From positions 521,015 through 585,014 of the forward strand of contig JBLYPX010000001.1 of the NCBI GenBank assembly GCA_048538235.1: DNA of 64,000 nt. The letters run 5' to 3'. The DNA is from Candidatus Komeilibacteria bacterium. GTDB taxonomy: Bacteria > Patescibacteriota > Patescibacteriia > UBA1558. Shown one piece after another: positions 1 through 64,000 of the stretch (positions within the stretch are counted from its first letter, which is position 1; each line of letters starts with the position of its first letter). Under the pieces are notes generated by a model. That model was not told where the DNA came from and searched no databases. It saw only the letters and a program-made list of their open reading frames with translations. The position numbers and the translations under genes were made by a program.

Positions 1-461
1 AAAAATACAATAGCTATGGATGTGCCAATCGACCCAATACTTAAAAATAATCCCCCAAATATTTTCTTAAAAACTAAAATAAATTTTGATTCAGATTTTA
101 TATTTAATAACAAAGCAGTTCCTCTGATAACAATTCCTATTAAACCACCAAATATACTAACGCCTGTTAAAAATAATGCTGGATCTAAAAAACTCCAAAA
201 AACAAAATAACCATCATGATCATATTCGATTACTTGCAACAAAATTAAATAAACAAAACTTGTTATCAATGACCCAATAATAAGCTTGGGTAGAAACCTA
301 TAACTTCTATCTTCATTCTGAACCAATACCATCAATACACCAGCTAACATGGGCAATAATAAAAGTTGAAAACCCAACAAAAAACTAAACCAATGAGGTA
401 CTGTATAAAATATTAAACCTACTACGATTGTTATAAGTGAAATCAAATAAATTTTTTTCAT
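1..461 (-). CDS. hypothetical polytopic membrane protein, 3'-truncated by window edge (starts ATG 461, ATGA overlap with upstream stop)
   Basis: Manual minus-strand translation from ATG at 461 gives MKKIYLISLITIVVGLIFYTVPHWF... with several hydrophobic segments and no stop before position 1. Confidence 0.35.
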   Translation of the reverse strand, partial: MKKIYLISLITIVVGLIFYTVPHWFSFLLGFQLLLLPMLAGVLMVLVQNEDRSYRFLPKLIIGSLITSFVYLILLQVIEYDHDGYFVFWSFLDPALFLTGVSIFGGLIGIVIRGTALLLNIKSESKFILVFKKIFGGLFLSIGSIGTSIAIVF

Positions 462-883
462 ATCTTTGTTTTTCTAAAAATATTATTAAAATATACAAAC
501 AATAAATAACCCATGAAAACACCAACAAAATTAAGAATAATATCATCGACATCAAAAATACCAGACTTGAATAAAATTTGTAGTAATTCTAAAATTATTC
601 CCGTAATTAATGCTGTCAATAAAACACTTTTCCATTGTAATTTTTGGTATATGCCAGTAAGTAAAAACCCAAAAGGAATTAAAGCAATAATATTACCTAA
701 AATATTACGCATCGCTATTCCCCAAGTTGGTTCTCCTGAAATATACCCAAAAATAGTTTTGAAGGGAATTAAATTTGCATTACTAAAGTTAAATATCACC
801 TCAGACGGATATTTAAAAACAATTAATTTAATTAATATCACTAGATACAAAACTAAAATCACAAATAAAAAATTTCTTTTCAT
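458..883 (-). CDS. VanZ-like family membrane protein
   Basis: C-terminal motif ELLQILFKSGIFDVDDIILNFVGVFMGY matches the VanZ signature. The track ORF start at 1033 is a TTG and overlaps the upstream gene, so the internal ATG at 883 (MKRNFLFVIL, TM helix) is preferred. Confidence 0.6.
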   Translation of the reverse strand: MKRNFLFVILVLYLVILIKLIVFKYPSEVIFNFSNANLIPFKTIFGYISGEPTWGIAMRNILGNIIALIPFGFLLTGIYQKLQWKSVLLTALITGIILELLQILFKSGIFDVDDIILNFVGVFMGYLLFVYFNNIFRKTKI

Positions 884-887
884 AGGA

Positions 888-1784
888 TTACCAATAAATA
901 ATATTTTCATCATCAGACCAGAAAACGTATTCGTATCTATTTTTAGATAGTCTGTTATTTTGTTTAATAATTTCTCCGGTTTCAGTATCAGCGATAAATA
1001 TAGTCCAATATTCGGTTGGTGTATCATAATCAATTGACTCTATTTTAGCCTCAATTGCCAAGCGATTGCCGTCAAGAGAAAAAACCACATGATTAAAATC
1101 AAGTAATTTCATTTCCCCAAAATGGGAAATGAAATATACATCATTTTGTGAAGTTAAATGAATTAATCTTAAACTTAAATTTTGATTATTACAGCTATGA
1201 TCAATTTCTAAAACAGGAGGATTCTTAACACATTCACTTTCAAGAAAAACTACTTTTTGTCCATCTTTTGATTTGGCAACTAACTTACCCTTGGTTGGTA
1301 ATTCTACTGTTTTCCTTGTTTTAAAATCTAAATAATAATTGAAAAATGGTCCATTATATAGCTTTGAATCTTTTGGCCACTGCCAAGCAGAACCAATTAA
1401 AGTATCTTCCGATAGAGGTGTAAGTACGGGGTCTATATAGTTAGTGTAAAATCCTAAAGAATCCTTAATTTCTCCATTTTTCATTATTCTGGTCCAACCA
1501 ACACCACCCTCACCCTTAATATGCTTAAAAGAAAAAACATCATCATTTTTATCAATACTAAAAATAGACGGTTCATTTAAACTCAATATTTGTCCTGATA
1601 AATTATTAAATTCGGCATCTATTTCCTCGAATTTATTTTGTGTATGGCAATTAAAATATGGTGGCTGAGTTAGACAAGCATCACCACGTTTAAACCAATA
1701 CATACCCGTCAATAAACAAAACAATAGCAATAGTGATAATAAAATTGAAATGATGGTTAAAATTATTACAGCTTTATTTTTCAT
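888..1784 (-). CDS. hypothetical membrane-anchored protein (N-terminal TM, extracytoplasmic domain)
   Basis: 298 aa ORF with N-terminal hydrophobic anchor ILTIISILLSLLLLFCLL. No recognisable catalytic motif. Confidence 0.5.
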   Translation of the reverse strand: MKNKAVIILTIISILLSLLLLFCLLTGMYWFKRGDACLTQPPYFNCHTQNKFEEIDAEFNNLSGQILSLNEPSIFSIDKNDDVFSFKHIKGEGGVGWTRIMKNGEIKDSLGFYTNYIDPVLTPLSEDTLIGSAWQWPKDSKLYNGPFFNYYLDFKTRKTVELPTKGKLVAKSKDGQKVVFLESECVKNPPVLEIDHSCNNQNLSLRLIHLTSQNDVYFISHFGEMKLLDFNHVVFSLDGNRLAIEAKIESIDYDTPTEYWTIFIADTETGEIIKQNNRLSKNRYEYVFWSDDENIIYW

Positions 1785-1847
1785 ATAATTTAGTATACCT
1801 TATTTCAGGTAAACAAAAAACTTCTGCTTTCACAAAAGTTCCTTGAT

Positions 1848-1921
1848 GGTTCCGGGGGCAGGATTCGAACCTACGACATCGTGATTAACAGTCACGCGTT
1901 CTACCACTGAACTACCCCGGA
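1848..1921 (-). tRNA. tRNA-Asn (anticodon GTT), CCA encoded
   Basis: Reverse complement folds as a cloverleaf: acceptor TCCGGGG/CCCCGGA, D-stem GTTC/GAAC, anticodon stem CGTGA/TCACG with loop CTGTTAA, T-arm GTAGG-TTCGAAT-CCTGC, discriminator A plus CCA. Confidence 0.9.
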
Positions 1922-1930
1922 ATAAATAAA

Positions 1931-1952
1931 AACCGGCCCTCGCAGGCCGGTT
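1931..1952 (-). terminator. GC-rich hairpin (ccggcc-ctcgca-ggccgg) followed by a U-tract on the minus strand, between the SIMPL gene and tRNA-Asn
   Basis: Perfect 6-bp GC stem flanked by aa/tt. The minus strand continues tttatttatt directly into the tRNA 5' end. Confidence 0.45.
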
Positions 1953-2068
1953 ATCAAAATATAAAGATTTCCGCCTGCTTAGCTGCCGGTATTATTATTG
2001 TTATTATTCAATTCTGCGGAATATAATTTCATACTAAATATATATTAACAGGATTACGGTAATAAGTC

Positions 2069-2096
2069 AAACCCCCTATTAAAATAGGGGGTTTTA
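2069..2096. terminator. hairpin acccccta-ttaaaa-tagggggt with T-rich flank, just downstream of the SIMPL gene stop
   Basis: 8-bp stem. The plus-side flank is ttttattatttta and the minus-side flank is only ttt, so it is likely the terminator of gene 2102-2866. Confidence 0.5.
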
Positions 2097-2101
2097 TTAT
2101 T

Positions 2102-2866
2102 TTATTTAATCTTATACACAAGTGTTACATTTACAGTTACTTCCATTTCACCTGAAGCTATGTCTGGGATTGGACCGCCACCACCACCAATTCCAGCAGA
2201 TACAGACTCTGCATAAGCAAAATCATTTCTGTACATTGGTTGAGGGTTGGAGGATTCATAAATATTCACAATATCTCCTAATGAAATACCGGCCGCATCA
2301 GCAATAGCTTGTGCTTTTTCTTTAGCCTTAGCTATAGCATCTACTCTAGCCTCTGCTTGCAGCTCATCTTGATCATCTATAGTAAAGCTAACATTACCAA
2401 TTTGGTTAGCACCAACAGATGATACAGCTTCCACAATTTCACCAATCTTTTCTAAATCTCTAATCTTTACAGTAGCTGCTTGATATAGTTCATAACCAAT
2501 TAAGTTTCTAATACCATCTTCTCTACCATAACTATATACTGGATTTAAGTTATATTGAGTTGTTTTAACATCTTTGTCCTCTACTTCAAGTTCAGCTAAT
2601 TTTGCCATTACAGCATTCATTTTTTCTGTACCGGCTTTAGTAGCACCTACTGCTTCATTAAAACGTTCAGTTTGAACACCAAAAGAAATAGTTGCAATAT
2701 CTGGCTTAGCAAATACCTCACCTTCAGCAGATACTGACATTTGGTTCATATTAGGATTAACAATCCTATCGCGAAGTATAGATAATACTCCTAAGGCAAT
2801 AACACCAACAATAAGTACTAAAGATAGTATATATTTTGGTTCTTGCCATTTACATTCTTTTTCCAT
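2102..2866 (-). CDS. SIMPL-domain protein (DUF541/YggE-like periplasmic protein)
   Basis: N-terminal TM anchor, then the typical SIMPL pattern (VSAEGEV...ATISFGV...YNLNPVYSY...) and a C-terminal glycine-rich GIGGGGGP segment. Confidence 0.75.
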   Translation of the reverse strand: MEKECKWQEPKYILSLVLIVGVIALGVLSILRDRIVNPNMNQMSVSAEGEVFAKPDIATISFGVQTERFNEAVGATKAGTEKMNAVMAKLAELEVEDKDVKTTQYNLNPVYSYGREDGIRNLIGYELYQAATVKIRDLEKIGEIVEAVSSVGANQIGNVSFTIDDQDELQAEARVDAIAKAKEKAQAIADAAGISLGDIVNIYESSNPQPMYRNDFAYAESVSAGIGGGGGPIPDIASGEMEVTVNVTLVYKIK

Positions 2867-2872
2867 ATTTTT

Positions 2873-5530
2873 TTAATTACTTATTAAAACTCTTTTATGT
2901 CGAGCTATAAATATATATTTAATTAACTCTATTAATAATATTACTACTAAACTTGCGCCCAATACTATTCCCCATTCCATCATATTTAAAGCTGTAGTTC
3001 TTAATATTCTCTGAAAGAAAGGAATATAGAGCGCTAATAATTGTACCATAAACCCTCCAACAACTGCTAGTATTAAAAATTTATTAGCAAAAAAACCTTT
3101 ATGTAAAATGGAATGTCTTAAAGATCTGCAACTGAATACATATAGTAATGAATCTACTCCCAAGGTGGCAAAGACAAGCGATCTAGCTAAACTAAGATCT
3201 CCAGTATGAGTATAGTATAGGTGGAAGATAATTAAACTAGATATAGCCGTTACCAAAGAAATGGTAGCAATTAGTATATTTCGTTCTGCGTCTAAGATTG
3301 GTTTTTGTCTTTCTTGAGGCGGTTCTTGCATTATTTCTTTCTCTTCTGGTTCAACCGTTAATGCCATATTAGGAAAACCGTCTGTTACTAAATTAATCCA
3401 AAGTATTTGAGCTGGTAATAAAGGTAATGGCCAGCCTAGTATTAAACTACCCATAATTAATAAAACTTCTGAGAATGAATCAGAAAGGAGATATAGTATT
3501 ACTTTTTTAATATTGTCATATATTACCCTACCTTGTTCTATAGCAGCAGCTATGGCTGAGTAATTATTATTCATTAAAACAAGATCAGCTGTTTCTTTAG
3601 CAATATCTGTACCTGAACCTAGGGCTACGCCAATATCTGCCTGTTTTAAGGCTGGCGCATCATTAATGCCATCACCAGTCATAGCCACAACTTCACCGTG
3701 ACTTTGCAAGGCTTTAACTATTCTTAATTTATCGTGTGGAGATACGCGGGCGTATATAACTATTTTTTTAACAACTTTAGCTAAATCAATATCGCTCATA
3801 CTAAGCATATCTTTTCCTTCAATAATGGCATCTCTGCCAATCTTTAATCCCAAGTCTTCAGCAATAGCCTTAGCTGTCTCTTTATTATCCCCTGTTATTA
3901 TTATTGTTTTAACACCAGCTTTACCTATTAAATGCAATGTTCTTTTAGTATCTGGTCTTAATGGATCTTTCATGGCTAAAAAGCCAACAATGGTCAAATC
4001 TTGTAATGCTGTTTCTAAGTTTAACTCTAATCCTAGTTTTTCTTCCCTGTAAGCTACTGCTACAACTCTTAATTTCTTTTTAGCAAGCTTAGAAAGCTTT
4101 GCCTTTAATTCTTTTTTAACCTTAGGTGTTAATTTAATAGCTACACCACTCTTTTCTACTTTAGTGGCTGCTTCTAAAATATATTCTGGAGCACCCTTTA
4201 AATATATTATCTTCTTTGTTTTAGATAATTTATGGGCTGTAGCCATAAATTTATTAGATGAATCAAAAGGTATCTCAGCAATACGTGGCAAATCCTTTTC
4301 TAAGATCTTTCTTTGTAAGCCAATTTGTGATCCGGCAAGCAGTAATGCTTTTTCTGTAGCAGAACCTATTGGCCTTCCTTCTCTGTCAAACTCTGCGTCA
4401 TTACACATAATAGCTGCCTTTAAAGTTGAGAAAACAGATAAAGATGAATCTACTTTTTTCTTTTTTGTATTTGTAAAATCAAACTCTTCATTAGCTGTAG
4501 CAATATGCACAACTCTCATCTCACCCTCTGTTAATGTTCCTGTTTTATCTGTACAAATAACTGTTGTACTACCTAATGTTTCAGCGGCTACTAATTTTTT
4601 AACTAAAGCTTTCTTTTTTAATACTCTTTGCATACCAATAGCTAGTATTACTGTAACAGCTACGGCTAACCCTTCTGGAATAGCAGCGACTGCAATAGCT
4701 ACGGCTGTATTAAACATTAGAACCAAATCATTACCATAAAAAGCACCAATGCCAAAAATTGCTAAGCAAATAAATAGTATTATTAAACCTAATTTACGAC
4801 TAAACTTATTTAACTTTTTCTGTAAAGGAGTTTCTTCATCTTCAGTGTCTTTAAGAAGTTTTGCTATTTTACCAATCTCTGTATTTATACCAGTAGCTAC
4901 TATAACTGCCTTACCAACACCGCGAGACACTAAAGTGCTCATGTATACCATATTCTTTCTATCTGCTAGCGCTAATCCTGTAGACATTCTATCTATACTT
5001 TTATTAACTGGGGCAGACTCGCCTGTTAAAGCAGCTTCTTCAACCTCTAAATCGTATGCTTCAATAAGTCTAGCATCAGCTGGTATTCTATCTCCGGCTT
5101 TTAAGAAAATAATATCTCCTGGTACAAGTTCTGCAGCAGATATCTCCTTTTTACCACCATCTCTTAACACTAAAGCTTTAGCAACGATAACAGACTGTAA
5201 TTTTTGCAAAGCTTTCTGAGCCTTACCTTCTTGTATAAACCCAATAATTACATTTAGAAAAACAGCTACAAAAATAATATATGCATCAATATGTTCTCCT
5301 AAAAACATACTAACAATACCTGCTATTAGCAAAATATATATTAATGCACTTTTAAACTGATTAAAAAAGATAGCCACTCTTGTTAACCTTTTACCCCTGG
5401 GTAAAGAGTTGCTACCAATTACTTTTAGTCTTTTTTTAGCTTCTGAGGTGCTTAAACCATCAACACTACTGTGTAAACGATTGAATACAACCTTTATTCC
5501 AAAGCTGTGCCAAGTAATATTATTATTCAT
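2873..5530 (-). CDS. cation-transporting P-type ATPase (P2-type, Ca2+/Mg2+-ATPase-like)
   Basis: 885 aa with DKTGTLT phosphorylation motif, TGES actuator motif, TGDN and GDGINDAPAL hinge motifs, and about 10 TM segments. Confidence 0.9.
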   Translation of the reverse strand: MNNNITWHSFGIKVVFNRLHSSVDGLSTSEAKKRLKVIGSNSLPRGKRLTRVAIFFNQFKSALIYILLIAGIVSMFLGEHIDAYIIFVAVFLNVIIGFIQEGKAQKALQKLQSVIVAKALVLRDGGKKEISAAELVPGDIIFLKAGDRIPADARLIEAYDLEVEEAALTGESAPVNKSIDRMSTGLALADRKNMVYMSTLVSRGVGKAVIVATGINTEIGKIAKLLKDTEDEETPLQKKLNKFSRKLGLIILFICLAIFGIGAFYGNDLVLMFNTAVAIAVAAIPEGLAVAVTVILAIGMQRVLKKKALVKKLVAAETLGSTTVICTDKTGTLTEGEMRVVHIATANEEFDFTNTKKKKVDSSLSVFSTLKAAIMCNDAEFDREGRPIGSATEKALLLAGSQIGLQRKILEKDLPRIAEIPFDSSNKFMATAHKLSKTKKIIYLKGAPEYILEAATKVEKSGVAIKLTPKVKKELKAKLSKLAKKKLRVVAVAYREEKLGLELNLETALQDLTIVGFLAMKDPLRPDTKRTLHLIGKAGVKTIIITGDNKETAKAIAEDLGLKIGRDAIIEGKDMLSMSDIDLAKVVKKIVIYARVSPHDKLRIVKALQSHGEVVAMTGDGINDAPALKQADIGVALGSGTDIAKETADLVLMNNNYSAIAAAIEQGRVIYDNIKKVILYLLSDSFSEVLLIMGSLILGWPLPLLPAQILWINLVTDGFPNMALTVEPEEKEIMQEPPQERQKPILDAERNILIATISLVTAISSLIIFHLYYTHTGDLSLARSLVFATLGVDSLLYVFSCRSLRHSILHKGFFANKFLILAVVGGFMVQLLALYIPFFQRILRTTALNMMEWGIVLGASLVVILLIELIKYIFIARHKRVLISN

Positions 5531-5588
5531 AAATAACTGTTAATTTAAAATAATTATACCAGAAATGGGCATTTTTGACGAACTAATC

Positions 5589-5617
5589 TTGACACAGTAA
5601 TACATTTTATATATAAT
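5589..5617 (+). promoter_or_regulatory. near-consensus sigma70 promoter (TTGACA-17 bp-TATAAT) driving tRNA-Lys
   Basis: TTGACA at 5589-5594, 17-bp spacer, TATAAT at 5612-5617, about 18 nt upstream of the tRNA 5' end. Confidence 0.6.
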
Positions 5618-5634
5618 ACTAGCGTTATTTTCGT

Positions 5635-5711
5635 GCGCGCATAGCTCAGCCTGGTAGAGCAACTGCCTTTTAAGCAGATGGTCGGGGGTTCAAATCCCTC
5701 TGCGCGTACCA
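5635..5711 (+). tRNA. tRNA-Lys (anticodon TTT), CCA encoded
   Basis: Acceptor GCGCGCA/TGCGCGT (G1-U72), D-stem GCTC/GAGC, anticodon loop CTTTTAA, T-arm GGGGG-TTCAAAT-CCCTC, ACCA end. Confidence 0.9.
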
Positions 5712-5716
5712 GTTTT

Positions 5717-5744
5717 AACCCTTTTTCTAAAGGGTTTTTTTGTT
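5717..5744 (+). terminator. rho-independent terminator after tRNA-Lys
   Basis: aacccttt-ttct-aaagggtt hairpin followed by tttttgtt. Confidence 0.6.
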
Positions 5745-5830
5745 AATAACTAGGTGGACAATATATGCATAAAAAATACTGGACTTATTGTGTTTTTTTG
5801 GTAAAATACATAGGCTATTAACATACAAAT

Positions 5831-7216
5831 ATGGCTAATGAAATAACTAAATTACCTCCACAAAATATTGAAGCTGAGCAATCTGTGCTTGGTTCTTTGC
5901 TTATAGACAAAGAAGCTATTACTAAAGTAGTAAATGTTGTTGCCCCAGAAGATTTCTATAAAGATGCGCATAGATTTATTTTTGAAGCTGCTTTAGAGTT
6001 ATTTGAAAAACGTGAACCAATAGATACTCTATCTTTGGCTAGCCTTTTAACAGATAAGGGTAACTTAGATAAAATTGGTGGTAAAAGCTATTTAGCATCA
6101 TTATCTAATTCTGTACCAACTGCTTCCAATGTTGCTTCTTATGCAGAAATAGTTCAAAAGAAATCTACCTTAAGAAGACTAATTAAAGCTGCTGCAGATA
6201 TTGCAGCCATGGGATATGATGAAGTTACAGAAATAGATTCTTTACTAGATGAATCTGAACAAAAGCTTTTCAATATTTCGCAGAGATTCTTAAAAGAAGA
6301 GTTTACTCCAATTAAGAATGTTTTACATGGCACTTTTGATCGTATTGATGAGTTACATAAAGGAGCCGGTAAAATTAGAGGTTTATCTACTGGTTTTAAA
6401 GATTTAGACAATATCTTAGCAGGACTTCAAAACTCTGACTTGGTTATTCTAGCTGCTCGTCCTTCTGTTGGTAAAACTTCTATTGCCTTAGACATGGCCA
6501 GACATATTGCTACTGAAGGTAAAAAAAGTGTTGGTATCTTTTCTTTAGAAATGAGTAAAGAACAGCTAGTAGATAGATTATTATGCGCTCAAGCAGATGT
6601 TTCATTATGGAAAATGAGAACAGGTAAATTGTCAGATAAAAACACAGATGATGACTTCCCTAGAATTGGACAAGCTATGGGTGTTTTATCTGAAGCACAA
6701 ATATTTATTGATGACTCTGCTTCTTGTAATATTATGGAGATTAGAACAAAGGCTAGAAGGCTTAAAATGGAATACGGTCTAGACCTAATGATTGTTGACT
6801 ACTTACAGCTAATGGAAGGTAGAAGTTCTCATGGAGATAACCGTGTACAAGAAATTGCCGAAATTAGTCGTGCTTTAAAGAGTATTGCCCGTGAATTAGA
6901 TATACCAGTTCTAGCTTTATCTCAATTGTCTCGTGCTGTTGAACAATCTAAACCAGCTATACCTAAACTTGCTCATTTAAGAGATTCTGGATCTATTGAG
7001 CAGGATGCTGATGTAGTAATGTTTATTTACAGAAAAGCTGCAGATAGAAACTATAGATTAGAAGACTTGTCTCCAGAAGAAAAAACTTCTGCTGAAGTTC
7101 ATGTTGCTAAACACAGAAATGGTCCTACTGGTATGGTAAAACTATTTTTCGACACTGAACCTGTTAGCTTTAAAACAGTAGCTAAGGAACAGTACGATAT
7201 TCCCCCAGAATTTTAA
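5831..7216 (+). CDS. dnaB: replicative DNA helicase DnaB
   Basis: 461 aa with an N-terminal DnaB domain (NIEAEQSVLGSLL), Walker A ARPSVGKTS and a RecA-like C-terminal domain. Confidence 0.9.
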   Translation: MANEITKLPPQNIEAEQSVLGSLLIDKEAITKVVNVVAPEDFYKDAHRFIFEAALELFEKREPIDTLSLASLLTDKGNLDKIGGKSYLASLSNSVPTASNVASYAEIVQKKSTLRRLIKAAADIAAMGYDEVTEIDSLLDESEQKLFNISQRFLKEEFTPIKNVLHGTFDRIDELHKGAGKIRGLSTGFKDLDNILAGLQNSDLVILAARPSVGKTSIALDMARHIATEGKKSVGIFSLEMSKEQLVDRLLCAQADVSLWKMRTGKLSDKNTDDDFPRIGQAMGVLSEAQIFIDDSASCNIMEIRTKARRLKMEYGLDLMIVDYLQLMEGRSSHGDNRVQEIAEISRALKSIARELDIPVLALSQLSRAVEQSKPAIPKLAHLRDSGSIEQDADVVMFIYRKAADRNYRLEDLSPEEKTSAEVHVAKHRNGPTGMVKLFFDTEPVSFKTVAKEQYDIPPEF

Positions 7217-7290
7217 GTCACCCCAAAAATTCGTCGCAAGGCTCCTCAGCTTTCGGGGACCCCGACTATTAATAAATAACATAAAAACAA

Positions 7291-7560
7291 ATGTCATTAT
7301 TTTCTAAACTAGGAGATATTAAAGAAATGAAGAGCCAGGCACAAGCTATGCAAGCTATGCTCGCTCAAGAAAAGGTAACCACCGAGTATAAAGGGATTAG
7401 TATTACTATGGACGGTAACCAAGAAATATTAGATGTTCAAGTTTCTGATGAAGCTTTTAATAACAAAGAAGAATTTGCAGCTAATTTAAAAACTGCTTTA
7501 GCAGATAGTATTAAAAAAGTACAAAGATTAATGGCTACCAAATTAGGTGGCATGATGTAA
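7291..7560 (+). CDS. ybaB: YbaB/EbfC family nucleoid-associated protein
   Basis: 89 aa with a typical YbaB pattern (MQAMLAQEKV...GNQEILDVQV), immediately upstream of recR as in the conserved ybaB-recR pair. Confidence 0.8.
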   Translation: MSLFSKLGDIKEMKSQAQAMQAMLAQEKVTTEYKGISITMDGNQEILDVQVSDEAFNNKEEFAANLKTALADSIKKVQRLMATKLGGMM

Positions 7561-7561
7561 T

Positions 7562-8161
7562 ATGCAATACTTACCAAAAGCTGTTGAGCGTTTAATACGC
7601 CAGTTCGACAAATTACCAGGCATTGGACCTAAAACTAGTGAAAAGCTAGTCTTTCATCTTTTAGGCAGACCTAAAGAAGATTTGCAAGAATTTGCAGATT
7701 CTTTAATTCAAGCTAGAGAAGATATTACAACTTGTCCGCTTTGTTTTAATTATGCAGACACTACTCCTTGTTCCATCTGTGGAGATAAAAACAGAGTTAA
7801 GGATAAAATATGTGTGGTTGCTGAAACAGCAGACGTACAAGCTATTGAAAAGTTACAAGCTTTTGATGGAGTCTTTCATGTTTTACATGGAATGATTAAT
7901 CCACCAGAAGGATTAACACCAGATAAACTAAAGATTAAAGAGTTACAAGAAAGAATTAATAAACATAAACCTAAAGAAATAATCCTTGCTTTAAATCATG
8001 ACATCAATGGTGAAACCACTTCCTTGTATTTAGCTAAACTATTAAAGAACAGTCATGTCAAAATAACTAGACTAGCTAAAGGGTTACCGTCGGGTAGTGA
8101 AATAGAGTATGCAGATGATATTACTCTGTCCTATGCTTTTAAAGATAGAAAAGAATTATAG
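7562..8161 (+). CDS. recR: recombination protein RecR
   Basis: 199 aa with HhH motif (LPGIGPKTSEKL), C4 zinc finger CPLCFNYADTTPCSIC and a Toprim domain. Confidence 0.9.
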   Translation: MQYLPKAVERLIRQFDKLPGIGPKTSEKLVFHLLGRPKEDLQEFADSLIQAREDITTCPLCFNYADTTPCSICGDKNRVKDKICVVAETADVQAIEKLQAFDGVFHVLHGMINPPEGLTPDKLKIKELQERINKHKPKEIILALNHDINGETTSLYLAKLLKNSHVKITRLAKGLPSGSEIEYADDITLSYAFKDRKEL

Positions 8162-8165
8162 ATAA

Positions 8166-8203
8166 CAAAAAAACAACTGAATCACTTCAGTTGTTTTTTT
8201 ATT
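8166..8203. terminator. bidirectional terminator shared by the convergent recR and rplU
   Basis: acaactgaa-tcac-ttcagttgt hairpin with an A-tract 5' and a T-tract 3'. Confidence 0.6.
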
Positions 8204-8207
8204 TGTA

Positions 8208-8519
8208 TTAAACTCTTGTAATTTCTAATTCAGTAAAAGCTTGTCTATGACCGAAAGTCTTCTTGTAACGAGTCTTATTCTTATACTTCACTACTTTGAC
8301 CTTCTTAGCCTTTGCTTGACGTAATACTTTAGCTTCAACAGTTTCTTTTAGAGTAGGCTTACCTAATTCTAATTTAGAACCTTTTTCATCACTTTTTAGT
8401 AATACATCTTTTATTTCAAGTTTTTCTCCTGGTTCGCCAATAAGTTTCTCAACTTTAACCTTATCTCCTTTTTTTACAACATATTGTTTACCACCAGTTT
8501 TGATTACAGCGATTGTCAT
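8208..8519 (-). CDS. rplU: 50S ribosomal protein L21
   Basis: 103 aa, MTIAVIKTGGKQYVVKKGD..., typical L21. Confidence 0.9.
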   Translation of the reverse strand: MTIAVIKTGGKQYVVKKGDKVKVEKLIGEPGEKLEIKDVLLKSDEKGSKLELGKPTLKETVEAKVLRQAKAKKVKVVKYKNKTRYKKTFGHRQAFTELEITRV

Positions 8520-8582
8520 ATTTTCTGATTATAATTAAAAATTAAGTATGAAAGTATGGATATTATATGGTAAAAAAGGATA

Positions 8583-9665
8583 TTAGTCAATACTCTGTTG
8601 TTTAGCTGCTTTTTTAACCAGAAAAAAGGCTAAAATGACCATAAATAGCACTAATATACCCAAAGTGGTAAGTTTACCCATTGTTTGCTGTGAAATGGAA
8701 ATTAGGCCAAAAATACCCGTAATTACGTAAAGGAAAATAACCGCTTGTCTATGAGATAAGCCAATATCTAATAATCTATGGTGCAGATGCTTTTTATCTG
8801 CCTGAGCTATCCTACCATGGTTAAAAAATAGTCTCCGTATTATTACCCAAGCTACGTCTAAAATTGGCAATCCCATAACAAGTAAAGCAGTTGCTATTTT
8901 ACCACCAGATATTATTGCCAGTACTCCTAAAATGAATCCAATTAATACACTACCCCCTTCTCCCAGAAATATTTTAGCTGGGTGCCAGTTCCAAACAAGA
9001 AAACCAAGTAAAGCACCTGCAGATATTAATGCAAGTATTGAAGTGGCTGAATTTGCAACATCCCAGAATAAAGAAACAAAATATATTATTAAACTACCAA
9101 TAATACCAATACCAGAAGCCAAGCCATCTAAACCATCTAATAATTTAGTAACATACATCATTCCCATAAGCCAAGCAAAGGTAAATAGATCAGCAATAAC
9201 TGTAAAGTAATATGGTAAGCCATCATACCAGAATAATAATATTTTGTATTGATCAAAATGTATAAAGCCACCAAATGGATTGGTAATATACTTTATACCA
9301 ATACCAGCTATAATAACTATGATAGTAGCTAGTATTGGAAATATTATTTGGTAACGAGCTCTTAAATTATATTTATCATCTATTACTCCCCCAATCATTA
9401 TTACAATACTTGCTAAAATTATTCCTAATAAATGTTTAGCTTCTATTACCCCATCTAATAAATGATTCCAAAAGATTAAGATAGAAATGGTAAAAGATAA
9501 AAAAACAGCTACGCCTCCCATGAGTGGCATAACTTTATCGTGTACCTTACGTGGTGCTGGTATATCTGCAATATTAAATTTATTGGCAAAATACCGTACC
9601 GGATAAACAAGTACTAAAGCTAAACAAAAGCTAATAATTAATGGAATTAAATGAAATAATGACAT
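8583..9665 (-). CDS. polyprenyl-phosphate N-acetylhexosamine-1-phosphate transferase, MraY/WecA (PNPT/GT4) family, WecA-like
   Basis: 360 aa polytopic membrane protein with hallmark LDGLDGLA motif, DDxxN motif and C-terminal HLHHRLL (WecA/TagO-like rather than the MraY HHHFE). Confidence 0.7.
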   Translation of the reverse strand: MSLFHLIPLIISFCLALVLVYPVRYFANKFNIADIPAPRKVHDKVMPLMGGVAVFLSFTISILIFWNHLLDGVIEAKHLLGIILASIVIMIGGVIDDKYNLRARYQIIFPILATIIVIIAGIGIKYITNPFGGFIHFDQYKILLFWYDGLPYYFTVIADLFTFAWLMGMMYVTKLLDGLDGLASGIGIIGSLIIYFVSLFWDVANSATSILALISAGALLGFLVWNWHPAKIFLGEGGSVLIGFILGVLAIISGGKIATALLVMGLPILDVAWVIIRRLFFNHGRIAQADKKHLHHRLLDIGLSHRQAVIFLYVITGIFGLISISQQTMGKLTTLGILVLFMVILAFFLVKKAAKQQSID

Positions 9666-10033
9666 TAATGTCTATCTATATATGTTTGTAATATTTGCAT
9701 AGCAGCTACTGCATCGTCTTCTTTTATTCCCAAGCTCTGAGCTGCCTTACTAGACAATCTTTCATCTGCTGTAACAATCTTAATATTCTTCTCTTCTAAA
9801 GATTTAATAAACTTCTCTGTATGTTCTGTTTGGTCTGTTCTATTTTGTTTTAAGCTCATTGGTAAACCAATTACAACTAAATCTATATTTTCTGCATTAA
9901 TGACTTCTTCAACTAATTCTAATTGTTTATTTAAATCTGTTTCTTTAATAATTTTAAAAGGAATAGCCATTTTACCATCAGCAATCGCCAGTCCTATCTT
10001 TGACATACCATAATCTATTCCTAATATTCTCAT
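9665..10033 (-). CDS. ruvX: Holliday-junction resolvase-like putative nuclease RuvX/YqgF
   Basis: 122 aa, MRILGIDYGMSKIGLAIADG... with conserved acidic residues. Confidence 0.8.
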   Translation of the reverse strand: MRILGIDYGMSKIGLAIADGKMAIPFKIIKETDLNKQLELVEEVINAENIDLVVIGLPMSLKQNRTDQTEHTEKFIKSLEEKNIKIVTADERLSSKAAQSLGIKEDDAVAAMQILQTYIDRH

Positions 10034-10785
10034 AATTCTGTTATTATTATTGGTCCTTTTTTAGTAATAGCTACGGTATGCTCATAATGAGCAGATAAAC
10101 TATCATCTGCTGTTTTAATAGTCCAATTATCTTCTTTGTAATCAATGTTATAATCCCCCATAGTAATCATAGGTTCTAAAGCTAAAACCATACCTTCTTC
10201 TAACTTCTGACCACGGCCTTTTGACCCAAAATTAGGCACAGAAGGAGCTTCGTGAACAGCATGACCAACACCATGTCCAACTAAGTCTCTAACCACTCCA
10301 TAACCGTGTTTTTCTGCATAGCTTTGAATAGCATAACCAATATCTCCTAAAGTATTACCAACCTTACATTGTTTAATACCAAGCTCTAAAGATTTTCTTG
10401 TTACCTTCATTAACTTCTTTGTTTCTTTGGAAATATTACCAACAGCTACAGTAGTAGCCATATCTGTAAACAAACCATTTCTGTCCATACCAATATCTAA
10501 ACTAACAATATCTCCATCTTGTAATATTCTATCTCCAGGAATACCATGTACAATTTCTTCATTAACAGAAACACAAAGTCCGGCTGGAAAAGGAGTTGGT
10601 TCACCATAACCTTTAAAAGAGGGTTTACCACCAGCTGCTATTATTAATTCCTCTGCCTTAGCATTAAGCTCACCCGTTGTTATGCCAGGTCTTACCATTT
10701 CTTTAACGTGCTTTAAAACAGATGCTAATACTTTACCATCTTCTCGTAATTGTCTTATCTCTTCTTCTGTTTTTATTAAACTCAT
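10030..10785 (-). CDS. map: type I methionine aminopeptidase
   Basis: 251 aa with a pita-bread fold and metal ligands (D...D...H...E...E pattern, GHGVGHAVHEAP). Confidence 0.9.
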   Translation of the reverse strand: MSLIKTEEEIRQLREDGKVLASVLKHVKEMVRPGITTGELNAKAEELIIAAGGKPSFKGYGEPTPFPAGLCVSVNEEIVHGIPGDRILQDGDIVSLDIGMDRNGLFTDMATTVAVGNISKETKKLMKVTRKSLELGIKQCKVGNTLGDIGYAIQSYAEKHGYGVVRDLVGHGVGHAVHEAPSVPNFGSKGRGQKLEEGMVLALEPMITMGDYNIDYKEDNWTIKTADDSLSAHYEHTVAITKKGPIIITEL

Positions 10786-11414
10786 AATTCTAATTTATTC
10801 TTAACTTCAACCCAGACCTCTTCAATTGAAGGCTCACCATTTATATTTATTAATATTCCTTTATTCTTATAATGTTCTAAAATTGGATTAATTAAACCAT
10901 GATAAGTTGCAATTCTTTCTTTAATAGCTTCTGGCTTTGCATCTGATCTTGTATATAGTTCTCCATTACATTTATCGCAAACATTCTCAACCTTAGGTGG
11001 CTTAAATAATATATTAAAATTAGCACCACATTCCTTACACATTCTTCTAGCAGCCATTCTTTCAGTTATAACCTCATCGCTACTATCTATATTTAAAACT
11101 AATGTTATGTCTGCTAAAGATTCTAAATACTCTACTTGAGGCATTGTTCTTGGGTAACCATCTAAAATGTATCCGTTAGCAACATCTGCTTCATTTAACC
11201 TTTCCTTAACAATCTCATTTGTTAATTCATCGTCTATTAATATACCAGCATCCATTCTTTCTTTAACCTGTTTACCTAAATCTGATCCAGACCTTATTGC
11301 TGATCTAAATATCTTACCAGTTGAAATGGCTGGGATATTTAACTCTTGCGCAAGTAGCTTAGCTTGAGTACCCTTTCCTGATCCAGGGGGTCCTAACATT
11401 ACAATTTTATGCAT
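10782..11414 (-). CDS. adk: adenylate kinase (zinc-lid type)
   Basis: P-loop GPPGSGKGTQA and a LID with CKECGANF...CDKC zinc site. Confidence 0.9.
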   Translation of the reverse strand: MHKIVMLGPPGSGKGTQAKLLAQELNIPAISTGKIFRSAIRSGSDLGKQVKERMDAGILIDDELTNEIVKERLNEADVANGYILDGYPRTMPQVEYLESLADITLVLNIDSSDEVITERMAARRMCKECGANFNILFKPPKVENVCDKCNGELYTRSDAKPEAIKERIATYHGLINPILEHYKNKGILININGEPSIEEVWVEVKNKLEL

Positions 11415-11464
11415 AATTTATTTATTTAAATTAATAATATCATTGTTATTTTACCTTATTTTAG

Positions 11465-11498
11465 TATAAAAAACAAAAATGACCCTAGAGGTCATTTA
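11465..11498 (-). terminator. rho-independent terminator between secY and adk
   Basis: aaatgacc-ctaga-ggtcattt hairpin followed on the minus strand by ttttgttttttata. Confidence 0.55.
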
Positions 11499-11521
11499 AC
11501 AAAACAAGCTATCCAGATCTA

Positions 11522-12799
11522 TTATAATCCGTCGTAATCACGCATAACAAGTTGTGAATCAATTTGCTTCATAGATTCAATCACAACAGATACTACGATA
11601 AGTAAACTAGTACCACCAATTACCATTGTGCTAACACCAGTTATTGGTTGAATAATAATTGGTAAAATAGCTACAGCACCTAAGAATAAAGCACCAGCTA
11701 AGATAATACGATTAACTGTATTCTTAATATATTCTTCTGTATGACGACCAGGTCTAATACCAGGAATAAAACCACCTTGCTTCTGTAAATTCTCAGCAAG
11801 TTGTTGTGGATGGAAAACAATAAATGTATAGAAGTAAGTAAAGGCTACAACTAGTATAAAATAGAAGATTCCATAAAATACTTGGTTTTGAAACAAGTTA
11901 ATAATAAACTGAGCGCCATTAGCCAACCATGCAGATTGAGCTCTAACAAAGAACTGAGCAATCATTGGTGGAAAAAGTACAATTGAAATAGCGAAAATAA
12001 TTGGAATAACACCAGCCATATTTACACGTAATGGTAAATGTGTTGAAACGCCACCATAAGCTCTATGGCCACGAATTCTTCTTGCATAGTTAACTGGTAC
12101 ATTTCTCTGACCTTCTGTAATAACTACAATAACAAATATTGTAATTAAAGCTATAACAATAAATAATACTAAGTTAAATATTTGAGCTGGATCAAAAACA
12201 GCAATTGTCTTAGATAATGCAGATGGTAAACCAGATACAATACCTGCAAAGATTAGCAATGAAATACCATTACCAACATGCTTGTCTGACATAAGTTCTC
12301 CTAACCACATTAGGAATACTGTACCAGCTGTAATTGTTAAAATAGCTGTACCAAATTCAAATGAACTCATGCTACCTAAAATATCTAAACCTGACTGTCT
12401 TTGTAAAATATTAATAAAACCATAAGCCTGCAAAGCAGCTAATGGCAATGTTAACCATCTTGTCCATTGATTAATCTTATTTCTACCTGCTTCACCTTCT
12501 TTAGAAAGTCTTTCAAGTGCTGGAACTATCATAGTCATTAATTGCAATATAATTGATGCAGTAATGTATGGAGCAATGCCAAGCATAACAATGGAAATAT
12601 TTTCCATACCACCACCTGAGAATAAGTTTAATAATCCTAATATCTGATTAGATGCAAAAAAATCTTTTAAACCAGATACATCAATACCAGGAATTGGGAT
12701 ATGAGCAGCTATTCTAAAGACAACTAGCATAGCAAAAACGAACATTAGATCTTTTCTAATATCTTTTGCTTTCCAAATTTGTCTAAGCTTCTCCCACAT
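11522..12799 (-). CDS. secY: preprotein translocase subunit SecY
   Basis: 425 aa, 10 TM segments, conserved SecY N-terminus (DLMFVFAMLVVFRIAAHIPIPGID). Confidence 0.9.
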   Translation of the reverse strand: MWEKLRQIWKAKDIRKDLMFVFAMLVVFRIAAHIPIPGIDVSGLKDFFASNQILGLLNLFSGGGMENISIVMLGIAPYITASIILQLMTMIVPALERLSKEGEAGRNKINQWTRWLTLPLAALQAYGFINILQRQSGLDILGSMSSFEFGTAILTITAGTVFLMWLGELMSDKHVGNGISLLIFAGIVSGLPSALSKTIAVFDPAQIFNLVLFIVIALITIFVIVVITEGQRNVPVNYARRIRGHRAYGGVSTHLPLRVNMAGVIPIIFAISIVLFPPMIAQFFVRAQSAWLANGAQFIINLFQNQVFYGIFYFILVVAFTYFYTFIVFHPQQLAENLQKQGGFIPGIRPGRHTEEYIKNTVNRIILAGALFLGAVAILPIIIQPITGVSTMVIGGTSLLIVVSVVIESMKQIDSQLVMRDYDGL

Positions 12800-12805
12800 A
12801 ATGGA

Positions 12806-13363
12806 TTATTTAGATTTTTCTTCTTTAGGCTCTGCTTTTGCCTTAGGCTCAGCCTTTTCCTTTGGTTCTTCTTTTACAACAGTTTCTTTCTTAACAGGCT
12901 TTGCTTTTGCTTTTGGCTCAATAATTTCACCACCAGCTTTAATAATAGCTTCTTTTGCCTTAACTGACAAACTATCTATTTTAATTACTAATTTCTTTGT
13001 TAAATCACCAGTACCTAATATCTTTACATTTTTAACACCCTTTGGAATCAAATCCTTCTTAACTAAACTCTTTAAAGATACAACTTCACCTGATTCAAAA
13101 TACTTATCTAATACAGATAAATTAACAGGTATATTATTTGGTCTTTCACTCTTAAATCCTTTACTCTTTGGAATTCTAAGCATATATGACTTAAGACTAC
13201 GCGCCTTTAACCCACTGGCACCTGATCTAGACTTTTGACCTTTCATTCCTTTACCAGAATAATTACCATGTCCGGATGAGTTTCCACGACCACGTCTAAC
13301 TTTACGCTTTCTAGCTTTTGGATTCTTTGGTAAATTATGTAAACCTAATAATTCTTGTGACAT
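12806..13363 (-). CDS. rplO: 50S ribosomal protein L15 with a Lys/Glu/Pro-rich C-terminal extension
   Basis: N-terminal RKRKVRRGRGNSSGHG motif. About 40 aa low-complexity tail KAKAKPVKKETVVKEEPKEKAEPKAKAEPKEEKSK. Confidence 0.85.
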   Translation of the reverse strand: MSQELLGLHNLPKNPKARKRKVRRGRGNSSGHGNYSGKGMKGQKSRSGASGLKARSLKSYMLRIPKSKGFKSERPNNIPVNLSVLDKYFESGEVVSLKSLVKKDLIPKGVKNVKILGTGDLTKKLVIKIDSLSVKAKEAIIKAGGEIIEPKAKAKPVKKETVVKEEPKEKAEPKAKAEPKEEKSK

Positions 13364-13367
13364 ATAT

Positions 13368-13964
13368 TTATTTCTTAGCAGCTACTTTTTTAGGAGCTGG
13401 CTTGCTCTTCTGAGCAACTGGTTTAGCTTGTGGCTTAGCTTTAGGCTTAGCTGGTTCTTTAGCTTGTGGCTTTTCCTTTGGAGCTCTTTTTTTAAGATCA
13501 GCTAAAGCTTCAAATACTGACTTAACAATATTCACTTTATTATTTGAACCTAAAATCTTAGCTGAAACATTCTTAATACCAGATAATTCGAGCACAGCTC
13601 TAACAGCGCCACCAGCAATAATACCAGTACCATCTGGAGCTGGTCTAAATATTACATGAGCAGCTTTATATTTCTTATTTACTTGATGAGCAATAGTGCC
13701 ATCAACAATATCTAATTTTAATAATCTATTCTTTGCTTGTGAAACAGCTTTATTTACAGCAATAGCTACGTCAGCACCTTTTGCTAAACCATAACCAATT
13801 TGACCTTTGTGATCACCTATAACAACACAAGCTCTAAATCTCATACGTTTACCACCGGCCATAACACGAGTAACCCTTCTTAAATCTACAATGCGTTGTT
13901 CAAACTCATCACGTTCTCTTTCCTTGTATGGTTTTTTCTTAAAATTTTTCTTATTATCTGTCAT
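13368..13964 (-). CDS. rpsE: 30S ribosomal protein S5 with N- and C-terminal extensions
   Basis: Core RRVTRVMAGGKRMRFRACVVIGDHKGQIGYGLAKG. K/P/A-rich C-terminal tail. No rpmD between this gene and rplO. Confidence 0.9.
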   Translation of the reverse strand: MTDNKKNFKKKPYKERERDEFEQRIVDLRRVTRVMAGGKRMRFRACVVIGDHKGQIGYGLAKGADVAIAVNKAVSQAKNRLLKLDIVDGTIAHQVNKKYKAAHVIFRPAPDGTGIIAGGAVRAVLELSGIKNVSAKILGSNNKVNIVKSVFEALADLKKRAPKEKPQAKEPAKPKAKPQAKPVAQKSKPAPKKVAAKK

Positions 13965-13975
13965 AATTTTTTATA

Positions 13976-14332
13976 TTAAAATTCTAAACCATTAGCACGT
14001 AATGATTCAGCCAACGCCTTAACACGTCCGTGATACTTATATGCACCTCTATCAAAAACAATAGCTTTAATCTTTTTATCTTGCAATGCTTTTGCTAATA
14101 GTTTACCAAATTCTTCTGCTCTTTTAGTCTTATCTCCCTTTAAATTTAGTTTAGCTTCATGAAGACCAACAATTGTTTGTTGTTTATCATCATTAATAGC
14201 TTGAGCTGACATAAATCTTAGACTACGTTTAATAGCAACTCTTGGACGCTCTGCAGTACCGTGTAATTTAGAACGAGTTCTAGTTTGTCTGCGAAGCTTT
14301 GTATTATATTTTTCTTTATTTAAATCTTTCAT
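13976..14332 (-). CDS. rplR: 50S ribosomal protein L18
   Basis: 118 aa with typical L18 C-terminus FDRGAYKYHGRVKALAESLRANGLEF. Confidence 0.85.
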   Translation of the reverse strand: MKDLNKEKYNTKLRRQTRTRSKLHGTAERPRVAIKRSLRFMSAQAINDDKQQTIVGLHEAKLNLKGDKTKRAEEFGKLLAKALQDKKIKAIVFDRGAYKYHGRVKALAESLRANGLEF

Positions 14333-14333
14333 A

Positions 14334-14897
14334 TTATTTTTCTGCTCCCTTGGCTACTTTACCAGCCTTACGTCTGATAACCTCATCAATATATTTAATA
14401 CCCTTACCTTTGTATGGTTCAGGTTTCTTAATAGCTCTAATTTCAGAAGCAATTTGACCAACTCTTTGTTTGTCTATTCCTTCTACTGTAATAACATTCT
14501 TTTCTGTTGTAACTGTAATATCTTCTGGAACACTATATTCTACTTGGTGTGAATAACCTACATTTAAAACAAGTACTTTACCTTTAGACTCTGCTTTAAA
14601 GCCAACACCATTAATTTCTAATTGTTTCTTGTAACCTTCTGTGACACCAGTTATTAAATTATCTAAAATACTTCTAGTTGTGCCCCATAAAGAACGAACT
14701 TCTTTTTTACTATCTTCTGGAATAGATACGTTAATTTCTTTATCATTTACAACAACTTCAACAGCTGCTGCTTTTTCCATCTTAAGCTCGCCTTTTGGTC
14801 CCTTAACAGTAATATTATTACCGTCAATCTTAACTTCTACTTTATCTGGGATTATTATTGGTTGTTTTCCTATTCTTGACATATTACCAAATTTCAC
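14334..14897 (-). CDS. rplF: 50S ribosomal protein L6
   Basis: 187 aa, MSRIGKQPIIIPDKVEVKIDGNNITVKGPKGEL, two-domain L6. Confidence 0.9.
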   Translation of the reverse strand: MKFGNMSRIGKQPIIIPDKVEVKIDGNNITVKGPKGELKMEKAAAVEVVVNDKEINVSIPEDSKKEVRSLWGTTRSILDNLITGVTEGYKKQLEINGVGFKAESKGKVLVLNVGYSHQVEYSVPEDITVTTEKNVITVEGIDKQRVGQIASEIRAIKKPEPYKGKGIKYIDEVIRRKAGKVAKGAEK

Positions 14898-15279
14898 AAA
14901 TTAATTCGCCGCCAATCTTAGCACGACGTGCTTCGTTATCTGTCTTTAGACCTTTAGATGTTGAAATAACAGCCATACCAAGTCCGTTTAGGATATATGG
15001 AATACTATTACCTTTAACATATATTCTTCTACTAGGCTTTGACATTCTACGAATATGCTTAAAAGCTGGTTGACCTTGAACATAACCCAATGTTGCAATC
15101 AGGACTTTAAAACCATTTTGTTCCTCAACTCTAACATCTTTAATATAGTTTTCTTTTACAAAAACTTTTAAAATACCATATTTAAGCTTAGACCAAGGAA
15201 TTAACACTTCATCTTTCTTTACTGCCTGAGCGTTTCTTAAACGGGCAAGCATGTCTGCAATTGGATCTGTTACTGTCAT
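14884..15279 (-). CDS. rpsH: 30S ribosomal protein S8
   Basis: 131 aa, MTVTDPIADMLARLRNAQ.... Confidence 0.9.
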   Translation of the reverse strand: MTVTDPIADMLARLRNAQAVKKDEVLIPWSKLKYGILKVFVKENYIKDVRVEEQNGFKVLIATLGYVQGQPAFKHIRRMSKPSRRIYVKGNSIPYILNGLGMAVISTSKGLKTDNEARRAKIGGELICEIW

Positions 15280-15304
15280 AATTTAATTAATATTATATTA
15301 CTTA

Positions 15305-15490
15305 TTACCAACTAGATTTCTTAACACCAGGAATTTCACCCTGAGATGCTAATTCTCTAAAACAAATACGGCAAAGTTTAAAATCTCTAATATATCCTCG
15401 GCGACGACCACAACGCCAACAACGTCTAGTAATTCTAGTTGAGTATTTTGGCTCTTTGTTTGCCTTTGCTATTTCTGACTTTATTGCCAT
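15305..15490 (-). CDS. rpsZ: 30S ribosomal protein S14 type Z (zinc-binding)
   Basis: 61 aa with the CxxC...CxxC motif ([20 protein letters not shown]). Confidence 0.85.
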
Positions 15491-15501
15491 ATTAGTATCT
15501 A

Positions 15502-16059
15502 TTAATTCTTATCTTCTAATTTCTTAAATGGGAAGCCTAATAATCTGAATAGCTCAAAACCTTCTTCCCTTGTTTTAGCTGTAGTTGTAACTGAAACTTC
15601 TAAACCGTGTAATTTTTCTACTTCATCAAAAGAAATTTCAGGAAATACTACGTGCTCTTTAAAACCTAATGTCATATTACCATGATCATCTATATTCTTC
15701 TTTGGGTCTAGACCATGAAAATCTCTTACACGTGGGAAAGCAATATGTACAAGCTTATTTAAAAAGTCATACATTCTATCTCCGCGTAATGTTACCTTAT
15801 ACCCTACGATCATACCTTCTCTAATCTTAAAAGCTGCAATTGATTTACGAGCTTTAATTGGAGATGGTTTTTGACCAGTAATTCTATTTAAAGTATTTAT
15901 AACTAATTCATTAAAACTGGCATCTGTTAAACCTTTACCAACACCAACATTAATAGTAACCTTTTTCATCTTTGGTGCGGCCATTTTATTCTTATACCCA
16001 AACTTTTCCATTAATTGGGCTAGAACTTCTTTATTATATTTTTCTTTTAATAAATCCAT
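15502..16059 (-). CDS. rplE: 50S ribosomal protein L5
   Basis: 185 aa, typical L5 (LKEKYNKEV...GLDISITTTAKT-like). Confidence 0.9.
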
Positions 16060-16063
16060 ATAT

Positions 16064-16375
16064 TTACTTTATTTCTTCACCTGTCTTACGTGAAATTCTT
16101 ATTTTTTTCTTATCTGCTAAGATTTTAACTCCCATTCTAGTTCTCTTGCTTGTTCTTGGGTCAACTAGCATTACATTAGAAGCATTCATAGCTGCAGCAA
16201 ATTCAATTCTTTGTCCTTTTTCACCTTCACGTCTTGCTCTAGCATGCTTTATTCTTAAATTTAAACCTTCAACAATAACTCTATTTTTAACTGCATCAAC
16301 TTTAATAATCTTACCGCGTTTACCACGATCTTTTCCTGCAATTATTTCTACATTGTCGCCTTTTTTAAATCTCAT
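16064..16375 (-). CDS. rplX: 50S ribosomal protein L24
   Basis: 103 aa with KOW motif (MRFKKGDNVEIIAGKDRGKRGKI). Confidence 0.85.
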   Translation of the reverse strand: MRFKKGDNVEIIAGKDRGKRGKIIKVDAVKNRVIVEGLNLRIKHARARREGEKGQRIEFAAAMNASNVMLVDPRTSKRTRMGVKILADKKKIRISRKTGEEIK

Positions 16376-16379
16376 ATAT

Positions 16380-16751
16380 TTATAATACTTCTGGTGCTAA
16401 TGACACAATTTTATTAAAACCTTTATTCTTCAACTCTCTACCAATTGGTCCAAATACACGAGTACCTTTTGGTTCTTTGTTCTTTGGATCAATGATAACA
16501 GCTGCATTTTCATCAAAACGAATATATGTACCGTCTTTTCTACCAACTTCTTTTCTTTGTCTAACAATAACAGCTACTACAACGTCTCCTTTTTTTACCA
16601 TTGAATGAGGTTGAGCAACCTTTACAGAAGCAGTAACTAAATCTCCTAAACGTGCATAACGTCTTTTGTAACCATCATGAACTCTGATGACTTTAATCAT
16701 CTTTGCTCCTGTGTTATCTGCTATTTTTAATCTTGATTCTGACTGTATCAT
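16380..16751 (-). CDS. rplN: 50S ribosomal protein L14
   Basis: 123 aa, [17 protein letters not shown].... Confidence 0.9.
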
Positions 16752-16752
16752 A

Positions 16753-17004
16753 TTATTTTACTTTTGAAACAATTCTCCATCGTTTTGTCTTAGACATTGG
16801 TCTACATTCCTCAAAGATAACCACATCACCTTCTTTAAACTTATTATCTTGATTATGACAATTAAAACGACGTGTTGATTTATATGCTTTCTTATATTTA
16901 CTATGCACCTTTTTGCTAACAATACTAACAACGGCTGTGTCATTCATCTTGTTAGATACAACTGTGCCTTGAAATTTTCTTGAATTTTTCTTTTCTTCTG
17001 TCAT
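16753..17004 (-). CDS. rpsQ: 30S ribosomal protein S17
   Basis: 83 aa OB-fold protein ([16 protein letters not shown]...). Confidence 0.85.
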
Positions 17005-17005
17005 A

Positions 17006-17188
17006 TTATTTTCTTAACTCATTTAAAACTGTAATAATTTGAGCAATTTCTTTTCTTGTCTTTCTAATATCTCTAATATTCTTTAACTGTTTATTGCTAA
17101 CAGAAAATCTCATGTCTCTAACCTGCTCACGCTTGGTAGCTAACATTTTCTGTAATTCCTTTATATCTTTTTTTCTCAAATCTTTCAT
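17006..17188 (-). CDS. rpmC: 50S ribosomal protein L29
   Basis: 60 aa helical protein in the expected position between rplP and rpsQ. Confidence 0.75.
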   Translation of the reverse strand: MKDLRKKDIKELQKMLATKREQVRDMRFSVSNKQLKNIRDIRKTRKEIAQIITVLNELRK

Positions 17189-17190
17189 AA

Positions 17191-17598
17191 TTATGCTTTA
17201 ACAAATTTGGTCTTAATTGGTAGCTTGTATGCAGCTAGCTTCATAGCTTTAGCAGCATCTTCTTCTGGAACACCGCCGATTTCAAAAATAACAGTACCCG
17301 GCTTTACAATAGCAACATAATGATCAACTGGACCTTTACCACTTCCCATAGGCATTTCACTACCTTTTTTTGTAATTGGCTTATCTGGGAAAATACGTAT
17401 CCAAACCTTACCATCACGTTGTAAAGATCTAGTAATAACACGTCTAGCTGATTCAATCTGTCTTGCAGACACCCAAGCTCTACCTAATGATTTCATACCA
17501 AAATCTCCGAATGCTACAGTATTAATACGAGTAGCACGGCCTTTAATCTGGTCGGTACGATGCCATTTTCTATGTTTTACTTTCTTAGGGGCTAACAT
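17191..17598 (-). CDS. rplP: 50S ribosomal protein L16
   Basis: 135 aa, MLAPKKVKHRKWHR.... Confidence 0.9.
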   Translation of the reverse strand: MLAPKKVKHRKWHRTDQIKGRATRINTVAFGDFGMKSLGRAWVSARQIESARRVITRSLQRDGKVWIRIFPDKPITKKGSEMPMGSGKGPVDHYVAIVKPGTVIFEIGGVPEEDAAKAMKLAAYKLPIKTKFVKA

Positions 17599-18257
17599 TA
17601 TTTTGTACTATTATTATCTTTATTAAATACTTCACCTTTATATATCCATACTTTAATACCAATCTTACCATAAGTAGTACTAGCGTGACCGCGACAATAA
17701 TCTATATCTGCACGTAAAGTATGTAAAGGTATTTTTCCTTCTGACAAAACTTCAGTACGAGCAATTTCTGCTCCATTCAATCTACCGCCAGCTGAAACTT
17801 TAACACCTTTAGCACCAGCTCTCATAACCCTGCCGATAGCTTGCTTCATAACTCTTCTAAAAGGCATTCTCTTTTCAATATCTGCAATAATTGATTGCAT
17901 AACAACTGCTGATGAAAGGTTTGAATCTGCAACTTCTTTTACATTAACCTTTACAGTACCTTGGTTTTTAAATATATCCTTGCGAATAGCTTTCTTTAAA
18001 TCTTCAATACCACTACCACCTCTACCAATTATAATACCAGGTTTACCAGCAATAATATCTATAGTAACTGCATTATCATCTCTTCTAATTTCAACAGTGT
18101 CCAGTCCTGCATCTCTCATCTTAGTAGAAATATATTTTCTAATTTTAATATCCTGTTCTAAAAATTTTGCAAAATCCCCACGCTTAGCAAACCATTTTGA
18201 TGGCCACTTTTGAGTAATACCTAATCTTAGTCCTTTTGGATTTACTTTTTGTCCCAT
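17598..18257 (-). CDS. rpsC: 30S ribosomal protein S3
   Basis: 219 aa, MGQKVNPKGLRLGIT..., KH domain. Confidence 0.9.
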   Translation of the reverse strand: MGQKVNPKGLRLGITQKWPSKWFAKRGDFAKFLEQDIKIRKYISTKMRDAGLDTVEIRRDDNAVTIDIIAGKPGIIIGRGGSGIEDLKKAIRKDIFKNQGTVKVNVKEVADSNLSSAVVMQSIIADIEKRMPFRRVMKQAIGRVMRAGAKGVKVSAGGRLNGAEIARTEVLSEGKIPLHTLRADIDYCRGHASTTYGKIGIKVWIYKGEVFNKDNNSTK

Positions 18258-18258
18258 A

Positions 18259-18771
18259 TTATCTTTCTCCTGCTTTACGTTGGAAATTAAATGATTTCTT
18301 ACCAGACTTAGCTTTTTCTACAGCTTTTGTAGTTTTAGCCATGTCTTTTACTTTCTTTGTGTCGCCTTTAACATCTAAATCTTCAGCTTTAACAATTTCT
18401 GACTTATCTGCTTTTTTAGAAGCTTTTGCTTTTTTATCCTCTTCACCTTCTAAAACTAATTTAATATGTGTCATTGGCTTTCTTAAAACATCTGCTCTAC
18501 CATGTGCACGTGGAAACATTCTCTTCAAAACCGGACCACCATCTGCCATAACTGACTTTACAATTAAAGTATCTTCTTTTATTGAAAAATTGTTAACAGC
18601 ATTAGCAATAGCAGATTGTAAAACCTTTAAAACAAACTTAGCTGGCTTTTGATTTGCCAATCTTAAGATGTCTACAGCTTCAACTGCTTTCTTTCCACGT
18701 ATATTATCTATAACCAACCTTGTTTTAGTTGGAGATAATCTCAAATGTTTTACTGATGCTTTAACTTCCAT
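18259..18771 (-). CDS. rplV: 50S ribosomal protein L22 with a Lys-rich C-terminal extension
   Basis: L22 core (MEVKASVKHLRLSPTKTRLVIDNIRGK) plus a roughly 55 aa K/A/E tail. Confidence 0.85.
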   Translation of the reverse strand: MEVKASVKHLRLSPTKTRLVIDNIRGKKAVEAVDILRLANQKPAKFVLKVLQSAIANAVNNFSIKEDTLIVKSVMADGGPVLKRMFPRAHGRADVLRKPMTHIKLVLEGEEDKKAKASKKADKSEIVKAEDLDVKGDTKKVKDMAKTTKAVEKAKSGKKSFNFQRKAGER

Positions 18772-18782
18772 ATTATTTATAA

Positions 18783-19064
18783 TTAACCTTTAGCTTGCTC
18801 TTTAGCCATCTTACCACCGTGAGATACAAACTTTCTTGTTGGAGCAAACTCACCTAATTTATGTCCGACCATATTTTCTACTACAAATACTGGCATATGA
18901 TTTCTGCCATTGTGTACATGAATAGTATAACCAACCATTTCTGGAGTAATAGAACTATTTCTAGCCCATGTCTTTATTTCATTTTTATCTCCAGGCTTAA
19001 CCTTGCTCAATTTCTTGAGTAGTTTAGCATCTACATATGGTCCTTTTTTTAGTGATCTTGACAT
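18783..19064 (-). CDS. rpsS: 30S ribosomal protein S19
   Basis: 93 aa, [12 protein letters not shown].... Confidence 0.9.
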
Positions 19065-19076
19065 AAATATTATTTA

Positions 19077-19922
19077 TTATTTTCTTCTCTTTTTCTTTCT
19101 TCTTTGAACAATAAGCTTATCTGATTTCTTATTTGCTCTTCTTGTCTTAACACCTAATGCTGGTTTACCCCATGGAGTCTTTGGATGCTTCAAACCGATT
19201 GAGTTTCTAGCTTCACCACCACCATGAGGGTGATCGACTGGATTCATAACCTTACCGCGAACAGTAGGTTTTATTCCTAAATGTCTCATTCTACCAGCCT
19301 TACCCCAACGAATGTTACGGTGTTCTGGATTAGAAACTTGTCCAACTGATGCCATGCATTCTTTGGAAACTTTTCTAATCTCTCCTGAAGGCATCTTCAA
19401 CTGTGCATATTTACCCTCAATAGACATTAGAATAGCTGAAGTACCAGCGCCACGAACTGTCTTACCGCCCTGACCTTCTTCTAATTCAATATTATATACA
19501 TCTACACCACTAGGTATTAAATGTAAAGGAAAACGATTACCAATTCCTCTTGTATATTTTGTCTTTGAATTTATTAACTTATCTCCAACCTTCATTTTAT
19601 CTGCAGCTAAAATATACTGCCTAGCTCCATCTGCATAACAAATTAATGCAATGTTGGCGTTTCTATTTGGATCATACTCAATAGTTTCAACCTTAGCTGG
19701 AATGTCAAACTTAGCTCTCTTAAAATCAACAAGTCTAATAAATCTCTTAGCTCCACCACCTTTATGTCTAACTGTGATCTTACCTTGATTATTTCTTCCG
19801 CCTTTTCTTTTCTTAATAACTCTTAAAGACTTAACAGGGTTAGATTTTCTGTTGGCATCACTAACCAAGACTGACGTACGTCGTCTGGATGGAGTTGTTG
19901 GTTTGTAAACTTTAATTGCCAT
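19077..19922 (-). CDS. rplB: 50S ribosomal protein L2
   Basis: 281 aa with conserved GGGAKRFIRLVDFKR-type N-terminus and GRNNQGKITVRHKGGG core. Confidence 0.9.
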   Translation of the reverse strand: MAIKVYKPTTPSRRRTSVLVSDANRKSNPVKSLRVIKKRKGGRNNQGKITVRHKGGGAKRFIRLVDFKRAKFDIPAKVETIEYDPNRNANIALICYADGARQYILAADKMKVGDKLINSKTKYTRGIGNRFPLHLIPSGVDVYNIELEEGQGGKTVRGAGTSAILMSIEGKYAQLKMPSGEIRKVSKECMASVGQVSNPEHRNIRWGKAGRMRHLGIKPTVRGKVMNPVDHPHGGGEARNSIGLKHPKTPWGKPALGVKTRRANKKSDKLIVQRRKKKRRK

Positions 19923-19943
19923 TTATCTAAATAATTCTATTTA

Positions 19944-20396
19944 TTAAACACCTTCGTATACACTGATTGACTGTCCCTGCTTTAAGGTAACAATAGCCTT
20001 TTTAGTCTTTCTTGTTTTACCACTAATTCTTCCATAAGTAACTTTTTTACCACGACTACGTATAATATTAACCTTAATGACATTCACATTGTATAATTTT
20101 TCAATTGCCTTTCTAACTTCAATCTTATTGGCATTCATTGCTACTTCAAATATATATTTATTTTCTGATGCTAAATATGTAGCTTTTTCTGTAATAACAG
20201 GTCTTTGTATCCATTTGTAAGATAAACCAGATTGACCAGTTGCTTTAGCAGTTGCCACTTTCTTTCCAGGCTTAGCTGTTTTGCTTTCCTTTTCTTCTAA
20301 CTGAGCCAATGTTAAATCTTCCTTAGCAACTACAGGTTTTTTCTTATCTTCTTTAACAGCTTTATCGTCTGTGTTTTTCTTTCCAAATATACCCAT
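19944..20396 (-). CDS. rplW: 50S ribosomal protein L23 with an N-terminal Lys-rich extension
   Basis: C-terminal 95 aa match L23 (YEVIKRPVITEKA-like QRPVITEKATYL...). About 55 aa N-terminal extension. Confidence 0.8.
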   Translation of the reverse strand: MGIFGKKNTDDKAVKEDKKKPVVAKEDLTLAQLEEKESKTAKPGKKVATAKATGQSGLSYKWIQRPVITEKATYLASENKYIFEVAMNANKIEVRKAIEKLYNVNVIKVNIIRSRGKKVTYGRISGKTRKTKKAIVTLKQGQSISVYEGV

Positions 20397-20397
20397 A

Positions 20398-21027
20398 TTA
20401 TTTATACAACTTAATAGCTTTCATAATAGCTTTTTCTGTAATAACTAAACTTGGATGTCTTAATAGATCCAAAACATTCAAACTGTTAAAAGGCAATGTC
20501 TGAACATTAGGAAGATTCTTTGCAGCTTTAATTACATTTTCATTATTTCTAGCCATAACTAAAGTTGCTTTTTTATCTTTACCAATTAGTTTTACAAAAA
20601 ACTCATTTAAAACTTTTGTTTTACCATCTTTAATAGCTAATTTATCTACAATAAATATCTGGTTATTAGCCAATTTATTTGTCAAAACCATCTTTAAGGC
20701 CTTCTTTCTGACTTTATCGTTAATACGTTCTGAGAAATTACGTTCCTTTGTTGGTCCAAAAGTTACTCCACCGCCACGCCATAAAGGTGAGCGAATAGAA
20801 CCATGTCTAGCACGGCCAGTTCCTTTCTGACGCCAAGGCTTTTTACCGCCACCACGAACATCACTTCTGCCCTTAGTGTGGCTTAAATTCTCTCTTTGAT
20901 TGGCCCTAGCAGCTGTTACTACTTCGTGAAGTAGTGTTGGCTTAACTTCTACAGCAAAAATATCCTCTGGTAATTCTAGAGTTTTAATCTCTTTTGCTTC
21001 TTGATTGTAAACTTTTGCTGTTAACAT
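20398..21027 (-). CDS. rplD: 50S ribosomal protein L4
   Basis: 209 aa typical L4. Confidence 0.9.
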   Translation of the reverse strand: MLTAKVYNQEAKEIKTLELPEDIFAVEVKPTLLHEVVTAARANQRENLSHTKGRSDVRGGGKKPWRQKGTGRARHGSIRSPLWRGGGVTFGPTKERNFSERINDKVRKKALKMVLTNKLANNQIFIVDKLAIKDGKTKVLNEFFVKLIGKDKKATLVMARNNENVIKAAKNLPNVQTLPFNSLNVLDLLRHPSLVITEKAIMKAIKLYK

Positions 21028-21029
21028 AT

Positions 21030-21818
21030 TTATTTATCTTCTTTTACTTCTTCTTTAGGAGCCTCTTCCTTAACTTCCTCTTTTGGCTCTTCTTTAACTT
21101 CTTCTACTTTTTCCTCAACCTTTTCTTCTTTTACCTCTTCTACTGGAGTTTCCTCTGCAGCTTTTTCTTCAACTGGAGTTTCTTCCTTAATCTCTTCTTT
21201 AACAGGTAACTTAAATTCTGAACCTGTCACAATGTATAAAATACCATTTCTTGCTCCAGGCACAGAGCCTTTTACATATATAATATTCTCATCTGCGTCT
21301 ATCTTAACTATTTCTAACCATTTAGATGTAATTTGTGCAGCTCCCATATGACCGCCCATTCTAGTTCCTTTAAAAACGTGAGCTGGACCAGTAGCACCAA
21401 TTGAACCAGGCATTCTTAATTGATCTTTATGACCATGACTTGCAGGAGATCCACGAAAACCCCATCTCTTAACAACACCCTGAAAGCCCTTACCTTTTGA
21501 AGTACCAATCACTTTTGCCTTTTCACCTTCTTCAAATATATCTACACCCCAGGTATCTCCCACTTTAACAGCGTCAACTGCAATATTGAATTCCTTAGAT
21601 GTTCTATATTTCTTTCCTTTAAAATGTCCAAGTAATGGTTTTGTTACCTTTCTCTTTTCACCAGAAGCAACTTGTACAGCCTCATAACCATCTTTTTCTT
21701 TAGTCTTAATTTGAGTAACTGTAACAGGTTCTGCCTTAATTTTTGTAACAGGCAAAACAACACCATCTGGTGTAAATATCTGTGTCATTTCTATTTTTTT
21801 GCCTATTATTGCTTTCAT
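21030..21818 (-). CDS. rplC: 50S ribosomal protein L3 with a roughly 55 aa repetitive Glu/Lys/Val-rich C-terminal tail
   Basis: L3 core (MKAIIGKKIEMTQIF..., GKGFQGVVKRWGF) followed by EEIKEETPVEEKAAEETPVEEVKEEKVEEKVEEVKEEPKEEVKEEAPKEEVKEDK. Confidence 0.9.
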   Translation of the reverse strand: MKAIIGKKIEMTQIFTPDGVVLPVTKIKAEPVTVTQIKTKEKDGYEAVQVASGEKRKVTKPLLGHFKGKKYRTSKEFNIAVDAVKVGDTWGVDIFEEGEKAKVIGTSKGKGFQGVVKRWGFRGSPASHGHKDQLRMPGSIGATGPAHVFKGTRMGGHMGAAQITSKWLEIVKIDADENIIYVKGSVPGARNGILYIVTGSEFKLPVKEEIKEETPVEEKAAEETPVEEVKEEKVEEKVEEVKEEPKEEVKEEAPKEEVKEDK

Positions 21819-22027
21819 AATTTTATAATCTGGTTTTTAGTTAACAAAAACCGTGATTAATTTTTACCAGCCTACCCTAGCAGACTTACAAAAACCAATC
21901 GCGGTTGCTCATTAAGACATTTGTCTTAAACTTATATACTTTTGAGCATTTTATTCAATTCTTAATTATCCTTTGATTAAACGAATCTGTTTTACCACTT
22001 CCATAACGGGTTAGTAAAACTGACAGC

Positions 22028-22375
22028 TTAAATCATTTTTATTTCAATATCTACTCCTGATGGTAGATTTAAATTCATTAATGCGTCTACTGTTTTAGCA
22101 GTTGGTTCAATAATATCTATTAATCTCTTATGAGTTCTCATCTCATATTGATCTTTAGAACTCTTGTGAACAAAAGTAGATTTTAATACAGTATATTTCT
22201 TCTTAGCTGTAGGTAGTGGAATTGGACCACTTATCTTAGCACCAGTTCTAGTTGCTGTATCTATAATAGTCTTTGTAGATTGATCAATAATCTTATGATC
22301 ATAAGCTTTGATCTTAATTCTAACCTTAGACTTTATCTCTACATTATTTGTTTTTACTGCTTCTTTAGTTGACAT
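22028..22375 (-). CDS. rpsJ: 30S ribosomal protein S10
   Basis: Core [25 protein letters not shown].... The track start at 22387 is a TTG, so the ATG at 22375 (MSTKEAV...) is preferred. The start remains ambiguous. Confidence 0.85.
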
Positions 22376-22394
22376 TTTAATATTCAATCAATGG

Positions 22395-22417
22395 AAGCGC
22401 CCCAAAAAGGGGCGCTT
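22395..22417. other. GC-rich hairpin (aagcgcccc-aaaaa-ggggcgctt) in the 42-nt tuf-rpsJ intergenic spacer
   Basis: 9-bp stem with no adjacent U-tract on the transcribed (minus) strand, so a processing or attenuation structure rather than a clean terminator. Confidence 0.4.
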
Positions 22418-22429
22418 ACGCATTTATCT

Positions 22430-23620
22430 TTACTTAATAATTTTAGTAACAATACCAGCTCCAACTGTATGACCACCTTCACGAATAGCAAACTTTTGCT
22501 TTTCTGACATGGCAACAGGGGTGATAAGTTTAATCTTAACTGTAACAGTATCTCCAGGCATAACCATTTCTGTACCAGCTGGAAGTTCATATACATCACC
22601 AGTTACATCAGTTGTTCTGATATAGAACTGTGGCTTATATCCTTTAAAGAATGGAGTGTGTCTACCACCTTCATCTTTGGATAGAATATATATTTCAGCT
22701 TCCATTTCAGTATGTGGAGTAATTGTTCCTGGTTTAGCAAGCACCTGACCTCTTTCAACGTCAGTCTTCTTTAGACCACGGATCAAAATACCGGCATTAT
22801 CTCCAGCACGACCCTCATCTAAACTCTTGTTAAACATTTCAATACCAGTAACTGTAGTTTTTTGAGTGTCTCTAATTCCAACGATTTCTACTTCTTCGTT
22901 TACCTTAATAACACCACTTTCAATTCTACCAGTCACAACAGTACCACGACCTTCGATTGAGAAGATATCTTCAACAGGCATTAAGAAATCCTTATCTACA
23001 TCTCTCTTAGGTTCTGGAATATATTCATCTAATTTTTCAATTAGAGAAACAACAGCCTTAGCATCTTCACCAGTTGGATCTTCTAAAGCTTTTAGAGCTG
23101 AACCACGAATAATTGGTGTTTCGTCTCCAGGGAATTCATATTTCTTTAACAAATCTCTGATTTCTTCTTCAACTAGATCAATTAATTCTGGATCATCTAC
23201 TTGATCTGTCTTGTTTAAGAAAACAACAATATATGGTACGCCCACCTGTCTAGCTAGCAAGATATGCTCTCTAGTTTGTGGCATAGGGCCATCAGCTGCA
23301 GAAACAACTAAAATAGCACCGTCCATCTGGGCTGCACCAGTAATCATATTTTTAATATAGTCAGCGTGACCAGGACAGTCGATATGAGCATAGTGACGTT
23401 TGTCACTTTCATATTCAACGTGAGCGGTCGCAATTGTAATACCACGCTCTTTTTCTTCAGGAGCGGCATCAATTTGACTAACGTCTTTTGTCTGTGCTGT
23501 TTTACCAGCTGCAGTTAAACTACTTAGAATAGCTGCTGTTAATGTTGTTTTACCATGATCAACGTGACCAATAGTACCCACATTAACGTGTGGCTTTGAT
23601 CTATCAAATGCTTCAGCCAT
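22430..23620 (-). CDS. tuf: elongation factor Tu
   Basis: 396 aa with [15 protein letters not shown] and NKxD motifs. Confidence 0.95.
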
Positions 23621-23721
23621 GATTATTATTCTCCATTCGCGCAGATATTACCCAACCCGCGCTTACTTAGTAATTAAATGTATTTATTTTTTGTAAAAAA
23701 AAATTGCTATATTGCGTAAGG

Positions 23722-23749
23722 ATTATAACACAATCTGACAGTTTTGCAA
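23722..23749 (-). promoter_or_regulatory. sigma70-like promoter for tuf (TTGCAA-16 bp-TATAAT on the minus strand)
   Basis: Minus-strand -35 TTGCAA (23749-23744), 16-bp spacer, -10 TATAAT (23727-23722), about 95-nt leader to the tuf ATG with SD GGAGAA. Confidence 0.5.
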
Positions 23750-23891
23750 GACCTAATAATAGTAATTTTAAAAACTGCCTAATTTTGTATATTTTTTAGC
23801 TAATATTAGCTAAATTATCTCCTTTATTTCCTAAATCTATAAAATAATTGTCTATTTTATATATCTACTTGTGGAAAACTATCCCTTTTAC

Positions 23892-24278
23892 CTATTCATC
23901 TATTTCTTCAAAGAAGAATTCATCTCCTTCGTCTGGCTCTTGAATATTGCTAATAGGTGGCGCAAAAGAAGCCTCTGCCCTATCTGCAATAACGTCTTTA
24001 ACTGATATTGGGCCATTTGGCACACTATTATGCTTAATTGGCTCCATTATTGGTGCTTCAGAGCTAATTATATCATTTAGTGCTTGTTTCTCATCTTCTA
24101 TATCCATTGTCTTTTCCTTTAATTCATCTTTTGCAATAAATTGAGACTTTGCCTGATTATCTCTAACCAAATCCTCATACGAGTCTAAATCCATTACTAC
24201 TAATAGATCTGTGTCGGTTGCAACAATTATTTTGTCTTTTGTTTTTTTAATTAAATTTCCTAATCTATTTATATCCAT
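23892..24278 (-). CDS. hypothetical acidic protein with a Phd/YefM-antitoxin-like N-terminal segment
   Basis: 128 aa. Residues about 5-40 (NRLGNLIKKTKDKIIVATDTDLLVVMDLDSYEDLVRD) resemble the Phd/YefM fold motif R.GNL.....I....AVLVS.E.YE.L. Long acidic C-terminus (EPDEGDEFFFEEIDE). No cognate toxin nearby. Confidence 0.4.
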   Translation of the reverse strand: MDINRLGNLIKKTKDKIIVATDTDLLVVMDLDSYEDLVRDNQAKSQFIAKDELKEKTMDIEDEKQALNDIISSEAPIMEPIKHNSVPNGPISVKDVIADRAEASFAPPISNIQEPDEGDEFFFEEIDE

Positions 24279-24279
24279 A

Positions 24280-25548
24280 TTATTTATAATAAATATTTAT
24301 ATACTCATAGTTATTCATATCTACAAGCTCTGTCTCAGACGCTTTATTAAAATCTATAAACACTGGCGGTCTACCATCCACACCAATAATTGCACTATTA
24401 TCTGTTACAGCATAGAGCTTATTTACCAAACTAATATCTGACCAAACATATATTGGAATTATCTTATCTGCCACAGTGCTATACATTACCAGTTTTTGAT
24501 TAGTTGGAATATATAGATAATTATCTAGCCAATACAAATTATTTAAACTTGGCGCACTAATAGCAGAAAGATCATCTATGTATATTGATTTAATTTTATG
24601 CAGACTAATATTATATAGAACAACTTCATTATTATCTCCATTCATTTCATCCTCCCAACTCATCTTAGGCAATATGAAAGCTATATATTCACCACTTGGA
24701 GACAAATATGGATAACCAGCTGTTTTAATCTTATTTTCCTCATCTACTTGTGAAAAATAGTTATCTAATGCCAATTGGAAACTATCTTTATCTATAACTC
24801 CCTCTGCAATATTTAAGAACTGAACCCTGCCAAGCACAGAAGCGCCTGCATCTGCATTAAACTGGTATAGAATAAGATTTTCTTGAGAATTATCATACCC
24901 AAGTATTTTTAGGCCTGAATAAATACCACCACTGACATCTGCTACTAAAGTATGTATATCTTTAACAGTATCATATTCCCATATCTCTACAGATTTAGAA
25001 CCACCTTCTAAGAGCTCCAAACTCTCATCTGAATACAAATTTGTTGAATAAGCAATTTTACTCTTATCTAATGAATAAACAGCTCCAGTAATAAACTTCC
25101 TCTGATTATTTACTTCTTTATTTGGTAAGCTAAAAATTTCTGCCACATCTCCAGTTTCTAAATATAATTCATAAAGCTCTGTACCACCCGCATCTTTATC
25201 CTGCCAAAAATCTTTAATTAAAAATACAGCATCTTGCTGTATATTTGTAGATAGTAAAGAATATTTACCTTCTACTACTTCTGAAATTGTCTGAATATCT
25301 TTGTTTAATTCCTGACTAGCCAATTTATACCCACCAGCAGATAAATCCAAACCCACAAAAGAAACATTGCCAATCTCTGGTTTATTCTCATTAACCACCT
25401 CTTCAGTAGTTATTATGTCTACAGTTTGTATTTCTTCGCCATCTTTTAAACTAATAGAAACAACAACACCTATAAGTACTATTATTACTATACCTATAAC
25501 AACACTCATTATTTGAGAAAAACCTTTGTCGTTTACCATAAATATTAT
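24280..25548 (-). CDS. hypothetical membrane-anchored protein (single N-terminal TM, large extracytoplasmic domain)
   Basis: Track ORF 24280-25599. A minus-strand promoter-like TTGACA(25599-25594)-TAAAAT overlaps the first codons, so the start is probably ATG 25548 (MVNDKGFSQIMSVVIGIVIIVLIGVVV...). No recognised domain. Confidence 0.45.
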   Translation of the reverse strand: MIFMVNDKGFSQIMSVVIGIVIIVLIGVVVSISLKDGEEIQTVDIITTEEVVNENKPEIGNVSFVGLDLSAGGYKLASQELNKDIQTISEVVEGKYSLLSTNIQQDAVFLIKDFWQDKDAGGTELYELYLETGDVAEIFSLPNKEVNNQRKFITGAVYSLDKSKIAYSTNLYSDESLELLEGGSKSVEIWEYDTVKDIHTLVADVSGGIYSGLKILGYDNSQENLILYQFNADAGASVLGRVQFLNIAEGVIDKDSFQLALDNYFSQVDEENKIKTAGYPYLSPSGEYIAFILPKMSWEDEMNGDNNEVVLYNISLHKIKSIYIDDLSAISAPSLNNLYWLDNYLYIPTNQKLVMYSTVADKIIPIYVWSDISLVNKLYAVTDNSAIIGVDGRPPVFIDFNKASETELVDMNNYEYINIYYK

Positions 25549-25656
25549 AATTATTAAGAATGTATAGGGAATTTTATACTGTATATATATATTTGTCAAA
25601 GTTGTTTATTGACATCATCTATTGACAATATTTTAGACGAATGTTATTGTGTTCTG

Positions 25657-25946
25657 GCTATAATGTACATTAAATTTTGTCTAGTCAGAGTAGTTGCTTT
25701 TGACATTGCCTATTTCACCAAAAAAAACCATTTCCCATGGTTTCAGCTGCAAATCCGAAACTAGGTGACTATCAGGAACAACATGACACTGGCTAGACAT
25801 ATTTCCAAGGGCTCTGAGATTCCCTCCCCTTACGAACGATCGTATACGAATCTTATTTGCCCTTTTTAACCGAGAGCTATTTCCTACTCTACAGCTCTCC
25901 TTACCGCAGAGCGCTAGGTCAATGACTTGGCGCTCTTTCTTTTAAC
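25657..25946 (+). ncRNA. candidate structured small RNA (unclassified), GC-enriched and ORF-free, between a plus-strand promoter-like element and a strong bidirectional terminator
   Basis: TTGACA(25622-25627)-17-TATTGT(25645-25650). Local GC clearly above flanks. Multiple helices (gagagct...agctctc, agagcgc...gcgctct). No ORF of 60 aa or more. Strand assignment is uncertain. Confidence 0.3.
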
Positions 25947-25978
25947 AAAAAACCCGTGAAATATTTCACGGGTTTTTA
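25947..25978. terminator. strong bidirectional terminator after fusA (aacccgtgaa-atat-ttcacgggtt)
   Basis: Perfect 10-12 bp stem with A-tract and T-tract flanks, 20 nt downstream of the fusA stop. Confidence 0.7.
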
Positions 25979-25996
25979 TATATAATCTATATCTAA

Positions 25997-28093
25997 TTAA
26001 TTCTTGCCTTCTTTAATCTTTTCTTCAACATTCTTTGGCACTTCGGCATAATGTGAGAATTCCATACTATATGATGCTCTACCCTTGGATAGAGAACGGA
26101 TAGCAGTAGAATAACCAAACATTTCTCCTAGAGGCACATCAGCGTCTACAATCTTCATTTGACCTCTATCTCCCATTTCTTTAATCTGAGCACGTTTAGA
26201 GTTAAGATCTCCAATAACATCACCCATAGATTCTTCAGGAGTTACAACTTCTACTTTCATAATAGGTTCCAAAAGGACAAGTCCTGCCTTAGCACAAGCT
26301 GCTTTAAAGGCCATAGCTCCGGCAACTTTAAAGGCTGCTTCAGAAGAGTCAACTTCATGATATGATCCGTCATAGACATTAACACTAACATCAATTAATG
26401 GATAGCCAGCCAATATTCCATTCTCCATAGTTTCTTTAACACCTTTTTCAATTGGAGCAATGTACTCTTTTGGAATTGCACCACCTTTAATAGTGCTCTC
26501 AAATTCAAAACCAGCACCACGTTCACGACTTTCAACTTTTAACCAACAGTGACCAAATTGACCACGACCACCAGATTGCTTAACATACTTACCTTCTGCT
26601 TCAGCACTACCTTTAATAGTTTCTTTGTATGCAACTTGTGGAGCACCAACATTAGCTTCAACTTGAAATTCTCTTTTCATTCTATCTACAATAATATCTA
26701 AATGAAGCTCTCCCATACCTTTAATAATTGTTTGAAGGGTTTCTTCGTCTGTAGATACTTGGAAAGTAGGATCTTCCTCGGCTAATTTAGAAAGAGCAAG
26801 GCCCATCTTTTCCTGATCTTGTTTTGTCTTAGGTTCAATAGCTACTGAAATAACAGGTTCTGGGAAAGTAATTGACTCAAGTACAATTGGATTTGCTTCA
26901 TCACATAAAGTGTCTCCAGTACCAGTATCTTTTAATCCAACAACAGCTGCAATTTCACCAGCGTAAATCTCATCCACCTCTTCACGTGAATTAGCATGCA
27001 TTCTAACGATACGACCAATTCTTTCTTTACTTTCTTTTGACGAATTATATACGTATGATCCAGCTTTTAATACGCCAGAATATACACGTACAAAACATAA
27101 TTTACCAACATATGGATCAGTTGCAATCTTAAAAGCAAGTAATGATAAAGGTTCTGCATCATCTGCTTTACGTACCATTGTTTTTTCCTCATCATCTAAC
27201 GCATGACCTTCAACAGCTGGAACATCTAGTGGAGATGGCAATAATTCTACAATAGCGTCTAATAAAAATTGAACACCTTTATTCTTTAAAGCTGTACCAA
27301 CATATATTGGAATAATTTGATTAGCAATAACACCTTTGCGCAAAGCTTTCTTTAACTCTTCTAATGAAGGTTCTTCACCACCAAGGTATTGTTCCATTAA
27401 TTTTTCATCTGTCTCTACAATAGCTTCAATTAATTTACTTCTATACTCTTCTACTTTATCTTTCATATCTTCTGGAACATCGCCTTCGGTTATATCTTTA
27501 CCAAAGTCATCATTATATATATATGATTTACGTGTCAAAAGATCAACAAGTCCTTGGAAAGTTTCAGCTGCACCAATTGGTAATTGTGCAGGATAAGCTT
27601 TATTAGTTAATCTATCTTCAATAGTTTGAATATCGTAATAGAAATCTGCTCCCATTCTATCCATTTTATTAATAAAACAGATTCTAGGAACTTCATATTT
27701 ATCTGCTTGATGCCAAACTGTTTCAGATTGAGGTTCTACACCAGCTACACCGTCAAAAATAACAACACCACCATCTAGAACACGTAAAGAACGTTCTACT
27801 TCGGCTGTAAAGTCAACGTGACCTGGGGTATCAATAATGTTAATACGGTGCATATCTTCTGGCTTATTGCGAGAAGCCCAAAAACAAGTTGTAGCAGCAG
27901 AGGTAATAGTAATACCACGCTCTTGTTCTTGTTCCATCCAGTCCATTTCAGCTTCACCTTCATGAACTTCACCTATTTTATGTTTCTTACCAGTATAGAA
28001 CAGTACTCTTTCTGTAACTGTTGTTTTACCAGCATCAATATGGGCAATAATCCCAATATTACGTACCTTATCTAAAGGATAATCTCTTGACAT
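25997..28093 (-). CDS. fusA: elongation factor G
   Basis: 698 aa with [17 protein letters not shown] and NKMD motifs. Confidence 0.95.
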
Positions 28094-28117
28094 AATTTTT
28101 AATATTAAATGTTTATT

Positions 28118-28585
28118 TTATCTTGCGAAATGAGCAAAAGCTTTGTTTGCCTCTGCCATTTTATGGACATCCTGCTTCTTCTTCATTGCTTCACCTTCAC
28201 CATTAGCAGCATCCATTAATTCTTCAGCTAATTTCAAATGCATTGGTTTACCCTTTTTACCTTTAGATGCACCAATAATCCATCTGAAAGCAAGTTGTGT
28301 TTTACGTGAACCAGACACTACTACTGGCACCTGATAATTAGCACCACCAATACGTCTACCCTTAACTTCAATATTTGGTCCAACATTTTTAATAGCTGCA
28401 TCAAAAACATCTAGTGGATCTTGCTTTGTTTTCTTAGAAATGAAATCAAAGGCTCCATAAACTATTTTTTGAGCTACACTTTTCTTACCATCATCCATAA
28501 TGTAATTAATAAATTTAGCAATCGTTACATTGTTGAACTTTGGATCTGGTTTAATTTTTCTCTTTGGGGCTTGTTTACCTCTCAT
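28118..28585 (-). CDS. rpsG: 30S ribosomal protein S7
   Basis: 155 aa, typical S7. Confidence 0.9.
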   Translation of the reverse strand: MRGKQAPKRKIKPDPKFNNVTIAKFINYIMDDGKKSVAQKIVYGAFDFISKKTKQDPLDVFDAAIKNVGPNIEVKGRRIGGANYQVPVVVSGSRKTQLAFRWIIGASKGKKGKPMHLKLAEELMDAANGEGEAMKKKQDVHKMAEANKAFAHFAR

Positions 28586-28607
28586 ATATGTAAGTATTAT
28601 TTATTAA

Positions 28608-29060
28608 TTATTCAGCACTAGCTTCTGTAGAAGCCTTAGCTCCTTTTTTATCTAAACGCGCTCCATATAATGAACGACTTTGTTTTCGACCTTCTACTCC
28701 TTGGGTGTCATAGACACCACGAACCACATGATAACGAACACCAGCAAGATCTCTAACACGACCACCACGAAGTAGTACAATAGAGTGTTCTTGTAAATTG
28801 TGTCCTTCACCAGGAATATATGCTGTTACTTCCATACCATTAGATAGTCTAACTCTAGCAATCTTACGTAAAGCTGAGTTAGGTTTCTTTGGGGTAGTTG
28901 TAGTAACTTTAACACATACGCCACGTTTAAAAGGAGCGCCTTCTGGATGGTTATCTCTTTTTCTCTTTAAAGCATTAAGAGTATAACGCAAGCCAGGAGC
29001 TTTCGCTTTCTTTTTCTTAGACTTTCTTGGATTTTTTAACAATTGATTTGTTGTAGGCAT
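28608..29060 (-). CDS. rpsL: 30S ribosomal protein S12 with a short C-terminal extension
   Basis: [13 protein letters not shown]...[10 protein letters not shown] core. Extra C-terminal [17 protein letters not shown]. Confidence 0.9.
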
Positions 29061-29100
29061 ATTCTTTAGTTAAAATTATATAATTAAATTATTTATAAAA

Positions 29101-29129
29101 TAAAAAATAACTATCCGAAAGAAATAGTT
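29101..29129 (-). terminator. hairpin plus U-tract about 45 nt upstream of rpsL (terminator of the M50 protease gene and/or leader attenuator)
   Basis: aactat-ccgaaagaa-atagtt followed on the minus strand by auuuuuua. A second perfect hairpin tcacata-tag-tatgtga lies at 29135-29151. Confidence 0.4.
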
Positions 29130-29203
29130 ATCAGTCACATATAGTATGTGATTAAATCCTACTCTACCTCACAAAGGATGGCAGATTCTATTCGGACGAC
29201 AGT

Positions 29204-29232
29204 ATAGTAACACGCTAGCTAAAAAACGTCAA
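29204..29232 (-). promoter_or_regulatory. promoter-like element (TTGACG-17 bp-TACTAT, minus strand) immediately after the M50 gene stop, giving a roughly 135-nt structured leader for rpsL
   Basis: Minus-strand -35 at 29232-29227, -10 at 29209-29204. Confidence 0.4.
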
Positions 29233-29235
29233 TAC

Positions 29236-29865
29236 CTAAACCAGACTATATATCATATTAACGAAAAACCCTATTATTCTACCAAAAATACCTAGCCCTA
29301 AAAAAGAATCTGCTATTAATAGTATTAATAAAAGCCAAGGCCCTTGTTGGCTTAAAAACACCTTAATATTATTATATTTAGCTGGTAATACATCAAATAA
29401 AAACTTTGAACCATCAAGTGGAGGTATAGGAATAAGATTAAATATCATTAAAACAGTATTTACTATTATTAAGGAAATTAAAAAAGCAGGTAAAAGAGTG
29501 GTAAACAAAAACGGTGAAATAACTGAAAGAATCTTCAATATTATAAAAAATACAATAGCACTGATTAAATTAGCTAGTGGTCCAGCTAAAGAAACTATAG
29601 TATTCCCCCACTTTTTGTTCTTAAAGTTGGCAGGATTTACAGGTACTGGCTTAGCCCAACCAATAACCAATGGACTGCCAGATAAAATAAGCATAGCCGG
29701 CAAAAGGATAGTACCAAAAGTATCCATGTGAGGAATTGGGTTTAAAGTAAGTCTATTATTTAATTTAGCTGTCACATCACCTTGTTTATACGCTGCTAGA
29801 GCATGAGAGAATTCATGCACAACAATTGCGTATAAAACTGACAATATTTGTATAATAACTAGCAT
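29236..29865 (-). CDS. site-2 protease family zinc metalloprotease (peptidase M50)
   Basis: 209 aa polytopic membrane protein with HEFSHA (HExxH) in the first TM region and a downstream LDGS-like motif (PPLDGSKF). Confidence 0.75.
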   Translation of the reverse strand: MLVIIQILSVLYAIVVHEFSHALAAYKQGDVTAKLNNRLTLNPIPHMDTFGTILLPAMLILSGSPLVIGWAKPVPVNPANFKNKKWGNTIVSLAGPLANLISAIVFFIILKILSVISPFLFTTLLPAFLISLIIVNTVLMIFNLIPIPPLDGSKFLFDVLPAKYNNIKVFLSQQGPWLLLILLIADSFLGLGIFGRIIGFFVNMIYSLV

Positions 29866-29936
29866 CTTGACTAATAATGTAAATTATATTAAACTGTATT
29901 CACTATTATACTAAAATATCTATTAAATACAACAAT

Positions 29937-30104
29937 ATGGCCAAAGTATGTGAAGTCTGCAAGCGCGGAACAACATCTGGACAAACAAAAAGTCACTCTC
30001 AAATCAAGACCAAGCGTCAGGTTAAAATAAATTTACAGACAAAGGTTGTAGATGGCAAGAGAATCAAGATTTGTACCAAGTGCATAAAGACTATGAATAA
30101 ATAA
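29937..30104 (+). CDS. rpmB: 50S ribosomal protein L28 (zinc-ribbon type), below the ORF-track size cut-off
   Basis: Manual translation gives MAKVCEVCKRGTTSGQTKSHSQIKTKRQVKINLQTKVVDGKRIKICTKCIKTMNK (55 aa), matching the L28 consensus MAKVCEVCGK..GN.VSHSN.KTKR..NLQ...CT.C. Confidence 0.8.
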   Translation: MAKVCEVCKRGTTSGQTKSHSQIKTKRQVKINLQTKVVDGKRIKICTKCIKTMNK

Positions 30105-30114
30105 ATTTTATACT

Positions 30115-30145
30115 AAAAAAGCTCCTAGACGACTAGGAGCTTTTT
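30115..30145. terminator. bidirectional terminator after rpmB (also serves the convergent gene 30161-30751)
   Basis: aaaaa-gctcctag-acga-ctaggagc-ttttt. Confidence 0.6.
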
Positions 30146-30160
30146 ATTTTATATATTTAC

Positions 30161-30751
30161 TTATTCTAGAACAAATTCTACATTATCATCCCCTACAATA
30201 ATATCCTGAAGTTTAATATCATTACTAAAAAAGAAATCAGATAAAAACTCTAATTGATCAAACAATAATCTCCCTACTAAAGAGCCCGGAATAAATAGCC
30301 CTTTATACCTAGCCTTTGTAACATGAAAATATAATTGTTGCTCCATAGCCTCTATTCTAACCTCAATATATGCATTACCCTTGATTGGTTTTAAAGCATA
30401 ACCTTCTAATACAAACTTATTATCTTTTAAACTTAACTTAACATCTTGAATTGGTGGATTAGAATATTTTTTTAATTGCTCTTGTAAAATATAGTTAAGC
30501 TCAGCTACTGAAATATTTGTGTACTCATTATTTGCTGCAACCAAAGATAAATCATTTTCACTATACGCTTCCAACCACATTGCTAATTTATCTTCTGCAT
30601 TTAACTTTTGTTGTGAAGTTAACTCCTCAACAGCAACCACTTCATTATTGTCGTTATTTCTCCACCATAATAGATCTGAAAAAGAAAATGCATATGAAGT
30701 ATTTGGAATAATAAGCACAACCAGCATAATTATTAATAATAGTTTTTTCAT
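30161..30751 (-). CDS. hypothetical secreted protein
   Basis: 196 aa with N-terminal signal peptide MKKLLLIIMLVVLIIPNTSYA. No recognised domain. Confidence 0.5.
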   Translation of the reverse strand: MKKLLLIIMLVVLIIPNTSYAFSFSDLLWWRNNDNNEVVAVEELTSQQKLNAEDKLAMWLEAYSENDLSLVAANNEYTNISVAELNYILQEQLKKYSNPPIQDVKLSLKDNKFVLEGYALKPIKGNAYIEVRIEAMEQQLYFHVTKARYKGLFIPGSLVGRLLFDQLEFLSDFFFSNDIKLQDIIVGDDNVEFVLE

Positions 30752-30807
30752 AAAATCTAGGTAAAATAATTAATATTTCTATCATCATTATACCAAAATT
30801 AAAGTAA

Positions 30808-31057
30808 TTAAAAAACCACTACATAATGTAGTGATTTTTCAAGTTCTAGTCAGCTTGACTGAAGATTGGAAGTTCCGATAGCCATCCGGGCAGTCTCTCA
30901 ATCATAAGACAATTAAAAGTTTAACACCTTAATTACTCAGTACCGAAAAACTATAATGCCGCTGGGCGTCCTAGAATACGAACCAAGGTCCATATTTCAC
31001 ACAAACTCCCTAATAAAGTAAGGTTGTAGAAATTCAATCTGTCAAAGTGACTAGAAC
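30808..31057 (-). ncRNA. candidate small RNA (unclassified, roughly 250 nt) with near-consensus promoter, long 5'/3' closing helix and intrinsic terminator
   Basis: Minus-strand promoter TTGACG-16-TATAAT. 5' end GUUCUAGUCACUUUGAC pairs with 3' GUCAAGCUGACUAGAAC. The helix extends by AGAUUG/CAAUCU. Terminator CACUACA-UUA-UGUAGUG plus GUUUUUU. No ORF. GC above flanks. Confidence 0.5.
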
Positions 31058-31063
31058 ACTTTA

Positions 31064-31091
31064 ATTATATCACTACAATTATTCCCGTCAA
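31064..31091 (-). promoter_or_regulatory. near-consensus sigma70 promoter (TTGACG-16 bp-TATAAT) for sRNA candidate B
   Basis: Minus-strand -35 at 31091-31086, -10 at 31069-31064, predicted TSS about 31057. Confidence 0.55.
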
Positions 31092-31142
31092 ATGTAAAAA
31101 AACAACTAAATTTCATAATTAATAATATTGGCTAAGATAAAA

Positions 31143-31169
31143 CAAAAACCCCGCTTCTATAAAGCGGGG
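31143..31169 (-). terminator. rho-independent terminator after ndk
   Basis: ccccgctt-ctata-aagcgggg, followed on the minus strand by uuuuuguuuu. Confidence 0.6.
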
Positions 31170-31183
31170 CATTAAATATCTAA

Positions 31184-31648
31184 TTATTTTTCATCATCTG
31201 CATATACCCATTTCCAATCGTCTTTCTCATAAGTAAATATTTCATCTTCCTTAAAAAATCTCTTAATTTCAGCTTCAGCTGCTTCTGCAGAATCTGAAGC
31301 ATGCACAATATTATTTGAATGACTCATAGAAAAATCTCCGCGAATAGAACCTGAGTCAGCTTTACGACCCACTGTCGGACCAACAATAACCCTTACAGCG
31401 TCAATAGCATCATAACCTTCAATAGCGATAAATATTACTGGTGCCGATTGCATAAAACCTTTTAGTCCTGTAAAGAATGGCTTATCTTTGTGATGACTAT
31501 AGTGTTCATCTATTTGTTCATCTGAAATACGGCCCATCTTTAGACCTGCAATTTTTAATCCTTTGTTTTCAAAACGTTTAATAATCTCACCCAATAGATT
31601 GCGTTGCAAACAATCTGGTTTGAGAATAATAAGACTTTTCTCCATCAT
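31184..31648 (-). CDS. ndk: nucleoside diphosphate kinase
   Basis: 154 aa with the active-site His context NIVHASDS and ILKPD-like N-terminus. Confidence 0.9.
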   Translation of the reverse strand: MMEKSLIILKPDCLQRNLLGEIIKRFENKGLKIAGLKMGRISDEQIDEHYSHHKDKPFFTGLKGFMQSAPVIFIAIEGYDAIDAVRVIVGPTVGRKADSGSIRGDFSMSHSNNIVHASDSAEAAEAEIKRFFKEDEIFTYEKDDWKWVYADDEK

Positions 31649-31650
31649 AA

Positions 31651-32022
31651 TTATTTTTTAAAATGTTTATTAATTTTAATAACTAGTTCTCCTGGTGTCA
31701 TATCTGCTTTTACAAAATAACCAACAGCTCCTAACTCCTTACCCTTAGCCGTATCTTCTTCTTGACCCAAATTTGTAAGCATATATACAGGAATATTCTT
31801 AGTGAACTCATCCGACTTAATTTCCTCCAAGACAATAAAGCCATCTTTCTTTGGCATAATAATATCTAATAACACCAAATCTGGTTTAAGACTCTTTGTT
31901 AGCTGAACTCCAGTCTCACCATCCCTAGCTACTTCAACTTCATAGCCAGCTTTAACCAATTTTAGCTTATACATATTAGCCAAAATTTCTTCATCTTCAA
32001 TTAATAGAATTTTTTTTGCCAT
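31651..32022 (-). CDS. stand-alone response regulator receiver domain (CheY-like)
   Basis: 123 aa, acidic pocket DEE...D (LLDIIMPKKDG) and conserved T/K positions. No output domain. Confidence 0.8.
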   Translation of the reverse strand: MAKKILLIEDEEILANMYKLKLVKAGYEVEVARDGETGVQLTKSLKPDLVLLDIIMPKKDGFIVLEEIKSDEFTKNIPVYMLTNLGQEEDTAKGKELGAVGYFVKADMTPGELVIKINKHFKK

Positions 32023-32075
32023 AAATATATCTTAATAATGTTTGTATTATAGCCTAATATTTTATGATTTACAAG

Positions 32076-32924
32076 TTATTTTAGCCAATAATTATATCCA
32101 TCTGTATTAATAACAATATCTCCCAAATTATCGTTTCTTAGTATTCTAATACCCAATTTCTCCAATCTTTTAATAATCCTTAAATGTGGATGTTTAAATT
32201 TATTATCTACACCAGACTGAATAACTGCTGTACTAGCATTAACAGCTTTTAACCAATCCTCACTATTTGAATATTGACTGCCATGATGAGCAACTTTCAA
32301 TATATCTGCACTCACATCTTGACCGCTTACCAGGATCTTTTCCTCCACATCTATAGTTGCGTCCCCTGTTAACAAAACACACACCTCAATATAACAATAT
32401 TTAGCAACCACTGAAGTATCATTCACATCATCTGCTTTCTGACCCACATACTCTTCAAAAGGATATACAATCTCTAAACTTGAATTTTTGAACGTATATA
32501 TATCTCCAGCAATCGTTGACTCTAAAGTAAAACTATTATCTTCAATTAATTGCAACCACTCTAAATATGACGCCGCCATATAATCTATATACCCGGGAAA
32601 CAATATTAAATTGACAGAATATCTTTTTAAAACTTCATTTAAGCCACTAACATGATCATCATGCGCGTGGGTTAAAATCATTAAATCTATACTTTTGTCA
32701 TAAAAAGATAAATATGGCCCCAACTTACTTATTAAATAATTACCTGGGCCACCATCTATTAATATTCTTTCCTTATCTGGTGTAATAATTAATATTGCGT
32801 CTCCTTGACCAATGTCTAAAAATACAATCTTGGCAATATTATCAGTATCTGTTTGTAAATAAACAATAATTAAACTTAAAGCTATGCCAATAATTACAAA
32901 TATATATTTTCTATACTTTTTCAT
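32076..32924 (-). CDS. comEC: ComEC C-terminal metallo-beta-lactamase domain protein (probably the 3' portion of a frameshift-split comEC)
   Basis: TM segment, then FLDIGQGDAILI...IDGG and HAHDDHVSGL (HxHxDH) MBL motifs. Confidence 0.7.
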   Translation of the reverse strand: MKKYRKYIFVIIGIALSLIIVYLQTDTDNIAKIVFLDIGQGDAILIITPDKERILIDGGPGNYLISKLGPYLSFYDKSIDLMILTHAHDDHVSGLNEVLKRYSVNLILFPGYIDYMAASYLEWLQLIEDNSFTLESTIAGDIYTFKNSSLEIVYPFEEYVGQKADDVNDTSVVAKYCYIEVCVLLTGDATIDVEEKILVSGQDVSADILKVAHHGSQYSNSEDWLKAVNASTAVIQSGVDNKFKHPHLRIIKRLEKLGIRILRNDNLGDIVINTDGYNYWLK

Positions 32925-34461
32925 TTGATCTAAATTTAATAAAAAATATACAAGAGTATATAAAGAAAATATATAACCAATTTATCTTTGGCAATTCAAT
33001 GGCTGCTAATGGTAGTGATCCCAACCAATTAACAATTTCTATTTGTTTATTTAACATGCCATAAACTATCCAAAATAAAGGAACAGATATGGTTGGAATT
33101 AATAAGTTTAATATTATTCCAACAATAGATAAACACATTAACAGTGGTAAGGTTGGCAATAATAATATATTGGCAATAGGAAAAACAAGAGAAGCTTGGT
33201 TAAATTTAAACACGATCCACGGCAATGTTAATATCTGAGCTGCAAAGGTTGCTTGCAAAATTGCTTTAATACCAAATAATACTGGTAATCTTTTAAATAA
33301 CTTTCCCACATCATCTGAAAATAGAACCAGGCTTAAAACCGCTAAAAAAGATAATTGCCAACCAATATCATAAACAAGTAATTTTGGATTAAACATAAGG
33401 GTAATAATTGCTACCAATATTAATGCAAAATAACTTTTGTTAACTCTACCAAAATAATCTGCAATTAATAATACTGATCCCATCATTCCTGCTCTAATTG
33501 CTGAAGCGGGCATTCCAATCATTAATATATACATAAATAATATTAAAAGAGCTATGGGGTAAGTTAATTTTTTTGGTAAATAAAAAGCAGTCAAAACTCT
33601 AACTAATAATAATGAAATAATAGATACATGCATTCCAGATATAGCTAATAAATGTGATACACCCGCTTTACTGAAATTATCTACAATATCTGTTGGAATA
33701 CTTCTCCTTCTCGCTAAAAGCATTGCAGATAATATACTAGCCTCTGGTTCAACTATATTTTTTTGAATAACTTGATGTACTCTATCTTTAAAATCTACAA
33801 TTTTTCTCTTTAAAATATATTTATCTGCTAAACCAATATATTTAACTATGGGGCTATAGCACAAAGAGTAAATATCATATCTAGATAAATAATCATCATA
33901 AGCAAAATCTTCAATTTTATCAGGCTTAATTAGTTTACAATCTAGTTCTAGTTCATCTCCTACAAAATATTCAGGGTATAAAGAAGACTTTACTAATACA
34001 AGACCATTCACATTATGCCAGATATTATCTACGTATATACCCTCCGCTTTAACTGTTAGTTTATTATGGTCAACACGTTTATCCACCTCATTAACCACAC
34101 CTCTAAAATGTAAATCCTTCATGTCTGACCAGTCTGCAGCTATATTATTGTAAAAAGCTATATGATTAGAATTAATCACAGGAAAAGAATAAATAAATCT
34201 AATATATCCAGCTAATATACTAAATATAATTAATAAAAATAATATTATTTTTTTGTTCTTAGAAAATAATACAAACAAAGGAATAAATAATAGTAATACA
34301 AGCCAACTAATATGAATAGAAAAAACATTAGCTATAATAATGCCAATTATGAACATGAAACTATAAATAATAAACAATTTTTGACTCATACTTGACTTAA
34401 TTATCAATACCGTGTAAATTAAATAATTATCTGAACATTCAACCCAAAACGCGTTAAACAA
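32911..34461 (-). CDS. comEC: ComEC/Rec2 competence channel protein, N-terminal DUF4131 plus Competence domain (lacks the MBL domain)
   Basis: 516 aa polytopic membrane protein. Its end overlaps the next ORF by 14 nt in the +1 frame at an A5 run. Confidence 0.75.
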   Translation of the reverse strand: MFNAFWVECSDNYLIYTVLIIKSSMSQKLFIIYSFMFIIGIIIANVFSIHISWLVLLLFIPLFVLFSKNKKIILFLLIIFSILAGYIRFIYSFPVINSNHIAFYNNIAADWSDMKDLHFRGVVNEVDKRVDHNKLTVKAEGIYVDNIWHNVNGLVLVKSSLYPEYFVGDELELDCKLIKPDKIEDFAYDDYLSRYDIYSLCYSPIVKYIGLADKYILKRKIVDFKDRVHQVIQKNIVEPEASILSAMLLARRRSIPTDIVDNFSKAGVSHLLAISGMHVSIISLLLVRVLTAFYLPKKLTYPIALLILFMYILMIGMPASAIRAGMMGSVLLIADYFGRVNKSYFALILVAIITLMFNPKLLVYDIGWQLSFLAVLSLVLFSDDVGKLFKRLPVLFGIKAILQATFAAQILTLPWIVFKFNQASLVFPIANILLLPTLPLLMCLSIVGIILNLLIPTISVPLFWIVYGMLNKQIEIVNWLGSLPLAAIELPKINWLYIFFIYSCIFFIKFRSNEKV

Positions 34462-34472
34462 AAGGAGAACTT

Positions 34473-34814
34473 ATGACGCAATCATCTTTAGCTACCAAGC
34501 AGGAAGGTAGATTCGAATTTAAACACGCTGGTGAAATACTCACTGGCAGAGTAGAAAAGGACAAAAGGTCGCCAGACTTTAATCTCCTACCAGGACCTGG
34601 AGAGCCATTAGACAGCAGACGCTTTCTCAAAATGGCTTCTTCTGTAAACAATAGCCCTCACTCGGAAAAGGTAAAGATCCACGTAATTCCAAATCACTCA
34701 AGTGAAAACGGAGATAAATGGAGAGTTACCTTTGAAGCACGTAACGGAGGAGACGCTTTAGAGTTTGTGCAAAAACATCTGCACAATGTTATAAAAATTG
34801 AAATGAAAGATTAA
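34473..34814 (+). CDS. hypothetical protein on a compositionally atypical (about 42% GC) mini-island
   Basis: 113 aa ORF with strong SD (aaaaggagaactt-ATG), followed by a UUCG-tetraloop terminator. It is the only plus-strand gene in a long minus-strand block, with C/G-ending codon usage unlike its neighbours. Confidence 0.5.
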   Translation: MTQSSLATKQEGRFEFKHAGEILTGRVEKDKRSPDFNLLPGPGEPLDSRRFLKMASSVNNSPHSEKVKIHVIPNHSSENGDKWRVTFEARNGGDALEFVQKHLHNVIKIEMKD

Positions 34815-34830
34815 CGCACCTTTCATCCAA

Positions 34831-34860
34831 GCCCCGTTTTTCGAAACGGGGTTTTGTTTT
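34831..34860 (+). terminator. rho-independent terminator with UUCG tetraloop (ccccgttt-ttcg-aaacgggg plus ttttgtttt)
   Basis: Perfect 8-bp GC-rich stem and a 9-nt T-tract. Confidence 0.65.
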
Positions 34861-34927
34861 ACACAAAAAAAGGGCTCATCGAGCTAAGCTCAACGACCCT
34901 GTTAAATAATAACTTACAACCAACAGA

Positions 34928-35362
34928 TTATCTTGTCAACAAAATCTTTATGCTTGTTCTTAATTTATCTGTAGATAGTTTTAGACCCCAAACTACACCA
35001 AAAAATAATCCAACTGTATCTATTCCAATATCTACTACCGATGCATTTCTACCAGGAATAAAACTTTGATGAATTTCATCAGATATTGCATACAAAATTC
35101 CTAAGAAAAAAGCTAATAATAATAGTCCAGCAAACACAAATTGATTATCTTCTTTGCTCCACTTCTTATAGCCTAATAATAATTTAACTAATAATAGTCC
35201 AAGCACAGCATAGACAAATATGTGTGCTGATTTTTTAAATAATATATCCCACAAACCAGACAAGCCAACGTTTAAAACTGACCGATTAGACAAAAGCCAA
35301 ATTAAGCTCATCCAGGCTGCTGCAAAAATTCCATATTTAAAATTATGCCAAGCTATTTTCAT
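34928..35362 (-). CDS. VanZ-like family membrane protein (second paralog in the window)
   Basis: DEIHQSFIPGRNASVVDIGIDTVGLFFG matches the VanZ signature. Four TM segments. Confidence 0.65.
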   Translation of the reverse strand: MKIAWHNFKYGIFAAAWMSLIWLLSNRSVLNVGLSGLWDILFKKSAHIFVYAVLGLLLVKLLLGYKKWSKEDNQFVFAGLLLLAFFLGILYAISDEIHQSFIPGRNASVVDIGIDTVGLFFGVVWGLKLSTDKLRTSIKILLTR

Positions 35363-36450
35363 TTACTTTGTTTATGGTGTAAATAATCTTCAATAAAATC
35401 ATCTATATCCCCATTAAGAACTTTATCTGGATCTTTAACTTCAAAATTAGTTCGATGATCTTTTACCATTTTATATGGATGAAGAACATATGATCTTATC
35501 TGATTACCCCAGGCAGCCTCAGTAATTTCACCTTGCAATTTCTTCCTTTCCTCTTCTGCTTCAACTTCTTGCAGTCTTTGCAAACGACTTTTTAAATGTT
35601 TCATAGCCGCTTCTCTATTCTGAGCCTGAGATCTTTCATTTTGGCATGTAACCATAATGTTGGTTGGTAAATGGACTATACGTACTGCTGAATCTGTTGT
35701 ATTTACCCCCTGACCTCCTTTACCGGATGATTTAAATGTATCTATACGTAAATCTTTATCCTCTATTTTTACTTCTATCTCATCATCTTCAAGTTCTGGC
35801 AAAACATCTACCATTGCAAACGAAGTATGTCTAGCATGATCTGCATCAAATGGAGATAAACGTACTAAACGATGAACACCTGACTCACCCTGCAATTGAC
35901 CATATGCATATTTACCAATAACTTCAATTACTACAGATTTATAACCAGCTTCAGAACCCCTGCTTTCATCTAAGATATTCACTTGCCAATTCTTTTTCTC
36001 AGCTAATCTTAGATACATTCTTAATAGCATAGCAGCCCAATCCTGTGCTTCATCGCCACCAGCACCTGAGTATATACTAACAATAGCATTATCTTGATCG
36101 TGAGAACCATTAAATAGTGTTAAAAATTCAAACGAATTGTATATATTATTTAACTGTTTAAACCTAGCCTCTATTTCTTCTTTTAATTCTTTAGCATCAG
36201 ACAATGCTATAATATCTTTTAATTCTTTAATGCCATTTTTTAACTCATTCCAGTCGTTTACTTCTGAACTTAAATCTGACAATTCTTTATTAACAGCACC
36301 TGCTTTTTTATTATCCTGCCAAAAATCTTCTGACTTTGTTTTTTCAGCCAGACTATTTATTATTTTTTGTTTGTCTTGAATATTAAGAATCGACTCAAGC
36401 TTGGCAACCTTATCTACTAATTCATTAGCTTTAGCTATTATTTCTTTCAT
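35359..36450 (-). CDS. prfB: peptide chain release factor 2 (single ORF, no programmed frameshift)
   Basis: SPF tripeptide (RLSPFDA) specific to RF2 and GGQ motif (KSSGKGGQGVNTTDSA). N-terminus contiguous in one frame. Confidence 0.9.
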   Translation of the reverse strand: MKEIIAKANELVDKVAKLESILNIQDKQKIINSLAEKTKSEDFWQDNKKAGAVNKELSDLSSEVNDWNELKNGIKELKDIIALSDAKELKEEIEARFKQLNNIYNSFEFLTLFNGSHDQDNAIVSIYSGAGGDEAQDWAAMLLRMYLRLAEKKNWQVNILDESRGSEAGYKSVVIEVIGKYAYGQLQGESGVHRLVRLSPFDADHARHTSFAMVDVLPELEDDEIEVKIEDKDLRIDTFKSSGKGGQGVNTTDSAVRIVHLPTNIMVTCQNERSQAQNREAAMKHLKSRLQRLQEVEAEEERKKLQGEITEAAWGNQIRSYVLHPYKMVKDHRTNFEVKDPDKVLNGDIDDFIEDYLHHKQSK

Positions 36451-37790
36451 TAATCTTTATATTCAACTAGAGTTACATTAATTATTTTTTCTTCTCCCCT
36501 GTGATACACCTTAAGTTTAATTGTATCATCTGGACCATATTCTGCTATTTTAGCGGCTAATGTTTTATCTGTGGTTAATTTCTCATCATCTATTTCTAAA
36601 ATAATATCATTCTCTACAAGACCGGCTTTATCTGCTGGACTACCAGGCATTACTGCTAATTCTGTCTGATCTTGACCCCGTATTATTAAAGCACCATAAT
36701 CTACATCTAAATTATTTTGTTTAGCAATAGCCTCATTTATCATAGTATAGCGTATACCCAAGAATGGTCTTACAATCTTACCATATTTTTGTACACTACC
36801 TACAACTTTCTTAGCTGTATTTATTGGTATAGCAAAACCTATTAATTGACCTTCTCTATTAACAGCTGTATTAATACCAATTACCTCACCATCTAAATTA
36901 ATCAAAGGTCCGCCAGAATTACCGGGATTAATAGCAGCATCTGTTTGTATAACATTGTCTAATTTTTCTGAAGAACTATATGTACCAGCTACAATATCTC
37001 TACCGAGCCCAGATACAATACCAGTTGTAACTGTATTACTATATTCTCCTAATGCATAACCAATAGCAACAACTGTTTCTCCAATATTAATATTATCTGA
37101 ATCACCCAAATCTATTGTTGGAAAGTCTTCTCCTTCAATTTGTAGAACTGCTAAGTCGTTTATAGCGTCAGCGCCTAAAAAGGTTGCGTCATATGATGTA
37201 CCATCCGCCATTATTACTTGGTATTCAGAATCTCCATCTGTTGCAACATGTTTATTGGTTAAAATAATACCATCAGAAGATATAATAAAGCCAGTGCCAG
37301 CACCAACCTGTTGCTTTTCTGTTTTTGGCTCTTGTGGCTCTTGTTGTGGCATGTCAAAAGAAAAAGGCCAGCCAGAACCAAAGAAATCTTCAAATGGGAA
37401 TAATGATCCTGTTTGATTATAATATTGTGTGATTTCCCTACTAACTATAATAGAAACAACTGCTGGGCTAGCATTCTCCACCACCTCTTCAACAGATAAT
37501 TTACTTTTCTGTTTAACCGGAGGTGTATAATTTTCCTTAGATTCAGTAATATCTTTCGAATTGTCTGAAGAATCAGCTAATTGAAACCAATCACCTGAAT
37601 TAGATAATTGACTAGCTACATAACCAGTCATACCGCCAACAAAGGCGCTTATAGCTACAGATATAATTACTACAAAAATAAGTAATTCTAAACTGTAGAG
37701 TTTTTTACTTGTTTTTTTAGTACTTTCTAACATATAATTTTTATTAATTTTACTAATAAATATTATAAAATGTAATAAAAAAACATTCAA
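36450..37790 (-). CDS. htrA: HtrA/DegP-family trypsin-like serine protease with C-terminal PDZ domain
   Basis: N-terminal TM anchor. Catalytic His (TNKHVATDG), Asp and Ser (GNSGGPLINLDGEVIGINTA). Confidence 0.85.
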   Translation of the reverse strand: MNVFLLHFIIFISKINKNYMLESTKKTSKKLYSLELLIFVVIISVAISAFVGGMTGYVASQLSNSGDWFQLADSSDNSKDITESKENYTPPVKQKSKLSVEEVVENASPAVVSIIVSREITQYYNQTGSLFPFEDFFGSGWPFSFDMPQQEPQEPKTEKQQVGAGTGFIISSDGIILTNKHVATDGDSEYQVIMADGTSYDATFLGADAINDLAVLQIEGEDFPTIDLGDSDNINIGETVVAIGYALGEYSNTVTTGIVSGLGRDIVAGTYSSSEKLDNVIQTDAAINPGNSGGPLINLDGEVIGINTAVNREGQLIGFAIPINTAKKVVGSVQKYGKIVRPFLGIRYTMINEAIAKQNNLDVDYGALIIRGQDQTELAVMPGSPADKAGLVENDIILEIDDEKLTTDKTLAAKIAEYGPDDTIKLKVYHRGEEKIINVTLVEYKD

Positions 37791-37820
37791 ATATAAATTG
37801 AATGCCTCTTTATTAACTTA

Positions 37821-38135
37821 TCACTTATATAAATCCAGTATCTGTTGATACTGTTCAAACATACCATTTAAACCAGAACCAGCTGCATCTGTAGGCGCAC
37901 CTGAAAAACCTCCCAAACCTGAAAAGAAACCACTTAACATTGAAGGTAAATATACAATACCTAATATTATTGGAATAAGAATAAACAATAACTGTATAGC
38001 AGCCATTATTCTTCCCCAGAAAATATATTTTTTAACCTTAAGGCTCAAATGATATATTTCCTTAGAATATTCAATATTTTCCTCCATCAATTTCTTTAGC
38101 TGTTCTTCCATTGATGCTCCAGCATAATTTGTCAT
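37821..38135 (-). CDS. hypothetical small membrane protein
   Basis: 104 aa with one or two TM helices and a Gly-rich C-terminal region. Confidence 0.4.
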   Translation of the reverse strand: MTNYAGASMEEQLKKLMEENIEYSKEIYHLSLKVKKYIFWGRIMAAIQLLFILIPIILGIVYLPSMLSGFFSGLGGFSGAPTDAAGSGLNGMFEQYQQILDLYK

Positions 38136-38599
38136 CTTGGGTAATAACTTAAGTATTTAAGATATAATATATCTCCATTTTTAACACTAAATTTATCTGG
38201 TAATTCAGATACATAATCATTATTCAACCAAATATACCAACGACTTTCACTCGAATTATATAATCCATTAATTCCATACCACAATAACCCATTTTCCAAC
38301 CAATCTTCATTCTGACCTAATTTTATTTTACCTTGTTCTTCTGCGCCTATTAAAGCTTCCCACAAATTAGAATGACTAGTTAATTCAATATCGTCTACAA
38401 CGTCTATATCTCCATTATTATAATCTAGCATCATAGATACTCTTGGTATATTACTCTCTCTAATGTTTGCTGTTGAAGTATTAGGATTTAAAATAGTCAC
38501 AGCATTCTCCTGACCTATGACCATACCAACCAACCAAGCGCCTATAGCGATTGCCACAAATAATAATGCTCTCATAACTAAATTAAACTCTTTTCTCAT
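38132..38599 (-). CDS. hypothetical exported protein (possibly DUF4430-like)
   Basis: 155 aa with signal/anchor sequence. C-terminal WYIWLNNDYVSELPDKFSVKNGDILYLKYL pattern resembles DUF4430 (low confidence). Confidence 0.35.
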   Translation of the reverse strand: MRKEFNLVMRALLFVAIAIGAWLVGMVIGQENAVTILNPNTSTANIRESNIPRVSMMLDYNNGDIDVVDDIELTSHSNLWEALIGAEEQGKIKLGQNEDWLENGLLWYGINGLYNSSESRWYIWLNNDYVSELPDKFSVKNGDILYLKYLSYYPR

Positions 38600-39057
38600 T
38601 TTTTTGATTTCTTAATTAATGATGAGATTTCTTGATGAAATGATTTTACATCTGCAAATGTATAGTACACTGAGGCAAAACGTATATATGCAATCTTATC
38701 AAACTTCTTTAAATGCTTCACTACTATTTGTCCAATCTTTTCAGATGTGATTTCATCCCTTCTTGTCTTTTGAATATCTCTCTCAATCTTGTTTATTAAC
38801 TTTTTATATGCCTCTTTAGTATGAGGTCTCTTTTCCATGGCTGTCTTTAAACCTTTTTCTATCTTTTCTCTATTATATGTTTCTCTTCTACCATCTCTTT
38901 TGACAACCGTAATATTTAAAAGCTCCATTTCTTCAACAGTAGAAAAGCGAAAGTTACATTTTTGACATTCACGCCTTCTCCTGATGGCAAAACCATCTGA
39001 AATCATACGCGAATCTAATACTTTAGTATCCTGTTTTAAACAAATCGGACAATGCAT
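38596..39057 (-). CDS. nrdR: transcriptional repressor NrdR
   Basis: N-terminal zinc ribbon MHCPICLKQDTKVLDSR...CQKCNFRF plus an ATP-cone domain. Directly abuts ftsZ. Confidence 0.9.
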   Translation of the reverse strand: MHCPICLKQDTKVLDSRMISDGFAIRRRRECQKCNFRFSTVEEMELLNITVVKRDGRRETYNREKIEKGLKTAMEKRPHTKEAYKKLINKIERDIQKTRRDEITSEKIGQIVVKHLKKFDKIAYIRFASVYYTFADVKSFHQEISSLIKKSKK

Positions 39058-40230
39058 TTAATTCATTTTCTTTCTAATGAAAGTAGGTATGTCCAATTCA
39101 TTATCTTCTTCTGGTTCTTCTTTCTTTGGTTCTTGTTTCTTCTTAAAAATTGTAGATTTCTGTTCTATCTTATCTGCTGCATTTTTATCATCTGATTCAT
39201 CTTTACTAAAAATTGGGTTTGGAGAGTAGCTTTTAACAGCACCAACATCTCCGCCTGATTTATTAGCATTAAAGCCTGTTGCAATAACTGTTATCTTTAA
39301 TTCATCATCCATTCTATCATCTATAACTGCACCAAATATAACTCTAGCATTTGGATCAAGAGCTGATGTAATAACCTCAGCTGCTTCATTAACCTCGTGC
39401 ATAGACAAACTAGGATCTCCAGTAATACTAAATAGTACACCTTTTGCTCCTTTGATAGACATTTCAAGTAATGGACTATCTATTGCTAGTTTAGCTGCAT
39501 CAACTGCTCTACTTTCACCACTTGCTCTACCAATACCCATTAAAGCGGAGCCGGCATCAAGCATAATAGATTTAACATCTGCAAAGTCTACATTAACAAG
39601 ACCTGGAATTGTGATTAATTCAGAAATGCCTTGTACGCCTTGTTTTAATACTTCGTCTACAATTGCAAAAGCATCTAGTAAGGATGTTTTTTTATCTATA
39701 ACCTGTAATAATCTGTCATTTGGTATAGTAATTATTGTATCCACCTTATCTGTTAAATTATCTAATGCTCTTTCTGCAATATTCTTTCTTTGTACGCCTT
39801 CAAAAGCAAATGGTTTTGTAACAACAGCAACGGTCAAAGCACCAATGTCTTTAGCCATTTCTGCAATAAGTGGAGCTGCTCCAGAACCAGTACCACCACC
39901 AAGACCACAAGTAATGAAAACCATGTCAGCATCTTGTAGATGCTTCTTTATATCTTCCTTGCTCTCCTCAGCAGCTTTAGCACCAACTTCAGGATCCATA
40001 CCAGCACCAAGACCACGTGTAGTCTCCCTACCTATATGTACTTTTTTATTGGCGTCAGTACTATTTAAAGCCTGGGCATCAGTATTCACGGAAATAAATT
40101 CAACACCACGAATACCAGCTTTAATCATACGATTAACAGCTGAGCCTCCAGAACCTCCAACGCCTATTACTTTTATTTTTGCAAACGTTTCAACGTCTGG
40201 TTTTATTTCCATTGATTTACTTTTTGCCAT
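39058..40230 (-). CDS. ftsZ: cell division GTPase FtsZ
   Basis: GGGTGSG tubulin signature, T7 loop and a conserved C-terminal peptide DIPTFIRKK. Confidence 0.95.
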
Positions 40231-40254
40231 AGTTCTATATTAATATATTATAAT

Positions 40255-41499
40255 TTAAGGTAAAAATGATTGAAAAAGATCCTTCATCTTATCTACTGCC
40301 TTTTCTACAGAAGAAAAACTTCCTAATCTAAAGCCACCACGACTTCCTCCCTGCTGCATACCCCAAAGTGCTAAACCAATAGCCTGAGTATACTCAGTAT
40401 CGTTTACTTTATCTATTGTTGAATTTATCTCTAAAGGATAACCCAGGAAAACAGGTAAACTTAATTTCTTCTTAGCTAGATCTATAATACCTGGAAGTTT
40501 TGCTCCACCGCCTGTAATAACTAGCCCCGAAGGTAAAAGTCCATCTCTGTTAATAGATTTTAATTCTGCATTTATCATCTCAAATATTTCTTCGCATCTT
40601 GCCTGAGTAATTTCTGCAATATATTTCAATGAAACATTAGTACCAGCTTCTTCTGTATCTGTAATATCTGCCAAATCTATTTCATCTCTTTTTGGAACAT
40701 CCTTAGATATTGCATGAGCATATTCTAATTTTACAACCTCAGCTGTTGGTATAGATGTTCTTAAACCAATAGCTATATCATTAGTTATATGATTAGAACC
40801 TACTGGCAAAACCCTAGTATGTAAAATATTACCTTCTTCATAAACAACCATTGAAGTGGTGGCTGCTCCAAAATTAATTAAGCATACTCCCAACTCTTTC
40901 TGTTTCTTTGTCAAAACACTTTCACTATTAGCAAGTACAGAAAAGACTAGATCATTAATATCTACTCCTGTTCTATAAATAGCTTTTGTTAAGTGCCTAA
41001 TCTGATTAGTAGCTCCTAAGATTATCTGAGCATTAACTTCTAGACGAACACCAGTCATTCCAATAGGATCTTTAATATTTTGCTGATCATCTACTGTAAA
41101 ATCTTTAGGAATTATATGCAGTATCTCATAATTAGCAGGCACAGCTACGGCCTGAGCCGCTTCTAATACCCTATCTACATCTTCTTCTTGTATCTCACCA
41201 TTAGCCTTAGCTACAGCTATAACACCTTTACTATTTTGAGTAACAATATGTGGTCCAGATATACCAACAATTGCATTTTCAATAGGTGTACCAATCATTC
41301 TCTCTGCACTTTCTAAACATTCTGAAATACTAGACACAGCTTCTTCAATACTTTTAATGCTACCCTTGCTCATACCTTCCATTTCATTATCTGCAGCACC
41401 AATAATTTGCTGTGAGCCATCTGGCAAACGTTGCAAACTTACTACCCGAACACGGCTAGTACCTATATCTATACCTGTAACTATTTCTTGATATGACAT
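40255..41499 (-). CDS. ftsA: cell division protein FtsA
   Basis: 414 aa actin-like ATPase (VGIDIGTS-type N-terminus TGIDIGTSRVRVV). Confidence 0.9.
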   Translation of the reverse strand: MSYQEIVTGIDIGTSRVRVVSLQRLPDGSQQIIGAADNEMEGMSKGSIKSIEEAVSSISECLESAERMIGTPIENAIVGISGPHIVTQNSKGVIAVAKANGEIQEEDVDRVLEAAQAVAVPANYEILHIIPKDFTVDDQQNIKDPIGMTGVRLEVNAQIILGATNQIRHLTKAIYRTGVDINDLVFSVLANSESVLTKKQKELGVCLINFGAATTSMVVYEEGNILHTRVLPVGSNHITNDIAIGLRTSIPTAEVVKLEYAHAISKDVPKRDEIDLADITDTEEAGTNVSLKYIAEITQARCEEIFEMINAELKSINRDGLLPSGLVITGGGAKLPGIIDLAKKKLSLPVFLGYPLEINSTIDKVNDTEYTQAIGLALWGMQQGGSRGGFRLGSFSSVEKAVDKMKDLFQSFLP

Positions 41500-41559
41500 T
41501 TAGCTTATTTTTTTCTTTCTAATATAAAAATTATAACAAAATAAGGGCATTCTATCAAT

Positions 41560-41584
41560 AAAAAAATTGTCCGCTAGCGAACAA
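41560..41584 (-). terminator. rho-independent terminator after rmuC (near-palindrome ttgtccgctagcgaacaa centred on GCTAGC)
   Basis: Hairpin followed on the minus strand by a 7-nt U-tract. Confidence 0.55.
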
Positions 41585-41613
41585 TTAATTTGTTCTTTAA
41601 ATTTAAACCCTAT

Positions 41614-42648
41614 TTATTCAATTAAAGGCTTAGAAATATCCTCTAATTCAACATCATTACCCTTTCCGGTAATTTTTAGGACATCTTTATCTATTTTCTT
41701 AAATTCTTTGCTACTTGTATTAAAAGTATTAACCACTGTTCCTAGTTGTGTACCAACTTTTTCATGATATGACTGATAAGCAGCTAAATGCTTTTCTAAT
41801 TTTTCTACATTTGCTCTAATCTCCTTTGTTGATTCTTCAATTTGTAGAGCTCTTAAACCCTGCAATACAGTTTGTAAATATGCTGCAAAAGTTGTTGGTG
41901 AAACAATAATAACTTTCTTATCATTAAAAGCATAATCTAATAAACTTCTAGTATTCACCTTAATAGCACCAACTTCATTAACAAGTAAATCATAATATAT
42001 ACCCTCTGCTGGTATGAACATAAAAGCAAACTCTAGTGTATCCTCTGAAGGTCTAATATATTTAGCAGTTTCATCAATTCTTTTCTTTAAATCGCTCTTA
42101 AACTCCTTTTCCAACTCCATCTTTTTCTTTTCATCTGTCTCGTCTAGTATTCTTTGGTAATTAGTTAGAGAAAACTTTGCATCAACAGGTAAAACCTTGT
42201 CCTTAATTTTTACAACTGCATCAACAGACTCTCCACTCTTAAAATGATACTGCATTTCATAAGACTGAGGTGGTAATATATTACTTAAGATAAGCTCTAA
42301 ATTACTCTCACCTAAAGCGCCTCTAGTTTTTGAATTCGTTAATACCTTTTCTAAGTTCTTTAGCTGATCAGTAAAACCAACCACCTTCTCATTTGTATTA
42401 ACAACCTTAGATAACTCCTCAGTAACATTTTTAACAATTTTGTGAGTCTCTCCAAACTGAGCCTGCAATACTTTATTTGACTCACCAAGACCAGATTCTA
42501 ATGATCTCTTCATTTCATTCAGTTGATTCTGTAGCATTATTAAAGCATTGTCCTGACTTAAATCAGTCTTACTTTTAGTTAAACGCCAAAACAGCAGAAT
42601 AAATCCACCAATCATTACTATTAATATTATTATGAATTCTAACCACAT
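41614..42648 (-). CDS. rmuC: DNA recombination protein RmuC
   Basis: 344 aa with N-terminal TM, coiled-coil region and RmuC C-terminal nuclease-like domain. Confidence 0.8.
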   Translation of the reverse strand: MWLEFIIILIVMIGGFILLFWRLTKSKTDLSQDNALIMLQNQLNEMKRSLESGLGESNKVLQAQFGETHKIVKNVTEELSKVVNTNEKVVGFTDQLKNLEKVLTNSKTRGALGESNLELILSNILPPQSYEMQYHFKSGESVDAVVKIKDKVLPVDAKFSLTNYQRILDETDEKKKMELEKEFKSDLKKRIDETAKYIRPSEDTLEFAFMFIPAEGIYYDLLVNEVGAIKVNTRSLLDYAFNDKKVIIVSPTTFAAYLQTVLQGLRALQIEESTKEIRANVEKLEKHLAAYQSYHEKVGTQLGTVVNTFNTSSKEFKKIDKDVLKITGKGNDVELEDISKPLIE

Positions 42649-42649
42649 A

Positions 42650-43450
42650 TTAATTTAAGTTAAACAAATTAATACTATTTTGTCCAGTCTTCTTAACAAC
42701 ATCATCATAACTCATATTTTTTAGCTCTGCAATCTTCCTAGCAACAAATTCTACATTAACCGGTTCATTACGCTCACCTCTATACGGCTCTGGAGAAAGA
42801 TAAGGTGCGTCTGTTTCAATTAATAGCTTATCCATAGGCACCATCTTAGCTATTTCTTGTAATTCCTCTGCTTTCTTTTTAAAAGTTACAATGCCTGTAA
42901 AACCAATATGAAAACCTTGTTCTAAAAAAGCTTTAGCTTCTTCCATATTACCACCATAGCAATGAATCATCCCATTATGACAGTCCTGCTCTTTTAACAC
43001 CTCTAATATGTCCAAATATGCCCTCTCACCGTTCTTTCCGTTCCTACCATGAAGCATTAGTGGTAAATTGTTCTTTTTGGCAAATTCAATGTGTTTTACA
43101 AACACTTCCTTTTGTTTAGCCTTAATCTCTTCAAAGCTTTTACTAGATTCTTTAAGGTAAAAATAGTCAAAACCGCATTCACCCACAGCGACTACTCTTT
43201 TCTTACCATCTATTAATTTCTGGTATTGATCTATATTAAATTCTTCGTCATAAACATGGATAGGGTGCAGACCAACAGTAGCGTATAGAAAGTCATGCTT
43301 CTGTGCAAGATCTACTGTAAACTCTGAAGTTGCATACTGTGCACCAACATTAATAACTTTCATGTCCTTATCATGACAACGCTTAATTACATCTTCCCTA
43401 TCCTCATGATAAGCCTCAAAATCTATATGTGCATGTGAATCAATTAACAT
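42650..43450 (-). CDS. tatD: TatD-family metal-dependent hydrolase/DNase
   Basis: MLIDSHAHIDF... TIM-barrel metal ligands (HxH, E, H, H, D). Confidence 0.85.
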   Translation of the reverse strand: MLIDSHAHIDFEAYHEDREDVIKRCHDKDMKVINVGAQYATSEFTVDLAQKHDFLYATVGLHPIHVYDEEFNIDQYQKLIDGKKRVVAVGECGFDYFYLKESSKSFEEIKAKQKEVFVKHIEFAKKNNLPLMLHGRNGKNGERAYLDILEVLKEQDCHNGMIHCYGGNMEEAKAFLEQGFHIGFTGIVTFKKKAEELQEIAKMVPMDKLLIETDAPYLSPEPYRGERNEPVNVEFVARKIAELKNMSYDDVVKKTGQNSINLFNLN

Positions 43451-43779
43451 TTATCTAACTCAGTTACTATTCTACGCATCATAACAAACGCAAATGCCCA
43501 AAGTATTGGAAGCCACATAGGCATTAAACCAAACAAACTATCTCTTACAAAATGTTCTACGCCCGTACTGACAAACAAAATTTCAGACAATGTCATACCT
43601 ATTAAACCAAAAAGTAAAAATAGATAATCCTTTTTTACATAATCTACAATAAGATATATTCCAATTAAGACAATATATATTAAAGATAGAATATAGTCAT
43701 TCTTAAAAATAGGTATTAATAAAACAAAAAATACAATTAATAACAAATATATAAATATTTTTAAGGCTGGTTTTTTCAT
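43444..43779 (-). CDS. hypothetical small membrane protein
   Basis: 111 aa with three predicted TM helices. Confidence 0.4.
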   Translation of the reverse strand: MKKPALKIFIYLLLIVFFVLLIPIFKNDYILSLIYIVLIGIYLIVDYVKKDYLFLLFGLIGMTLSEILFVSTGVEHFVRDSLFGLMPMWLPILWAFAFVMMRRIVTELDKC

Positions 43780-44768
43780 AAACTATTTTTTTCTCTTGCT
43801 ATAGATTGCATATCTACAACATCGTCTGTTTCATCAACTATTTCTTGTTTTAAAATTTCTTCCAAAATATCTTCTAAAGTAACCACACCCTCAAAGCCAC
43901 CGTACTCGTCTTTTACAAAAGCCATGTGTGCTTTTGAATCTATGAAAGTGTTTAATAGTTGATCTAAATGAGTACCTCTGCTAACAATTATAACCCTTTC
44001 TTCTTTATACAAATCTGCTACTGTTTTATTATCTTTCAAATAAACCAGATCCTTCATGTATAGAAGTCCTTTTACATTGTCTATATTATTCTCATAAACA
44101 GGTACCCTGGTAAACCCCTCTTCTTTTATTAATTTTAGAGTTTTTTCATCTAAAGGTGTTTGCATTTCTATGCCAAAAACTACTGTTCTTGGAGTCATTA
44201 CCTGTTCAACTGTACGATTGCTAAAAGTTAGAGCACCCCTCACTATTCTTTCTTCATCCTCATCTACATCGCTATCTATTGACTCCTTATGTTCTTCAAT
44301 TATTTTAGATAATTCTTTCTTTGAATAAATAGTTGGCATTTCCTCACCCAATGACTTATCTAATACCCAACCAATTGGCCAACATATTGGAGATAAAATA
44401 ATCATAAATATTCTAACCAGCCAAGCTGTTCTAGCACCAACTATTAAAGCATACCTTGAAAATGTAGCTTGTGGAATTATTTCTCCAAAAATTACAATTA
44501 AACCAGTAGCTATTATACCAGCTGTGAATCCACTAGCTATATCTCCTAAAAAAATAGCTAAAGTTGAATTAACTGCTACATTACCAAGCAATAGTGTGGC
44601 TAATAAAAAATTACCTCGTTTTCGTACAGGATAAACTTTTTTAGCATCTTTATCTCCTAAAGATATTTTTCTTTCTAATTCACTCCTATCTAAACTCAAA
44701 AGTCCTAATGTTAATCCTGAAAATAGTCCAGATAATAGCACCAGAGCAATTACAATTAAATATGTCAT
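43776..44768 (-). CDS. DUF21/CNNM transmembrane domain plus tandem CBS domain protein (CorB/hemolysin-family)
   Basis: 330 aa with an N-terminal 4-TM DUF21 region and two CBS motifs. Confidence 0.8.
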   Translation of the reverse strand: MTYLIVIALVLLSGLFSGLTLGLLSLDRSELERKISLGDKDAKKVYPVRKRGNFLLATLLLGNVAVNSTLAIFLGDIASGFTAGIIATGLIVIFGEIIPQATFSRYALIVGARTAWLVRIFMIILSPICWPIGWVLDKSLGEEMPTIYSKKELSKIIEEHKESIDSDVDEDEERIVRGALTFSNRTVEQVMTPRTVVFGIEMQTPLDEKTLKLIKEEGFTRVPVYENNIDNVKGLLYMKDLVYLKDNKTVADLYKEERVIIVSRGTHLDQLLNTFIDSKAHMAFVKDEYGGFEGVVTLEDILEEILKQEIVDETDDVVDMQSIAREKNSL

Positions 44769-44771
44769 AGA

Positions 44772-45287
44772 TTAAAAGATAAATCCTCTAACAGCCTCTA
44801 ATGAATCTGGAATAAATGGTCCAATAATATTAGACAAACCAATAAAAAAGTGAGCCCATTCAGAACCAACGATAAACTCATCTAGCATTGCTGAAAATGG
44901 AAATAGATAAGCTATATACAATACAACAGATATTACTAATACGCCTTCTACTACCCCCAAAACAGCTCCACCTAAACGGTTAATACTTTTAAGTCCAGGA
45001 ATGATAGCAACAGCATTAAATACTTTATCTAGAGAATAAAATATTAAACCAACAAGTTGTGATGAAATACCAAATAATACAATAAAACCAATAGCGTTTT
45101 GAAGCATATCACTACCAAAAGATATTTTAGCAAAGTAAGCTGCTACTTCTGTATAATATTGACCAGCAATAAAAGCACCAATAAAAATACCAGCAATACG
45201 TCCAACTACTGAAATAAGTCCTGACTTCCAGCCATAAACCAAGAAAGCTGCTAAGAATAAAATGATAATAAGATCTGCAATAACCAT
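44772..45287 (-). CDS. CvpA-family membrane protein
   Basis: 171 aa with four TM helices and a CvpA-like N-terminus (MVIADLIIILFLAAFLVYGWKSG). Confidence 0.6.
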   Translation of the reverse strand: MVIADLIIILFLAAFLVYGWKSGLISVVGRIAGIFIGAFIAGQYYTEVAAYFAKISFGSDMLQNAIGFIVLFGISSQLVGLIFYSLDKVFNAVAIIPGLKSINRLGGAVLGVVEGVLVISVVLYIAYLFPFSAMLDEFIVGSEWAHFFIGLSNIIGPFIPDSLEAVRGFIF

Positions 45288-45296
45288 ATATTTAAA

Positions 45297-46823
45297 TTAA
45301 TTTTCTAATCTAGGAAATAAAGGTGGAGCTTTTTTAATCTCATCTGCCTCTAATATATCTAAAACCTGCTGAGCAATGGTGGGCATAAATGGTAATAAAG
45401 CTTTAGAAATCACATATATCTCGCCAGCGCAATAGCTTAGGAAATTCTGCAATGCATCAAAATTAACATCCTTACTCATCGTCCATGGTTTATAATCATT
45501 TATCTGCCTATCCAACTCACGCAGACGTAAAGATATATCCTTAATCACATTATCAAATCTATATTCTTGATACTTTTCATCAATCCCTCTAAACCAGTCA
45601 TCGTTGTGCACGCTCATCTTTTTACTATCTTTCCCATACTCGCCTACTTCACCAACATTTCTACTATTATAAAAGTCAATGTCAAACTTCAACTCATTCT
45701 TTTCAATTAAAGTTGTAACTCTAGCTACTGCATTACCATAACCATTAGCAAGGTCTGCATTATATCTTTCTACAAAATGATCTTCACGGATATCTGCTTC
45801 TTGTCCAAAAGGAAACTGAGATAAAAGTAAATATCTTGAAGCGTCTACACCATACTTATCTACTAATTCCTGTGGTTTTATTACATTACCTATTGTTTTA
45901 CTCATCTTCTCACCATTGATAGTAAAGAAACCATGAATAAATAATGTCTTAGGTAGCTCATTCTCGTTAAAACCCAAAGCTAATAAGAAGGCTGGCCAAT
46001 AAATAGCATGAAACTTTAATATATCTTGAGCAAGTAAATGTAAATCTGCTGGCCAATATTTATTAAAATTATCTAAATTGTCTGGATAGCCAAGAGCTGT
46101 AATATAGTTAGATAAAGCATCTACCCATACATATGAAACTTGAGTATTATCGAAAGGTAAATCTACTCCCCAGGCAACACTTGTTTTTTGACGAGACACT
46201 GAAAAATCTTTCATTACTCCGTCCTTTAATAAAGATAGTACTTCATTCTTACGTGTAACTGGTAAAATCTCTATCTCATCCTTTTCAATCAACTCCTGTA
46301 CTTTAGGTAAAAACTGTTCTAATTTAAAAAACCAATTCTTTTCTTTTAAAATCTCTGGTTCTCTTTTATGGTCTGGACATTTATTATCTACCAAATCTTT
46401 ATCACTTAAGAACTTTTCACAACCAACACAGTATAATCCTTCGTACTCTTTTTCTTCTAAAAGACCTTTATCATAAAAAGTTTGAAATATTTTACTAACA
46501 GCCGCTTTATGATCTTTATTGGTGGTACGAATAAAATAGTCATTAGAAATATTTAAAGATTCCCAAGCTGAAACAAACTTAGCCGCTGTTTGATCACAAA
46601 ACTCTTGCGTATCTATGCCTTTAGCCTTTGCACTTTCAGCAATCTTAGCACCATGTTCATCTGTTCCTGTTAAATAAAAAACATCGTCACCCTTTTGTCT
46701 GTGATAACGTGCTAATACATCACCTACTACAGTAGTGTAGGCATGACCAATATGTGGCTCATCATTTACATAATATATTGGTGTTGTTATATAGAATTTA
46801 TTTTCTTTTTCCATTTTTCTCAA
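45297..46823 (-). CDS. metG: methionyl-tRNA synthetase (short form, no C-terminal tRNA-binding domain)
   Basis: HIGH-class motif (PHIGHAYTTVVGD), zinc knuckle CxxC...C and KMSKT. Confidence 0.9.
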   Translation of the reverse strand: MRKMEKENKFYITTPIYYVNDEPHIGHAYTTVVGDVLARYHRQKGDDVFYLTGTDEHGAKIAESAKAKGIDTQEFCDQTAAKFVSAWESLNISNDYFIRTTNKDHKAAVSKIFQTFYDKGLLEEKEYEGLYCVGCEKFLSDKDLVDNKCPDHKREPEILKEKNWFFKLEQFLPKVQELIEKDEIEILPVTRKNEVLSLLKDGVMKDFSVSRQKTSVAWGVDLPFDNTQVSYVWVDALSNYITALGYPDNLDNFNKYWPADLHLLAQDILKFHAIYWPAFLLALGFNENELPKTLFIHGFFTINGEKMSKTIGNVIKPQELVDKYGVDASRYLLLSQFPFGQEADIREDHFVERYNADLANGYGNAVARVTTLIEKNELKFDIDFYNSRNVGEVGEYGKDSKKMSVHNDDWFRGIDEKYQEYRFDNVIKDISLRLRELDRQINDYKPWTMSKDVNFDALQNFLSYCAGEIYVISKALLPFMPTIAQQVLDILEADEIKKAPPLFPRLEN

Positions 46824-47493
46824 TTATTATTACAAATTCCCCCTTAACTGTATCCTCCTGTAATTGTTTTAATACTTGTTCAGCTCTACCCCTGTATATA
46901 CTTTCAAATTTCTTTGTTAATTCTCTTGCTACTACAATCTTTCTATTCTCTATACCAAACTCTATTAATTGTTTTAATAACTTCTCTATTCTATGAACAG
47001 ATTCATAAAGGACAGAAGTAACTTTAGAATCAATAATCTCTTCTAATTTTGTTTGTCTACCTTTCTTATGTGGCAGAAAGCCATAGAAATGGAATTCGTC
47101 TACTTGCATGCCAGCGACACTTAAAGCAGTAGCAACAGCACTTGGCCCAGGAATGGGTATAACTTTAATATCCTTATCTAAAACCTCAGCTATTAATTTA
47201 CCTCCCGGGTCAGATATACCAGGCGTACCAGCATCTGTCACAAGGGCAATATTATTTCCATTTTCAAGTAAGGATATTATTTTATTAACTTGGGACAATC
47301 TACTGTGCTGAAAATATGTTAACAAAGAAGTAGATATGTCGTATGAAGTTAATAATTTACTTGTTACCCTTGTATCTTCACAAGCTATATAATCTACAGT
47401 TTCTAAAACCTCTAAAGCTCTAGCAGATATATCTGCTAAATTACCAATTGGTGTTGCAACAACAAATAGCGTTCCTGTATTATTCAGTGGCAT
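46798..47493 (-). CDS. rsmI: 16S rRNA (cytidine1402-2'-O)-methyltransferase RsmI
   Basis: Tetrapyrrole-methylase fold with TLFVVATPIGNLADIS...YIACEDTR. Confidence 0.85.
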   Translation of the reverse strand: MPLNNTGTLFVVATPIGNLADISARALEVLETVDYIACEDTRVTSKLLTSYDISTSLLTYFQHSRLSQVNKIISLLENGNNIALVTDAGTPGISDPGGKLIAEVLDKDIKVIPIPGPSAVATALSVAGMQVDEFHFYGFLPHKKGRQTKLEEIIDSKVTSVLYESVHRIEKLLKQLIEFGIENRKIVVARELTKKFESIYRGRAEQVLKQLQEDTVKGEFVIIIEKNGKRK

Positions 47494-48517
47494 CTATTTT
47501 TTTATCTACAAAGTCTTCCAAGAATACAGAAATAGCAGTTGCTACTGGTACGGCTAGTATCATACCAAGAACTCCGCCCATTTTACCACCAACGAGTAAA
47601 ACAATAATAACTAGTAGTGGGTTAATACCAACCGATTTACTCATTACCTTTGGAACAATAATATTATTCTCAATCTGTTGTATAACTACAAATAGTATTA
47701 ACACAAGTAATGCCTTTAGCGGAGACTGTGCAAAAGCTAAAAATACTGCAGGTACAGCACCCAAAAATGGCCCTAAATATGGTATAACCTCAAAGATACC
47801 GGCAATTAAAGCAAGTAATAGCGCATATTCTACTCCTAATACTGTTAAACCAATAAAGGTTAATACAAAGATAATAATAGATAATATTAACTGACCTCTT
47901 AACCAGAAACCCAATCTTCTTTGAATACGAGTCATTAATTGCAATACATATGGTTGGTAATGAGTTGGTGTCATAGACTTCAAAAACCTTCTCAAACCTT
48001 CCTCTTCAACAGTAAAGTAAAAAGTAATAACAAGTACCAAGAAGAAAGAAACAATACCGCCAAATACATCAAGTAATGTATTAAAAGCTCCTGAAGCTGC
48101 TTTAGTAAGGCCAGCTGTTGCTGAATTTAAACCACCCTGTATTTGATCAACTACTTCTAAATCTGTTCTATTAATAGTAAAATAATTCAATCCATTCACC
48201 ACCTTTTCATAATATGTAGGAAAATCATTAGCTATTAATTTAACCTCAGTAGCAATTGGAGGAATAATTAAAATAACAGCAGAAGCTATAATAAGAAACA
48301 ACAATAGGTAAACTAAAATAATACCCATACCTCTTGGTATTCTAAATTTCTTAAGCCAATCTACAAATGGATCAAGCGCTGATGCTAAAATTAGCGCTAC
48401 GAAAATTAAAGCAATAGCTTCTCTAACCAGCCAAAAGAAGGCAACCAAAAGAAAGAAGATTAAAATCTTCACAAAGGTTTGTGTAGAAATATTGATTGTA
48501 TATCTTACATCTTTCAT
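47480..48517 (-). CDS. AI-2E family transporter (UPF0118/PerM-like)
   Basis: 345 aa with 8 TM segments and the typical AI-2E topology. Confidence 0.75.
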   Translation of the reverse strand: MKDVRYTINISTQTFVKILIFFLLVAFFWLVREAIALIFVALILASALDPFVDWLKKFRIPRGMGIILVYLLLFLIIASAVILIIPPIATEVKLIANDFPTYYEKVVNGLNYFTINRTDLEVVDQIQGGLNSATAGLTKAASGAFNTLLDVFGGIVSFFLVLVITFYFTVEEEGLRRFLKSMTPTHYQPYVLQLMTRIQRRLGFWLRGQLILSIIIFVLTFIGLTVLGVEYALLLALIAGIFEVIPYLGPFLGAVPAVFLAFAQSPLKALLVLILFVVIQQIENNIIVPKVMSKSVGINPLLVIIVLLVGGKMGGVLGMILAVPVATAISVFLEDFVDKKIDATE

Positions 48518-49791
48518 ATTTTTTGTTGTTTAATAAGTTTATTAAAATATATTGAATCTTTATATGGTCCTATTACTGCTAAATTAAGTTTATCTTGAGT
48601 AAAAATCTTTTTAGCTAACTCTTGTATTTCTTTAGCTGTTACTTTATCTATATCTTTTTGAATTTGTTCAATAGTTCTAGCTTTATTAAAGTCTACCAAC
48701 TGTCTAGATAGCCAGTATACATAACTGAAAGAATCTTCTAGGCCTAAAATCATTTTACCTTTTACATATTCTTTTGCTTTATTAAGTTCTTCATCTAAAA
48801 CAGGTAATTTCTTTAATTTATTTAATTCTTTAACTATTAATTTATATGCTAATGCTACTTTATCTTTCTTAAGCCCAGCTTGAATATAGAATAATCCAGT
48901 ATCTACATGTTCATCTATGCCCGCTCTAATGCTATATGCTAGTCCATATCTTTCTCTAACATTTATGAACAACCTTGATGACATATTACCACCCAAGATA
49001 GTAGATAGTAACAACTGTGAAATATAATCCTTATCTTCTCTGCCAAGTCCTGCAAAACCCATAGCAAGTTGTGTTTGAGCTGTTTGCTGATACTGTACTT
49101 TTATTCTAGCTTCTTTTTGCTTGTCTTTATATGGATTAATAATATGATCTTGTTTCTTACCAAATCTTTTACCAAAATATTTAACAATTAGTTTGTTTAA
49201 CTTAGCAGGAGAATAATTACCACCAACACCAACAATCATATTATCTGCTCTGTAGTATTCATCTCTATACTTAAGTATTTCTTTGCGACTAATTTTCTTA
49301 ATAACGCTTTCTGGTCCTGCAATTTCTCTAGCTAACTCATGGCCTTTAAAAGATATCTGTTCCAATAAATCCCCAATATACATTGACGGATTATCTCTAT
49401 ACATTCTTATCTCTTCAATAATAACTCCCCTTTCTCTATTTATCTCTTTTGCCTCAAATTTAGAATTGAAAAGCATGTCAGATAGAATATCGAAAGCTAA
49501 ATCAATGTGTTGCTTAGCAACCTTAATATAATAACCAGTATAGTCTTTACTTGTAAAAGCATTAAACTGAGCACCGACTTTATCTAATTCCTGACTAATT
49601 GCATCAGTATTTGGTCTTTTTTTGGTTCCTTTAAAATATAAATGTTCAATAAAGTGTGAAACTCCATTATTAGCTCTATTTTCAAACCTTGAACCTACTT
49701 TAAACATTACAAGTAATGTTACAGCATCGGTTTCTTTTCTGGGTGCCAAAATAAGCTTGGCATTATTACTTAACTCTTTAATTTTAAACAC
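48514..49791 (-). CDS. M16-family zinc peptidase (pitrilysin-like)
   Basis: Inverted zinc motif HFIEH...E (HxxEH). Confidence 0.8.
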   Translation of the reverse strand: MFKIKELSNNAKLILAPRKETDAVTLLVMFKVGSRFENRANNGVSHFIEHLYFKGTKKRPNTDAISQELDKVGAQFNAFTSKDYTGYYIKVAKQHIDLAFDILSDMLFNSKFEAKEINRERGVIIEEIRMYRDNPSMYIGDLLEQISFKGHELAREIAGPESVIKKISRKEILKYRDEYYRADNMIVGVGGNYSPAKLNKLIVKYFGKRFGKKQDHIINPYKDKQKEARIKVQYQQTAQTQLAMGFAGLGREDKDYISQLLLSTILGGNMSSRLFINVRERYGLAYSIRAGIDEHVDTGLFYIQAGLKKDKVALAYKLIVKELNKLKKLPVLDEELNKAKEYVKGKMILGLEDSFSYVYWLSRQLVDFNKARTIEQIQKDIDKVTAKEIQELAKKIFTQDKLNLAVIGPYKDSIYFNKLIKQQKI

Positions 49792-49798
49792 TTTGTTT

Positions 49799-51196
49799 TT
49801 ATTTTAATTTATTACTTAAATACTCTTCTAAATCTTTTATCTTTATTCTTTCTTGTTCCATAGTATCTCTATCTCTAACTGTAACTGCATTATCTTCTAA
49901 ACTATCAAAATCTACTGTTATGCAAAATGGAGTACCAATTTCATCTTGTCTTCTATACCTCTTACCAATAGATGCTGTTTCATCATACGTACAAACAAAT
50001 TTAGAACTTAAATCTGTTTGAATTTTCTTGGCCAGCGGTGTTAAAGTTTCTTTTTTAGACAATGGTAAAATAGCTACTTTGATTGGTGCTAGGAAGTAAG
50101 GAAGTTTTAACATCACTTCTACATCTTTAATTGCATCTGTTGTTGTAGATCTACCACCTTCTATTTCTGTATAGGCTTCTAATAAACAAGCAAGCACGGA
50201 ACGATCTACGCCAAGTGATGGCTCAATAACATGAGGTATATATTTCTCTTTAGTTATAGGATCTACATAATCCATATCCTGACCAGAAAACTTTGCATGC
50301 TGTGTTAAGTCATAATCTGTTCTATAAGCAAGTCCATATAACTCTTTTTGACCGAATGGATATTTATACTCAAAATCTACAGTTCTCTTTGAATAAAAAG
50401 CTCTATCTTTTTCATCTATTTCTACTTTTGTATAATTTTCTTTCTTAAGACCAATGAGTTCACACCAATTATCCATAACATGTAGCCATTCTTCAAAATG
50501 TTTTTCCCAATCCTTTGGATTAATAAAATATTCTACTTCTAACTGTTCAAACTCACGCATTCTAAAGATAAAGTTTTCAGTTGTTATTTCATTTCTAAAA
50601 GCTTTACCTATCTGTCCCATTCCAAAAGGAACACGCATACGCATGGTGTCCACAACATTCTTAAAATTCACAAACATACCACCAGCTGTTTCTGGTCTTA
50701 AATACACTTCTGAACCTTCGTCTTCAACTGGACCCATATGTGTTTTAAACATAAGGTTAAAATTACGAGCTTCAGTTAATTCTCCACCACATTCTGGACA
50801 TTTAATATCTTTAATATCTTTTGGCTTAGCTTTATCATACTCAGGACTTAAAGAGTCTGCTTCTAATAAATGGTCTGCTCTATATCTTTTCTTACATTTC
50901 TTACAATCAACTAATGGGTCAGAAAAGTTCTGAATATGACCACTTGCTTCCCAAACCTTAGGATGCATAATTATAGCAGCATCCATACCAACCATATCTG
51001 GTCTATCTGATACAAACATCTTCCACCAAGCCTTTTTGATATTATTTTTCAGCTCAACTCCCAATGGACCGTAGTCATAAGCAGCTGATAATCCTCCATA
51101 AATTTCAGAAGACTGAAAAATAAAGCCTCTTCGCTTTAGCAAGGAGACAAGTTTTTCCATCTTTTCTGCACTGTTATTCTTATCTGTTTTAGCCAT
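49799..51196 (-). CDS. glyQS: glycyl-tRNA synthetase (dimeric class II GlyQS type)
   Basis: LVSLLKRRGFIFQSSEIYGG N-terminus and class II motifs. The track start at 51229 is a TTG, so the ATG at 51196 (MAKTDK) is preferred. Confidence 0.9.
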   Translation of the reverse strand: MAKTDKNNSAEKMEKLVSLLKRRGFIFQSSEIYGGLSAAYDYGPLGVELKNNIKKAWWKMFVSDRPDMVGMDAAIIMHPKVWEASGHIQNFSDPLVDCKKCKKRYRADHLLEADSLSPEYDKAKPKDIKDIKCPECGGELTEARNFNLMFKTHMGPVEDEGSEVYLRPETAGGMFVNFKNVVDTMRMRVPFGMGQIGKAFRNEITTENFIFRMREFEQLEVEYFINPKDWEKHFEEWLHVMDNWCELIGLKKENYTKVEIDEKDRAFYSKRTVDFEYKYPFGQKELYGLAYRTDYDLTQHAKFSGQDMDYVDPITKEKYIPHVIEPSLGVDRSVLACLLEAYTEIEGGRSTTTDAIKDVEVMLKLPYFLAPIKVAILPLSKKETLTPLAKKIQTDLSSKFVCTYDETASIGKRYRRQDEIGTPFCITVDFDSLEDNAVTVRDRDTMEQERIKIKDLEEYLSNKLK

Positions 51197-51274
51197 ATTT
51201 TTTCTTAATTTTATTGTATTTACTACCAAATTATACTGGATTTAAGCCATTTTAGCAAATATATCATATAATAG

Positions 51275-51297
51275 CAAAAACCCCCTATTTGGGGGTT
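51275..51297 (-). terminator. rho-independent terminator after the Clp ATPase gene
   Basis: aaccccc-tattt-gggggtt followed on the minus strand by uuuuug. Confidence 0.55.
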
Positions 51298-51318
51298 TAT
51301 ATAATTAATATATACATT

Positions 51319-53928
51319 CTATATTCTACTTGCCTTATCTACCCGTATTTTATCTGCTGTTTCTAAAACAACCTTATCTCTTCTGTCTATTTTGCCTGTA
51401 AGTAAGAAATTAGCGAGTGCATTTTCAACCTTTTCTTGTATTACTCTTCTTAAAGGTCTGGCACCAAATTTAGGATCATAGCCAAGTGCTGCTAATTCTT
51501 TTACAGCTATATCTGTTGCTTCTAAAAATATTCCTTTAGCTTCCAATCTCTTAGTTTCTTTCTTTAATAGCAATAACGCTATCTGCTCAATATGTTCCTG
51601 GGTTAATGGTTTGAATATTATTATATTGTCAAATCTATTTAAAAACTCTGGTCTAAATGAAGTTCTTAGCTCTGTTTCAAGTAGTGCTTCTTTAATTGCT
51701 TCTGCTGTTGCTCCTGCTTTAGTCTGATCCTGAATATAGTTTGTGCCAGCATTAGATGTCATTATTAAAATAAGGTTTGTAAAATCTACAGTTCTGCCAG
51801 TAACATCTGTCATACGACCATCTTCCATTACTTGTAAAAATACATTCAAAATATCTGGGTGAGCTTTTTCAATTTCATCAAGAAGTAATATTGAGTGCGG
51901 ATCTTGTCTAACTGCATTGGTTAAAACACCACCAGTATCTCCACCAGGTGTACCTAATAGTCTTTGTAGGCTATTCTTCTCTTGGTATTCAGACATATCC
52001 AGTCTAATCATCTTCTTCTCATCACCAAAGTAAACTTCAGCTACAGTTTTAGCAAGTTCTGTTTTACCAACCCCAGTTGGTCCCATAAATAGTAAATTAA
52101 CAATAGGCCTCTTTAAATCTCTTAAATCTGCCCTAGCTCTTCTTAAAGCACCAGCTACAGCTGAAACAGCCTCTACTTGATTAATAATTCTCTGATGAAT
52201 TAATTCTTCAATATTTATTAACTTATCTGATTCATCACGAGTTACTTGTGTAATTGGTACTTCTGCTTTTTCTGCAATCAATGCTGCCACATCTTCTTTA
52301 TTAACCATCTGATTCTTACCACGCTTATTTTTAACTCTCACACCAACCTCTTCAACAATATCTATTGCTTTAGAAGGAAGATATCTGTCGTGCATATATC
52401 TTTCAGATAATTCAACTGCAGCTGCTAATGCATCATATGTAAAAAATACTTGGTTTTTACTTTCTACCCTACCAATATTTGCAGCTAGTATTTGAATAGC
52501 CTGGTTTGTTTCTGGCTCATTAATTTCAATCTTTGTTAAATTGTTAGCAAATGAACTATTCTCAATATATTTTACATAATCATGGGGTGTTGTAGAGGTA
52601 ACAACATATACTCCTTGTTTAATTAAACTTTCAGTTAATATATCTGCCAAATCTACATTAGAGCGTCCAACTGAAGATACGCCTACTAAATTATGTATAT
52701 TGTTAATGTATAGAACAATATTACCAGCACGAGACACCTCATTAATAATATGCATCACTCTACCCTCTAGTTCACCTTCATGAGTTGTATCTGCTACTAA
52801 TCTAGATAATTGTAAAGATACCATTCTTTTATCCTGTAAAAACTCTGGTACTTCTTCTGCCACCATTCTATTTGCAAGCCCTTCAATAATGGTATCTACG
52901 CCCACACCCGGATTACCAACTAGAACAGGAGTGCCTCCACCCTCTAAAACACTGTACAGATCTGTAAACTCTTTATCTCTAGCTACACACAAACCAAAGT
53001 ATCCAGCTTTTGCTAGCATTGTAAAATCTTCAGAAAAACTATCTAGTACTGGCGTAGCAATAGCTGTCATTGCTTTATCCATTGAACCTTTTGGTTTAAA
53101 TCCAGCCTTGTATCTAAATCTGTCATATCTTTCTTGCAAGGTTTGTTGAATTCTAATCCAAGCAACAGCGTTTAAAATTTTATCTTCTGTGATTGCAAAG
53201 TCAAAAAGCAATTCCTTTACCTTTTCATCTACATTAACAATAGCTTCTAAAAGTTCTGCTACTTCCACCTGCTGCCTTTGTTTTTCATATGCTAAAGCAT
53301 AACTCTTCATAACCACTTCCATGGCATTAGCATCCAAATTTAATTTACCAGCCTTTGTAACAATACCATCGTCTTTAATAATACTAGCAACAGTTTCAGA
53401 TAATCTTTTTACGGAAACGCCTAATCTACCCATGATTGTAATAACGCTATCGTTTTGTAATAGAGATAAAAATATGTGAATTGGTTGAATAGCACTATCG
53501 CCATCTCCGGCAGCAATAAAGTATGACTTCTCAATTACCTTTAAAGCATCTTTAGAAAATGCATTATTAATGTATGTATATTTCTGTTTTTTAATTCTAT
53601 TAATATCTCCTTTACGCAAAACTGAATACTTACCAACTTTTTTACTCTTTTGCCAATAACTTAAAAACATAGCAGCTAATACTGCCCACCACAAAACATG
53701 AGTCCATTCACCTTGCCAAGAAGCAGCTGTGAACATATCTGTATTAGATTCGTAAATAGAATAAACATTATAACCAAAGAAAGTAGCGCCTGCTAAAATT
53801 GCTAAAATTAAAGCAGCAATAATAATCACATTTACTACTCTTCTAAATCTATCTACCAAAACAGATGCGTGGGAAAAACTTTTACCCCAAACAAGTTTCT
53901 GTCCTTCAATTAATAATTCTTTATCCAT
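51319..53928 (-). CDS. membrane-anchored two-ring Clp/Hsp100 AAA+ ATPase (ClpC/ClpB-like) with a degenerate first nucleotide-binding domain
   Basis: Two N-terminal TM helices, Clp-N repeats, D1 with Walker A GNPGVGVDT (Lys lost) and Walker B YINNIH (DE to NN), then an intact D2 (GPTGVGKT, LLLDEIEKAH, GARPLRR). Confidence 0.85.
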   Translation of the reverse strand: MDKELLIEGQKLVWGKSFSHASVLVDRFRRVVNVIIIAALILAILAGATFFGYNVYSIYESNTDMFTAASWQGEWTHVLWWAVLAAMFLSYWQKSKKVGKYSVLRKGDINRIKKQKYTYINNAFSKDALKVIEKSYFIAAGDGDSAIQPIHIFLSLLQNDSVITIMGRLGVSVKRLSETVASIIKDDGIVTKAGKLNLDANAMEVVMKSYALAYEKQRQQVEVAELLEAIVNVDEKVKELLFDFAITEDKILNAVAWIRIQQTLQERYDRFRYKAGFKPKGSMDKAMTAIATPVLDSFSEDFTMLAKAGYFGLCVARDKEFTDLYSVLEGGGTPVLVGNPGVGVDTIIEGLANRMVAEEVPEFLQDKRMVSLQLSRLVADTTHEGELEGRVMHIINEVSRAGNIVLYINNIHNLVGVSSVGRSNVDLADILTESLIKQGVYVVTSTTPHDYVKYIENSSFANNLTKIEINEPETNQAIQILAANIGRVESKNQVFFTYDALAAAVELSERYMHDRYLPSKAIDIVEEVGVRVKNKRGKNQMVNKEDVAALIAEKAEVPITQVTRDESDKLINIEELIHQRIINQVEAVSAVAGALRRARADLRDLKRPIVNLLFMGPTGVGKTELAKTVAEVYFGDEKKMIRLDMSEYQEKNSLQRLLGTPGGDTGGVLTNAVRQDPHSILLLDEIEKAHPDILNVFLQVMEDGRMTDVTGRTVDFTNLILIMTSNAGTNYIQDQTKAGATAEAIKEALLETELRTSFRPEFLNRFDNIIIFKPLTQEHIEQIALLLLKKETKRLEAKGIFLEATDIAVKELAALGYDPKFGARPLRRVIQEKVENALANFLLTGKIDRRDKVVLETADKIRVDKASRI

Positions 53929-54289
53929 TGATAATAAATAATTGGTAAACTACCAATACTGGTAAGATTATATATACAAACAAAACTGCAGTCATAACAA
54001 TAAGCCACACGAGCATTAAAAATATATTCCAGATCAACTGAGCTGTTCTCATTATGAAACTAATTATTTTACCCTGCCAATCTCTTTGACCGTACATTGG
54101 CTTAAACCAATACTTGAATAATATTTTTAAAGCCAATCTTTGAGCACCAGCCCGTAAAGATTTAAAGTAAAATTTCAAAGCTAAAACAAGACCAGCTGAA
54201 TACCACCAAATAGGAAAATATATAATATCTCTTAATAAATCTATTAAGATTATCTTCGCTGTATAATATATGTCTTGTTTGCTAATCAT
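53921..54289 (-). CDS. hypothetical small membrane protein
   Basis: 122 aa with three TM helices. Confidence 0.4.
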   Translation of the reverse strand: MISKQDIYYTAKIILIDLLRDIIYFPIWWYSAGLVLALKFYFKSLRAGAQRLALKILFKYWFKPMYGQRDWQGKIISFIMRTAQLIWNIFLMLVWLIVMTAVLFVYIILPVLVVYQLFIING

Positions 54290-54314
54290 AGGTAAATTAT
54301 ACCATTTTTTAGGC

Positions 54315-55454
54315 TTAAAGAGTATTTTCCTTAATACTTTTACGTATTCTTTTCATTAAGTTTAAATAAAACTCAATATTATTAAGAGTAGCTAGTCTAA
54401 TAGCCAATGGTTCTTGCGTTTTAAACAAATGGTGTAAATATGCAAAACTATACTCTCTTAATTCTTTTATCTTTGAATCTTTGTTAATAGGTTTAAAATC
54501 TTTACTAAATTTACTATTAGAAATATTTATTGTTTTATAGAATTTACCTTTAATACTTTTATTATTGTATAAATATAATCTTCCGTGTCTTGCTTCTCTG
54601 GTTGGAATAACGCAATCAAACATATCTACACCTCTTTTAACAGCTTCAATAATATTGTCTGGGTAACCAACCCCCATTAAATACCTTGGCTTATCTTCTG
54701 GCAGTTCAGGAGTAGTATAGTCTAATACTTTATACATATCCTCTGACTTTTCACCAACAGCCAGTCCACCAATTGCATAACCATCAAAATTTAATTCTTT
54801 TAACTCACTAGCAGATTTTAATCTTAAGTCTTTATATAGTGATCCTTGTACAATACCGAATAATAAATTATTTATCTTATATTTTTTCTTAGCATCTAAA
54901 GATTGCTTAGCCCATTTAGTTGTTCTATTAACCGCTATACTTGCCTTTTCCTTTGTAGAAGGATTGCCCACACATTCATCTAAGACCATCATAATATCAG
55001 AACCAATAGTAGCTTGTATTTTAATAACTTTATCTGGTGTAAACATATGTTTAGAACCATCTAAATATGATCTAAACTCTACTCCCTTGTCTGTTATCTT
55101 TCTATCTACTTTAACATTATCTTTTTTGACTCCTTGTCTATTTAAGCTAGCATCAAGTGAAAACACTTGGAAACCACCAGAGTCTGTTAAGATGGGGCCG
55201 TTCCAATTCATAAACTTATGTAGTCCTTTACTACTTTTCATAATGTTCATGCCGGGTCTTAAGTATAGATGATAGGTGTTAGATAGAATTATCTGTGACT
55301 CTAATTCCTTCATATCTGCAGTAGTTAAACTTTTAATAGCAGCCTTTGTTGCTATTGGCATAAAAAATGGCGTCTTAATAGTGCCATGCTTTGTTTTTAA
55401 ACTACCAAGTCTAGCTTTTGTTTTTTTAGATTGTTTTAATAATTTAAAACTCAT
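54315..55454 (-). CDS. tgt: queuine tRNA-ribosyltransferase
   Basis: 379 aa TIM-barrel with catalytic Asp context, LMGVGYP motif and a C-terminal zinc site (CVIPTR...H). Confidence 0.9.
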   Translation of the reverse strand: MSFKLLKQSKKTKARLGSLKTKHGTIKTPFFMPIATKAAIKSLTTADMKELESQIILSNTYHLYLRPGMNIMKSSKGLHKFMNWNGPILTDSGGFQVFSLDASLNRQGVKKDNVKVDRKITDKGVEFRSYLDGSKHMFTPDKVIKIQATIGSDIMMVLDECVGNPSTKEKASIAVNRTTKWAKQSLDAKKKYKINNLLFGIVQGSLYKDLRLKSASELKELNFDGYAIGGLAVGEKSEDMYKVLDYTTPELPEDKPRYLMGVGYPDNIIEAVKRGVDMFDCVIPTREARHGRLYLYNNKSIKGKFYKTINISNSKFSKDFKPINKDSKIKELREYSFAYLHHLFKTQEPLAIRLATLNNIEFYLNLMKRIRKSIKENTL

Positions 55455-55993
55455 AGAAAATTATATACGAACTTTATAGCCCAAATTCCATAACCAATAA
55501 ATGAAATGCCTACATAGAAATATTGTAATAGTTTAGACAGTCTATACTTGTTATGAAAAGCTGCCTTAACAAAAGTTAATAATATTAAAAATATTCTTAA
55601 ATTAATTAAGAAGTATAAGGAAGTTAAGAATGGCCATTGCCAAGTAAACAATAAGAAAACTGGAATAGAAAATAGTTTATCTGTAATAGGATCAAAATAT
55701 ATTCCAAACATAGAAATCTTATCTTTAAACCTAGCCACAGCTCCATCCCAATAATCTGTAAATGGACCAAGAAAAATAATAATACCAACTATCCACCAGT
55801 GTAATGATTCCCAAATAAAATATGGGTCGGTGGCTTTTAACCACAGATATACTAAAGGAATAATTAAAAGAAACCTAATAAAAGTAATAATATTAGGTGT
55901 TAACCAATTTGGTGTAATATTTACTAATGGCTTAAATATTCTATCTTTACCATCTCTAAGCCTTACGTAAAATTTAATTTCATCTAATAACAT
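55451..55993 (-). CDS. CDP-alcohol phosphatidyltransferase family protein
   Basis: Signature D-x2-DG-x2-AR-x8-G-x3-D-x3-D present as DYWDGAVARFKDKISMFGIYFDPITD. Confidence 0.65.
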   Translation of the reverse strand: MLLDEIKFYVRLRDGKDRIFKPLVNITPNWLTPNIITFIRFLLIIPLVYLWLKATDPYFIWESLHWWIVGIIIFLGPFTDYWDGAVARFKDKISMFGIYFDPITDKLFSIPVFLLFTWQWPFLTSLYFLINLRIFLILLTFVKAAFHNKYRLSKLLQYFYVGISFIGYGIWAIKFVYNFL

Positions 55994-55995
55994 AT

Positions 55996-57774
55996 TTATT
56001 CAACTACCCTTGCTTTATCCTGAGCTAAAGTATCGTGTATTAAATTTGTGTCTAGCATACTAATCTGTTTTGTAATCTTTTCACCCGTTTCTCTATTAGT
56101 TGCTGTCAAAGTCATTGGATTTAGTAATATTAAAATTTGACCAACCTGAGATTTATCTGGTGTTATAGAAATTTTAAAACTACCAGACAATTCCTCTTCT
56201 GCATTTAAAGCACTACTATCTATTAATAACTCTTTTTTACTACTATTAAAACTAGCCGCATAACCAGTTTGCTCATTTACCCAATTAGAATATGGTGGCA
56301 AAGTTGTTTTTAAACTAATATCTGAATAATTATCTAGCCCAGCCGCTAAACTCCATTCAATATTATATGTTGTTGTTTTATTAACTGTTGGTGGTAAAGG
56401 ACCACTACCAATTGCCGTGCCATCACTATCATAATATTTAGCTTGAGCTGTAAAACCAAAACTTTGACCAATACGAGTTCTTAATATATCTGAGGCTGTA
56501 ATAAATTCTTCATTTCCAACTTTTGTTATTACTTTAGCTACTGAAGATATTAATAATTGACTATCTGCTAAAGTAGCGGCATCAATAGGTTCTGTTTGTA
56601 GTTTAGCGCCAATTTTTAATCTAATTTCTTCACCCTGTTTTAAGCCAGCCAACTTACTACCTATCTTAGGATGATCTTTTGTCCATATTATTTTATTACC
56701 ATCTCTCGCCAGTCCAGTTGTATCTTGCCATGATTGCCAATTAATAAAATTAGTATCAAAGATAAGAACTAACTCTAAATCATCTGGAACATATTCACCT
56801 TCATTCTTTACCACTAGTTCATAATTAACAATCTCACCCCAATCTACTGTGGTCGATTCTGTATCTGCAAAAGATAAGCTAACAGATAAATTTGGATTAA
56901 TAATATTTATTGGTAAATCATTTGTATCCAATAATTTATTTACTCCATCTATTTCTTCAAATAACTCTGTAGAAAAAGATAGCTTATCTACATCTATACC
57001 AGGAGATAATTCTCCCATGATTATTATAATCTGCTCCTCTTCTGGTTCTAAACTTAATATCTCCCATTGATGTTTGGAAATTGTTGGTTCAGGGTCGGTT
57101 GCTAAAACACTAAATTGATCTGGCATATTAAATGATAAAATTAATGGCTGCCAAGTAGTAGTTTGTTTATTTAAAACATGTACCCTAAACTGAACTTGTT
57201 GAGCAGGAATAGCCTCTACTGGATAATCTACCCACATGTCTACCTTAACATTAGTCAATTCTTGAGTGAAATACTCTTCCTGAGTAAAGGTTGATGAAAA
57301 ATTAGCAGGCTCATAAGCAAGTACAGCCTTTACTGTCTTTTGATCACCCACATCTCCAATAATTCTACCCCTAACTTCTATATTGGAAGCAAAACCTGGT
57401 TGCAAATCATCCATCTCCCAATAATTCTGCCCCTCATTCAAAGGTTCAATTGAAGAGCTCTCATATGTAAAACCTCTCGGATATGTTAAAGATAAACTTA
57501 ATTTAGTTAAATCTGTTTCATCTATATTCTGATAAAATATTTTATACACCACTTCTTCTCCAGAAGTTATGTTTTCCTCTGTATCTATTCTAAGTATGGC
57601 TGATGTATTATTTTGTTGTCTTTCTTGTATACCAAAATATATAGATAAGCCAAGGCTGATTACTAACATTACAAACAAAAACAAAACTAATCTCTTTTTA
57701 ATTCTTCGCTTTCTTAATAAATTATCTGGCCTTGAAAAACTAATTTCAATGGCTCTTCTTTTTTTAGCTACCAT
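55996..57774 (-). CDS. hypothetical large surface protein with an N-terminal TM anchor and repeated beta-rich modules (DUF11/CARDB-like)
   Basis: 592 aa with about four repeats of roughly 120 aa and recurring patterns (L.L.Y..G...E..S; W.I..L..GE). Confidence 0.45.
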   Translation of the reverse strand: MVAKKRRAIEISFSRPDNLLRKRRIKKRLVLFLFVMLVISLGLSIYFGIQERQQNNTSAILRIDTEENITSGEEVVYKIFYQNIDETDLTKLSLSLTYPRGFTYESSSIEPLNEGQNYWEMDDLQPGFASNIEVRGRIIGDVGDQKTVKAVLAYEPANFSSTFTQEEYFTQELTNVKVDMWVDYPVEAIPAQQVQFRVHVLNKQTTTWQPLILSFNMPDQFSVLATDPEPTISKHQWEILSLEPEEEQIIIIMGELSPGIDVDKLSFSTELFEEIDGVNKLLDTNDLPINIINPNLSVSLSFADTESTTVDWGEIVNYELVVKNEGEYVPDDLELVLIFDTNFINWQSWQDTTGLARDGNKIIWTKDHPKIGSKLAGLKQGEEIRLKIGAKLQTEPIDAATLADSQLLISSVAKVITKVGNEEFITASDILRTRIGQSFGFTAQAKYYDSDGTAIGSGPLPPTVNKTTTYNIEWSLAAGLDNYSDISLKTTLPPYSNWVNEQTGYAASFNSSKKELLIDSSALNAEEELSGSFKISITPDKSQVGQILILLNPMTLTATNRETGEKITKQISMLDTNLIHDTLAQDKARVVE

Positions 57775-58504
57775 ATATTTGTTTAATATCTGTTAATTCC
57801 CTATTCACTTGGTAAAAATAATACTTACTAATTAGTGCATGTAAACTTATAAATGCTTTTTCTGACTGCTTTACTTTAACAAGCCAGTCTCTTTTCTCTT
57901 CCCAAGCTATCTTCTTACTAAGCATGAATTCAAATAGCTTTATTAAATTCTTATCTACATCTATAGACGAATCTTCTAATAATTCTTTACCAATTAATGA
58001 TGCAGTGTGGAACGAAAACTTCTCAGCTTTATGCCCTAAAGATAAATTAGGTTCAAAACCGGCAATAGATAAAAGGTTTATTGTAAATAGATCAGATAAT
58101 CTTTGTTTTTGCCAAACCTTTAATTCCGTATTATCTAAATCTGTTAAAAACCTATCTAATAGATTAAATGTTTCTTCACTACCGTGTTCGTCAAAAATTA
58201 AATCATTAGTAGCAGCCAGTGCAGATATTTTTAATATCGCTGTTTCCAATTCTAGATTAATATTTCTATAGCTTTTAATAGTGTCTACACCTGCCAAATG
58301 AACTGTAGCTTTGCCAGGAGCAAGCATTACATCACACATTGTACCTGGTTCTAAATGACCTGCTAATTTACTTTTAGAACTGGCTGCAGACCTTGCCAGA
58401 ACATCTATCCTACCACTGTCTTTACAAAATAATGTATACCAACGGTTTCCCTTCCTTAAAGTTTTTTTTCTTAAAACAATAGCTGTTTGTTTTATATATG
58501 CCAT
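57764..58504 (-). CDS. recO: DNA repair protein RecO (probable)
   Basis: 246 aa with N-terminal OB-fold-like segment (AIVLRKKTLRKGNRWYTLFCKDSGRIDVLAR). Confidence 0.55.
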   Translation of the reverse strand: MAYIKQTAIVLRKKTLRKGNRWYTLFCKDSGRIDVLARSAASSKSKLAGHLEPGTMCDVMLAPGKATVHLAGVDTIKSYRNINLELETAILKISALAATNDLIFDEHGSEETFNLLDRFLTDLDNTELKVWQKQRLSDLFTINLLSIAGFEPNLSLGHKAEKFSFHTASLIGKELLEDSSIDVDKNLIKLFEFMLSKKIAWEEKRDWLVKVKQSEKAFISLHALISKYYFYQVNRELTDIKQIYGS

Positions 58505-61344
58505 TATTTAACTAAACTTATCTTAACCTCGGTATTTCCAACCTTAACTTCTTCAGAAATAATTCCAGACTCTTCACCTTCTTTAATATTGTCTGCTAAT
58601 ACTTGTTTCTGTAGCTCATCATTAAACTTATTAAATACATTCTTAACTAAATCATCCTTTGTTGAATACAGTACACTTACTCTATCTTCAATAGTTAAGC
58701 CAGATTTCTTTCTTAAGAAATTAATCTGCCTAATAATATCTCTAAGCAACCCTTCTTCTTCAAGTTCTAGTGTTAATTTTGTATCTAATTCAATTACATC
58801 TTTTAAGTTAATACTATAGTCTACATTCTTAATATTTAGCTCCTCTTTTAATAGCTGAATGTGTTGATCTGATAACCTATCTCCATTTTCATCAATTTTA
58901 ATTTCCAATCTATTTAATGGTTGCCTTACTTTAATACCAGCCTCATCTCTAGCTGCGTGAGCCCTTTCTACAATCTTACGAACCTCTGCCATTTTCATTA
59001 AACCAGTATCTTCTTTAGCATTAAGCTCTTCTGTCTTTGACCAATCTTCTAAATGTACTGAATCTTCATTGCCTAATTGTTGCCATATCCATTCTGCTAA
59101 GAATGGTGTAAATGGTGCCATTACTTTTGCCAGTTCTTTTAGAGCAGTCTTAGTTGTATTAATAGCAGCTTGTGAACCATCTTTAAATCTATCCCTACTT
59201 CTACGAATATACCAGGTAGAGAAATCATTTACATATTCTAATATTGGTCTTGCAGCTTCAACTAATTTATATGCTTCCATATTATCTGTTACTGTATTAA
59301 CAAGTTGTTTAGTACGAATAGCTAACCATTCATCTAAAACGGTTTCTTTATCTTCCAAACTTCCCTTATCTGCATACATATTATAGAAATTAACAATATT
59401 TATTGTAGTCATTACTAAATTTCTATAAAGCTCTGCCACATCTTTCTCCACAAATCTTAAATCTGTTGCTTTCATAACAGGAGATGTTAAAAGATAGTAC
59501 CTTAAACTATCTGCCCCATATTTATCTATTAGTTCAGTAGGATCTGGATAATTATTTAATCTCTTAGACATTTTATTACCATCTTCTGCTAGAACAATAC
59601 CATTAACTATTACATTCTTAAATGCTGGTTTATTAAACAAAGCAGTGGATAGAACCATTAAAGTATAGAACCAACCTCTAGTTTGATCTTGACCTTCAGC
59701 AATAAACTGAGCAGGGAAATTATTCTCAAACTCTTTTTTATTATCAAATGGATAATGTACTTGAGCATATGGCATAGACCCTGATTCAAACCAACAATCT
59801 AATACATCTGGTATTCTATTCCATTTACCATTCTTATCTTCCCAAGATATTTCATCTATAAATGGTCTGTGCAGATCTTCAATCTTTTGACCACTTAATT
59901 TCTCTAATTCTTCAATACTACCAATACAAATAGTTTCATTCTTTTCATTCTTCCAAATAGGAAGTCCTGCACCCCAATACCTTTGTCTAGATATTGCCCA
60001 ATCTCTAGCATTCTCTAACCACTTACCAAATCTACCTTCTTTAATATGTGTTGGCTGCCAATTTATCTCTGCATTATTCTTTAACATCTTGTCTTTAATA
60101 TCTGTAACCTTTACAAACCATGACGATGTTGCATAGTTTAATAGCGGAGTATCGCAACGCCAACAATGAGGATAGCTATGTTCATATTTTTGTTTACCAA
60201 ATAATAGTTCCTTACTAGCTAAATATTTAATTATCTCTACATCCATTGCCTGATGATCATCTTTTGGTTTTACTAGCTTGCCTGCCCAATCTTTAACCTC
60301 TGGTTTAAATTTACCAGATTCATCTACATGTTGTATAAATGGTAATTTCTTATCTTGTCCAAGATTTAAGTCATCCTCACCAAAAGCAGGAGCTATATGT
60401 ACTATACCAGTACCATCTTCTGCTGTTACAAAATCTGCTGTTTGAATTGTATATATATTCTCTTTATTATCTAAATCTCCATTAAGATAGTAATTAAATA
60501 ATGGTTTGTACTTCTTACCTACGATATTCTTAACATCCACCTCTTCAATAATATTATATTCTTTATCTTCGAATATCTTTTCTACATTTTCCTTAGCTAA
60601 AATATATTTACTACCTTCCATTTCTACATTTACGTATGTAATGCTATCGCTTAATGCTAAGGCTACATTACCAGGTAATGTCCAGGGAGTAGTTGTCCAA
60701 GCAAGTAAATATGTTTTAGGCTCATCTTCTAATTCAAACTTAGCAATAACAGATAAATCTTTAATATCTATATAGTTCTGAGTAACTTCAAAATTAGATA
60801 AAGTTGTCTCACAACGAGGACATATGTGCATTGATTTATATCCTTCATAGATAAGATTTTTATCATAAAGTTGTTTAAACACCCACCAAATAGATTCCAT
60901 ATATGAGGTGTCCATAGTTTTGTAATCATGGTCCATATCTACCCAACGACCAATTCTAGGTATAAACCTATACCACTCATCTGCATATTTAAGAACTGAT
61001 CTTCTACATTCACTATTAAATTTATCTACACCCAAATCATCAATAGCATCTTTACTCTTAAGTTCCAACTCTTTTTCTACAATATTTTCTACTGGTAGAC
61101 CATGACAATCCCATCCCCATTTCCTAGCCACATGATAACCTCTCATTGTTTGATAGCGTGGTACTGCATCCTTCATAACTGATGCAACTATATGTCCATA
61201 ATGTGGCAGTCCAGTAGCAAAAGGAGGGCCATCATAAAAAACATATTCACCTTTTGGTGACTCTTTAGTAAGACTTTTGGTAAAAGTATCATCTTTTGAC
61301 CAAAACTCTAATATTTTCTTTTCCTCCTCAGCAAAATTTATCAT
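58504..61344 (-). CDS. ileS: isoleucyl-tRNA synthetase, type 2 (eukaryote/archaeal-like)
   Basis: 946 aa with FYDGPPFATGLPHYGH (HIGH), KMSKR (KMSKS) and a CP1 editing domain. Confidence 0.9.
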   Translation of the reverse strand: MINFAEEEKKILEFWSKDDTFTKSLTKESPKGEYVFYDGPPFATGLPHYGHIVASVMKDAVPRYQTMRGYHVARKWGWDCHGLPVENIVEKELELKSKDAIDDLGVDKFNSECRRSVLKYADEWYRFIPRIGRWVDMDHDYKTMDTSYMESIWWVFKQLYDKNLIYEGYKSMHICPRCETTLSNFEVTQNYIDIKDLSVIAKFELEDEPKTYLLAWTTTPWTLPGNVALALSDSITYVNVEMEGSKYILAKENVEKIFEDKEYNIIEEVDVKNIVGKKYKPLFNYYLNGDLDNKENIYTIQTADFVTAEDGTGIVHIAPAFGEDDLNLGQDKKLPFIQHVDESGKFKPEVKDWAGKLVKPKDDHQAMDVEIIKYLASKELLFGKQKYEHSYPHCWRCDTPLLNYATSSWFVKVTDIKDKMLKNNAEINWQPTHIKEGRFGKWLENARDWAISRQRYWGAGLPIWKNEKNETICIGSIEELEKLSGQKIEDLHRPFIDEISWEDKNGKWNRIPDVLDCWFESGSMPYAQVHYPFDNKKEFENNFPAQFIAEGQDQTRGWFYTLMVLSTALFNKPAFKNVIVNGIVLAEDGNKMSKRLNNYPDPTELIDKYGADSLRYYLLTSPVMKATDLRFVEKDVAELYRNLVMTTINIVNFYNMYADKGSLEDKETVLDEWLAIRTKQLVNTVTDNMEAYKLVEAARPILEYVNDFSTWYIRRSRDRFKDGSQAAINTTKTALKELAKVMAPFTPFLAEWIWQQLGNEDSVHLEDWSKTEELNAKEDTGLMKMAEVRKIVERAHAARDEAGIKVRQPLNRLEIKIDENGDRLSDQHIQLLKEELNIKNVDYSINLKDVIELDTKLTLELEEEGLLRDIIRQINFLRKKSGLTIEDRVSVLYSTKDDLVKNVFNKFNDELQKQVLADNIKEGEESGIISEEVKVGNTEVKISLVK

Positions 61345-61410
61345 TATATATATTCTTTAATTCTAAAACGTAAGTGAATATTACCTAATATTTAGACCTT
61401 TGGCAAATAA

Positions 61411-61572
61411 TTAAAATAGCCAATTTCTTATAAATTTTGTCAAGCCTTTTTGCTCAACAGTTCGATGATCACTTGGATAGCAAACTACACGAGTATTCTT
61501 ATCTAAATTATACTCTCTACTTCTAAAGCGACCACTAGGGTACTTATTTACTTGTGCTTTTCTTTCATTCAT
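61411..61572 (-). CDS. possible small basic protein (53 aa), unannotated by the ORF track
   Basis: Manual translation gives MNERKAQVNKYPSGRFRSREYNLDKNTRVVCYPSDHRTVEQKGLTKFIRNWLF. It sits 5 nt after the MerR-family gene stop. No recognised family. Confidence 0.25.
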   Translation of the reverse strand: MNERKAQVNKYPSGRFRSREYNLDKNTRVVCYPSDHRTVEQKGLTKFIRNWLF

Positions 61573-61577
61573 AGTTT

Positions 61578-61799
61578 CTATTTTATTAATTGTTTTATTT
61601 CACTAATAGTTAAACGTTTCTTGGTTTGCAGGTCGTTTATACGTTTAACTTGGGTTGTGGCCTTTTTCTCATCATAAAGACGGTAACCGCCTCTAGTGCG
61701 CTTACTTTCTTTCAAAAGACCCTCTTGGGTATAAAAATGAATGGTTGATGGTAATACACCAACCTTATTCGCTAATTGTCCTATTTTTAGATAAGGCAT
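61578..61799 (-). CDS. MerR-family HTH transcriptional regulator (short form)
   Basis: 73 aa with N-terminal wHTH (LKIGQLANKVGVLPSTIHFYTQEGLL...RTRGGYRLY). Confidence 0.7.
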   Translation of the reverse strand: MPYLKIGQLANKVGVLPSTIHFYTQEGLLKESKRTRGGYRLYDEKKATTQVKRINDLQTKKRLTISEIKQLIK

Positions 61800-61808
61800 G
61801 GGATGGGC

Positions 61809-61848
61809 TTTTGGCTGTGGATGAGCACAAACATATCCACAGCCAAAA
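61809..61848. promoter_or_regulatory. perfect 14-bp inverted repeat with 12-bp spacer (ttttggctgtggat...atccacagccaaaa) 10 nt upstream of the MerR-family gene start
   Basis: Read directly from the sequence. It is a candidate operator or 5'-leader hairpin. A second 11-bp-arm inverted repeat lies at 61930-61968. Confidence 0.4.
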
Positions 61849-61980
61849 CTCCTTTAAGATATAGTTCTTAGCCGCATGGGGGCTAGAATAGCGGTATATT
61901 ACCCTATTCCACATATATTATATATCTTTAACCATAAAGTGTAAAGCAGTACTTCATACTTTATGGTTGTGTATAAATAA

Positions 61981-62008
61981 AAAACCACTGAAACTAATCA
62001 GTGGTTTT
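61981..62008. terminator. bidirectional terminator (aaaaccactga-aactaa-tcagtggtttt) after gene 62026-62556
   Basis: 11-bp stem including A-U pairs, with flanking A-tract and T-tract. Confidence 0.6.
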
Positions 62009-62025
62009 TAAATAGTATCTATCTA

Positions 62026-62556
62026 TTATTGATTCTGCTGTTCTTCTAAATATCTAGTAATAGCATCCACTACTTTTGAATCTGACTTCAATTTCTCTGT
62101 AAACAATACGTGATCTGCGTTAATCTTCATAGCATCTTGTGGTCCATGCAATTCATTACCCAATTTTACTAAAGATAATTCATTCTGACCTTGTGTCTGA
62201 GTAGCAGCACCTTCTTGTGTCTGTTGCAAAGGAGCTTGTACGACTTGAAGATAATAAATATCTTCTAATTGAACAAAGTTGCTGTTATAACTTTGAATCT
62301 TACCAAAGTATACCTGACCATTTGTTAAAAAGACTGCCTGCCAATCTGTAATAGTAACTTTTTCTGCATCATTCATACCGAAGATATTAATCTTGGTATA
62401 TTTGTCTACGAAGTAAAGGCCACCTAAAATGATTACGACTACAATTAGAATCATAATAATTTTAGCTAGCATACCGCCCTTACCAGCTTTCTTAGGTTTT
62501 GCTAATTTAGGCTCTTCAGAACTAGCCATTTCTGGCTTTTTAATATCATCTGACAT
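62026..62556 (-). CDS. hypothetical single-pass membrane protein
   Basis: 176 aa with Lys-rich N-terminus, one TM (IIMILIVVVIILGGLYFV) and a Gln-rich linker. Confidence 0.45.
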   Translation of the reverse strand: MSDDIKKPEMASSEEPKLAKPKKAGKGGMLAKIIMILIVVVIILGGLYFVDKYTKINIFGMNDAEKVTITDWQAVFLTNGQVYFGKIQSYNSNFVQLEDIYYLQVVQAPLQQTQEGAATQTQGQNELSLVKLGNELHGPQDAMKINADHVLFTEKLKSDSKVVDAITRYLEEQQNQ

Positions 62557-62602
62557 AATATTTCTTATTATTTAATATTTATACTATTTGGCCCTTGTGG
62601 AC

Positions 62603-62631
62603 ATATTATATAATACTTTTAAAGTATTTTC
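62603..62631 (-). promoter_or_regulatory. sigma70-like promoter (TTGAAA-17 bp-TATAAT, minus strand) whose spacer is a perfect dyad ATACTTT-a-AAAGTAT
   Basis: Minus-strand -35 at 62631-62626, -10 at 62608-62603, dyad at 62611-62625. It would drive gene 62026-62556. Confidence 0.5.
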
Positions 62632-62648
62632 AAATGGGGATAAAAGAC

Positions 62649-64000
62649 CTAGAAACTAACTGCTCCATCGTTCATTACACTGTTTACTTGCTCGGGGGTA
62701 AGTACATAATTATACACTCGCAAATCGTCAATTATGCCCTCCCAAAAATCTATAGCCACACCAGCATTCTCTCTAGCACCAATGTATAAATCTTCATTTG
62801 AAAAATCAAAATCTTGAGTAATGCTGCCAGTGTGTGTAACAGCAACTCCGTTTCTATAGAACACTGTTTGATCGGTAGTACTATCATGACTTACAACTAC
62901 ATGGTACCAGCCGGCTCCAGAAAAATATGTATCAACTTGAGCTGTCTGCCAAGTTGAACCATTTTTGGTTTGAAAATATAATTTAGTCGTAGTACTATCA
63001 CCAACCCTTACTTGCCAAGTGGTACCACCAGTACTTTCATCATCCCTAGATAGAGCAATCAATTTTGCATTAATTTTTGGAGTATCGTCTACATAAACCC
63101 AAGCAGCTAAAGTAACTTGCTTACTATTAAACGCAGCATTATATGGAACCACAATATAATCATCGGTGCTATCAAAATTCAAACCACTATTAATCTTTCC
63201 ACTTGCACCATTATACCAAGCTGTACCAGATGTTTCGCAAGTACCAACTGTTGTTTGAGAACCAGAACCACCTATGGTAATAGTTCCATCGTTTCCTCGA
63301 TAACCATCACCCGTTGGTGCCCAATCATAAGCTGTCAATCCTTCACATTCATCAAATTTCCACCAAGCAATAGGAGCACCCCTATTAAATTCCCAAGCTA
63401 CTTGTGCTGAGGAGCGAGCATAATTATACACACGAACCTGATCAATGTCTCCAGAATGAAAATATGACTGAACCCCTGAATCATTATTAGCAGACGGAGA
63501 CTGAGTTCCAGCATTACCAATGGTAGTACCATTACTCCCATTATAGTCTGTAAAGGCAGTTAATGTTGTGTCTGACGCCACAAGTACACCATCAACATAT
63601 ATAAACATATCCCCGTTTGGTCCGTCAGCAACTGCAGAAACATAATACCAACGTCCAGTTTCTAAGTTTGAAGTCGCATAACCAAGACTTCTATGGCTAT
63701 CATTATTTTCAACACCCAAATGTAATTCATCATTGTACAAACCAAATTCAATACCTCGAGTAACACCTCCATCTGTAAATATTGCTCTATGGCCAGTTAA
63801 TACATCCCACTTTACCCATGCACTAACAGAAACTTTTGAACTACTTGAAGGCGATTCAATGTCTCCACAATCTACATAAGCATCCGTTCCATTAAAACTC
63901 AGCCCCCCTCCTAATTTACCGGCAACCCACGTAGCATTAGTGACTGTACCGTTATAACTATTATCTGAAGTGTCATATGTATTACTACCTGTTTTTTCAT
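62649..64000 (-). CDS. large secreted LamG/concanavalin A-like lectin-domain repeat protein, 5'-truncated by the window edge (C-terminal 450 aa or more seen)
   Basis: Repeated LamG-like blocks (WYHVVVSHDSTTDQTVFYRNGVAVTH; GRWYYVSAVADGPNGDMFIYVDGVLVAS; LRVYNYVLT). The ORF continues without a stop to position 64000. Confidence 0.55.
   Translation of the reverse strand, partial: EKTGSNTYDTSDNSYNGTVTNATWVAGKLGGGLSFNGTDAYVDCGDIESPSSSSKVSVSAWVKWDVLTGHRAIFTDGGVTRGIEFGLYNDELHLGVENNDSHRSLGYATSNLETGRWYYVSAVADGPNGDMFIYVDGVLVASDTTLTAFTDYNGSNGTTIGNAGTQSPSANNDSGVQSYFHSGDIDQVRVYNYARSSAQVAWEFNRGAPIAWWKFDECEGLTAYDWAPTGDGYRGNDGTITIGGSGSQTTVGTCETSGTAWYNGASGKINSGLNFDSTDDYIVVPYNAAFNSKQVTLAAWVYVDDTPKINAKLIALSRDDESTGGTTWQVRVGDSTTTKLYFQTKNGSTWQTAQVDTYFSGAGWYHVVVSHDSTTDQTVFYRNGVAVTHTGSITQDFDFSNEDLYIGARENAGVAIDFWEGIIDDLRVYNYVLTPEQVNSVMNDGAVSF

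Follow-up and report, generated by a model that had tools for sequence, protein, structure and literature searches.

The linkage of fusA and tuf is among the most conserved in bacterial genomes, and the question raised by the locus described here is what two further genes, named X and Y, are doing between them. The locus lies in a window of 64,000 nt (the whole stretch of DNA analysed) from Candidatus Komeilibacteria bacterium, contig JBLYPX010000001.1, positions 521,015–585,014 of the forward strand (assembly GCA_048538235.1). The canonical str operon has the order rpsL-rpsG-fusA-tuf, with tuf directly after fusA and co-transcribed with it; here the distance from fusA to tuf is 2376 bp, and a terminator, two genes and two promoters are found inside this interval. 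In the ORF map of the window all locus features have their home on the minus strand, and rpsJ, then rplC and the following genes, lie downstream of tuf. The features, in window positions, are the following.

28608–29060, minus strand: rpsL (ORF).
28118–28585, minus strand: rpsG (ORF).
25997–28093, minus strand: fusA, encoding EF-G (698 aa), the upstream boundary of the feature (ORF; Pfam EF-G domains on the orthologues).
25947–25977, minus strand: intrinsic terminator of fusA, CCCGTGA, loop and TCACGGG, then a T run (from the sequence; conserved in three related loci and the strongest hairpin in the fold).
25650–25940, plus strand: fusA-X spacer, variable and richer in G+C (folding and sequence comparison).
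25599–25571, minus strand: promoter of X, TTGACA-17-TAAAAT (11/12 match, conserved in 5 loci).
25593–25599 and 25622–25628, minus strand: inverted repeat at the X promoter, TTGTCAA and TTGACAA (conserved).
24280–25539, minus strand: gene X, 419 aa (homologue alignment, AlphaFold).
23892–24278, minus strand: gene Y, 128 aa, acidic (homologue alignment, AlphaFold, profile comparison).
23870–23878, minus strand: TTTTCCACA, a DnaA-box-like 9-mer in the conserved block AGTTTTCCACA (alignment of relatives).
23795–23814, no strand assigned: perfect 20-bp palindrome TTTAGCTAATATTAGCTAAA (palindrome scan, alignment).
23722–23749, minus strand: promoter of tuf, TTGCAA-16-TATAAT with a TG extension (promoter match, conserved in relatives).
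23639–23662, minus strand: stem-loop of the tuf leader, GCGCGG, loop GUUGGGUAAUAU, CUGCGC (alignment of relatives).
23631–23634, minus strand: Shine-Dalgarno GGAG of tuf (from the sequence).
22430–23620, minus strand: tuf, encoding EF-Tu (396 aa), the invariant downstream neighbour of Y (ORF, synteny).

The two intervening genes, pointed out in an earlier note on this DNA, are real and conserved; in fact, the same order recurs in at least 10 distinct lineages, which excludes the strain-specific insertion considered there, and the identity to homologues goes down to 20–27% for X and 22–40% for Y. X and Y are genuine genes. Direct searches with both against Pfam, NCBIfam, PADLOC, PHROGs and PDB sequences gave nothing significant, and a phage origin was rejected, viral contigs having given no relatives of either.

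X had been read from TTG 25599 as a protein of 439 aa; its start is now placed at ATG 25539, giving 419 aa, because the homologues share that N-terminus, all of them opening with M-x-N-D-[KRS]-G-F-S, and the TTG falls within the conserved -35 hexamer of the X promoter. The transmembrane anchor and the large outward domain proposed together with that length are retained as predictions. The AlphaFold model shows a helix (residues 5–29), a low-confidence linker (30–90) and an all-beta domain, so arranged that a conserved 10-residue N-terminal stub is followed by the transmembrane helix, an acidic disordered linker and a closed beta-propeller of about seven 4-stranded blades, which is predicted to face the outside of the cell. 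The most conserved segment is the stub, MxND[KRS]GFS, with a majority fraction of 0.79 versus 0.63 in the propeller. Compared to known membrane-anchored or periplasmic beta-propellers (S9 propeller domains, oligogalacturonate lyase-like proteins, prokaryotic WD40), X lacks a catalytic domain, with a conserved stub of its own and a C-terminal motif EYINIY; its identity to any solved structure is at most 14%, and no Pfam repeat matches it.

Two identities were considered for X and rejected. An S9 prolyl-oligopeptidase would need a catalytic domain, whereas X ends about 15 residues past the propeller, and no peptidase match was found in Pfam or NCBIfam. A type IV pilin or pseudopilin, which would have a short basic leader, G at -1, a hydrophobic residue at +1 and Glu at +5, was considered for the site KG/FSQIM, in which the Glu at +5 is missing in every homologue (M, I or V stands there); G-F-S is conserved among the homologues, with Q, R or K at +3, and no other ORF of the window carries a pilin-type motif (class III signal peptide).

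The distribution of the two genes is very different. X is confined to one Komeilibacteria-related subclade (homologue search and tree), whereas the Y family was found in more than 200 metagenome loci; a scan of genome contigs gave only 2 loci. Among the 71 metagenome loci testable for the downstream neighbour, that is with at least 500 nt of downstream sequence, EF-Tu is encoded just after the Y match in 68, the three others having only 590–650 nt downstream, and the Y-tuf linkage is also present in every locus fetched by protein identity. Upstream, the neighbours of Y are EF-G, X or assorted unrelated genes: EF-G is encoded within 130 nt of Y in about 34 metagenome loci, is separated from it by 145–3473 nt of unrelated genes in about 24, and is not found within the flank in 13; in one locus, L008, a NUDIX gene is located on the fusA side. 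The order fusA-Y-tuf without X is found in a further Komeilibacteria lineage, in Kuenenbacteria and elsewhere among the Patescibacteria, and the X-less loci L013, L015 and L016 cluster in the EF-Tu tree. The proposal that X and Y are one lineage-specific module inserted together does not agree with this distribution, Y being far wider and, in 80 remote metagenome loci of its family, practically always the gene just before tuf, with an X-like gene in none of them. On these comparative grounds Y is older than X, which was inserted later in one subclade; in other lineages the fusA-Y junction, an insertion hot spot, has taken up different genes, unrelated to X and likewise lineage-specific.

Where X is present, the gap between its stop and the start of Y is exactly 1 nt in the window and in seven related loci, and this spacing is kept though X has diverged to 20–27% identity. 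Where X is absent, the fusA-Y gap is 2 nt in L020, a strong Shine-Dalgarno lies 22 nt past fusA in L015, and Y is positioned for co-expression with fusA.

Y is a strongly acidic protein (pI 4.2, net charge about -17) in which an N-terminal domain of about residues 1–45 is followed by a disordered linker and then by the motif GPISVKDVIA, with DEFFFEEIDE at the C-terminus; the tail is rich in Asp, Glu and Phe, as had been described, and Y alone among the window proteins has a C-terminus of this type. The AlphaFold model (pLDDT 58) contains helices at 3–12 and 31–55 and strands at 16–20 and 26–30, with little regular structure after them. Across the family the linker varies, and the motifs that flank it on either side are conserved and under strong purifying selection. 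The C-terminus is FFFEE[VI]DE in the window Y and YYFEP[VI]E in most relatives, while one subfamily ends in KxWxIPxxVKxKAxEIE, without the aromatic-acidic tail. In the profile alignment the most conserved helix of the family, LTEDELLDKINRDIAxWK, is degenerate in the window clade. The family had no previous annotation; all named source records list its members as "hypothetical protein" only.

The resemblance of the Y N-terminus to Phd/YefM antitoxins, claimed from the sequence alone, is supported as transitive homology through the broad family. The profile of the window-clade Y matches that of the broad family with an hhalign probability of 97.8% (E 1.2e-12); PhdYeFM_antitox (PF02604) is in turn the top Pfam match for 9/10 broad Y members, the best of them reaching 33.6 bits (cutoff 29.8, E 3.4e-8), and for 5/10 other Y family members. 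These matches are colinear, residues ~4–43 of the Y members lying on positions ~12–50 of PF02604, and the approximately 45 N-terminal residues of Y are thus tied to the type II antitoxins by way of intermediates. Among PDB sequences, the profile of the Y N-domain matches E. coli YefM best, and comparison of the broad family with four Phd/YefM sequences gave an hhalign probability of 72% (P 3.5e-5). The window Y itself has no Pfam match even at E ≤10 and reaches no Pfam threshold, and a Foldseek search of its model against the PDB gave nothing better than E=2, an empty result due to the weakness of the model (pLDDT 58). A relationship to EF-P/IF-5A, indicated by weak matches (E 0.02–0.18) around a motif hhhMDh.sYE over only ~25 residues, was treated as chance.

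The profile comparisons support Y as a probable toxin-less descendant of the Phd/YefM superfamily, with which it shares the organisation of a small protein in which a small N-domain precedes a disordered C-terminal region with motifs for partner binding, putative in Y. The differences are several. The Phd/YefM fold is beta-alpha-beta-beta-alpha, whereas the Y model (pLDDT 58) is alpha-beta-beta-alpha; the first beta-strand is apparently missing, and the Pfam matches begin at profile position 10–15. The beta2-beta3 loop is acidic in Y, in contrast to its basic counterpart in YefM and Phd, and conservation is lacking where YefM has its DNA-binding arginines; the acidic loop weakens the case for DNA binding, and the label of "DNA-binding fold" given to this strongly acidic protein is not established. 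The tail of Y is much more acidic and has a conserved aromatic-acidic end, and the gene is fixed in the str operon, beside tuf, instead of being mobile or patchy. As the earlier note had stated, Y has no partner toxin: no ORF of at least 50 aa is present between Y and tuf, no toxin gene adjoins Y in more than 90 loci, as a type II toxin-antitoxin system would have, and no Fic motif was found in the 64-kb window. Y can therefore be compared to the orphan or solitary antitoxins, being an antitoxin-family gene without cognate toxin; known orphan antitoxins, however, are sporadic and tied to plasmid or phage conflict, whereas vertical inheritance keeps Y at a single housekeeping locus across candidate phyla.

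The non-coding parts of the locus show how the genes may be expressed. The terminator after fusA is predicted to uncouple X-Y from fusA. Transcription would begin near 25564 for X-Y and near 23715 for tuf. The -35 of the X promoter is one arm of the inverted repeat at 25593–25599 and 25622–25628, the second arm being the -35 of a divergent promoter-like site on the plus strand (25622–25650); with the terminator-like hairpin of the same strand at 25908–25936, a small divergent transcript may cross 25650–25940. The fusA-X spacer has a fold z-score of -3.4, and no conserved ORF was found in it; that it is a decayed NUDIX gene, as hinted by L008, was rejected, since tblastn gave nothing significant. 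Between Y and tuf, the 9-mer TTTTCCACA lies just after the Y stop and is kept in all seven aligned X-containing lineages and absent from the X-less L013; its reading as a DnaA box was discarded, the pattern not being enriched in the window (9 found versus 11 expected). The tuf promoter noted earlier is indeed found at 23749–23722, and the palindrome TTTAGCTAATATTAGCTAAA, about 50 bp upstream of its -35 and with symmetric substitutions in relatives, may serve as an operator or form an RNA hairpin. Neither this palindrome (23795–23814) nor the inverted repeat at the X promoter is shared across distant lineages, and both are candidate operators only; among 53 Y-tuf spacers, in which GTTATAAT is enriched, only promoter and leader-RNA words are enriched, and no operator-like word is common to distant lineages.

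A covarying RNA motif was also observed in the tuf leader; Rfam has no family for it or for either spacer. The stem-loop of the window lies just 5' of the GGAG of tuf and represents, in reduced form, a tuf-leader motif of wider occurrence in Patescibacteria, for which RNAalifold recovers the inner helix only, the 3' arm being misaligned by MAFFT, and the pairs were counted by script.

The explanation preferred here, given about an even chance, is that Y, a Phd/YefM-type protein without a toxin, has been domesticated and linked to EF-Tu, to its expression or to the protein itself, and that X is a secondary insertion. Across a wide range of Patescibacteria Y would have become fixed directly before tuf, keeping the antitoxin layout of N-terminal dimerisation domain and long disordered tail, and would act in an antitoxin-like manner, as a dimer whose tail folds onto a protein partner. 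Phd itself dimerises and binds DNA through its N-domain, and its disordered C-terminus becomes folded on Doc (PMC4803016). The partner or target of Y would be on the EF-Tu axis: Y may bind EF-Tu or another translation factor, or may tune the adjacent tuf promoter or leader, with EF-Tu possibly serving as co-factor, as in conditional cooperativity. X would have come later, bringing a sigma70-type promoter of its own, into the fusA-Y interval, where insertions recur; it would encode the outward membrane-anchored propeller and is probably translationally coupled to Y. In a bolder form, judged less likely than not, Y is a domesticated antitoxin with a housekeeping partner in place of the toxin; its disordered acidic tail would bind EF-Tu (or EF-G), and Y might also act on the tuf promoter or the conserved leader RNA, so that Patescibacteria would own a feedback regulator or chaperone dedicated to EF-Tu and assembled from toxin-antitoxin components. 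Small conserved accessory genes inside core translation operons have a precedent in ylxR/ylxQ of the nusA-infB operon, whose role was initially unknown; Y belongs to another family, another operon and only to Patescibacteria. As a counterpoint, a ribosomal-operon neighbourhood can reflect selection for expression level and not a shared function.

In a rival view X and Y are hitch-hikers in an insertion-tolerant, strongly expressed spacer, and Y would have a role outside translation, for instance as an acidic or disordered protein of general kind. The junction does accept many unrelated genes, and a functional annotation was found for neither X nor Y; the purifying selection on the Y motifs, and the retention of Y at tuf in 68/71 loci across candidate phyla, against repeated breaks on the fusA side, make it an improbable account. 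If X and Y were instead one two-protein module, X would serve at the membrane as a sensor or adhesin and would hold Y, or signal to it, through its cytoplasmic stub of 10 residues. The 1-nt spacing constant over eight loci despite the divergence of X, the stub as the most conserved part of X and a dedicated promoter common to both genes behind the fusA terminator are consistent with such a module, which is nonetheless considered unlikely: most lineages have Y without X, unrelated genes fill the same slot elsewhere, and the globular domain of X is predicted outside the cell and Y inside. Moreover, L013, a Komeilibacteria locus that lacks X, already has the clade-specific Y motifs PLSIRDIIA and YFFQEVED, so the arrival of X left Y unchanged.

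Y could also be a working antitoxin, neutralising a toxin encoded elsewhere in the genome or giving permanent protection (anti-addiction) from incoming toxins of the Doc or YoeB type, whose attack is on EF-Tu or translation, and expressed together with their target. Its homology to Phd/YefM, the position of the most conserved helix of the broad family, which aligns with the toxin-binding region of YefM, and the phosphorylation of EF-Tu by Doc, the partner of Phd (PMC4803016), all point in this direction. The loss of that same helix in the window clade argues against it, together with the lack of adjacent toxin genes in the loci surveyed, of a Fic motif in the window and of relatives on viral contigs, and with a strict vertical conservation at one site that is unlike the patchy toxin-antitoxin or anti-addiction genes; this role is judged decidedly unlikely. 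Very doubtful, and drawn by analogy, is a ribosome or translation-GTPase adaptor, in which a Y dimer would reach EF-Tu or EF-G with flexible acidic tails that end in a hydrophobic-acidic peptide. The tails of the archaeal/eukaryotic P-stalk bind translational GTPases and the C-terminal tip of SSB recruits partners, and Y would resemble these proteins in the combination of an oligomerisation domain, a flexible acidic linker and a short hydrophobic-acidic C-terminal peptide, but has no sequence or fold relationship to them. The putative dimer domain, the long acidic linker and the conserved aromatic-acidic end, the invariable position between two GTPase genes and the coupling to fusA expression where X is absent would suit an adaptor; the subfamily without the aromatic-acidic tail would not, and nothing points to a loss of bL12 in these genomes.

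For the preferred reading of Y as a domesticated antitoxin-type protein tied to EF-Tu, the significance lies in a family that occupies the fusA-tuf junction in many Patescibacteria, probably derives from the Phd/YefM fold and has no toxin, and whose link to EF-Tu is strikingly constant across related lineages. The same analysis exposed an undescribed structured tuf leader. If Y acts on EF-Tu, parts of toxin-antitoxin systems would have been recruited for the control of core translation, and these ultra-small episymbionts, whose translation apparatus is reduced, would have in Y a translation factor specific to their lineage.

On the minus strand of the window the predicted ORFs follow the order rpsL, rpsG, fusA, ORF X, ORF Y, tuf, rpsJ, rplC and onward, in line with the two genes that the earlier note had described between fusA and tuf, the start of X excepted. 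This had been placed at TTG 25599, a codon which falls within the -35 hexamer of the X promoter, whereas the homologues all begin with M-x-N-D-[KRS]-G-F-S, corresponding to ATG 25539 and to a protein of 419 aa. The two proteins are recorded in NCBI as ACKKL6_02970 and ACKKL6_02965 on a source contig of 860 kb (Patescibacteria group, Parcubacteria group in the NCBI taxonomy); both are labelled 'hypothetical protein', as are all the X and Y homologues in their sources. A variable, G+C-richer spacer lies between the fusA terminator and the X promoter, the gap from the X stop codon to the Y start is 1 nt, and the 271-bp Y-tuf spacer holds four elements kept in relatives, including the separate promoter already assigned to tuf.

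Features of the fusA-tuf region in the window
25997-28093, minus strand: fusA (ORF)
~25947-25977, minus strand: strong intrinsic terminator at the fusA end (sequence and fold)
25599-25571, minus strand: X promoter TTGACA-17-TAAAAT, 11/12 match, conserved (promoter match and locus alignment)
23892-24278, minus strand: ORF Y
23870-23878, minus strand: block AGTTTTCCACA in the Y-tuf spacer, conserved in relatives
23795-23814: perfect 20-bp palindrome, conserved in relatives
23749-23722, minus strand: tuf promoter TTGCAA-16-TATAAT with TG extension, conserved in relatives
23639-23662, minus strand: terminal stem-loop of the tuf leader, just 5' of the Shine-Dalgarno sequence, conserved in relatives
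22430-23620, minus strand: tuf (ORF)

The window Y has no match in Pfam, NCBIfam, PADLOC or PHROG and alone it falls below the threshold of the Phd/YefM Pfam model; its AlphaFold monomer model is weak (pLDDT 58; helix 3-12, strands 16-20 and 26-30, helix 31-55, then little regular structure) and Foldseek found nothing with it. The Phd/YefM resemblance formerly noticed at its N-terminus is nevertheless borne out via intermediate sequences. In particular, profile alignment joins the window-clade Y profile to the broad family of distant Y relatives (97.8% probability, E 1.2e-12), and among Pfam families PhdYeFM_antitox ranks first for 5 of 10 members of the remote set and for 9 of 10 from the metagenome loci, with E-values down to 3.4e-8 and one score of 33.6 bits exceeding the curated cutoff of 29.8; the best-scoring member, at locus L099, sits between EF-G and EF-Tu like the others. 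The broad family also aligns with four Phd/YefM sequences, the YefM segment of which was confirmed by a PDB match (72% probability, P 3.5e-5), and E. coli YefM ranks top when the N-domain profile is compared with the PDB, at a non-significant E of 0.6. Since the Pfam matches begin at profile position 10-15, Y seems to lack the first Phd/YefM beta-strand.

The layout of the Y family is constant: an N-domain with KKT[GK]D[RK]xI[VI] and hhhMDhx[DE/S]YE is followed in most lineages by a highly conserved helix, LTE[DE]ELLDKINRDIAxWK, whose place in the alignment with YefM is that of the toxin-binding helices, and then by an acidic variable linker and a C-terminal [FY][FY]FE[EP][VI][DE], for which one subfamily has the alternative KxWxIPxxVKxKAxEIE. 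The helix has become degenerate in the window clade, and GPISVKDVIA and the terminal DEFFFEE[IV]DE are conserved there. The window Y is strongly acidic overall (net charge ~ -17). Residues ~24-40 of Y (LLVVMDLDSYEDL; motif hhhMDh-x-[ST]-YE-x-h) gave weak matches to the EF-P / IF-5A OB domain (E 0.02-0.18), where the sequence FMDxETYEQ occurs; this likeness, curious between two elongation-factor genes, is probably a chance short-motif resemblance.

No toxin gene stands beside Y at any locus examined, as had been observed for the window, and no Fic/Doc motif was found within its 64 kb. Y thus differs from toxin-antitoxin systems and fails their definition because the adjacent toxin is missing; it belongs, without a toxin, to the Phd/YefM superfamily, fixed 5' of tuf across candidate phyla, descended from these antitoxins and presumably alike in mode of working. 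A literature search found no paper on any gene separating fusA from tuf in this group of bacteria, nor on a stand-alone Phd/YefM homologue linked with tuf.

An exhaustive search of 1.84 billion cluster representatives with the window-clade Y profile gave 16 proteins at E <= 0.001, one of which (P0024) was probably matched falsely through a repeat; the remaining matches all have the Y N-terminal domain and most have the C-terminal aromatic-acidic motif, and the profile widened by remote members reached 32 clusters. The order fusA-Y-tuf without X occurs in L013 (another Komeilibacteria genome), L015 (a Kuenenbacteria contig), and L016 and L020 (further Patescibacteria), the fusA-Y gap of L020 being only 2 nt. 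Scanning metagenomes with the remote subfamily yielded 206 confirmed loci; the 80 retained were chosen by Y similarity and so are uninformative on lineages without Y. Among the 71 retained loci with at least 500 nt downstream, 68 have the start of EF-Tu immediately after Y (the other three have only 590-650 nt), and EF-G ends upstream in 58 of the 71, directly adjacent in ~34 and 145-3473 nt off in ~24. Between fusA and Y lie genes unrelated to one another, among them those for a NagB-like enzyme and for small membrane or secreted proteins; none in the metagenome loci is X-like.

The AlphaFold monomer of X (pTM 0.68) consists of a helix (5-29), a low-confidence acidic linker (30-90) and a beta-propeller, without a catalytic domain; the charges to either side of the helix suggest that X is oriented N-in, C-out. 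Conservation in X is highest in the 10-residue N-terminal stub, which looks like a site of prepilin cleavage (KG|FS); X was not classed as a pilin because Glu+5 is absent in all homologues. Protein searches gave only 8-9 homologue clusters for each gene, with the order fusA-X-Y-tuf in every contig of sufficient length.

Identity of X in related loci to the window X
L001, L002, L017: 69%
L003: 53%
L008, L009: 41%; opposite-strand NUDIX gene between fusA and X
L004-L007: 38%
L010: 37%
L014, L018: 27%
L019: partial X

The NUDIX hydrolase lies at 2215-2742 in L008 and 331-858 in L009, at the fusA|Y junction, and other cargo was seen there in L029, L033, L034, L039, L072, L094 and L098, e.g. a NagB-like enzyme of ~490-525 aa.

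The conservation of the X-Y arrangement contradicts a strain-specific insertion. The X-less L013, L015 and L016 cluster apart from the X-bearing loci in an unrooted EF-Tu tree, so that a single gain of X is the most parsimonious reading. Of the lineage-specific module proposed in the earlier note, the restriction holds for X, while Y is older, much more widespread and often without X. From the synteny counts, therefore, Y-tuf is the invariant pair, fusA|Y looks like a hot spot of repeated insertion within the str operon, with cargo that differs by lineage, and X is the cargo of one lineage.

The tuf 5' leader carries a covarying RNA structure in Y-tuf loci (L013, L015, L021, L024-L026, L057, L064-L067, L072, L082, L083, L089, L092-L094, L100 and others). 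Its outer helix has 6 bp and encloses a 5' bulge, UGG-N-UAAAA, and one or sometimes two inner G/C-rich hairpins; the 3' arm, whose last base lies 11-22 nt ahead of the ATG, closes it just 5' of the Shine-Dalgarno sequence. A perfect outer helix around UGG is present in 25 of 53 non-redundant Y-tuf spacers (shuffled controls: mean 3.9, max 8), with 21 distinct arm pairs among the 25. In the window (23639-23662) the structure is reduced, lacking the inner hairpin, and L004, L013 and L014 show compensatory changes. The structure, without a match in Rfam, may act in cis to regulate the synthesis of EF-Tu.

Other elements accompany these genes. In the fusA-X spacer (25540-25996; RNA fold z-score -3.4, middle poorly conserved, no conserved ORF or Rfam match) back-to-back -35 hexamers form an inverted repeat TTGTCAA/TTGACAA (25593-25599, 25622-25628), which, with a promoter-like site (25622-25650) and a terminator-like hairpin (25908-25936) on the plus strand, suggests a divergent small transcript of ~290 nt. 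Within AGTTTTCCACA, ~10 nt after the Y stop, TTTTCCACA (23870-23878, minus strand) matches the relaxed DnaA-box consensus perfectly; it is kept in 7/7 aligned X-containing lineages and absent from X-less L013, and the pattern is not enriched across the whole window. The palindrome TTTAGCTAATATTAGCTAAA (23795-23814), ~50 bp upstream of the tuf -35, is conserved in relatives, X-less L013 included, with A/T to G/C changes that fall symmetrically in its two halves; it is not a canonical terminator because the A run comes after, and could be an operator or RNA hairpin. Downstream, L3 (rplC, 21030-21818; 253-295 aa in related loci) has a ~55-residue Glu/Lys/Pro-rich C-terminal extension (…EEIKEETPVEEKAAEETPVEEVKEEKVEE…) and L23 (rplW, 19944-20396) a ~55-residue Lys-rich N-terminal one.

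Phd/YefM antitoxins are dimers in which the N-domain binds operator DNA and the disordered C-terminus folds on a protein partner, which feeds back on DNA binding (conditional cooperativity). Y would still be dimeric, with a disordered tail binding a partner. Phd has as its partner Doc, a protein that inactivates EF-Tu (PMC4803016), and the partner or target of Y may lie on the EF-Tu axis, a link offered tentatively and somewhat short of an even chance. Y would either bind a protein, namely EF-Tu, EF-G or the ribosome, or control the adjacent tuf promoter or leader; DNA binding is favoured by its position right beside a dedicated tuf promoter and by the conserved palindromes of the window clade, but the protein and its beta2-beta3 loop are acidic and no operator is common to the lineages.

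As regards X, the 1-nt spacing is preserved in eight X-bearing lineages and Y is predicted to be expressed from the X promoter and translationally coupled to X in the window clade, while many Y loci have no X; a true functional pair is unlikely, and that the two are unrelated hitch-hikers is unlikely to the same degree. A working antitoxin or anti-addiction immunity factor is somewhat less probable, and a stalk-like GTPase adaptor slightly less again. The evolutionary and structural statements on the locus are held with high confidence, and the explanation centred on EF-Tu, taken as a whole, is evenly poised. Where nothing is inserted at fusA|Y, gene order would place Y for co-expression with fusA, and Y is notable mainly for its location and constancy.

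Follow-up and report, generated by a model that had tools for sequence, protein, structure and literature searches.

A predicted, lineage-restricted small RNA gene beside fusA in Patescibacteria

Described counterparts and the setting of the locus

C-rich loops of the UCCC type serve as seeds in the Rsa RNAs of Staphylococcus aureus (PMC2790875) and in LhrC of Listeria (PMC4132741). The locus analysed here shares with such UCCC-motif small RNAs (RsaE/RoxS, S. aureus Rsa and Listeria LhrC) a non-coding sequence with its own predicted promoter and intrinsic terminator, and at least two predicted-unpaired C-rich motifs (UCCC, CCUCC) in hairpin loops. In silico, it forms an independent unit overlapping no gene, and the UUCCC and UUCCCUCCCC loops are conserved and mostly have a high probability of being unpaired, P(unpaired). 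It departs from these small RNAs (sRNAs) in its length (~290 nt, two to three times longer), in belonging to an unrelated phylum, in having no similarity to them by sequence or covariance model, and in lying in a region where Shine-Dalgarno sites are nearly absent. RNAIII of S. aureus is several hundred nucleotides long and is built of independent hairpin domains, some with C-rich loops. The RNA described here likewise falls in the size range of several hundred nucleotides and has several independent hairpin domains, some of which bear C-rich loops (the Rfam scan, the check made for homology to RNAIII, was negative), but it has no embedded peptide gene and no quorum-sensing context. Its resemblance to 6S RNA lies in being highly structured, stand-alone, of the size of an abundant RNA and closed by a long stem; unlike 6S RNA, its long hairpin domain (D1, 85-155 nt) has no obvious large central bubble, the minimum free energy (MFE) structure containing small internal loops only, and the RNA is dispensable in close relatives.

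We know of no regulatory small RNA that has been characterised in the Patescibacteria (Candidate Phyla Radiation), and a full-text literature search for sRNAs in this group found nothing relevant. Patescibacteria have tiny genomes and few recognisable regulators. The block that we describe is a real, conserved and structured feature, best read as a predicted, lineage-restricted sRNA gene; bounded by a promoter and a terminator, structurally conserved and equipped with seed-like loops, it offers a concrete candidate for metatranscriptome work.

The window (the whole 64-kb stretch of DNA that was analysed), which belongs to a Komeilibacteria-like Patescibacteria genome, carries rpsL, rpsG and fusA on its minus strand in the order of the str/S10 ribosomal region, and the genes that frame the block are as follows:

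28093-25997, minus strand: fusA, encoding EF-G (Pfam EF-G domains)
25539-24280, minus strand: gene for a 419-aa protein, most likely starting at ATG 25539
24278-23892, minus strand: gene for a 128-aa protein
23620-22430, minus strand: tuf, after which S10, L3 and L4 come next

The RNA block is housed in the 457-nt gap (25996-25540) between fusA and the 419-aa gene, the start of which the open reading frame (ORF) lister extends to TTG 25599. Within it, 25600-25996 is the largest GC-enriched, ORF-free gap around fusA. The original prediction described a stretch free of ORFs and with a GC content far above that of its flanks. The first part stands, there being no ORF of at least 60 aa in the gap on either strand (the longest, with a TTG start at 25609-25764, has 51 aa). 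The second holds against intergenic DNA, the gap reaching a GC peak of 0.48 (150-nt window) against 0.327 for the whole 64 kb, and having the highest mean GC of the tRNA-free gaps (0.38, with the others at 0.26-0.33 and 61800-62025 at 0.35), but the excess is only modest relative to coding DNA (0.35-0.40). No small ORF is shared among the homologues introduced below beyond one pair with 91% identity (L001 and L082), in which the longest ORF is nevertheless split; a coding role for the block was accordingly rejected.

Having the 419-aa and 128-aa genes as a pair between fusA and tuf is the mark of a small clade with EF-G identity of at least 80%. Pfam, NCBIfam, PADLOC and PDB-sequence searches gave no match for the 419-aa protein, and no family match was obtained for the 128-aa protein. 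In an AlphaFold model of the former (pLDDT 67), a membrane helix at the N-terminus is followed by a disordered linker and a beta-propeller, for which Foldseek returns generic WD40 and S9-peptidase propellers, and we regard the protein, on this model, as a membrane-anchored beta-propeller. No RNA-binding or RNA-processing domain is recognisable in either protein.

Searches against known RNA families yielded little. At gathering thresholds, Rfam reports only two tRNAs in the 64-kb window, so that the search proposed for both strands by the original prediction assigned the block to no known family, and ARAGORN likewise finds two tRNAs and no tmRNA in the window. A sensitive Rfam search of 25400-26100 (701 nt, E up to 10, relaxed filters) returned 16 weak matches, which are terminator look-alikes (Leu_leader, STnc370, TEG147 and others): all lie within 25832-26062, nearly all over terminator hairpins, and all score well below gathering scores. 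RNase P, 6S, SRP, tmRNA, RsaE and riboswitches are absent from these 16, and cis-regulatory families match nowhere except on the terminator. We therefore rejected RNase P RNA (no RNaseP_bact_a/b match in the whole window at gathering thresholds or in 25400-26100 at E up to 10), tmRNA (ARAGORN and Rfam both negative), 6S RNA (no 6S family at E up to 10) and the RsaE/RoxS Rfam family (likewise missing from the matches at E up to 10). The RNA falls into no described family and is a candidate for a new one, of a kind already familiar.

That the block might nevertheless encode a very divergent housekeeping RNA (RNase P RNA, 6S, SRP or tmRNA) unrecognised by the models deserves a word, as Patescibacteria RNAs are often divergent and the first reading of the sequence had noted P4- and CR-II-like motifs. 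The resemblance to RNase P RNA is confined to short minus-strand motifs, which are misordered and lie opposite the likely RNA strand. The CR-II-like segment UGCGGUAAGGAGAGC sits in a 43-nt insertion (helix H3 and a linker) that appears as a gap in the alignment with L001, H3 being missing from the other homologues too, and since this insertion is unique to the window genome, UGCGGUAAGGAGAGC is no conserved catalytic core. Together with the negative Rfam and ARAGORN results and with the loss of the RNA in close relatives, which is incompatible with an essential single-copy RNA unless a second copy exists, the absence of the CR-II-like segment from all homologues makes a housekeeping identity extremely improbable.

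Homologues and transcription signals

Loci of relatives were gathered by an EF-G genome scan, a search with the 419-aa protein and a search with the EF-G protein, followed by contig look-ups. The original prediction had suggested checking whether the block is conserved as a unit, and it is: homologous RNAs occupy the same locus in four further, distinct lineages of Patescibacteria and probably in a fifth, as listed here with the identity of the neighbouring (419-aa) protein to that of the window:

L001 (= L090-L095, L097): homologue, neighbour protein 69% identical
L082 (= L083, L096): homologue, neighbour protein 69%, block 91% identical in nucleotides to that of L001
L098 (= L099, L100): homologue, neighbour protein 38%
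L089: homologue, neighbour protein 37%
L084: probable homologue, neighbour protein 53%, same architecture and a shared CUUUCGUAA segment

At a further locus, L101, the slot is filled by a longer, G-richer RNA-like block of ~400 nt that shares the promoter and terminator layout. We grade L084 as probable and the homology of L101 as uncertain because a covariance model of D1 recovers neither. This model scores 84-164 bits on its own five training sequences, a range that speaks to specificity and not to independent detection, and in 1.06 Mb of loci it turns up nothing significant outside those five. Only these homologues are retrieved from ~1.1 Mb of Patescibacteria fusA loci by a composite pattern that combines the promoter, the CUAG stem and CCYCC, and a protein-guided metagenome scan returned only a duplicate of L082. 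Four-fold-degenerate sites of fusA are 0.55-0.66 identical, against 0.45 expected from composition; as they are near saturation, motifs kept in L098, L089 and L084 are unlikely to be neutral leftovers. The locus also supplies a seed alignment for this candidate family.

The signals and structural elements of the RNA in the window are the following:

25571-25599, minus strand: divergent promoter of the 419-aa gene, TTGACA-17-TAAAAT (scanner score 11/12)
25622-25650, plus strand: predicted RNA promoter, -35 box TTGACA at 25622-25627 and -10 box TATTGT at 25645-25650
~25657-25943, plus strand: predicted primary transcript of ~287 nt, placed from the promoter and terminator positions
25678-25799, plus strand: domain D1, a long irregular hairpin (MFE structure)
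25678-25688 with 25789-25799, plus strand: stem P1, UGUCUAGUCAG/CUGGCUAGACA, closing D1
25725-25743, plus strand: apical hairpin of D1, AAACCAU-UUCCC-AUGGUUU (MFE), with C-rich loop 1 at 25732-25736
25807-25864, plus strand: domain D2, a stem-loop (MFE) exposing C-rich motif 2, UUCCCUCCCC, at 25820-25829
25872-25899, plus strand: helix H3, GAGAGCU...AGCUCUC, with another UUUCC in its loop; an insertion unique to the window
25908-25943, plus strand: H4 (helix 25908-25936, 13 pairs) and U-tract UUCUUUU, predicted by terminator scan as the RNA's own intrinsic terminator
25947-25978, both strands: two-way terminator hairpin AAAAACCCGUGAAA/UUUCACGGGUUUUU, from the sequence and the folds of both strands

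The plus-strand promoter proposed originally, TTGACA-17-TATTGT, is present and proves to carry a TG extension: its 17-nt spacer ends in TGt (extended -10), giving a scanner score of 10/12 with TG. All six homologues, counting the window, have TTGACA followed after exactly 17 nt by TAxxxT; the -10 boxes read TATTGT, TATGGT, TATGGT, TAATTT, TATGTT and TATGAT, and lie 23-28 nt from the closing stem in all six. Spacers read by eye show the extended -10 TG in 5/6, while the promoter scanner flags TG only in the window, L001 and L084 and reports no promoter in L098, whose -10 box matches poorly. An additional TATAAT pointed out in the same claim exists (~25660-25665) but is not kept by the relatives.

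At the other end, the agagcgc.../...gcgctct helix of the original prediction corresponds to H4 (25908-25936). In the window, L001 and L098, the scanner calls H4-equivalent terminators on the RNA strand, whereas in L084 the RNA is served by the shared terminator, and compensatory changes in the H4 stem were read by eye in L081, L082 and L101. The hairpin that was said to close the block with a perfect stem of 10-12 bp is indeed there, at 25947-25978, but has ~13 pairs. With U-runs on both strands, it serves fusA as terminator on the minus strand and backs up termination of the RNA on the plus strand. The weak Rfam matches cluster around this hairpin. We infer transcription of the RNA, its start from the -10 box and its end from the H4 U-tract; a read-through transcript would be predicted to end at ~25985. 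The predicted transcript overlaps no gene, runs antisense to the str operon and stops just before the fusA terminator.

The claim that the neighbouring gene has a promoter of its own downstream of the block is borne out (TTGACA 25599 ... TAAAAT 25571, minus strand) in all relatives. This promoter is kept in every relative that has the gene pair, even where the RNA is missing, and the -35 boxes of the two divergent promoters stand back to back, 22 bp apart in the window and 16-17 bp apart in relatives. It marks a boundary of the RNA and is not part of it. We rejected a cis-regulatory leader on either strand, since on the plus strand nothing follows the block but the convergent fusA, and on the minus strand the promoter of the neighbour lies downstream.

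The RNA is lost in several close relatives. In L081, the closest to the window by neighbour protein (73%), D1 and D2 are deleted and the promoter spacing is damaged, while H4 is kept; in L085-L086 the RNA is absent and the slot is taken by a same-strand NUDIX gene (175 aa); and in L102 there is only a 105-nt spacer. L088, in which 161 nt upstream of the gene were examined, is missing the divergent promoter and probably lacks the RNA. L002 has neither the gene pair nor the RNA. Three lineages (L081, L085, L102), with L088 a probable fourth, thus have the gene pair but not the RNA, so that there is no obligate coupling between them, and absence from several close relatives makes the RNA a dispensable, narrow-lineage feature. 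Its general importance is limited by this narrow distribution and loss, and we consider the locus of moderate interest.

Fold, covariation and strand

On the plus strand, 25660-25985 has a folding energy of -103.3 kcal/mol, whereas dinucleotide-shuffled sequences give -59.5 +/- 5.6 (z = -7.9). The predicted RNA begins with a short AU-rich leader (UUAAAU(n)UU in 5/6 homologues), followed by D1, which measures 85-155 nt across homologues and has a plastic interior, with large indels between the window and L001. Its closing stem P1 has an invariant CUAG in both arms. Loop 1 has a mean P(unpaired) of 0.75, against 0.41 for the whole RNA, and its UUCCCA / CCAUUUCCC motif is kept in L001, L082, L098 and L089. 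The linker between D1 and D2 often reads UUUCCAA.

D2 recurs as a hairpin in every homologue, with a stem sequence that differs by lineage (GAGAUUC/GAAUCUU, AUGGAUUC/GAAUCUAU, GUGUUUU/AGAACAC, UAUC/GAUG and UUCACA/UGUGAA) and a loop that always bears a CCUCC-type run (UUCCCUCCCC, UUCCCCCUCAC, AUCCUCCAA or ACCCCCUCCUC). P(unpaired) of this motif is 0.60-0.98 in 6/6 homologues, against whole-RNA means of 0.37-0.51. MAFFT mis-registered D2, and also the six RNAs when they were aligned together, so these comparisons are based on individual folds. The self-complementary core ACGATCGT of the original prediction was confirmed at 25836-25843, where, as the ACGAUCGU palindrome, it forms part of the inner hairpin of D2, UACGA-ACGA-UCGUA; the gagagct/agctctc helix was likewise located, as H3, with its arms at 25872-25878 and 25893-25899. 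Each RNA exposes two to four pyrimidine-rich motifs (UUCCCA, UUUCCAA, CCCUCC) in loops and linkers.

The covariation analysis that had been called for was run on an alignment of five sequences (A5), two of them 91% identical. P1/P2 pairs are 90.8% canonical in A5, a share that sliding the partners by 1-3 columns lowers to 26-42%, and five P1 pairs have changed on both sides (e.g. G-C/A-U, C-G/U-A, U-A/C-G). The covariation score of 0.295 compares with at most 0.105 for slid partners and is reached by 5 of 500 shuffles. With five sequences, two of them near-identical, covariation backs a conserved RNA stem in a supportive but not conclusive way. Because the arms of P1 keep pairing through G.U, the constraint on it acts at the RNA level and not at the DNA level. 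Self-BLAST finds the block in single copy in the 64-kb window, and a miniature inverted-repeat element (MITE) or other dispersed repeat was rejected, the related loci (1.06 Mb) holding no other copies.

These patterns bear on whether the block has an RNA function at all. It could instead be a decaying remnant of a plus-strand gene, such as NUDIX, or of an inserted element: the NUDIX gene of L085-L086 occupies exactly this slot on the same strand, close relatives have gained or lost the block, which shows interior indels between the window and L001, and raised GC would suit former coding DNA. A tblastn search with NUDIX against all intergenic blocks found nothing significant, however (best E = 0.07 in a tiny database), and we rejected the pseudogene idea. 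There is no conserved reading frame, and the single copy in 64 kb, with none elsewhere in the 1.06 Mb, speaks against a repeat or MITE. The compensatory and G.U-preserving changes in P1 and the hairpins kept with different stems point to selection on RNA structure, leaving a functionless remnant an improbable explanation.

We judge the functional strand to be resolved as plus, antisense to the fusA operon, because of the conserved promoter, the H4 U-tract, z-scores, wobble counts and the undefined ends of a minus-strand product. Plain or mirrored MFE does not separate the strands, being biased by G/U composition; hence our use of z-scores, signals and wobble counts. A U-tract follows H4 on the plus strand only. 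For the RNA body of the window z is -6.8 on the plus and -3.4 on the minus strand; five homologues have plus-strand values of -6.8, -5.7, -5.3, -5.2 and -4.2 against minus-strand values of -3.4, -2.5, -3.5, -1.4 and -2.0. The plus strand is the stronger in 5/6 homologues, L089 being the exception (-1.4 plus, -2.0 minus), and also in the RNA of L101 (-3.8 plus, -2.5 minus). In P1/P2, G.U cells outnumber A.C cells by 10 to 4, so that the share of paired cells is 90.8% for the plus and 83.9% for the minus strand. Read as minus-strand sequence, the block would lie between a strong terminator and the promoter of the next gene, which would leave it no defined ends.

The minus strand is not without structure: its fold of the block also beats shuffles (z = -5.6; RNA bodies -1.4 to -3.5), and its MFE is the lower one in L089 and L084. 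Since every homologue found has the RNA upstream of the gene pair, the block could be imagined as a structured fusA 3' region or intercistronic leader, transcribed by terminator read-through and acting in cis on the gene pair. G-rich motifs GGGGAGGGA and GGGAAAUGG would be the elements acting in cis on that strand. Such a role sits poorly with the strong terminator that precedes the block, with the lack of a minus-strand promoter of its own, and with the conserved promoter of the gene pair, which comes after the block and places it outside that mRNA. The gene pair also keeps its promoter without the block in L081, L085 and L102. Given in addition the conserved plus promoter, the plus-only H4 U-tract and the drop in P1/P2 pairing from 90.8% to 83.9%, we hold a minus-strand function to be slightly more improbable still than a functionless remnant. 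The original proposal of an independent structured RNA gene, being neither the leader of its neighbour nor RNase P, is supported by fold, conservation and signals.

Possible modes of action

Our preferred reading, which we hold tentatively, is a stand-alone plus-strand gene for a structured RNA of ~290 nt that would act in trans by base pairing. A sigma-70-type promoter of its own would drive transcription of the RNA, which would run antisense to the str operon, terminate at H4 and fold into the AU-rich leader, D1 with its CUAG closing stem, D2 and the terminator. The exposed C-rich loops would then be seeds pairing with G-rich stretches of target mRNAs, and this pairing might alter the translation or stability of the targets in the way of the Firmicutes UCCC-motif sRNAs. 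The nature of the putative targets is where this reading is weakest. Among the 51 starts inspected in the window, tuf alone has a well-placed GGAG, and the upstream regions of genes in the window are A/U-rich. Because the window hardly uses Shine-Dalgarno sites, the classic target of C-rich seeds is mostly missing, which weakens the sRNA assignment. A duplex scan of the two loops against the 70 translation-initiation regions of the window gave A/U-run artefacts only and no credible target; pairing with the tuf GGAG amounts to 4 bp, too weak to count. C-rich seeds in a region nearly free of Shine-Dalgarno sites raise the question of what such seeds recognise.

The same scarcity of G-rich mRNA targets, with none found in the duplex scan, lends weight to the chief rival of base pairing, namely that the plus-strand RNA is real but binds protein, its UUUCC/CCUCC motifs titrating or scaffolding a binder of single-stranded pyrimidines. 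A KH-domain protein would be one possible binder and ribosomal protein S1 another, with the RNA as a sponge or RNP scaffold. Four spaced, unpaired U/C-rich motifs occur in the window (~25731, 25802, 25820 and 25880), and motif repetition is typical of protein sponges. Their number varies, however, falling to 2-3 in the other homologues, with the H3 motif confined to the window, and no protein linked to the locus is a candidate binder, the neighbour having no recognisable RNA-binding domain. We consider a protein-binding role unlikely, though each of the other three alternatives set out above is less likely than this one.

Returning to an RNA that pairs with messages, a more specific and frankly speculative version, which we think has little chance of being correct, is that the CCUCC and UUCCC loops mimic the anti-Shine-Dalgarno tail of 16S rRNA and capture the few mRNAs with GGAG(G), the RNA being the founder of a Patescibacteria-specific class. 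Such a mimic would serve an ultra-small cell, whose genome has for the most part abandoned initiation led by Shine-Dalgarno sites, as a dedicated filter for the messages that still bear them, and the captured mRNAs might be, for instance, those of tuf or of GC-rich genes like the one at 34473-34814.

Contents of the slot between fusA and the gene pair

In two loci of a more distant relative (L085 and L086), a 175-aa NUDIX hydrolase gene fills exactly the slot that the predicted structured RNA occupies in the window, from the fusA terminator to the gene-pair promoter, and lies on the same strand as that RNA. This slot looks like a hotspot of gene exchange. Between the RNA and the gene pair, three TTGACA/TGTCAA boxes cluster at 25594-25627, and the pair of conserved -35 boxes is arranged as an inverted repeat, TTGTCAAT ... 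TTGACAA; this repeat might double as a binding site for a common regulator.

Features of the slot
25594-25599, minus strand: TTGACA/TGTCAA box
25610-25615 and 25622-25627, plus strand: TTGACA/TGTCAA boxes
L085:2215-2742 and L086:331-858, minus strand in locus coordinates: NUDIX hydrolase gene
L101:6005-6580: 576-nt gap containing a structured, G-rich block of ~400 nt

The G-rich block in a further related locus, L101, has a fold z of -3.8, a closing stem UGACUUAUC/GGAUAAGUCA, an antisense promoter as for the RNA (TTGACG-16-TATAAT) and a terminator resembling H4, the RNA's own intrinsic terminator hairpin; within it, the predicted fold pairs a UUCCCG segment with GGGAAG. The block could be an expanded relative of the RNA, or it could be a separate RNA.

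The tuf leader and translation starts

The upstream region of tuf comprises its own promoter, TTGCAA/TTGCCA-17-TGtTATAAT, which is highly conserved in the window and four related loci, and a 5' leader of ~110 nt with a conserved hairpin, GCGCGGGUUGGGUAAUAUCUGCGCG, followed on its 3' side by a Shine-Dalgarno-like GGAG, one of few such sites in the region. L002 keeps the leader although it has neither the RNA nor the gene pair. The leader may act as a cis-regulatory element for tuf.

Upstream regions
23621-23891, minus strand: tuf promoter and 5' leader
L001:9492-9760, L082:6640-6907, L084:6682-6957 and L002:8617-8916: tuf upstream region in relatives
25997-28093, 28118-28585 and 20398-21027: example genes with SD-poor upstream regions

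Shine-Dalgarno (SD) motifs are almost absent from the upstream regions of 51 window genes, whose starts are instead preceded by A/U-rich sequence of the AAAUAAU-AUG type, and these upstream sequences together suggest SD-independent initiation in the source organism.

A lone plus-strand ORF, fusA length and L3

34473-34814, plus strand: 113-aa ORF, with its own terminator at ~34832-34855
21030-21818, minus strand: ribosomal protein L3 gene

The 113-aa ORF, a single plus-strand gene amid a long run of minus-strand genes, is GC-rich (0.46) and carries a strong Shine-Dalgarno site (AAGGAG) 7 nt 5' of its ATG; an Rfam search of the region returned no family match. Atypical for the host genome, it may have arrived by horizontal transfer.

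In many other Patescibacteria (L006-L009, L023, L034, L052, L057, L058, L060 and L065) the EF-G match extends over ~3,000-3,130 nt, as against ~2,100 nt, which suggests a large fusA insertion in these lineages, perhaps an intein or an additional domain. Ribosomal protein L3 is long (262 aa in the window, 254-274 aa in relatives), and an untranslated gap of ~210 nt (21819-22027), unusual within the S10 operon, parts its gene from S10.

Follow-up and report, generated by a model that had tools for sequence, protein, structure and literature searches.

A probable divergent 6S RNA gene with an enlarged bubble arm, belonging to an ndk-linked RNA family of Patescibacteria

What is encoded on the minus strand between the gene for nucleoside diphosphate kinase (ndk) and its downstream neighbour in the window (the whole 64,000-nt stretch of DNA analysed), and to which class of RNA does it belong? 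The earlier note had read positions 30808-31091 as a stand-alone non-coding RNA, running from promoter to terminator and closed into a 6S-like rod, and had left its family unassigned. The sequence evidence set out below indicates that this interval is a real, independently transcribed gene for a structured RNA, with a predicted minus-strand transcript of ~ 215 nt.

The proposed sigma-70-type promoter (31064..31091, minus strand) was recovered in full, with TTGACG as the -35 hexamer (31091..31086), a 16-bp spacer ending in TG and TATAAT as the -10 hexamer (31069..31064). It scored 11/12, carries a TG-extended -10 and ranked top of 12 promoter-like sites in 30000-32000. The predicted start is a G at 31057, seven bases 3' of the -10, and the closing stem has its predicted 3' end at 30843, which gives an RNA gene of 215 nt (30843..31057, minus strand; the window coordinate of RNA position n is 31058 - n). 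The intrinsic terminator (30808..30842, minus strand) was also present as claimed and consists of an A-tract, a CACUACA-UUA-UGUAGUG stem and GUUUUUU (U6); the scan as a whole found five terminator-like sites against 0.6 expected. The scan flagged this terminator, whose stem is preceded by an A-tract and followed by a U-tract, on both strands; it is possibly bidirectional, though it faces no convergent gene. The GC excess seen earlier was real (0.37-0.40 in the interval vs 0.26-0.30 in the flanks), and so was the non-coding character, with no ORF of at least 40 aa between 30788 and 31180. A small-ORF reading (AUG at RNA nt 64-66, 18 codons) was dismissed because sequence variation tracks base-pairing rather than codons. 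A 250-nt minus-strand transcript folded at -81.1 kcal/mol (z = -6.5, none of 200 shuffles as good), compared with z = -3.4 for the plus-strand fold of the interval.

The pairing of the two ends described previously was confirmed in our fold, all elements of which lie on the minus strand. Closing stem P1 joins GUUCUAGUCACUUUGAC (31041..31057, RNA nt 1-17) with GUCAAGCUGACUAGAAC (30843..30859, RNA nt 199-215) over 17 positions comprising 15 standard pairs, one G-U and one C-C mismatch, and AGAUUG/CAAUCU extends it to ~ 25 bp in all. Helix P2, bordering the central bubble, is formed by AGAUUGAA (31033..31040, RNA nt 18-25) and UUCCAAUCU (30863..30871, RNA nt 187-195; UU(C)CAAUCU); in eight homologues, an extra G in the 5' strand (AUUGGAA) provides a partner for the C left as a bulge in the window type. 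The 5' strand of the central bubble, UUUCUACAACCUUACUUUAUUA (31011..31032, RNA nt 26-47), contains the block (C/U)UCUACAA, kept in all long forms (the full-length homologues described below), and no covarying partner was found for this strand. It is followed by the apical (internal) arm (30964..31010, RNA nt 48-94; GGG-A-GUUU ... AGGAC-G-CCC), the upper hairpin of which ends in a CUUG loop (30987..30984, RNA nt 71-74), and by a long hairpin arm of 75 nt in the 3' half of the central bubble (30887..30961, RNA nt 97-171). The 3' bubble single strand, GAUGGCUAUCGGAAC (30872..30886, RNA nt 172-186), holds the conserved blocks GAUGG/UUGG and GGAAC.

A first structural model, combining a hairpin P3 (YCUU/AGGG) with a long-range helix Px (GUUY with GGAAC), was superseded because it showed little covariation and clashed with the GGG-A-NNNN/NNNN-A-CCC arm, whose covariation is strong; Px may represent an alternative conformer. 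Separately, GGGAGUU(Y) (RNA nt 48-55, 31010..31003) is in all long forms also complementary to (R)AACUUCC (RNA nt 183-190, 30875..30868), which covers the 3' bubble strand and the 3' strand of P2; 90% of alignment cells pair and covariation is almost nil. This pairing may be coincidental, or it may represent another conformer, comparable to the 'central bubble collapse helix' of B. subtilis 6S-1.

Homologues were collected and inspected for covariation, as the earlier note had suggested. An nhmmer search with the window RNA returned two copies among 80 ndk loci, L001 and L061, both of which share the context comEC, metallo-beta-lactamase, response regulator and ndk. A pattern made from the conserved 5' blocks identified 54 metagenome stretches, of which 15 held full-length homologues; a pattern scan of viral contigs found nothing. 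Collectively, 18 long forms (198-215 nt) from Patescibacteria genomes and metagenomes preserve the fold through compensatory changes. A -10 hexamer is placed 6-8 nt upstream of the modelled RNA 5' end in all 18, with a TGn extension in 14 and a -35 element of at least 5/6 matches in 11, and a hairpin with a T-run follows within ~ 50 nt of the closing stem in ~ 13 of the 18.

Closing-stem sequences are wholly different across lineages (GUUCUAGUCA..., GCCCUACC..., GCUCUAAUCA...) with pairing kept, and outer pairs of P1 covary (e.g. CG:12/UA:6 and CG:9/UA:8; alignment A1, helix 1). Under a 53-pair model, 90.5% of cells in alignment A1 formed standard pairs, vs 73.5% in shuffled alignments and 33-53% when the strands were slid by 1-3 columns; compensatory changes affected 35 of the 53 pairs, a level reached in none of 500 shuffles. 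The 75-nt arm takes part in this pattern, with compensatory changes in 14/15 modelled pairs (alignment A1, helices 8 and 9). Primary sequence is conserved in the blocks CUCUACAA, AGGGAGUU, ACCCAGC and GGAACUUCCAAUC. Covariance model R1, representing the long form, scored 191 bits on the window copy, and 172.6 bits on the forward vs 18.2 bits on the reverse strand of L061; these scores, the fold z-scores and the G-U pairs settled the minus strand. Homologues, covariation, conserved promoters and strand-specific G-U pairs and model scores thus confirm a conserved, independently transcribed structured RNA, in support of the stand-alone RNA with a 6S-like rod put forward in the earlier note.

Upstream of the RNA, the minus strand encodes Competence/ComEC (32911..34461), a metallo-beta-lactamase (32076..32924), a response-regulator receiver protein (31651..32022) and ndk (31184..31648); downstream of it lie a 196-aa protein with no Pfam match (30161..30751) and an M50 peptidase (29236..29865), all other assignments being from Pfam. 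The closest relatives of this ndk all belong to Patescibacteria (candidate phyla radiation, CPR) MAGs, namely Komeilibacteria and Kerfeldbacteria, with up to 94% identity. Among the long forms, ndk is found upstream in 9/18 loci, which is every locus with sufficient flank, and the downstream gene varies. Neighbour clustering across the 18 long-form loci revealed no recurrent partner protein gene beside the RNA apart from housekeeping ndk.

The order ComEC, metallo-beta-lactamase, response regulator, ndk and RNA is conserved on a single strand (30843..34461, minus strand, in the window); the loci listed for gene order or ndk linkage are L001, L061, L100, L102, L115, L127, L133 and ~ 36 ndk loci. 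The RNA follows ndk in many lineages of Patescibacteria, with no functional reason apparent for the linkage. The gap between the two genes is 127 nt in the window, and in some relatives it consists of 0.9-2.1 kb of ORF-poor DNA (L061 4460-6250; L133 1392-3544; L098 573-2200; L100 3026-4051; L001 4465-5363); the gaps of L001 and L061 gave no Rfam match at gathering thresholds. The 196-aa protein has a signal-peptide-like N-terminus and recurs downstream of the RNA in L133, L110 and L102. Elsewhere in the window, an S12-like ORF of 150 aa (28608..29060, minus strand) lies upstream of those for S7 and EF-G; it carries an additional basic segment close to its N-terminus and an Ala/Ser/Glu-rich C-terminal tail.

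The RNA is always flanked by ndk and by a co-oriented gene further downstream, with a terminator after the structure. This might be expected of a cis-regulatory element, which would be either a leader or riboswitch acting on the gene that follows or a structured ndk 3' UTR. We regard this reading as very improbable, because the RNA has its own strong promoter, located after the ndk terminator (31170..31148, minus strand; terminator scan), and because a terminator/antiterminator switch would not fit beside a closing stem of 25 bp. The downstream gene, moreover, has an extended -10 of its own (TGGTATAAT, 30787..30795, minus strand, just after the RNA terminator and before the 196-aa protein gene) and differs by locus, being that for the 196-aa protein, an ABC-type 600-aa protein or a tRNA, and the ndk-RNA distance varies from 94 to 2152 nt.

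The independently transcribed RNA is not confined to its long form. R1 also produced weak matches in other Patescibacteria loci, on the ndk strand and mostly right after ndk, where inspection identified short forms of 122-132 nt with their own promoter and terminator. A second model, R2, built from 11 short forms, matched 36/80 ndk loci at E ≤ 1 (29 at E < 0.01), all on the ndk strand and most starting 25-250 nt after ndk; it also cross-detected the long forms L001, L061, L015 and L060, plus L072. As R1 matches short forms next to ndk and R2 matches long forms, both were treated as one family, with matches in a total of ~ 40/80 ndk loci, all on the ndk strand and mostly directly after ndk. Three related forms measure 189-234 nt. 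The family is spread through Patescibacteria, usually just downstream of ndk.

Its common core consists of the closing stem, an unpaired 5' strand, a 45-49-nt arm (GGG-A-helix...C(U/G)UG loop...helix-A-CCC) and then a 3' hairpin. In the short forms, predicted independently, this hairpin has 5-8 bp and takes the place of the 75-nt arm of the window type; the 3' bubble hairpin has grown into the 75-nt arm in the window's lineage. P2 and the 3' hairpin are in competition for a shared 3' strand in three short forms (L031, L038 and L047).

Across 33 members compared, the apical arm is 45-49 nt long in 32 and flanked by GGG-A/A-CCC in 31. The four positions next to GGG-A/A-CCC all pair, in a fixed register, in 29/33 members, using GC/GU/AU/UA, UA/UG/GC/CG/GU, UG/UA/CG/GU and UG/CG/UA at successive positions; the four exceptions were register shifts or, in L088, divergence. 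RNAalifold applied to the 33-sequence arm alignment (A4) recovered GG/CC, the adjoining helix and the upper hairpin, with compensatory changes in 13/15 pairs, and 95.1% of cells pair, with a covariation score of 0.874 vs 0.285 for shuffled (0/500 as high) and 0.08-0.20 for slid alignments. A-CCC is followed by ACCU(G/A)G in short forms and by AGCRGC in long forms. Unconstrained minimum free energy (MFE) folds of most members gave the closing stem, an open bubble, the GGG/CCC apical arm and the 3' hairpin, and enforcing GGG/CCC cost at most 1.6 kcal/mol in 32/33, the exception again being L088. Bubble sizes parsed from per-sequence MFE folds were noisy, since RNAfold places weak pairs that are not conserved throughout the bubble.

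L088 (6299-6496) is the most divergent long form. In it, CUC replaces CCC, a symmetric CAA/CAA internal loop separates CAC/GUG from GCC/GGC, and the GGG/CCC register of the family costs 8.3 kcal/mol.

Family assignment was approached through Rfam 15 (4227 families; the scans covered ~ 300 kb of Patescibacteria DNA). The interval matched no family at gathering thresholds, nor at E ≤ 10 in a 501-nt search, and the tested family loci gave no match at gathering thresholds. Long pairing of the 5' and 3' ends is also a feature of other housekeeping RNAs, and the gene could in principle be an SRP RNA, RNase P RNA, tmRNA or Y-like RNA in disguise. None of these reached a gathering score or E ≤ 10, and such an identity is the least probable of all those considered. 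tmRNA (RF00023 and variants) has a tRNA-like domain with T-arm and CCA end and a tag reading frame; ARAGORN found only two tRNAs and no tmRNA in the window, in agreement with the earlier note, which could not match the RNA to tmRNA. SRP RNA is recognised by helix 8, with its GNRA loop and symmetric and asymmetric loops, and the GNRA/AGCA helix-8 motif is absent from the sequence (RF00169 / RF01854). RNase P RNA (RF00010 / RF00011) has a P4 pseudoknot with the blocks GGAAAGUCC / ACAGAA..GGCUUA. The vague likeness to P4 noticed earlier (GGAAGUUCC...CCGGGCAG) turned out to be on the plus strand, which is not the transcribed one, and to lack support; the RNase P reading was rejected because promoters, terminators, G-U pairs and fold z-scores all favour the minus strand and because the P4-like helix is nested, not pseudoknotted. 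SRP RNA, RNase P RNA and tmRNA are excluded to the extent that the models can show.

Three further resemblances found no model support. The hairpin-UGCGAAC-ACCCAGC stretch loosely resembles an SRP Alu domain, GCCCUAC...GUAGGGC is tRNA-like and CCCACCUG is 5S-like.

Among the families named by the earlier note, the evidence favours 6S. We consider it probable, though well short of certain, that the interval encodes a highly divergent 6S RNA (SsrS-type) of Patescibacteria, in or near the Komeilibacteria-Kerfeldbacteria group, and that the window RNA is a new structural variant of 6S RNA, distinguished by the 75-nt arm that it carries in the 3' half of its bubble. The 6S model RF00013 (gathering score 46.4 bits) was the top family match for L047 (17.4 bits, E = 0.1) and for L031 (27.6 bits; E = 3.7e-4 in 201 nt, 0.11 in 61 kb), and the top non-tRNA match for L078 (32.3 bits, E = 0.0085 in 63 kb). 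Each of the three alignments runs the whole length of the model and matches the most conserved 6S consensus blocks, i.e. GGG-a-helix, the apical CUUG loop and helix-a-CCCACCUgga. In the family, blocks of the GGG-a-helix ... helix-a-CCCACCU type surround the apical arm. 6S RNA is defined by a closing stem made of both ends, a central bubble and an apical stem-loop (PMC8876501); the family has this rod, with a largely unpaired bubble, and deviates from it in the large arm on the 3' bubble strand.

The same scores may be read differently. No tested family member reached the 6S cut-off, the best relatives lying at 17-32 bits, and the window's own long form gave no 6S match even at E ≤ 10, so that a new structured RNA class specific to Patescibacteria (e.g. 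an RNP scaffold or ribozyme), with a three-way-junction fold only superficially like 6S, has to be weighed. Such a class would explain why block conservation (CUCUACAA, AGGGAGUU, ACCCAGC, GGAACUUCCAAUC) is strong, a trait commoner among RNP or catalytic RNAs than in 6S, why a 75-nt arm stands where 6S is normally single-stranded, and why the gene is tightly linked to ndk, which is not a known 6S trait. The unusually strong sequence conservation of the 5' bubble (CUCUACAA) counts against 6S in its own right. So do the atypical sizes, with short forms of 122-132 nt and a long form whose bubble holds a 75-nt arm that could hinder the binding of polymerase. With ~ 300 kb of Patescibacteria DNA scanned, a canonical 6S gene may also lie at another place in these genomes. 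The failure of R2 to match E. coli ssrS also seems to fit a new class; this test was uninformative because 6S RNAs share little sequence identity across phyla. On the other hand, 6S was the best of 4227 families on three independent relatives (for L078, the best bar a tRNA), the overall layout is exactly that of 6S, and housekeeping ndk is the sole recurrent neighbour. A new class of this kind is therefore unlikely in our judgement, albeit to be taken seriously. Somewhat more doubtful still is the fuller version of it, in which a phylum-wide, ndk-linked non-6S RNA of two sizes with conserved single-stranded blocks has a function unrelated to polymerase sequestration, e.g. as scaffold of an unknown RNP in these episymbionts with reduced genomes.

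Size gives a further comparison. 6S RNAs are roughly 150-200 nt long; the long forms measure 198-215 nt, the three related forms 189-234 nt and the short forms 122-132 nt.

If the RNA is a 6S RNA, its mode of action can be proposed by analogy with E. coli 6S and B. subtilis 6S-1, for which promoter mimicry and pRNA-driven release are established (PMC8876501). The rod with its open central bubble would mimic an open promoter and occupy the active site of the housekeeping sigma-RNA polymerase holoenzyme, which would be sequestered under nutrient scarcity. On the return of NTPs, the polymerase would copy the 5' bubble strand into a short pRNA; this would invade P2, the RNA would refold and the polymerase would be released. 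By the same analogy, RNA nt 26-47 are presumed to be the pRNA template, the likely template being the conserved CUACAAYC block adjoining P2, and a pRNA begun opposite C35/C36 would, speculatively, read 5'-GGUUGUAGAAAUUC. A pRNA-triggered release hairpin between 3'-bubble GAUGG/UUGG and the 3' strand of P2 scored no better than shuffles in the long forms, although one is plausible in L134, L105 and L098. Sequestration and pRNA release are thus suggested by analogy for an RNA whose fold, promoter, terminator, family and synteny are shown above.

Much of bacterial diversity belongs to the Patescibacteria (CPR), whose genomes are tiny and about whose regulation little is known. Our literature search turned up no publication that connects 6S RNA to Patescibacteria or the candidate phyla radiation, one unrelated paper mentioning both terms. 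New here is a phylum-wide, ndk-linked, Rfam-invisible 6S-like family, of which the window holds a long form with an extra bubble arm. Should the 6S reading hold, minimal, host-dependent bacteria would retain an RNA decoy for the global control of RNA polymerase, annotation pipelines would systematically miss its gene, and the scaffold could shrink (to ~ 125 nt) or grow (by a 75-nt arm in the bubble) with its core kept. The alignments and ndk synteny offer a handle for phylum-wide annotation and for pRNA hunting in metatranscriptomes.

Compared with 6S RNA (RF00013; E. coli 6S, B. subtilis 6S-1), the family is likewise stand-alone and strongly promoted, with a closing stem formed by its 5' and 3' ends, a central bubble with an unpaired 5' strand, and an apical arm with a CUUG-type loop enclosed by GGG-A...A-CCC, followed in short forms by ACCUGG. 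Its hairpin on the 3' bubble strand has a counterpart in free B. subtilis 6S-1 (PMC8876501), and the competition of the short-form 3' hairpin with P2 for one strand resembles the release hairpin of E. coli-type 6S, which uses the 3' strand of P2 (PMC8876501). It differs from 6S in scoring 17-32 bits against a cut-off of 46.4, with the window long form unmatched, in the enlargement of the 3' bubble hairpin to a covarying arm of 75 nt and the reduction of short forms to 122-132 nt, and in its strongly conserved bubble and P2 sequence blocks and conserved ndk linkage. Another parallel is Ms1 RNA of Actinobacteria, a 6S-like RNA that binds the RNA polymerase core (PMC9130861): Ms1 too is a lineage-specific 6S-like rod, missed by 6S covariance models and traced by synteny. 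The two share no sequence or model match, however, and whereas Ms1 measures ~ 300 nt and is without the 6S-type bubble signature, the Patescibacteria family retains the GGG-A...A-CCCACCU signature of 6S RNA.

Follow-up and report, generated by a model that had tools for sequence, protein, structure and literature searches.

The question raised by this locus is whether comEC of a Candidatus Komeilibacteria genome is divided into two genuine genes, or is a single gene that merely looks broken at a run of five adenines (A5). The original prediction, made on the window (the whole stretch of 64,000 nt that was analysed), had offered as possible answers an indel introduced in sequencing or assembly, a frameshift that recently turned the gene into a pseudogene, phase variation and a genuine two-gene arrangement, and its coordinates, sequence, +1 frame, 14-nt overlap and A5 run were all confirmed on re-reading. 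The minus-strand sequence of the junction is TTT AGA TCA AAT GAA AAA GTA TAG (F R S N E K V stop), where the first open reading frame (ORF1, DUF4131 plus Competence) terminates at the TAG of positions 32913–32911, and the second (ORF2, metallo-beta-lactamase, MBL), lying in the +1 frame relative to ORF1, starts at the ATG of positions 32924–32922 (M K K Y R K Y) and ends at 32076. Removal of one A from the run gives N E K Y R K Y as read from the sequence, and a collinear ComEC does result, as had been proposed. The length of this hypothetical fusion was revised from about 795 aa to about 770 aa, because the annotated channel product starts at an ATG and has 492 aa; the longest form of ORF1 (516 aa) starts with a TTG and reaches 34461, the annotated ATG lying 24 codons downstream of the TTG, and the ATG form is likely to be the actual product. 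The GenBank annotation of the locus also carries two proteins, of 492 and 282 aa, from Candidatus Komeilibacteria, as shown in Table 1. No Shine-Dalgarno motif was detected before ORF2 or at any of the seven gene starts in the neighbourhood, so its absence before ORF2 is uninformative on independent initiation.

Table 1. Coordinates in the window of the two comEC genes, their overlap and the genes downstream.
Feature	Position	Strand	Description
comEC channel gene	32911..34386	-	492 aa from ATG at 34386; product identical to NCBI MFW0862534.1
MBL gene	32076..32924	-	282 aa; product identical to NCBI MFW0862533.1
Gene overlap	32911..32924	-	14 nt, from channel stop to MBL start; A5 at 32917-32921 inside
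Receiver-only response regulator (RR)	31651..32022	-	123 aa; next gene downstream of the MBL gene, same strand
Nucleoside diphosphate kinase (NDK)	31184..31648	-	154 aa; final gene of the conserved comEC-MBL-RR-NDK run

The two open reading frames correspond to different portions of ComEC. ORF1 carries N-terminal transmembrane helices and a putative OB fold (DUF4131) in addition to the Competence transmembrane domain, and its residues 139–474 align to residues 140–478 of the solved ComEC 30bt_A (E 3.5e-26). The domain calls of the original prediction held for Competence (PF03772, 171.6 bits against a cut-off of 23, E 2.9e-50) and for Lactamase_B in ORF2 (PF00753, 54.5 bits), whereas the DUF4131/OB-fold match of 27.2 bits lies below the cut-off of 31.6; the precomputed Pfam list of the identical protein P0001 includes PF13567. 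Against the 663 positions of TIGR00361 (ComEC_Rec2, cut-off 190 bits), ORF1 covers positions 121–370 (80.6 bits) and ORF2 covers positions 421–661 (133.5 bits, E 6.9e-39), each under the cut-off, and the MBL domain is not carried on the same polypeptide as in the canonical three-domain form that this equivalog describes. Residues 9–279 of ORF2 align to residues 514–791 of 30bt_A (E 1.4e-33), and ORF2 also matches the crystal chain of the ComEC C-terminal domain, 9ic4_A (E 8.2e-34). The metal-binding motif of ComEC-type MBL domains is HxHxDH or HxDxDH with downstream Asp/His residues (PMC12455585); in ORF2 the motif HAHDDH occupies residues 86–91, and H86, D90, H91, D188, H213, H214 and H245 are invariant among the seven sequences of alignment A1. 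The AF2 single-sequence model of ORF2 (mean pLDDT 43, pTM 0.35) was too poor for a fold search. Judging from these homologies, ORF2 is probably a membrane-anchored, ComEC-type MBL nuclease subunit.

The break falls in the charged loop just ahead of the last transmembrane helix of the solved ComEC, and both ORFs are full length relative to that structure. ORF1 ends with a K/R-rich tail (FFIKFRSNEKV), while ORF2 starts with MKKYRK and contains a single hydrophobic segment (about residues 3–27), followed by the MBL domain; in the alignment with 30bt_A, this N-terminal helix falls on the last helix of the structure. The in-silico fusion of the two is collinear with a fused ComEC from Chloroflexota, the junction lying in the charged inter-helix loop of that protein. 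The positively charged loop that links the two final helices is presumably cytoplasmic, and by the positive-inside rule the MBL domain of ORF2 is predicted to lie on the outer face of the membrane.

The comparison with related genomes, which had been proposed as a check, recovered the same split with independent starts many times. Relatives at 33–69% identity have separate channel and MBL genes, with junctions that range from a 37-nt overlap to a 2.8-kb gap, and the gene neighbourhoods of the close relatives are all two-gene with differing junctions. The overlap is 17 nt in loci L001, L002 and L009, which come from three independent datasets, and 4 nt on the P0032 contig; a 53-nt spacer separates the two genes in L004; and the two halves are separated by an opposite-strand 104-aa gene in L003 and L005, by a 140-aa gene in L006 and by an opposite-strand 390-aa FBPase gene in L007. 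The order comEC-MBL-RR-NDK is kept in L001, L003, L005 and the P0032 contig. The window and its closest relative (L001/L009) both overlap in +1, and a one-base deletion would fuse either. When the in-silico fusion was used as the query, the matches from 67% down to about 32% identity were all DUF4131 plus Competence proteins of 437–544 aa without an MBL domain, the source-named ones belonging to Komeilibacteria, Parcubacteria and other Patescibacteria, with one exception labelled Nitrospirota; fused proteins of about 800 aa surfaced only at about 30% identity, and the source-named ones are from Chloroflexota.

In a survey with one genome scanned per species, the 80 best MBL relatives were sorted by channel-gene context (14 of the survey loci are titled 'Gammaproteobacteria', titles that are unverified). 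The MBL gene was not fused to a complete channel gene in 73 of the 80, and the seven fused cases were all from Chloroflexota. Split loci with a same-strand channel gene upstream accounted for 33, with the two genes overlapping (15 loci), within 10 nt of each other (3), at 39–201 nt (7) or at 0.4–2.8 kb (8). The other 40 loci have no complete channel gene, and comprise one truncated fused-type gene (L079) and 39 standalone MBL genes, with stop-to-stop ORFs of 236–339 aa and no channel gene within up to 4 kb. All split MBL proteins start with Met, followed by K/R residues and then a hydrophobic helix, and all channel proteins end in a K/R-rich tail. A rough neighbour-joining tree, calculated without support values, grouped all fused MBL domains into a single cluster that contained none of the split or standalone ones.

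These observations bear on the possibility that the true genome has four adenines, with comEC as one fused gene of about 770 aa, a possibility that suits a homopolymer, as homopolymers are often sites of sequencing error, where a one-base deletion restores a collinear ComEC in a genome known from a single assembly on record. It is nevertheless very improbable: a single intact ORF across the junction was not found in any patescibacterial relative examined, the fusion is reported in only six CPR genomes in the literature, and in the nearest relative, in all three independent datasets, the genes likewise overlap in +1, over another length and with another sequence. Moreover, the Met-K/R-transmembrane start of ORF2 shares an alignment column with the independent starts of relatives whose halves are separated by spacers or genes, which argues against a fusion, because nothing would maintain a start codon at this point within a fused gene. 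A recent pseudogenising frameshift of a once-fused comEC, which would account for the two-ORF appearance and for a junction at a mutable homopolymer, has a nearly negligible probability, since the split is common to lineages down to about 33% identity and hence ancient, ORF2 has a proper start, a signal-anchor helix and catalytic residues conserved throughout the alignment, and neither ORF is shortened. The locus is therefore regarded, with high confidence, as a genuine and evolutionarily old two-gene ComEC, consisting of a channel gene and a nuclease-subunit gene, of the kind typical of Patescibacteria (CPR), where a two-gene comEC is nothing unusual. Published work has already recorded that CPR essentially lack the ComEC-MBL fusion (Meheust et al. 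2019, PMC6744442).

The A5 run itself does not exceed chance expectation. The window has a G+C content of 32.7% and 419 A/T runs of at least five (6.5 per kb), and about 7.4% of all its 15-nt windows contain such a run; the A5 at the junction belongs to the Lys codons (AAA AAG) of the positively charged loop, and at this density of A5/T5 runs it is an incidental by-product of lysine codons in an AT-rich genome. Phase variation, programmed +1 frameshifting or transcriptional slippage at A5, which would yield a mixture of split and fused ComEC, could draw on the A-rich A AAA AAG context, where tRNA-Lys could in principle re-pair in +1, and on the A5 run that is also found in the overlap of the nearest relative. 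Appreciable slippage, however, needs runs of about 7–9 nt or more, far longer than five adenines, the A site has no slow codon, and no stimulator is located upstream. A scan of positions 29000–38000 against Rfam at gathering thresholds gave no match and therefore no frameshift-stimulating or other known RNA near the junction, and no shared slippery or shift motif was present among the 15 overlapping junctions of the relatives. A fused product is also impossible in many relatives, because spacers or intervening genes separate the halves, and an on/off switch is not expected, because both the split and the fused forms would presumably work. Slippage or switching of this sort is accordingly hardly credible. 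Homopolymer frameshift pseudogenes and phase-variable loci resemble the present locus in that two ORFs in different frames overlap across a homopolymer; they differ from it in that the run here is only 5 nt, the split is conserved, the junctions are varied, and the downstream start and anchor are conserved. None of the three explanations by indel, pseudogenisation or phase variation is thus supported, as the relatives are split and their MBL genes have their own starts, and the two-gene option of the original prediction was borne out by the separate genes and varied junctions of the relatives.

With two genuine genes, gene 1 would encode the DNA channel subunit (OB fold plus Competence transmembrane domain), and gene 2 an MBL nuclease on the outer face of the membrane, anchored by a helix homologous to the one that comes last in single-chain ComEC. 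Because the genes overlap by 14 nt, co-transcription is almost certain and translational coupling is possible. The two proteins may assemble in the membrane and so rebuild the usual ComEC architecture, in which the channel subunit would import one DNA strand and the MBL subunit would degrade the other. It is also conceivable that the split is genuine and the MBL protein acts independently of ComEC, for instance as a membrane-bound extracellular nuclease or hydrolase for nucleotide scavenging. The 39 loci of the 80 with the MBL gene away from any channel gene would fit such a role, CPR bacteria are thought to scavenge nucleotides (PMC6744442), and the NDK gene is a conserved neighbour. Against it, the MBL protein finds its best matches among ComEC C-terminal domains and not among other MBL families, the homologue of the last transmembrane helix of ComEC is retained, an adjoining same-strand channel gene is present in 33 of the loci, with overlap in nearly half of these, and complex partners can still come from unlinked genes; an independent role is considered unlikely. 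For the split comEC as a whole, we lean slightly towards the hypothesis that patescibacterial ComEC is an obligate two-subunit translocase, in which the gene was split at the base of the phylum or close to it, so that the nuclease came away together with the last helix, and the parts reassemble in the membrane.

If the two-subunit translocase is true, many of the Lactamase_B 'losses' counted in domain-profile surveys would be fissions, and the question called open by Silale et al. (2021), namely by what route bacteria whose ComEC has no C-terminal domain break down the non-transforming strand, would be answered for Patescibacteria. A ComEC that seemingly has no nuclease domain may obtain its nuclease in trans from a membrane-anchored partner, which bears on the counting of ComEC domain gains and losses as well as on DNA uptake in Patescibacteria, some of which are now genetically tractable via natural competence (PMC10633639); the requirement of comEC for transformation has been shown only in a cultured Saccharibacterium (PMC10633639), not in the Komeilibacteria lineage. 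In annotating Patescibacteria, a comEC-N ORF and an MBL ORF that overlap should be left as they stand, without merging the two, marking them as pseudogenes or 'correcting' a homopolymer.

Among the known systems, ORF1, a DUF4131 plus Competence protein of about 490 aa in a CPR genome, is of exactly the same kind as the unfused ComEC of CPR and the 'DC-profile' ComEC proteins, which have no MBL domain (Pimentel & Zhang 2018, PMC6299819). Both PMC6299819 and PMC6744442 treat the MBL domain as absent or lost, whereas here and in many relatives it is a separate gene, often immediately downstream; no mention of a separately encoded MBL partner gene was found in the ComEC and CPR literature searched. 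Single-chain ComEC/Rec2, such as Bacillus subtilis ComEC, the solved chains 30bt_A and 9vc6_A and the TIGR00361 model, has the order DUF4131-Competence-Lactamase_B, and the same three domains appear to be present here, homologous and collinear, with intact MBL metal-binding motifs, and one DNA strand is likewise predicted to be imported while the other is degraded; unlike in single-chain ComEC/Rec2, the nuclease domain forms a protein of its own, which has a start codon and a membrane anchor. The nuclease EndA belongs to a different nuclease family and is not known to have the MBL fold. In Streptococcus pneumoniae, EndA is likewise a separate membrane-bound nuclease that acts with the ComEC channel and degrades the non-transforming strand (PMC8579336), but ORF2, unlike EndA, is the detached C-terminal domain of ComEC itself.

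The original prediction held that comEC is split at an A5 run, through a frameshift or as two genes, and its description of the junction was borne out: ORF1, the channel gene, ends at 32911 (minus strand ...TTT AGA TCA AAT GAA AAA GTA TAG), the start of ORF2, the metallo-beta-lactamase (MBL) gene, and the A5 run lie as listed in the table, and deletion of one A yields ...SNEKYRKY... and a collinear fusion. The ORF1 size of 516 aa holds for the maximal TTG-started ORF and not for the annotated product (492 aa), which starts 24 codons further in. ORF1 matches Competence (PF03772) at 171.6 bits and DUF4131, below the threshold, at 27.2 bits, ORF2 contains Lactamase_B (54.5 bits), and the two products correspond to positions 121-370 and 421-661, respectively, of the 663 positions of NCBIfam TIGR00361 (ComEC_Rec2). 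They are identical to GenBank MFW0862534.1 (492 aa) and MFW0862533.1 (282 aa), both named 'ComEC/Rec2 family competence protein' and encoded on a single contig (860,445 bp) of a MAG assigned to Candidatus Komeilibacteria (Patescibacteria/CPR); as these are exact matches to two separate proteins, the depositor's annotation already has two genes. The homopolymer is nothing special: the G+C of the window is 32.7%, A or T runs 5 nt or longer number 419 (6.5 per kb), such a run is present in about 7.4% of 15-nt windows, and the A5 belongs to two lysine codons (AAA AAG) within a Lys/Arg-rich stretch.

Coordinates of features at the comEC locus and in its relatives, with channel-gene identity and channel-MBL arrangement
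Feature	Coordinates (strand)	Channel identity	Arrangement or remark
Window, channel gene (ORF1)	32911..34386 (-)
Window, MBL gene (ORF2)	32076..32924 (-)		ATG 32924-32922, +1 frame, 14-nt overlap with ORF1
Window, A5 run	32917-32921
Window, MBL, receiver-only response regulator and NDK genes	31184-32924 (-)
Window, prfB	35359-36450 (-)		uninterrupted 363-aa ORF; overlaps start of downstream VanZ-like gene by 4 nt
Window, between VanZ-like and channel genes	34390-34927		538 nt, open ORFs on both strands
Window, open ORF	34454-34651 (-)
Window, open ORF	34473-34814 (+)		113 aa, no known domain, divergent from channel gene
L001, L002 and L009 (3 independent datasets)		67%	17-nt overlap, likewise +1 frame
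L004		60%	53-nt spacer
L003		59%	opposite-strand 104-aa gene between halves, gap 393 nt
L005		54%	opposite-strand 104-aa gene between halves, gap 385 nt
L006		36%	140-aa gene between halves
L008		36%	MBL gene absent from 4 kb downstream
P0032 contig		35%	4-nt overlap
L007		33%	opposite-strand 390-aa FBPase gene between halves
L079 (Anaerolineales MAG)	3554-4858 (+)		435-aa ORF: last ~105 channel-profile positions and MBL domain
L010	1745-2044 (+)		second, partial MBL fragment (profile positions 9-94), ~2 kb upstream of full MBL gene

When the in-silico ORF1+ORF2 fusion (770 aa) was used to query about 5.8 billion proteins, the matches at identities between 67% and about 32% were all 437-544 aa long, covered the first 47-64% of the query and exhibited DUF4131 and Competence, with an MBL domain in none. 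Those with a named source were from Komeilibacteria, Parcubacteria, Uhrbacteria, Buchananbacteria, Falkowbacteria, Nealsonbacteria, generic Patescibacteria and unclassified bacteria, with one labelled Nitrospirota, and full-length fused proteins (about 800 aa) were observed only at about 30% identity, the source-named ones being Chloroflexota. The relatives' loci are likewise split with independent starts, and display varied junctions, spacers and intervening genes. Komeilibacteria-like relatives keep the gene order prfB-VanZ-comEC(N)-MBL-response regulator-NDK throughout. The junction of the closest loci (L001, L002 and L009) is unlike that of the window (...SYVKKQ(stop) / MLKSSKY...), and fusion by a single-base change is impossible in L003 to L007, so the split is older than the divergence of these lineages. 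The comEC of the window is thus a genuine ancestral two-gene arrangement, and the frameshift-type readings are rejected, as the relatives are split, the boundaries are conserved and a shift site is not shared. An assembly indel or a recent pseudogenisation of a fused comEC would make this genome a rarity, as the ComEC-MBL fusion is 'essentially absent' from its phylum (PMC6744442), and neither explains an ATG and signal anchor exactly where the independent genes of relatives start.

Several further features were observed around the locus. Many bacteria have a prfB with a +1 programmed frameshift; that of the window is without one. No Rfam family was detected at gathering thresholds within 34390-34927. 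Small ORFs (104-123 aa) homologous to the 113-aa ORF occur in L001, L003, L004 and L005, lying between the channel and MBL genes and not upstream in L003 and L005, and these differing positions indicate that the gene has moved about the comEC locus. The MBL, response regulator and NDK genes follow in the same order in L001, L003 and L005, and DNA uptake may be linked to nucleotide salvage, though this is speculative.

The MBL protein profile was scanned against one genome per species (GTDB), the best 80 loci were retained, and these were classified by HMMs of both halves on stop-to-stop ORFs. Fused genes (753-842 aa) were found in 7 of the 80, all in Anaerolineae, Dehalococcoidia or Chloroflexi, and 33 were split, the MBL gene being preceded on its own strand by the channel gene, including 15 overlapping by 4-37 nt and 3, 7 and 8 with gaps of 1-8 nt, 39-201 nt and 0.4-2.8 kb, respectively, where starts are estimates taken from the ATG closest to the projected profile start. 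A complete channel gene was absent from the other 40, 34 of which had 2.5 kb or more of sequence available upstream; 39 of the 40 hold standalone MBL genes (stop-to-stop ORFs of 236-339 aa). The remaining one, L079, appears to be a fused comEC that has been truncated or broken, its N-terminal channel part was not found within 3.5 kb upstream, and its MBL groups with the fused clade. All MBL proteins begin with Met, Lys/Arg and a hydrophobic helix, and every channel protein has a Lys/Arg-rich C-terminal tail. In a rough neighbour-joining tree of MBL domains without support values, and so only indicative, the fused forms make one cluster that includes no split or standalone sequence. Phase variation or programmed frameshifting at the A5 is unsupported, as the run is short, a conserved shift site is absent and a fused product is impossible in many relatives; comparison of the overlapping junctions found no common sequence motif. 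Fourteen survey loci whose MBL genes are split or standalone as in Patescibacteria (L012, L015, L021, L026, L030, L035, L041, L043, L052, L059, L066, L068, L080 and L087) come from 'binchicken' TPA MAGs with the title 'uncultured Gammaproteobacteria', a label that looks doubtful.

The break was located on known ComEC chains. ORF1 residues 139-474 match residues 140-478 of the solved full-length chain 30bt_A (E 3.5e-26), ORF2 residues 9-279 match its residues 514-791 (E 1.4e-33), and ORF2 residues 31-279 match the crystallised C-terminal domain 9ic4_A (E 8.2e-34). The fused Chloroflexota ComEC P0012 (31% identity) and the in-silico fusion align over their full lengths, and the junction falls in a charged loop of P0012 between two hydrophobic stretches; the final hydrophobic segment of ORF1 lies at residues 466-484 and the single one of ORF2 at residues 3-27, indicating that the last transmembrane helix of ComEC is kept by the nuclease subunit as a signal anchor. 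Positive residues flank the break on both sides, which under the positive-inside rule would place the loop in the cytoplasm and the MBL domain outside it, where the ComEC C-terminal domain has been reported to lie (PMC8579336). The metal-binding motifs of ORF2 (HAHDDH at residues 86-91; D188, H213/H214 and H245, invariant in seven relatives) are intact and agree with the one reported for the nuclease domain of ComEC (PMC12455585).

Both genes have conserved independent boundaries, their products are homologous to the matching ComEC parts, and the genes are often adjacent on the same strand. That the MBL protein functions independently of ComEC seems improbable but retains some weight, as the MBL gene is unlinked from the channel gene in half of the survey loci. 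The 14-nt overlap points to co-transcription and possibly translational coupling. Under the two-subunit reading, the two proteins would reassemble in the membrane with the MBL domain beside the OB fold (the DUF4131 part) over the channel, where one strand would be broken down as the other is imported. No Shine-Dalgarno-like motif was found within 30 nt upstream of seven gene starts (30751-36480), the regions being AT-rich, and its absence before ORF2 is therefore uninformative on coupling. A 2025 NAR study reported that the ComEC nuclease performs better in vitro with the OB fold on the same chain (PMC12455585), so the split form, too, probably requires close association.

The unfused state of CPR ComEC has been published (PMC6744442) and 'DUF4131+Competence only' ComEC is a recognised class (PMC6299819), so the locus is ordinary for its lineage. 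The nuclease domain has been regarded as absent or lost in such proteins (PMC6299819, PMC6744442), Silale et al. left strand degradation open where ComEC is without it (PMC8579336), and the ComEC/CPR literature searched does not mention a separately encoded, membrane-anchored MBL partner, which the NCBI name of the 282-aa protein implicitly recognises. Compared with these systems, only the reading as a two-subunit ComEC derived by gene fission is mildly new.
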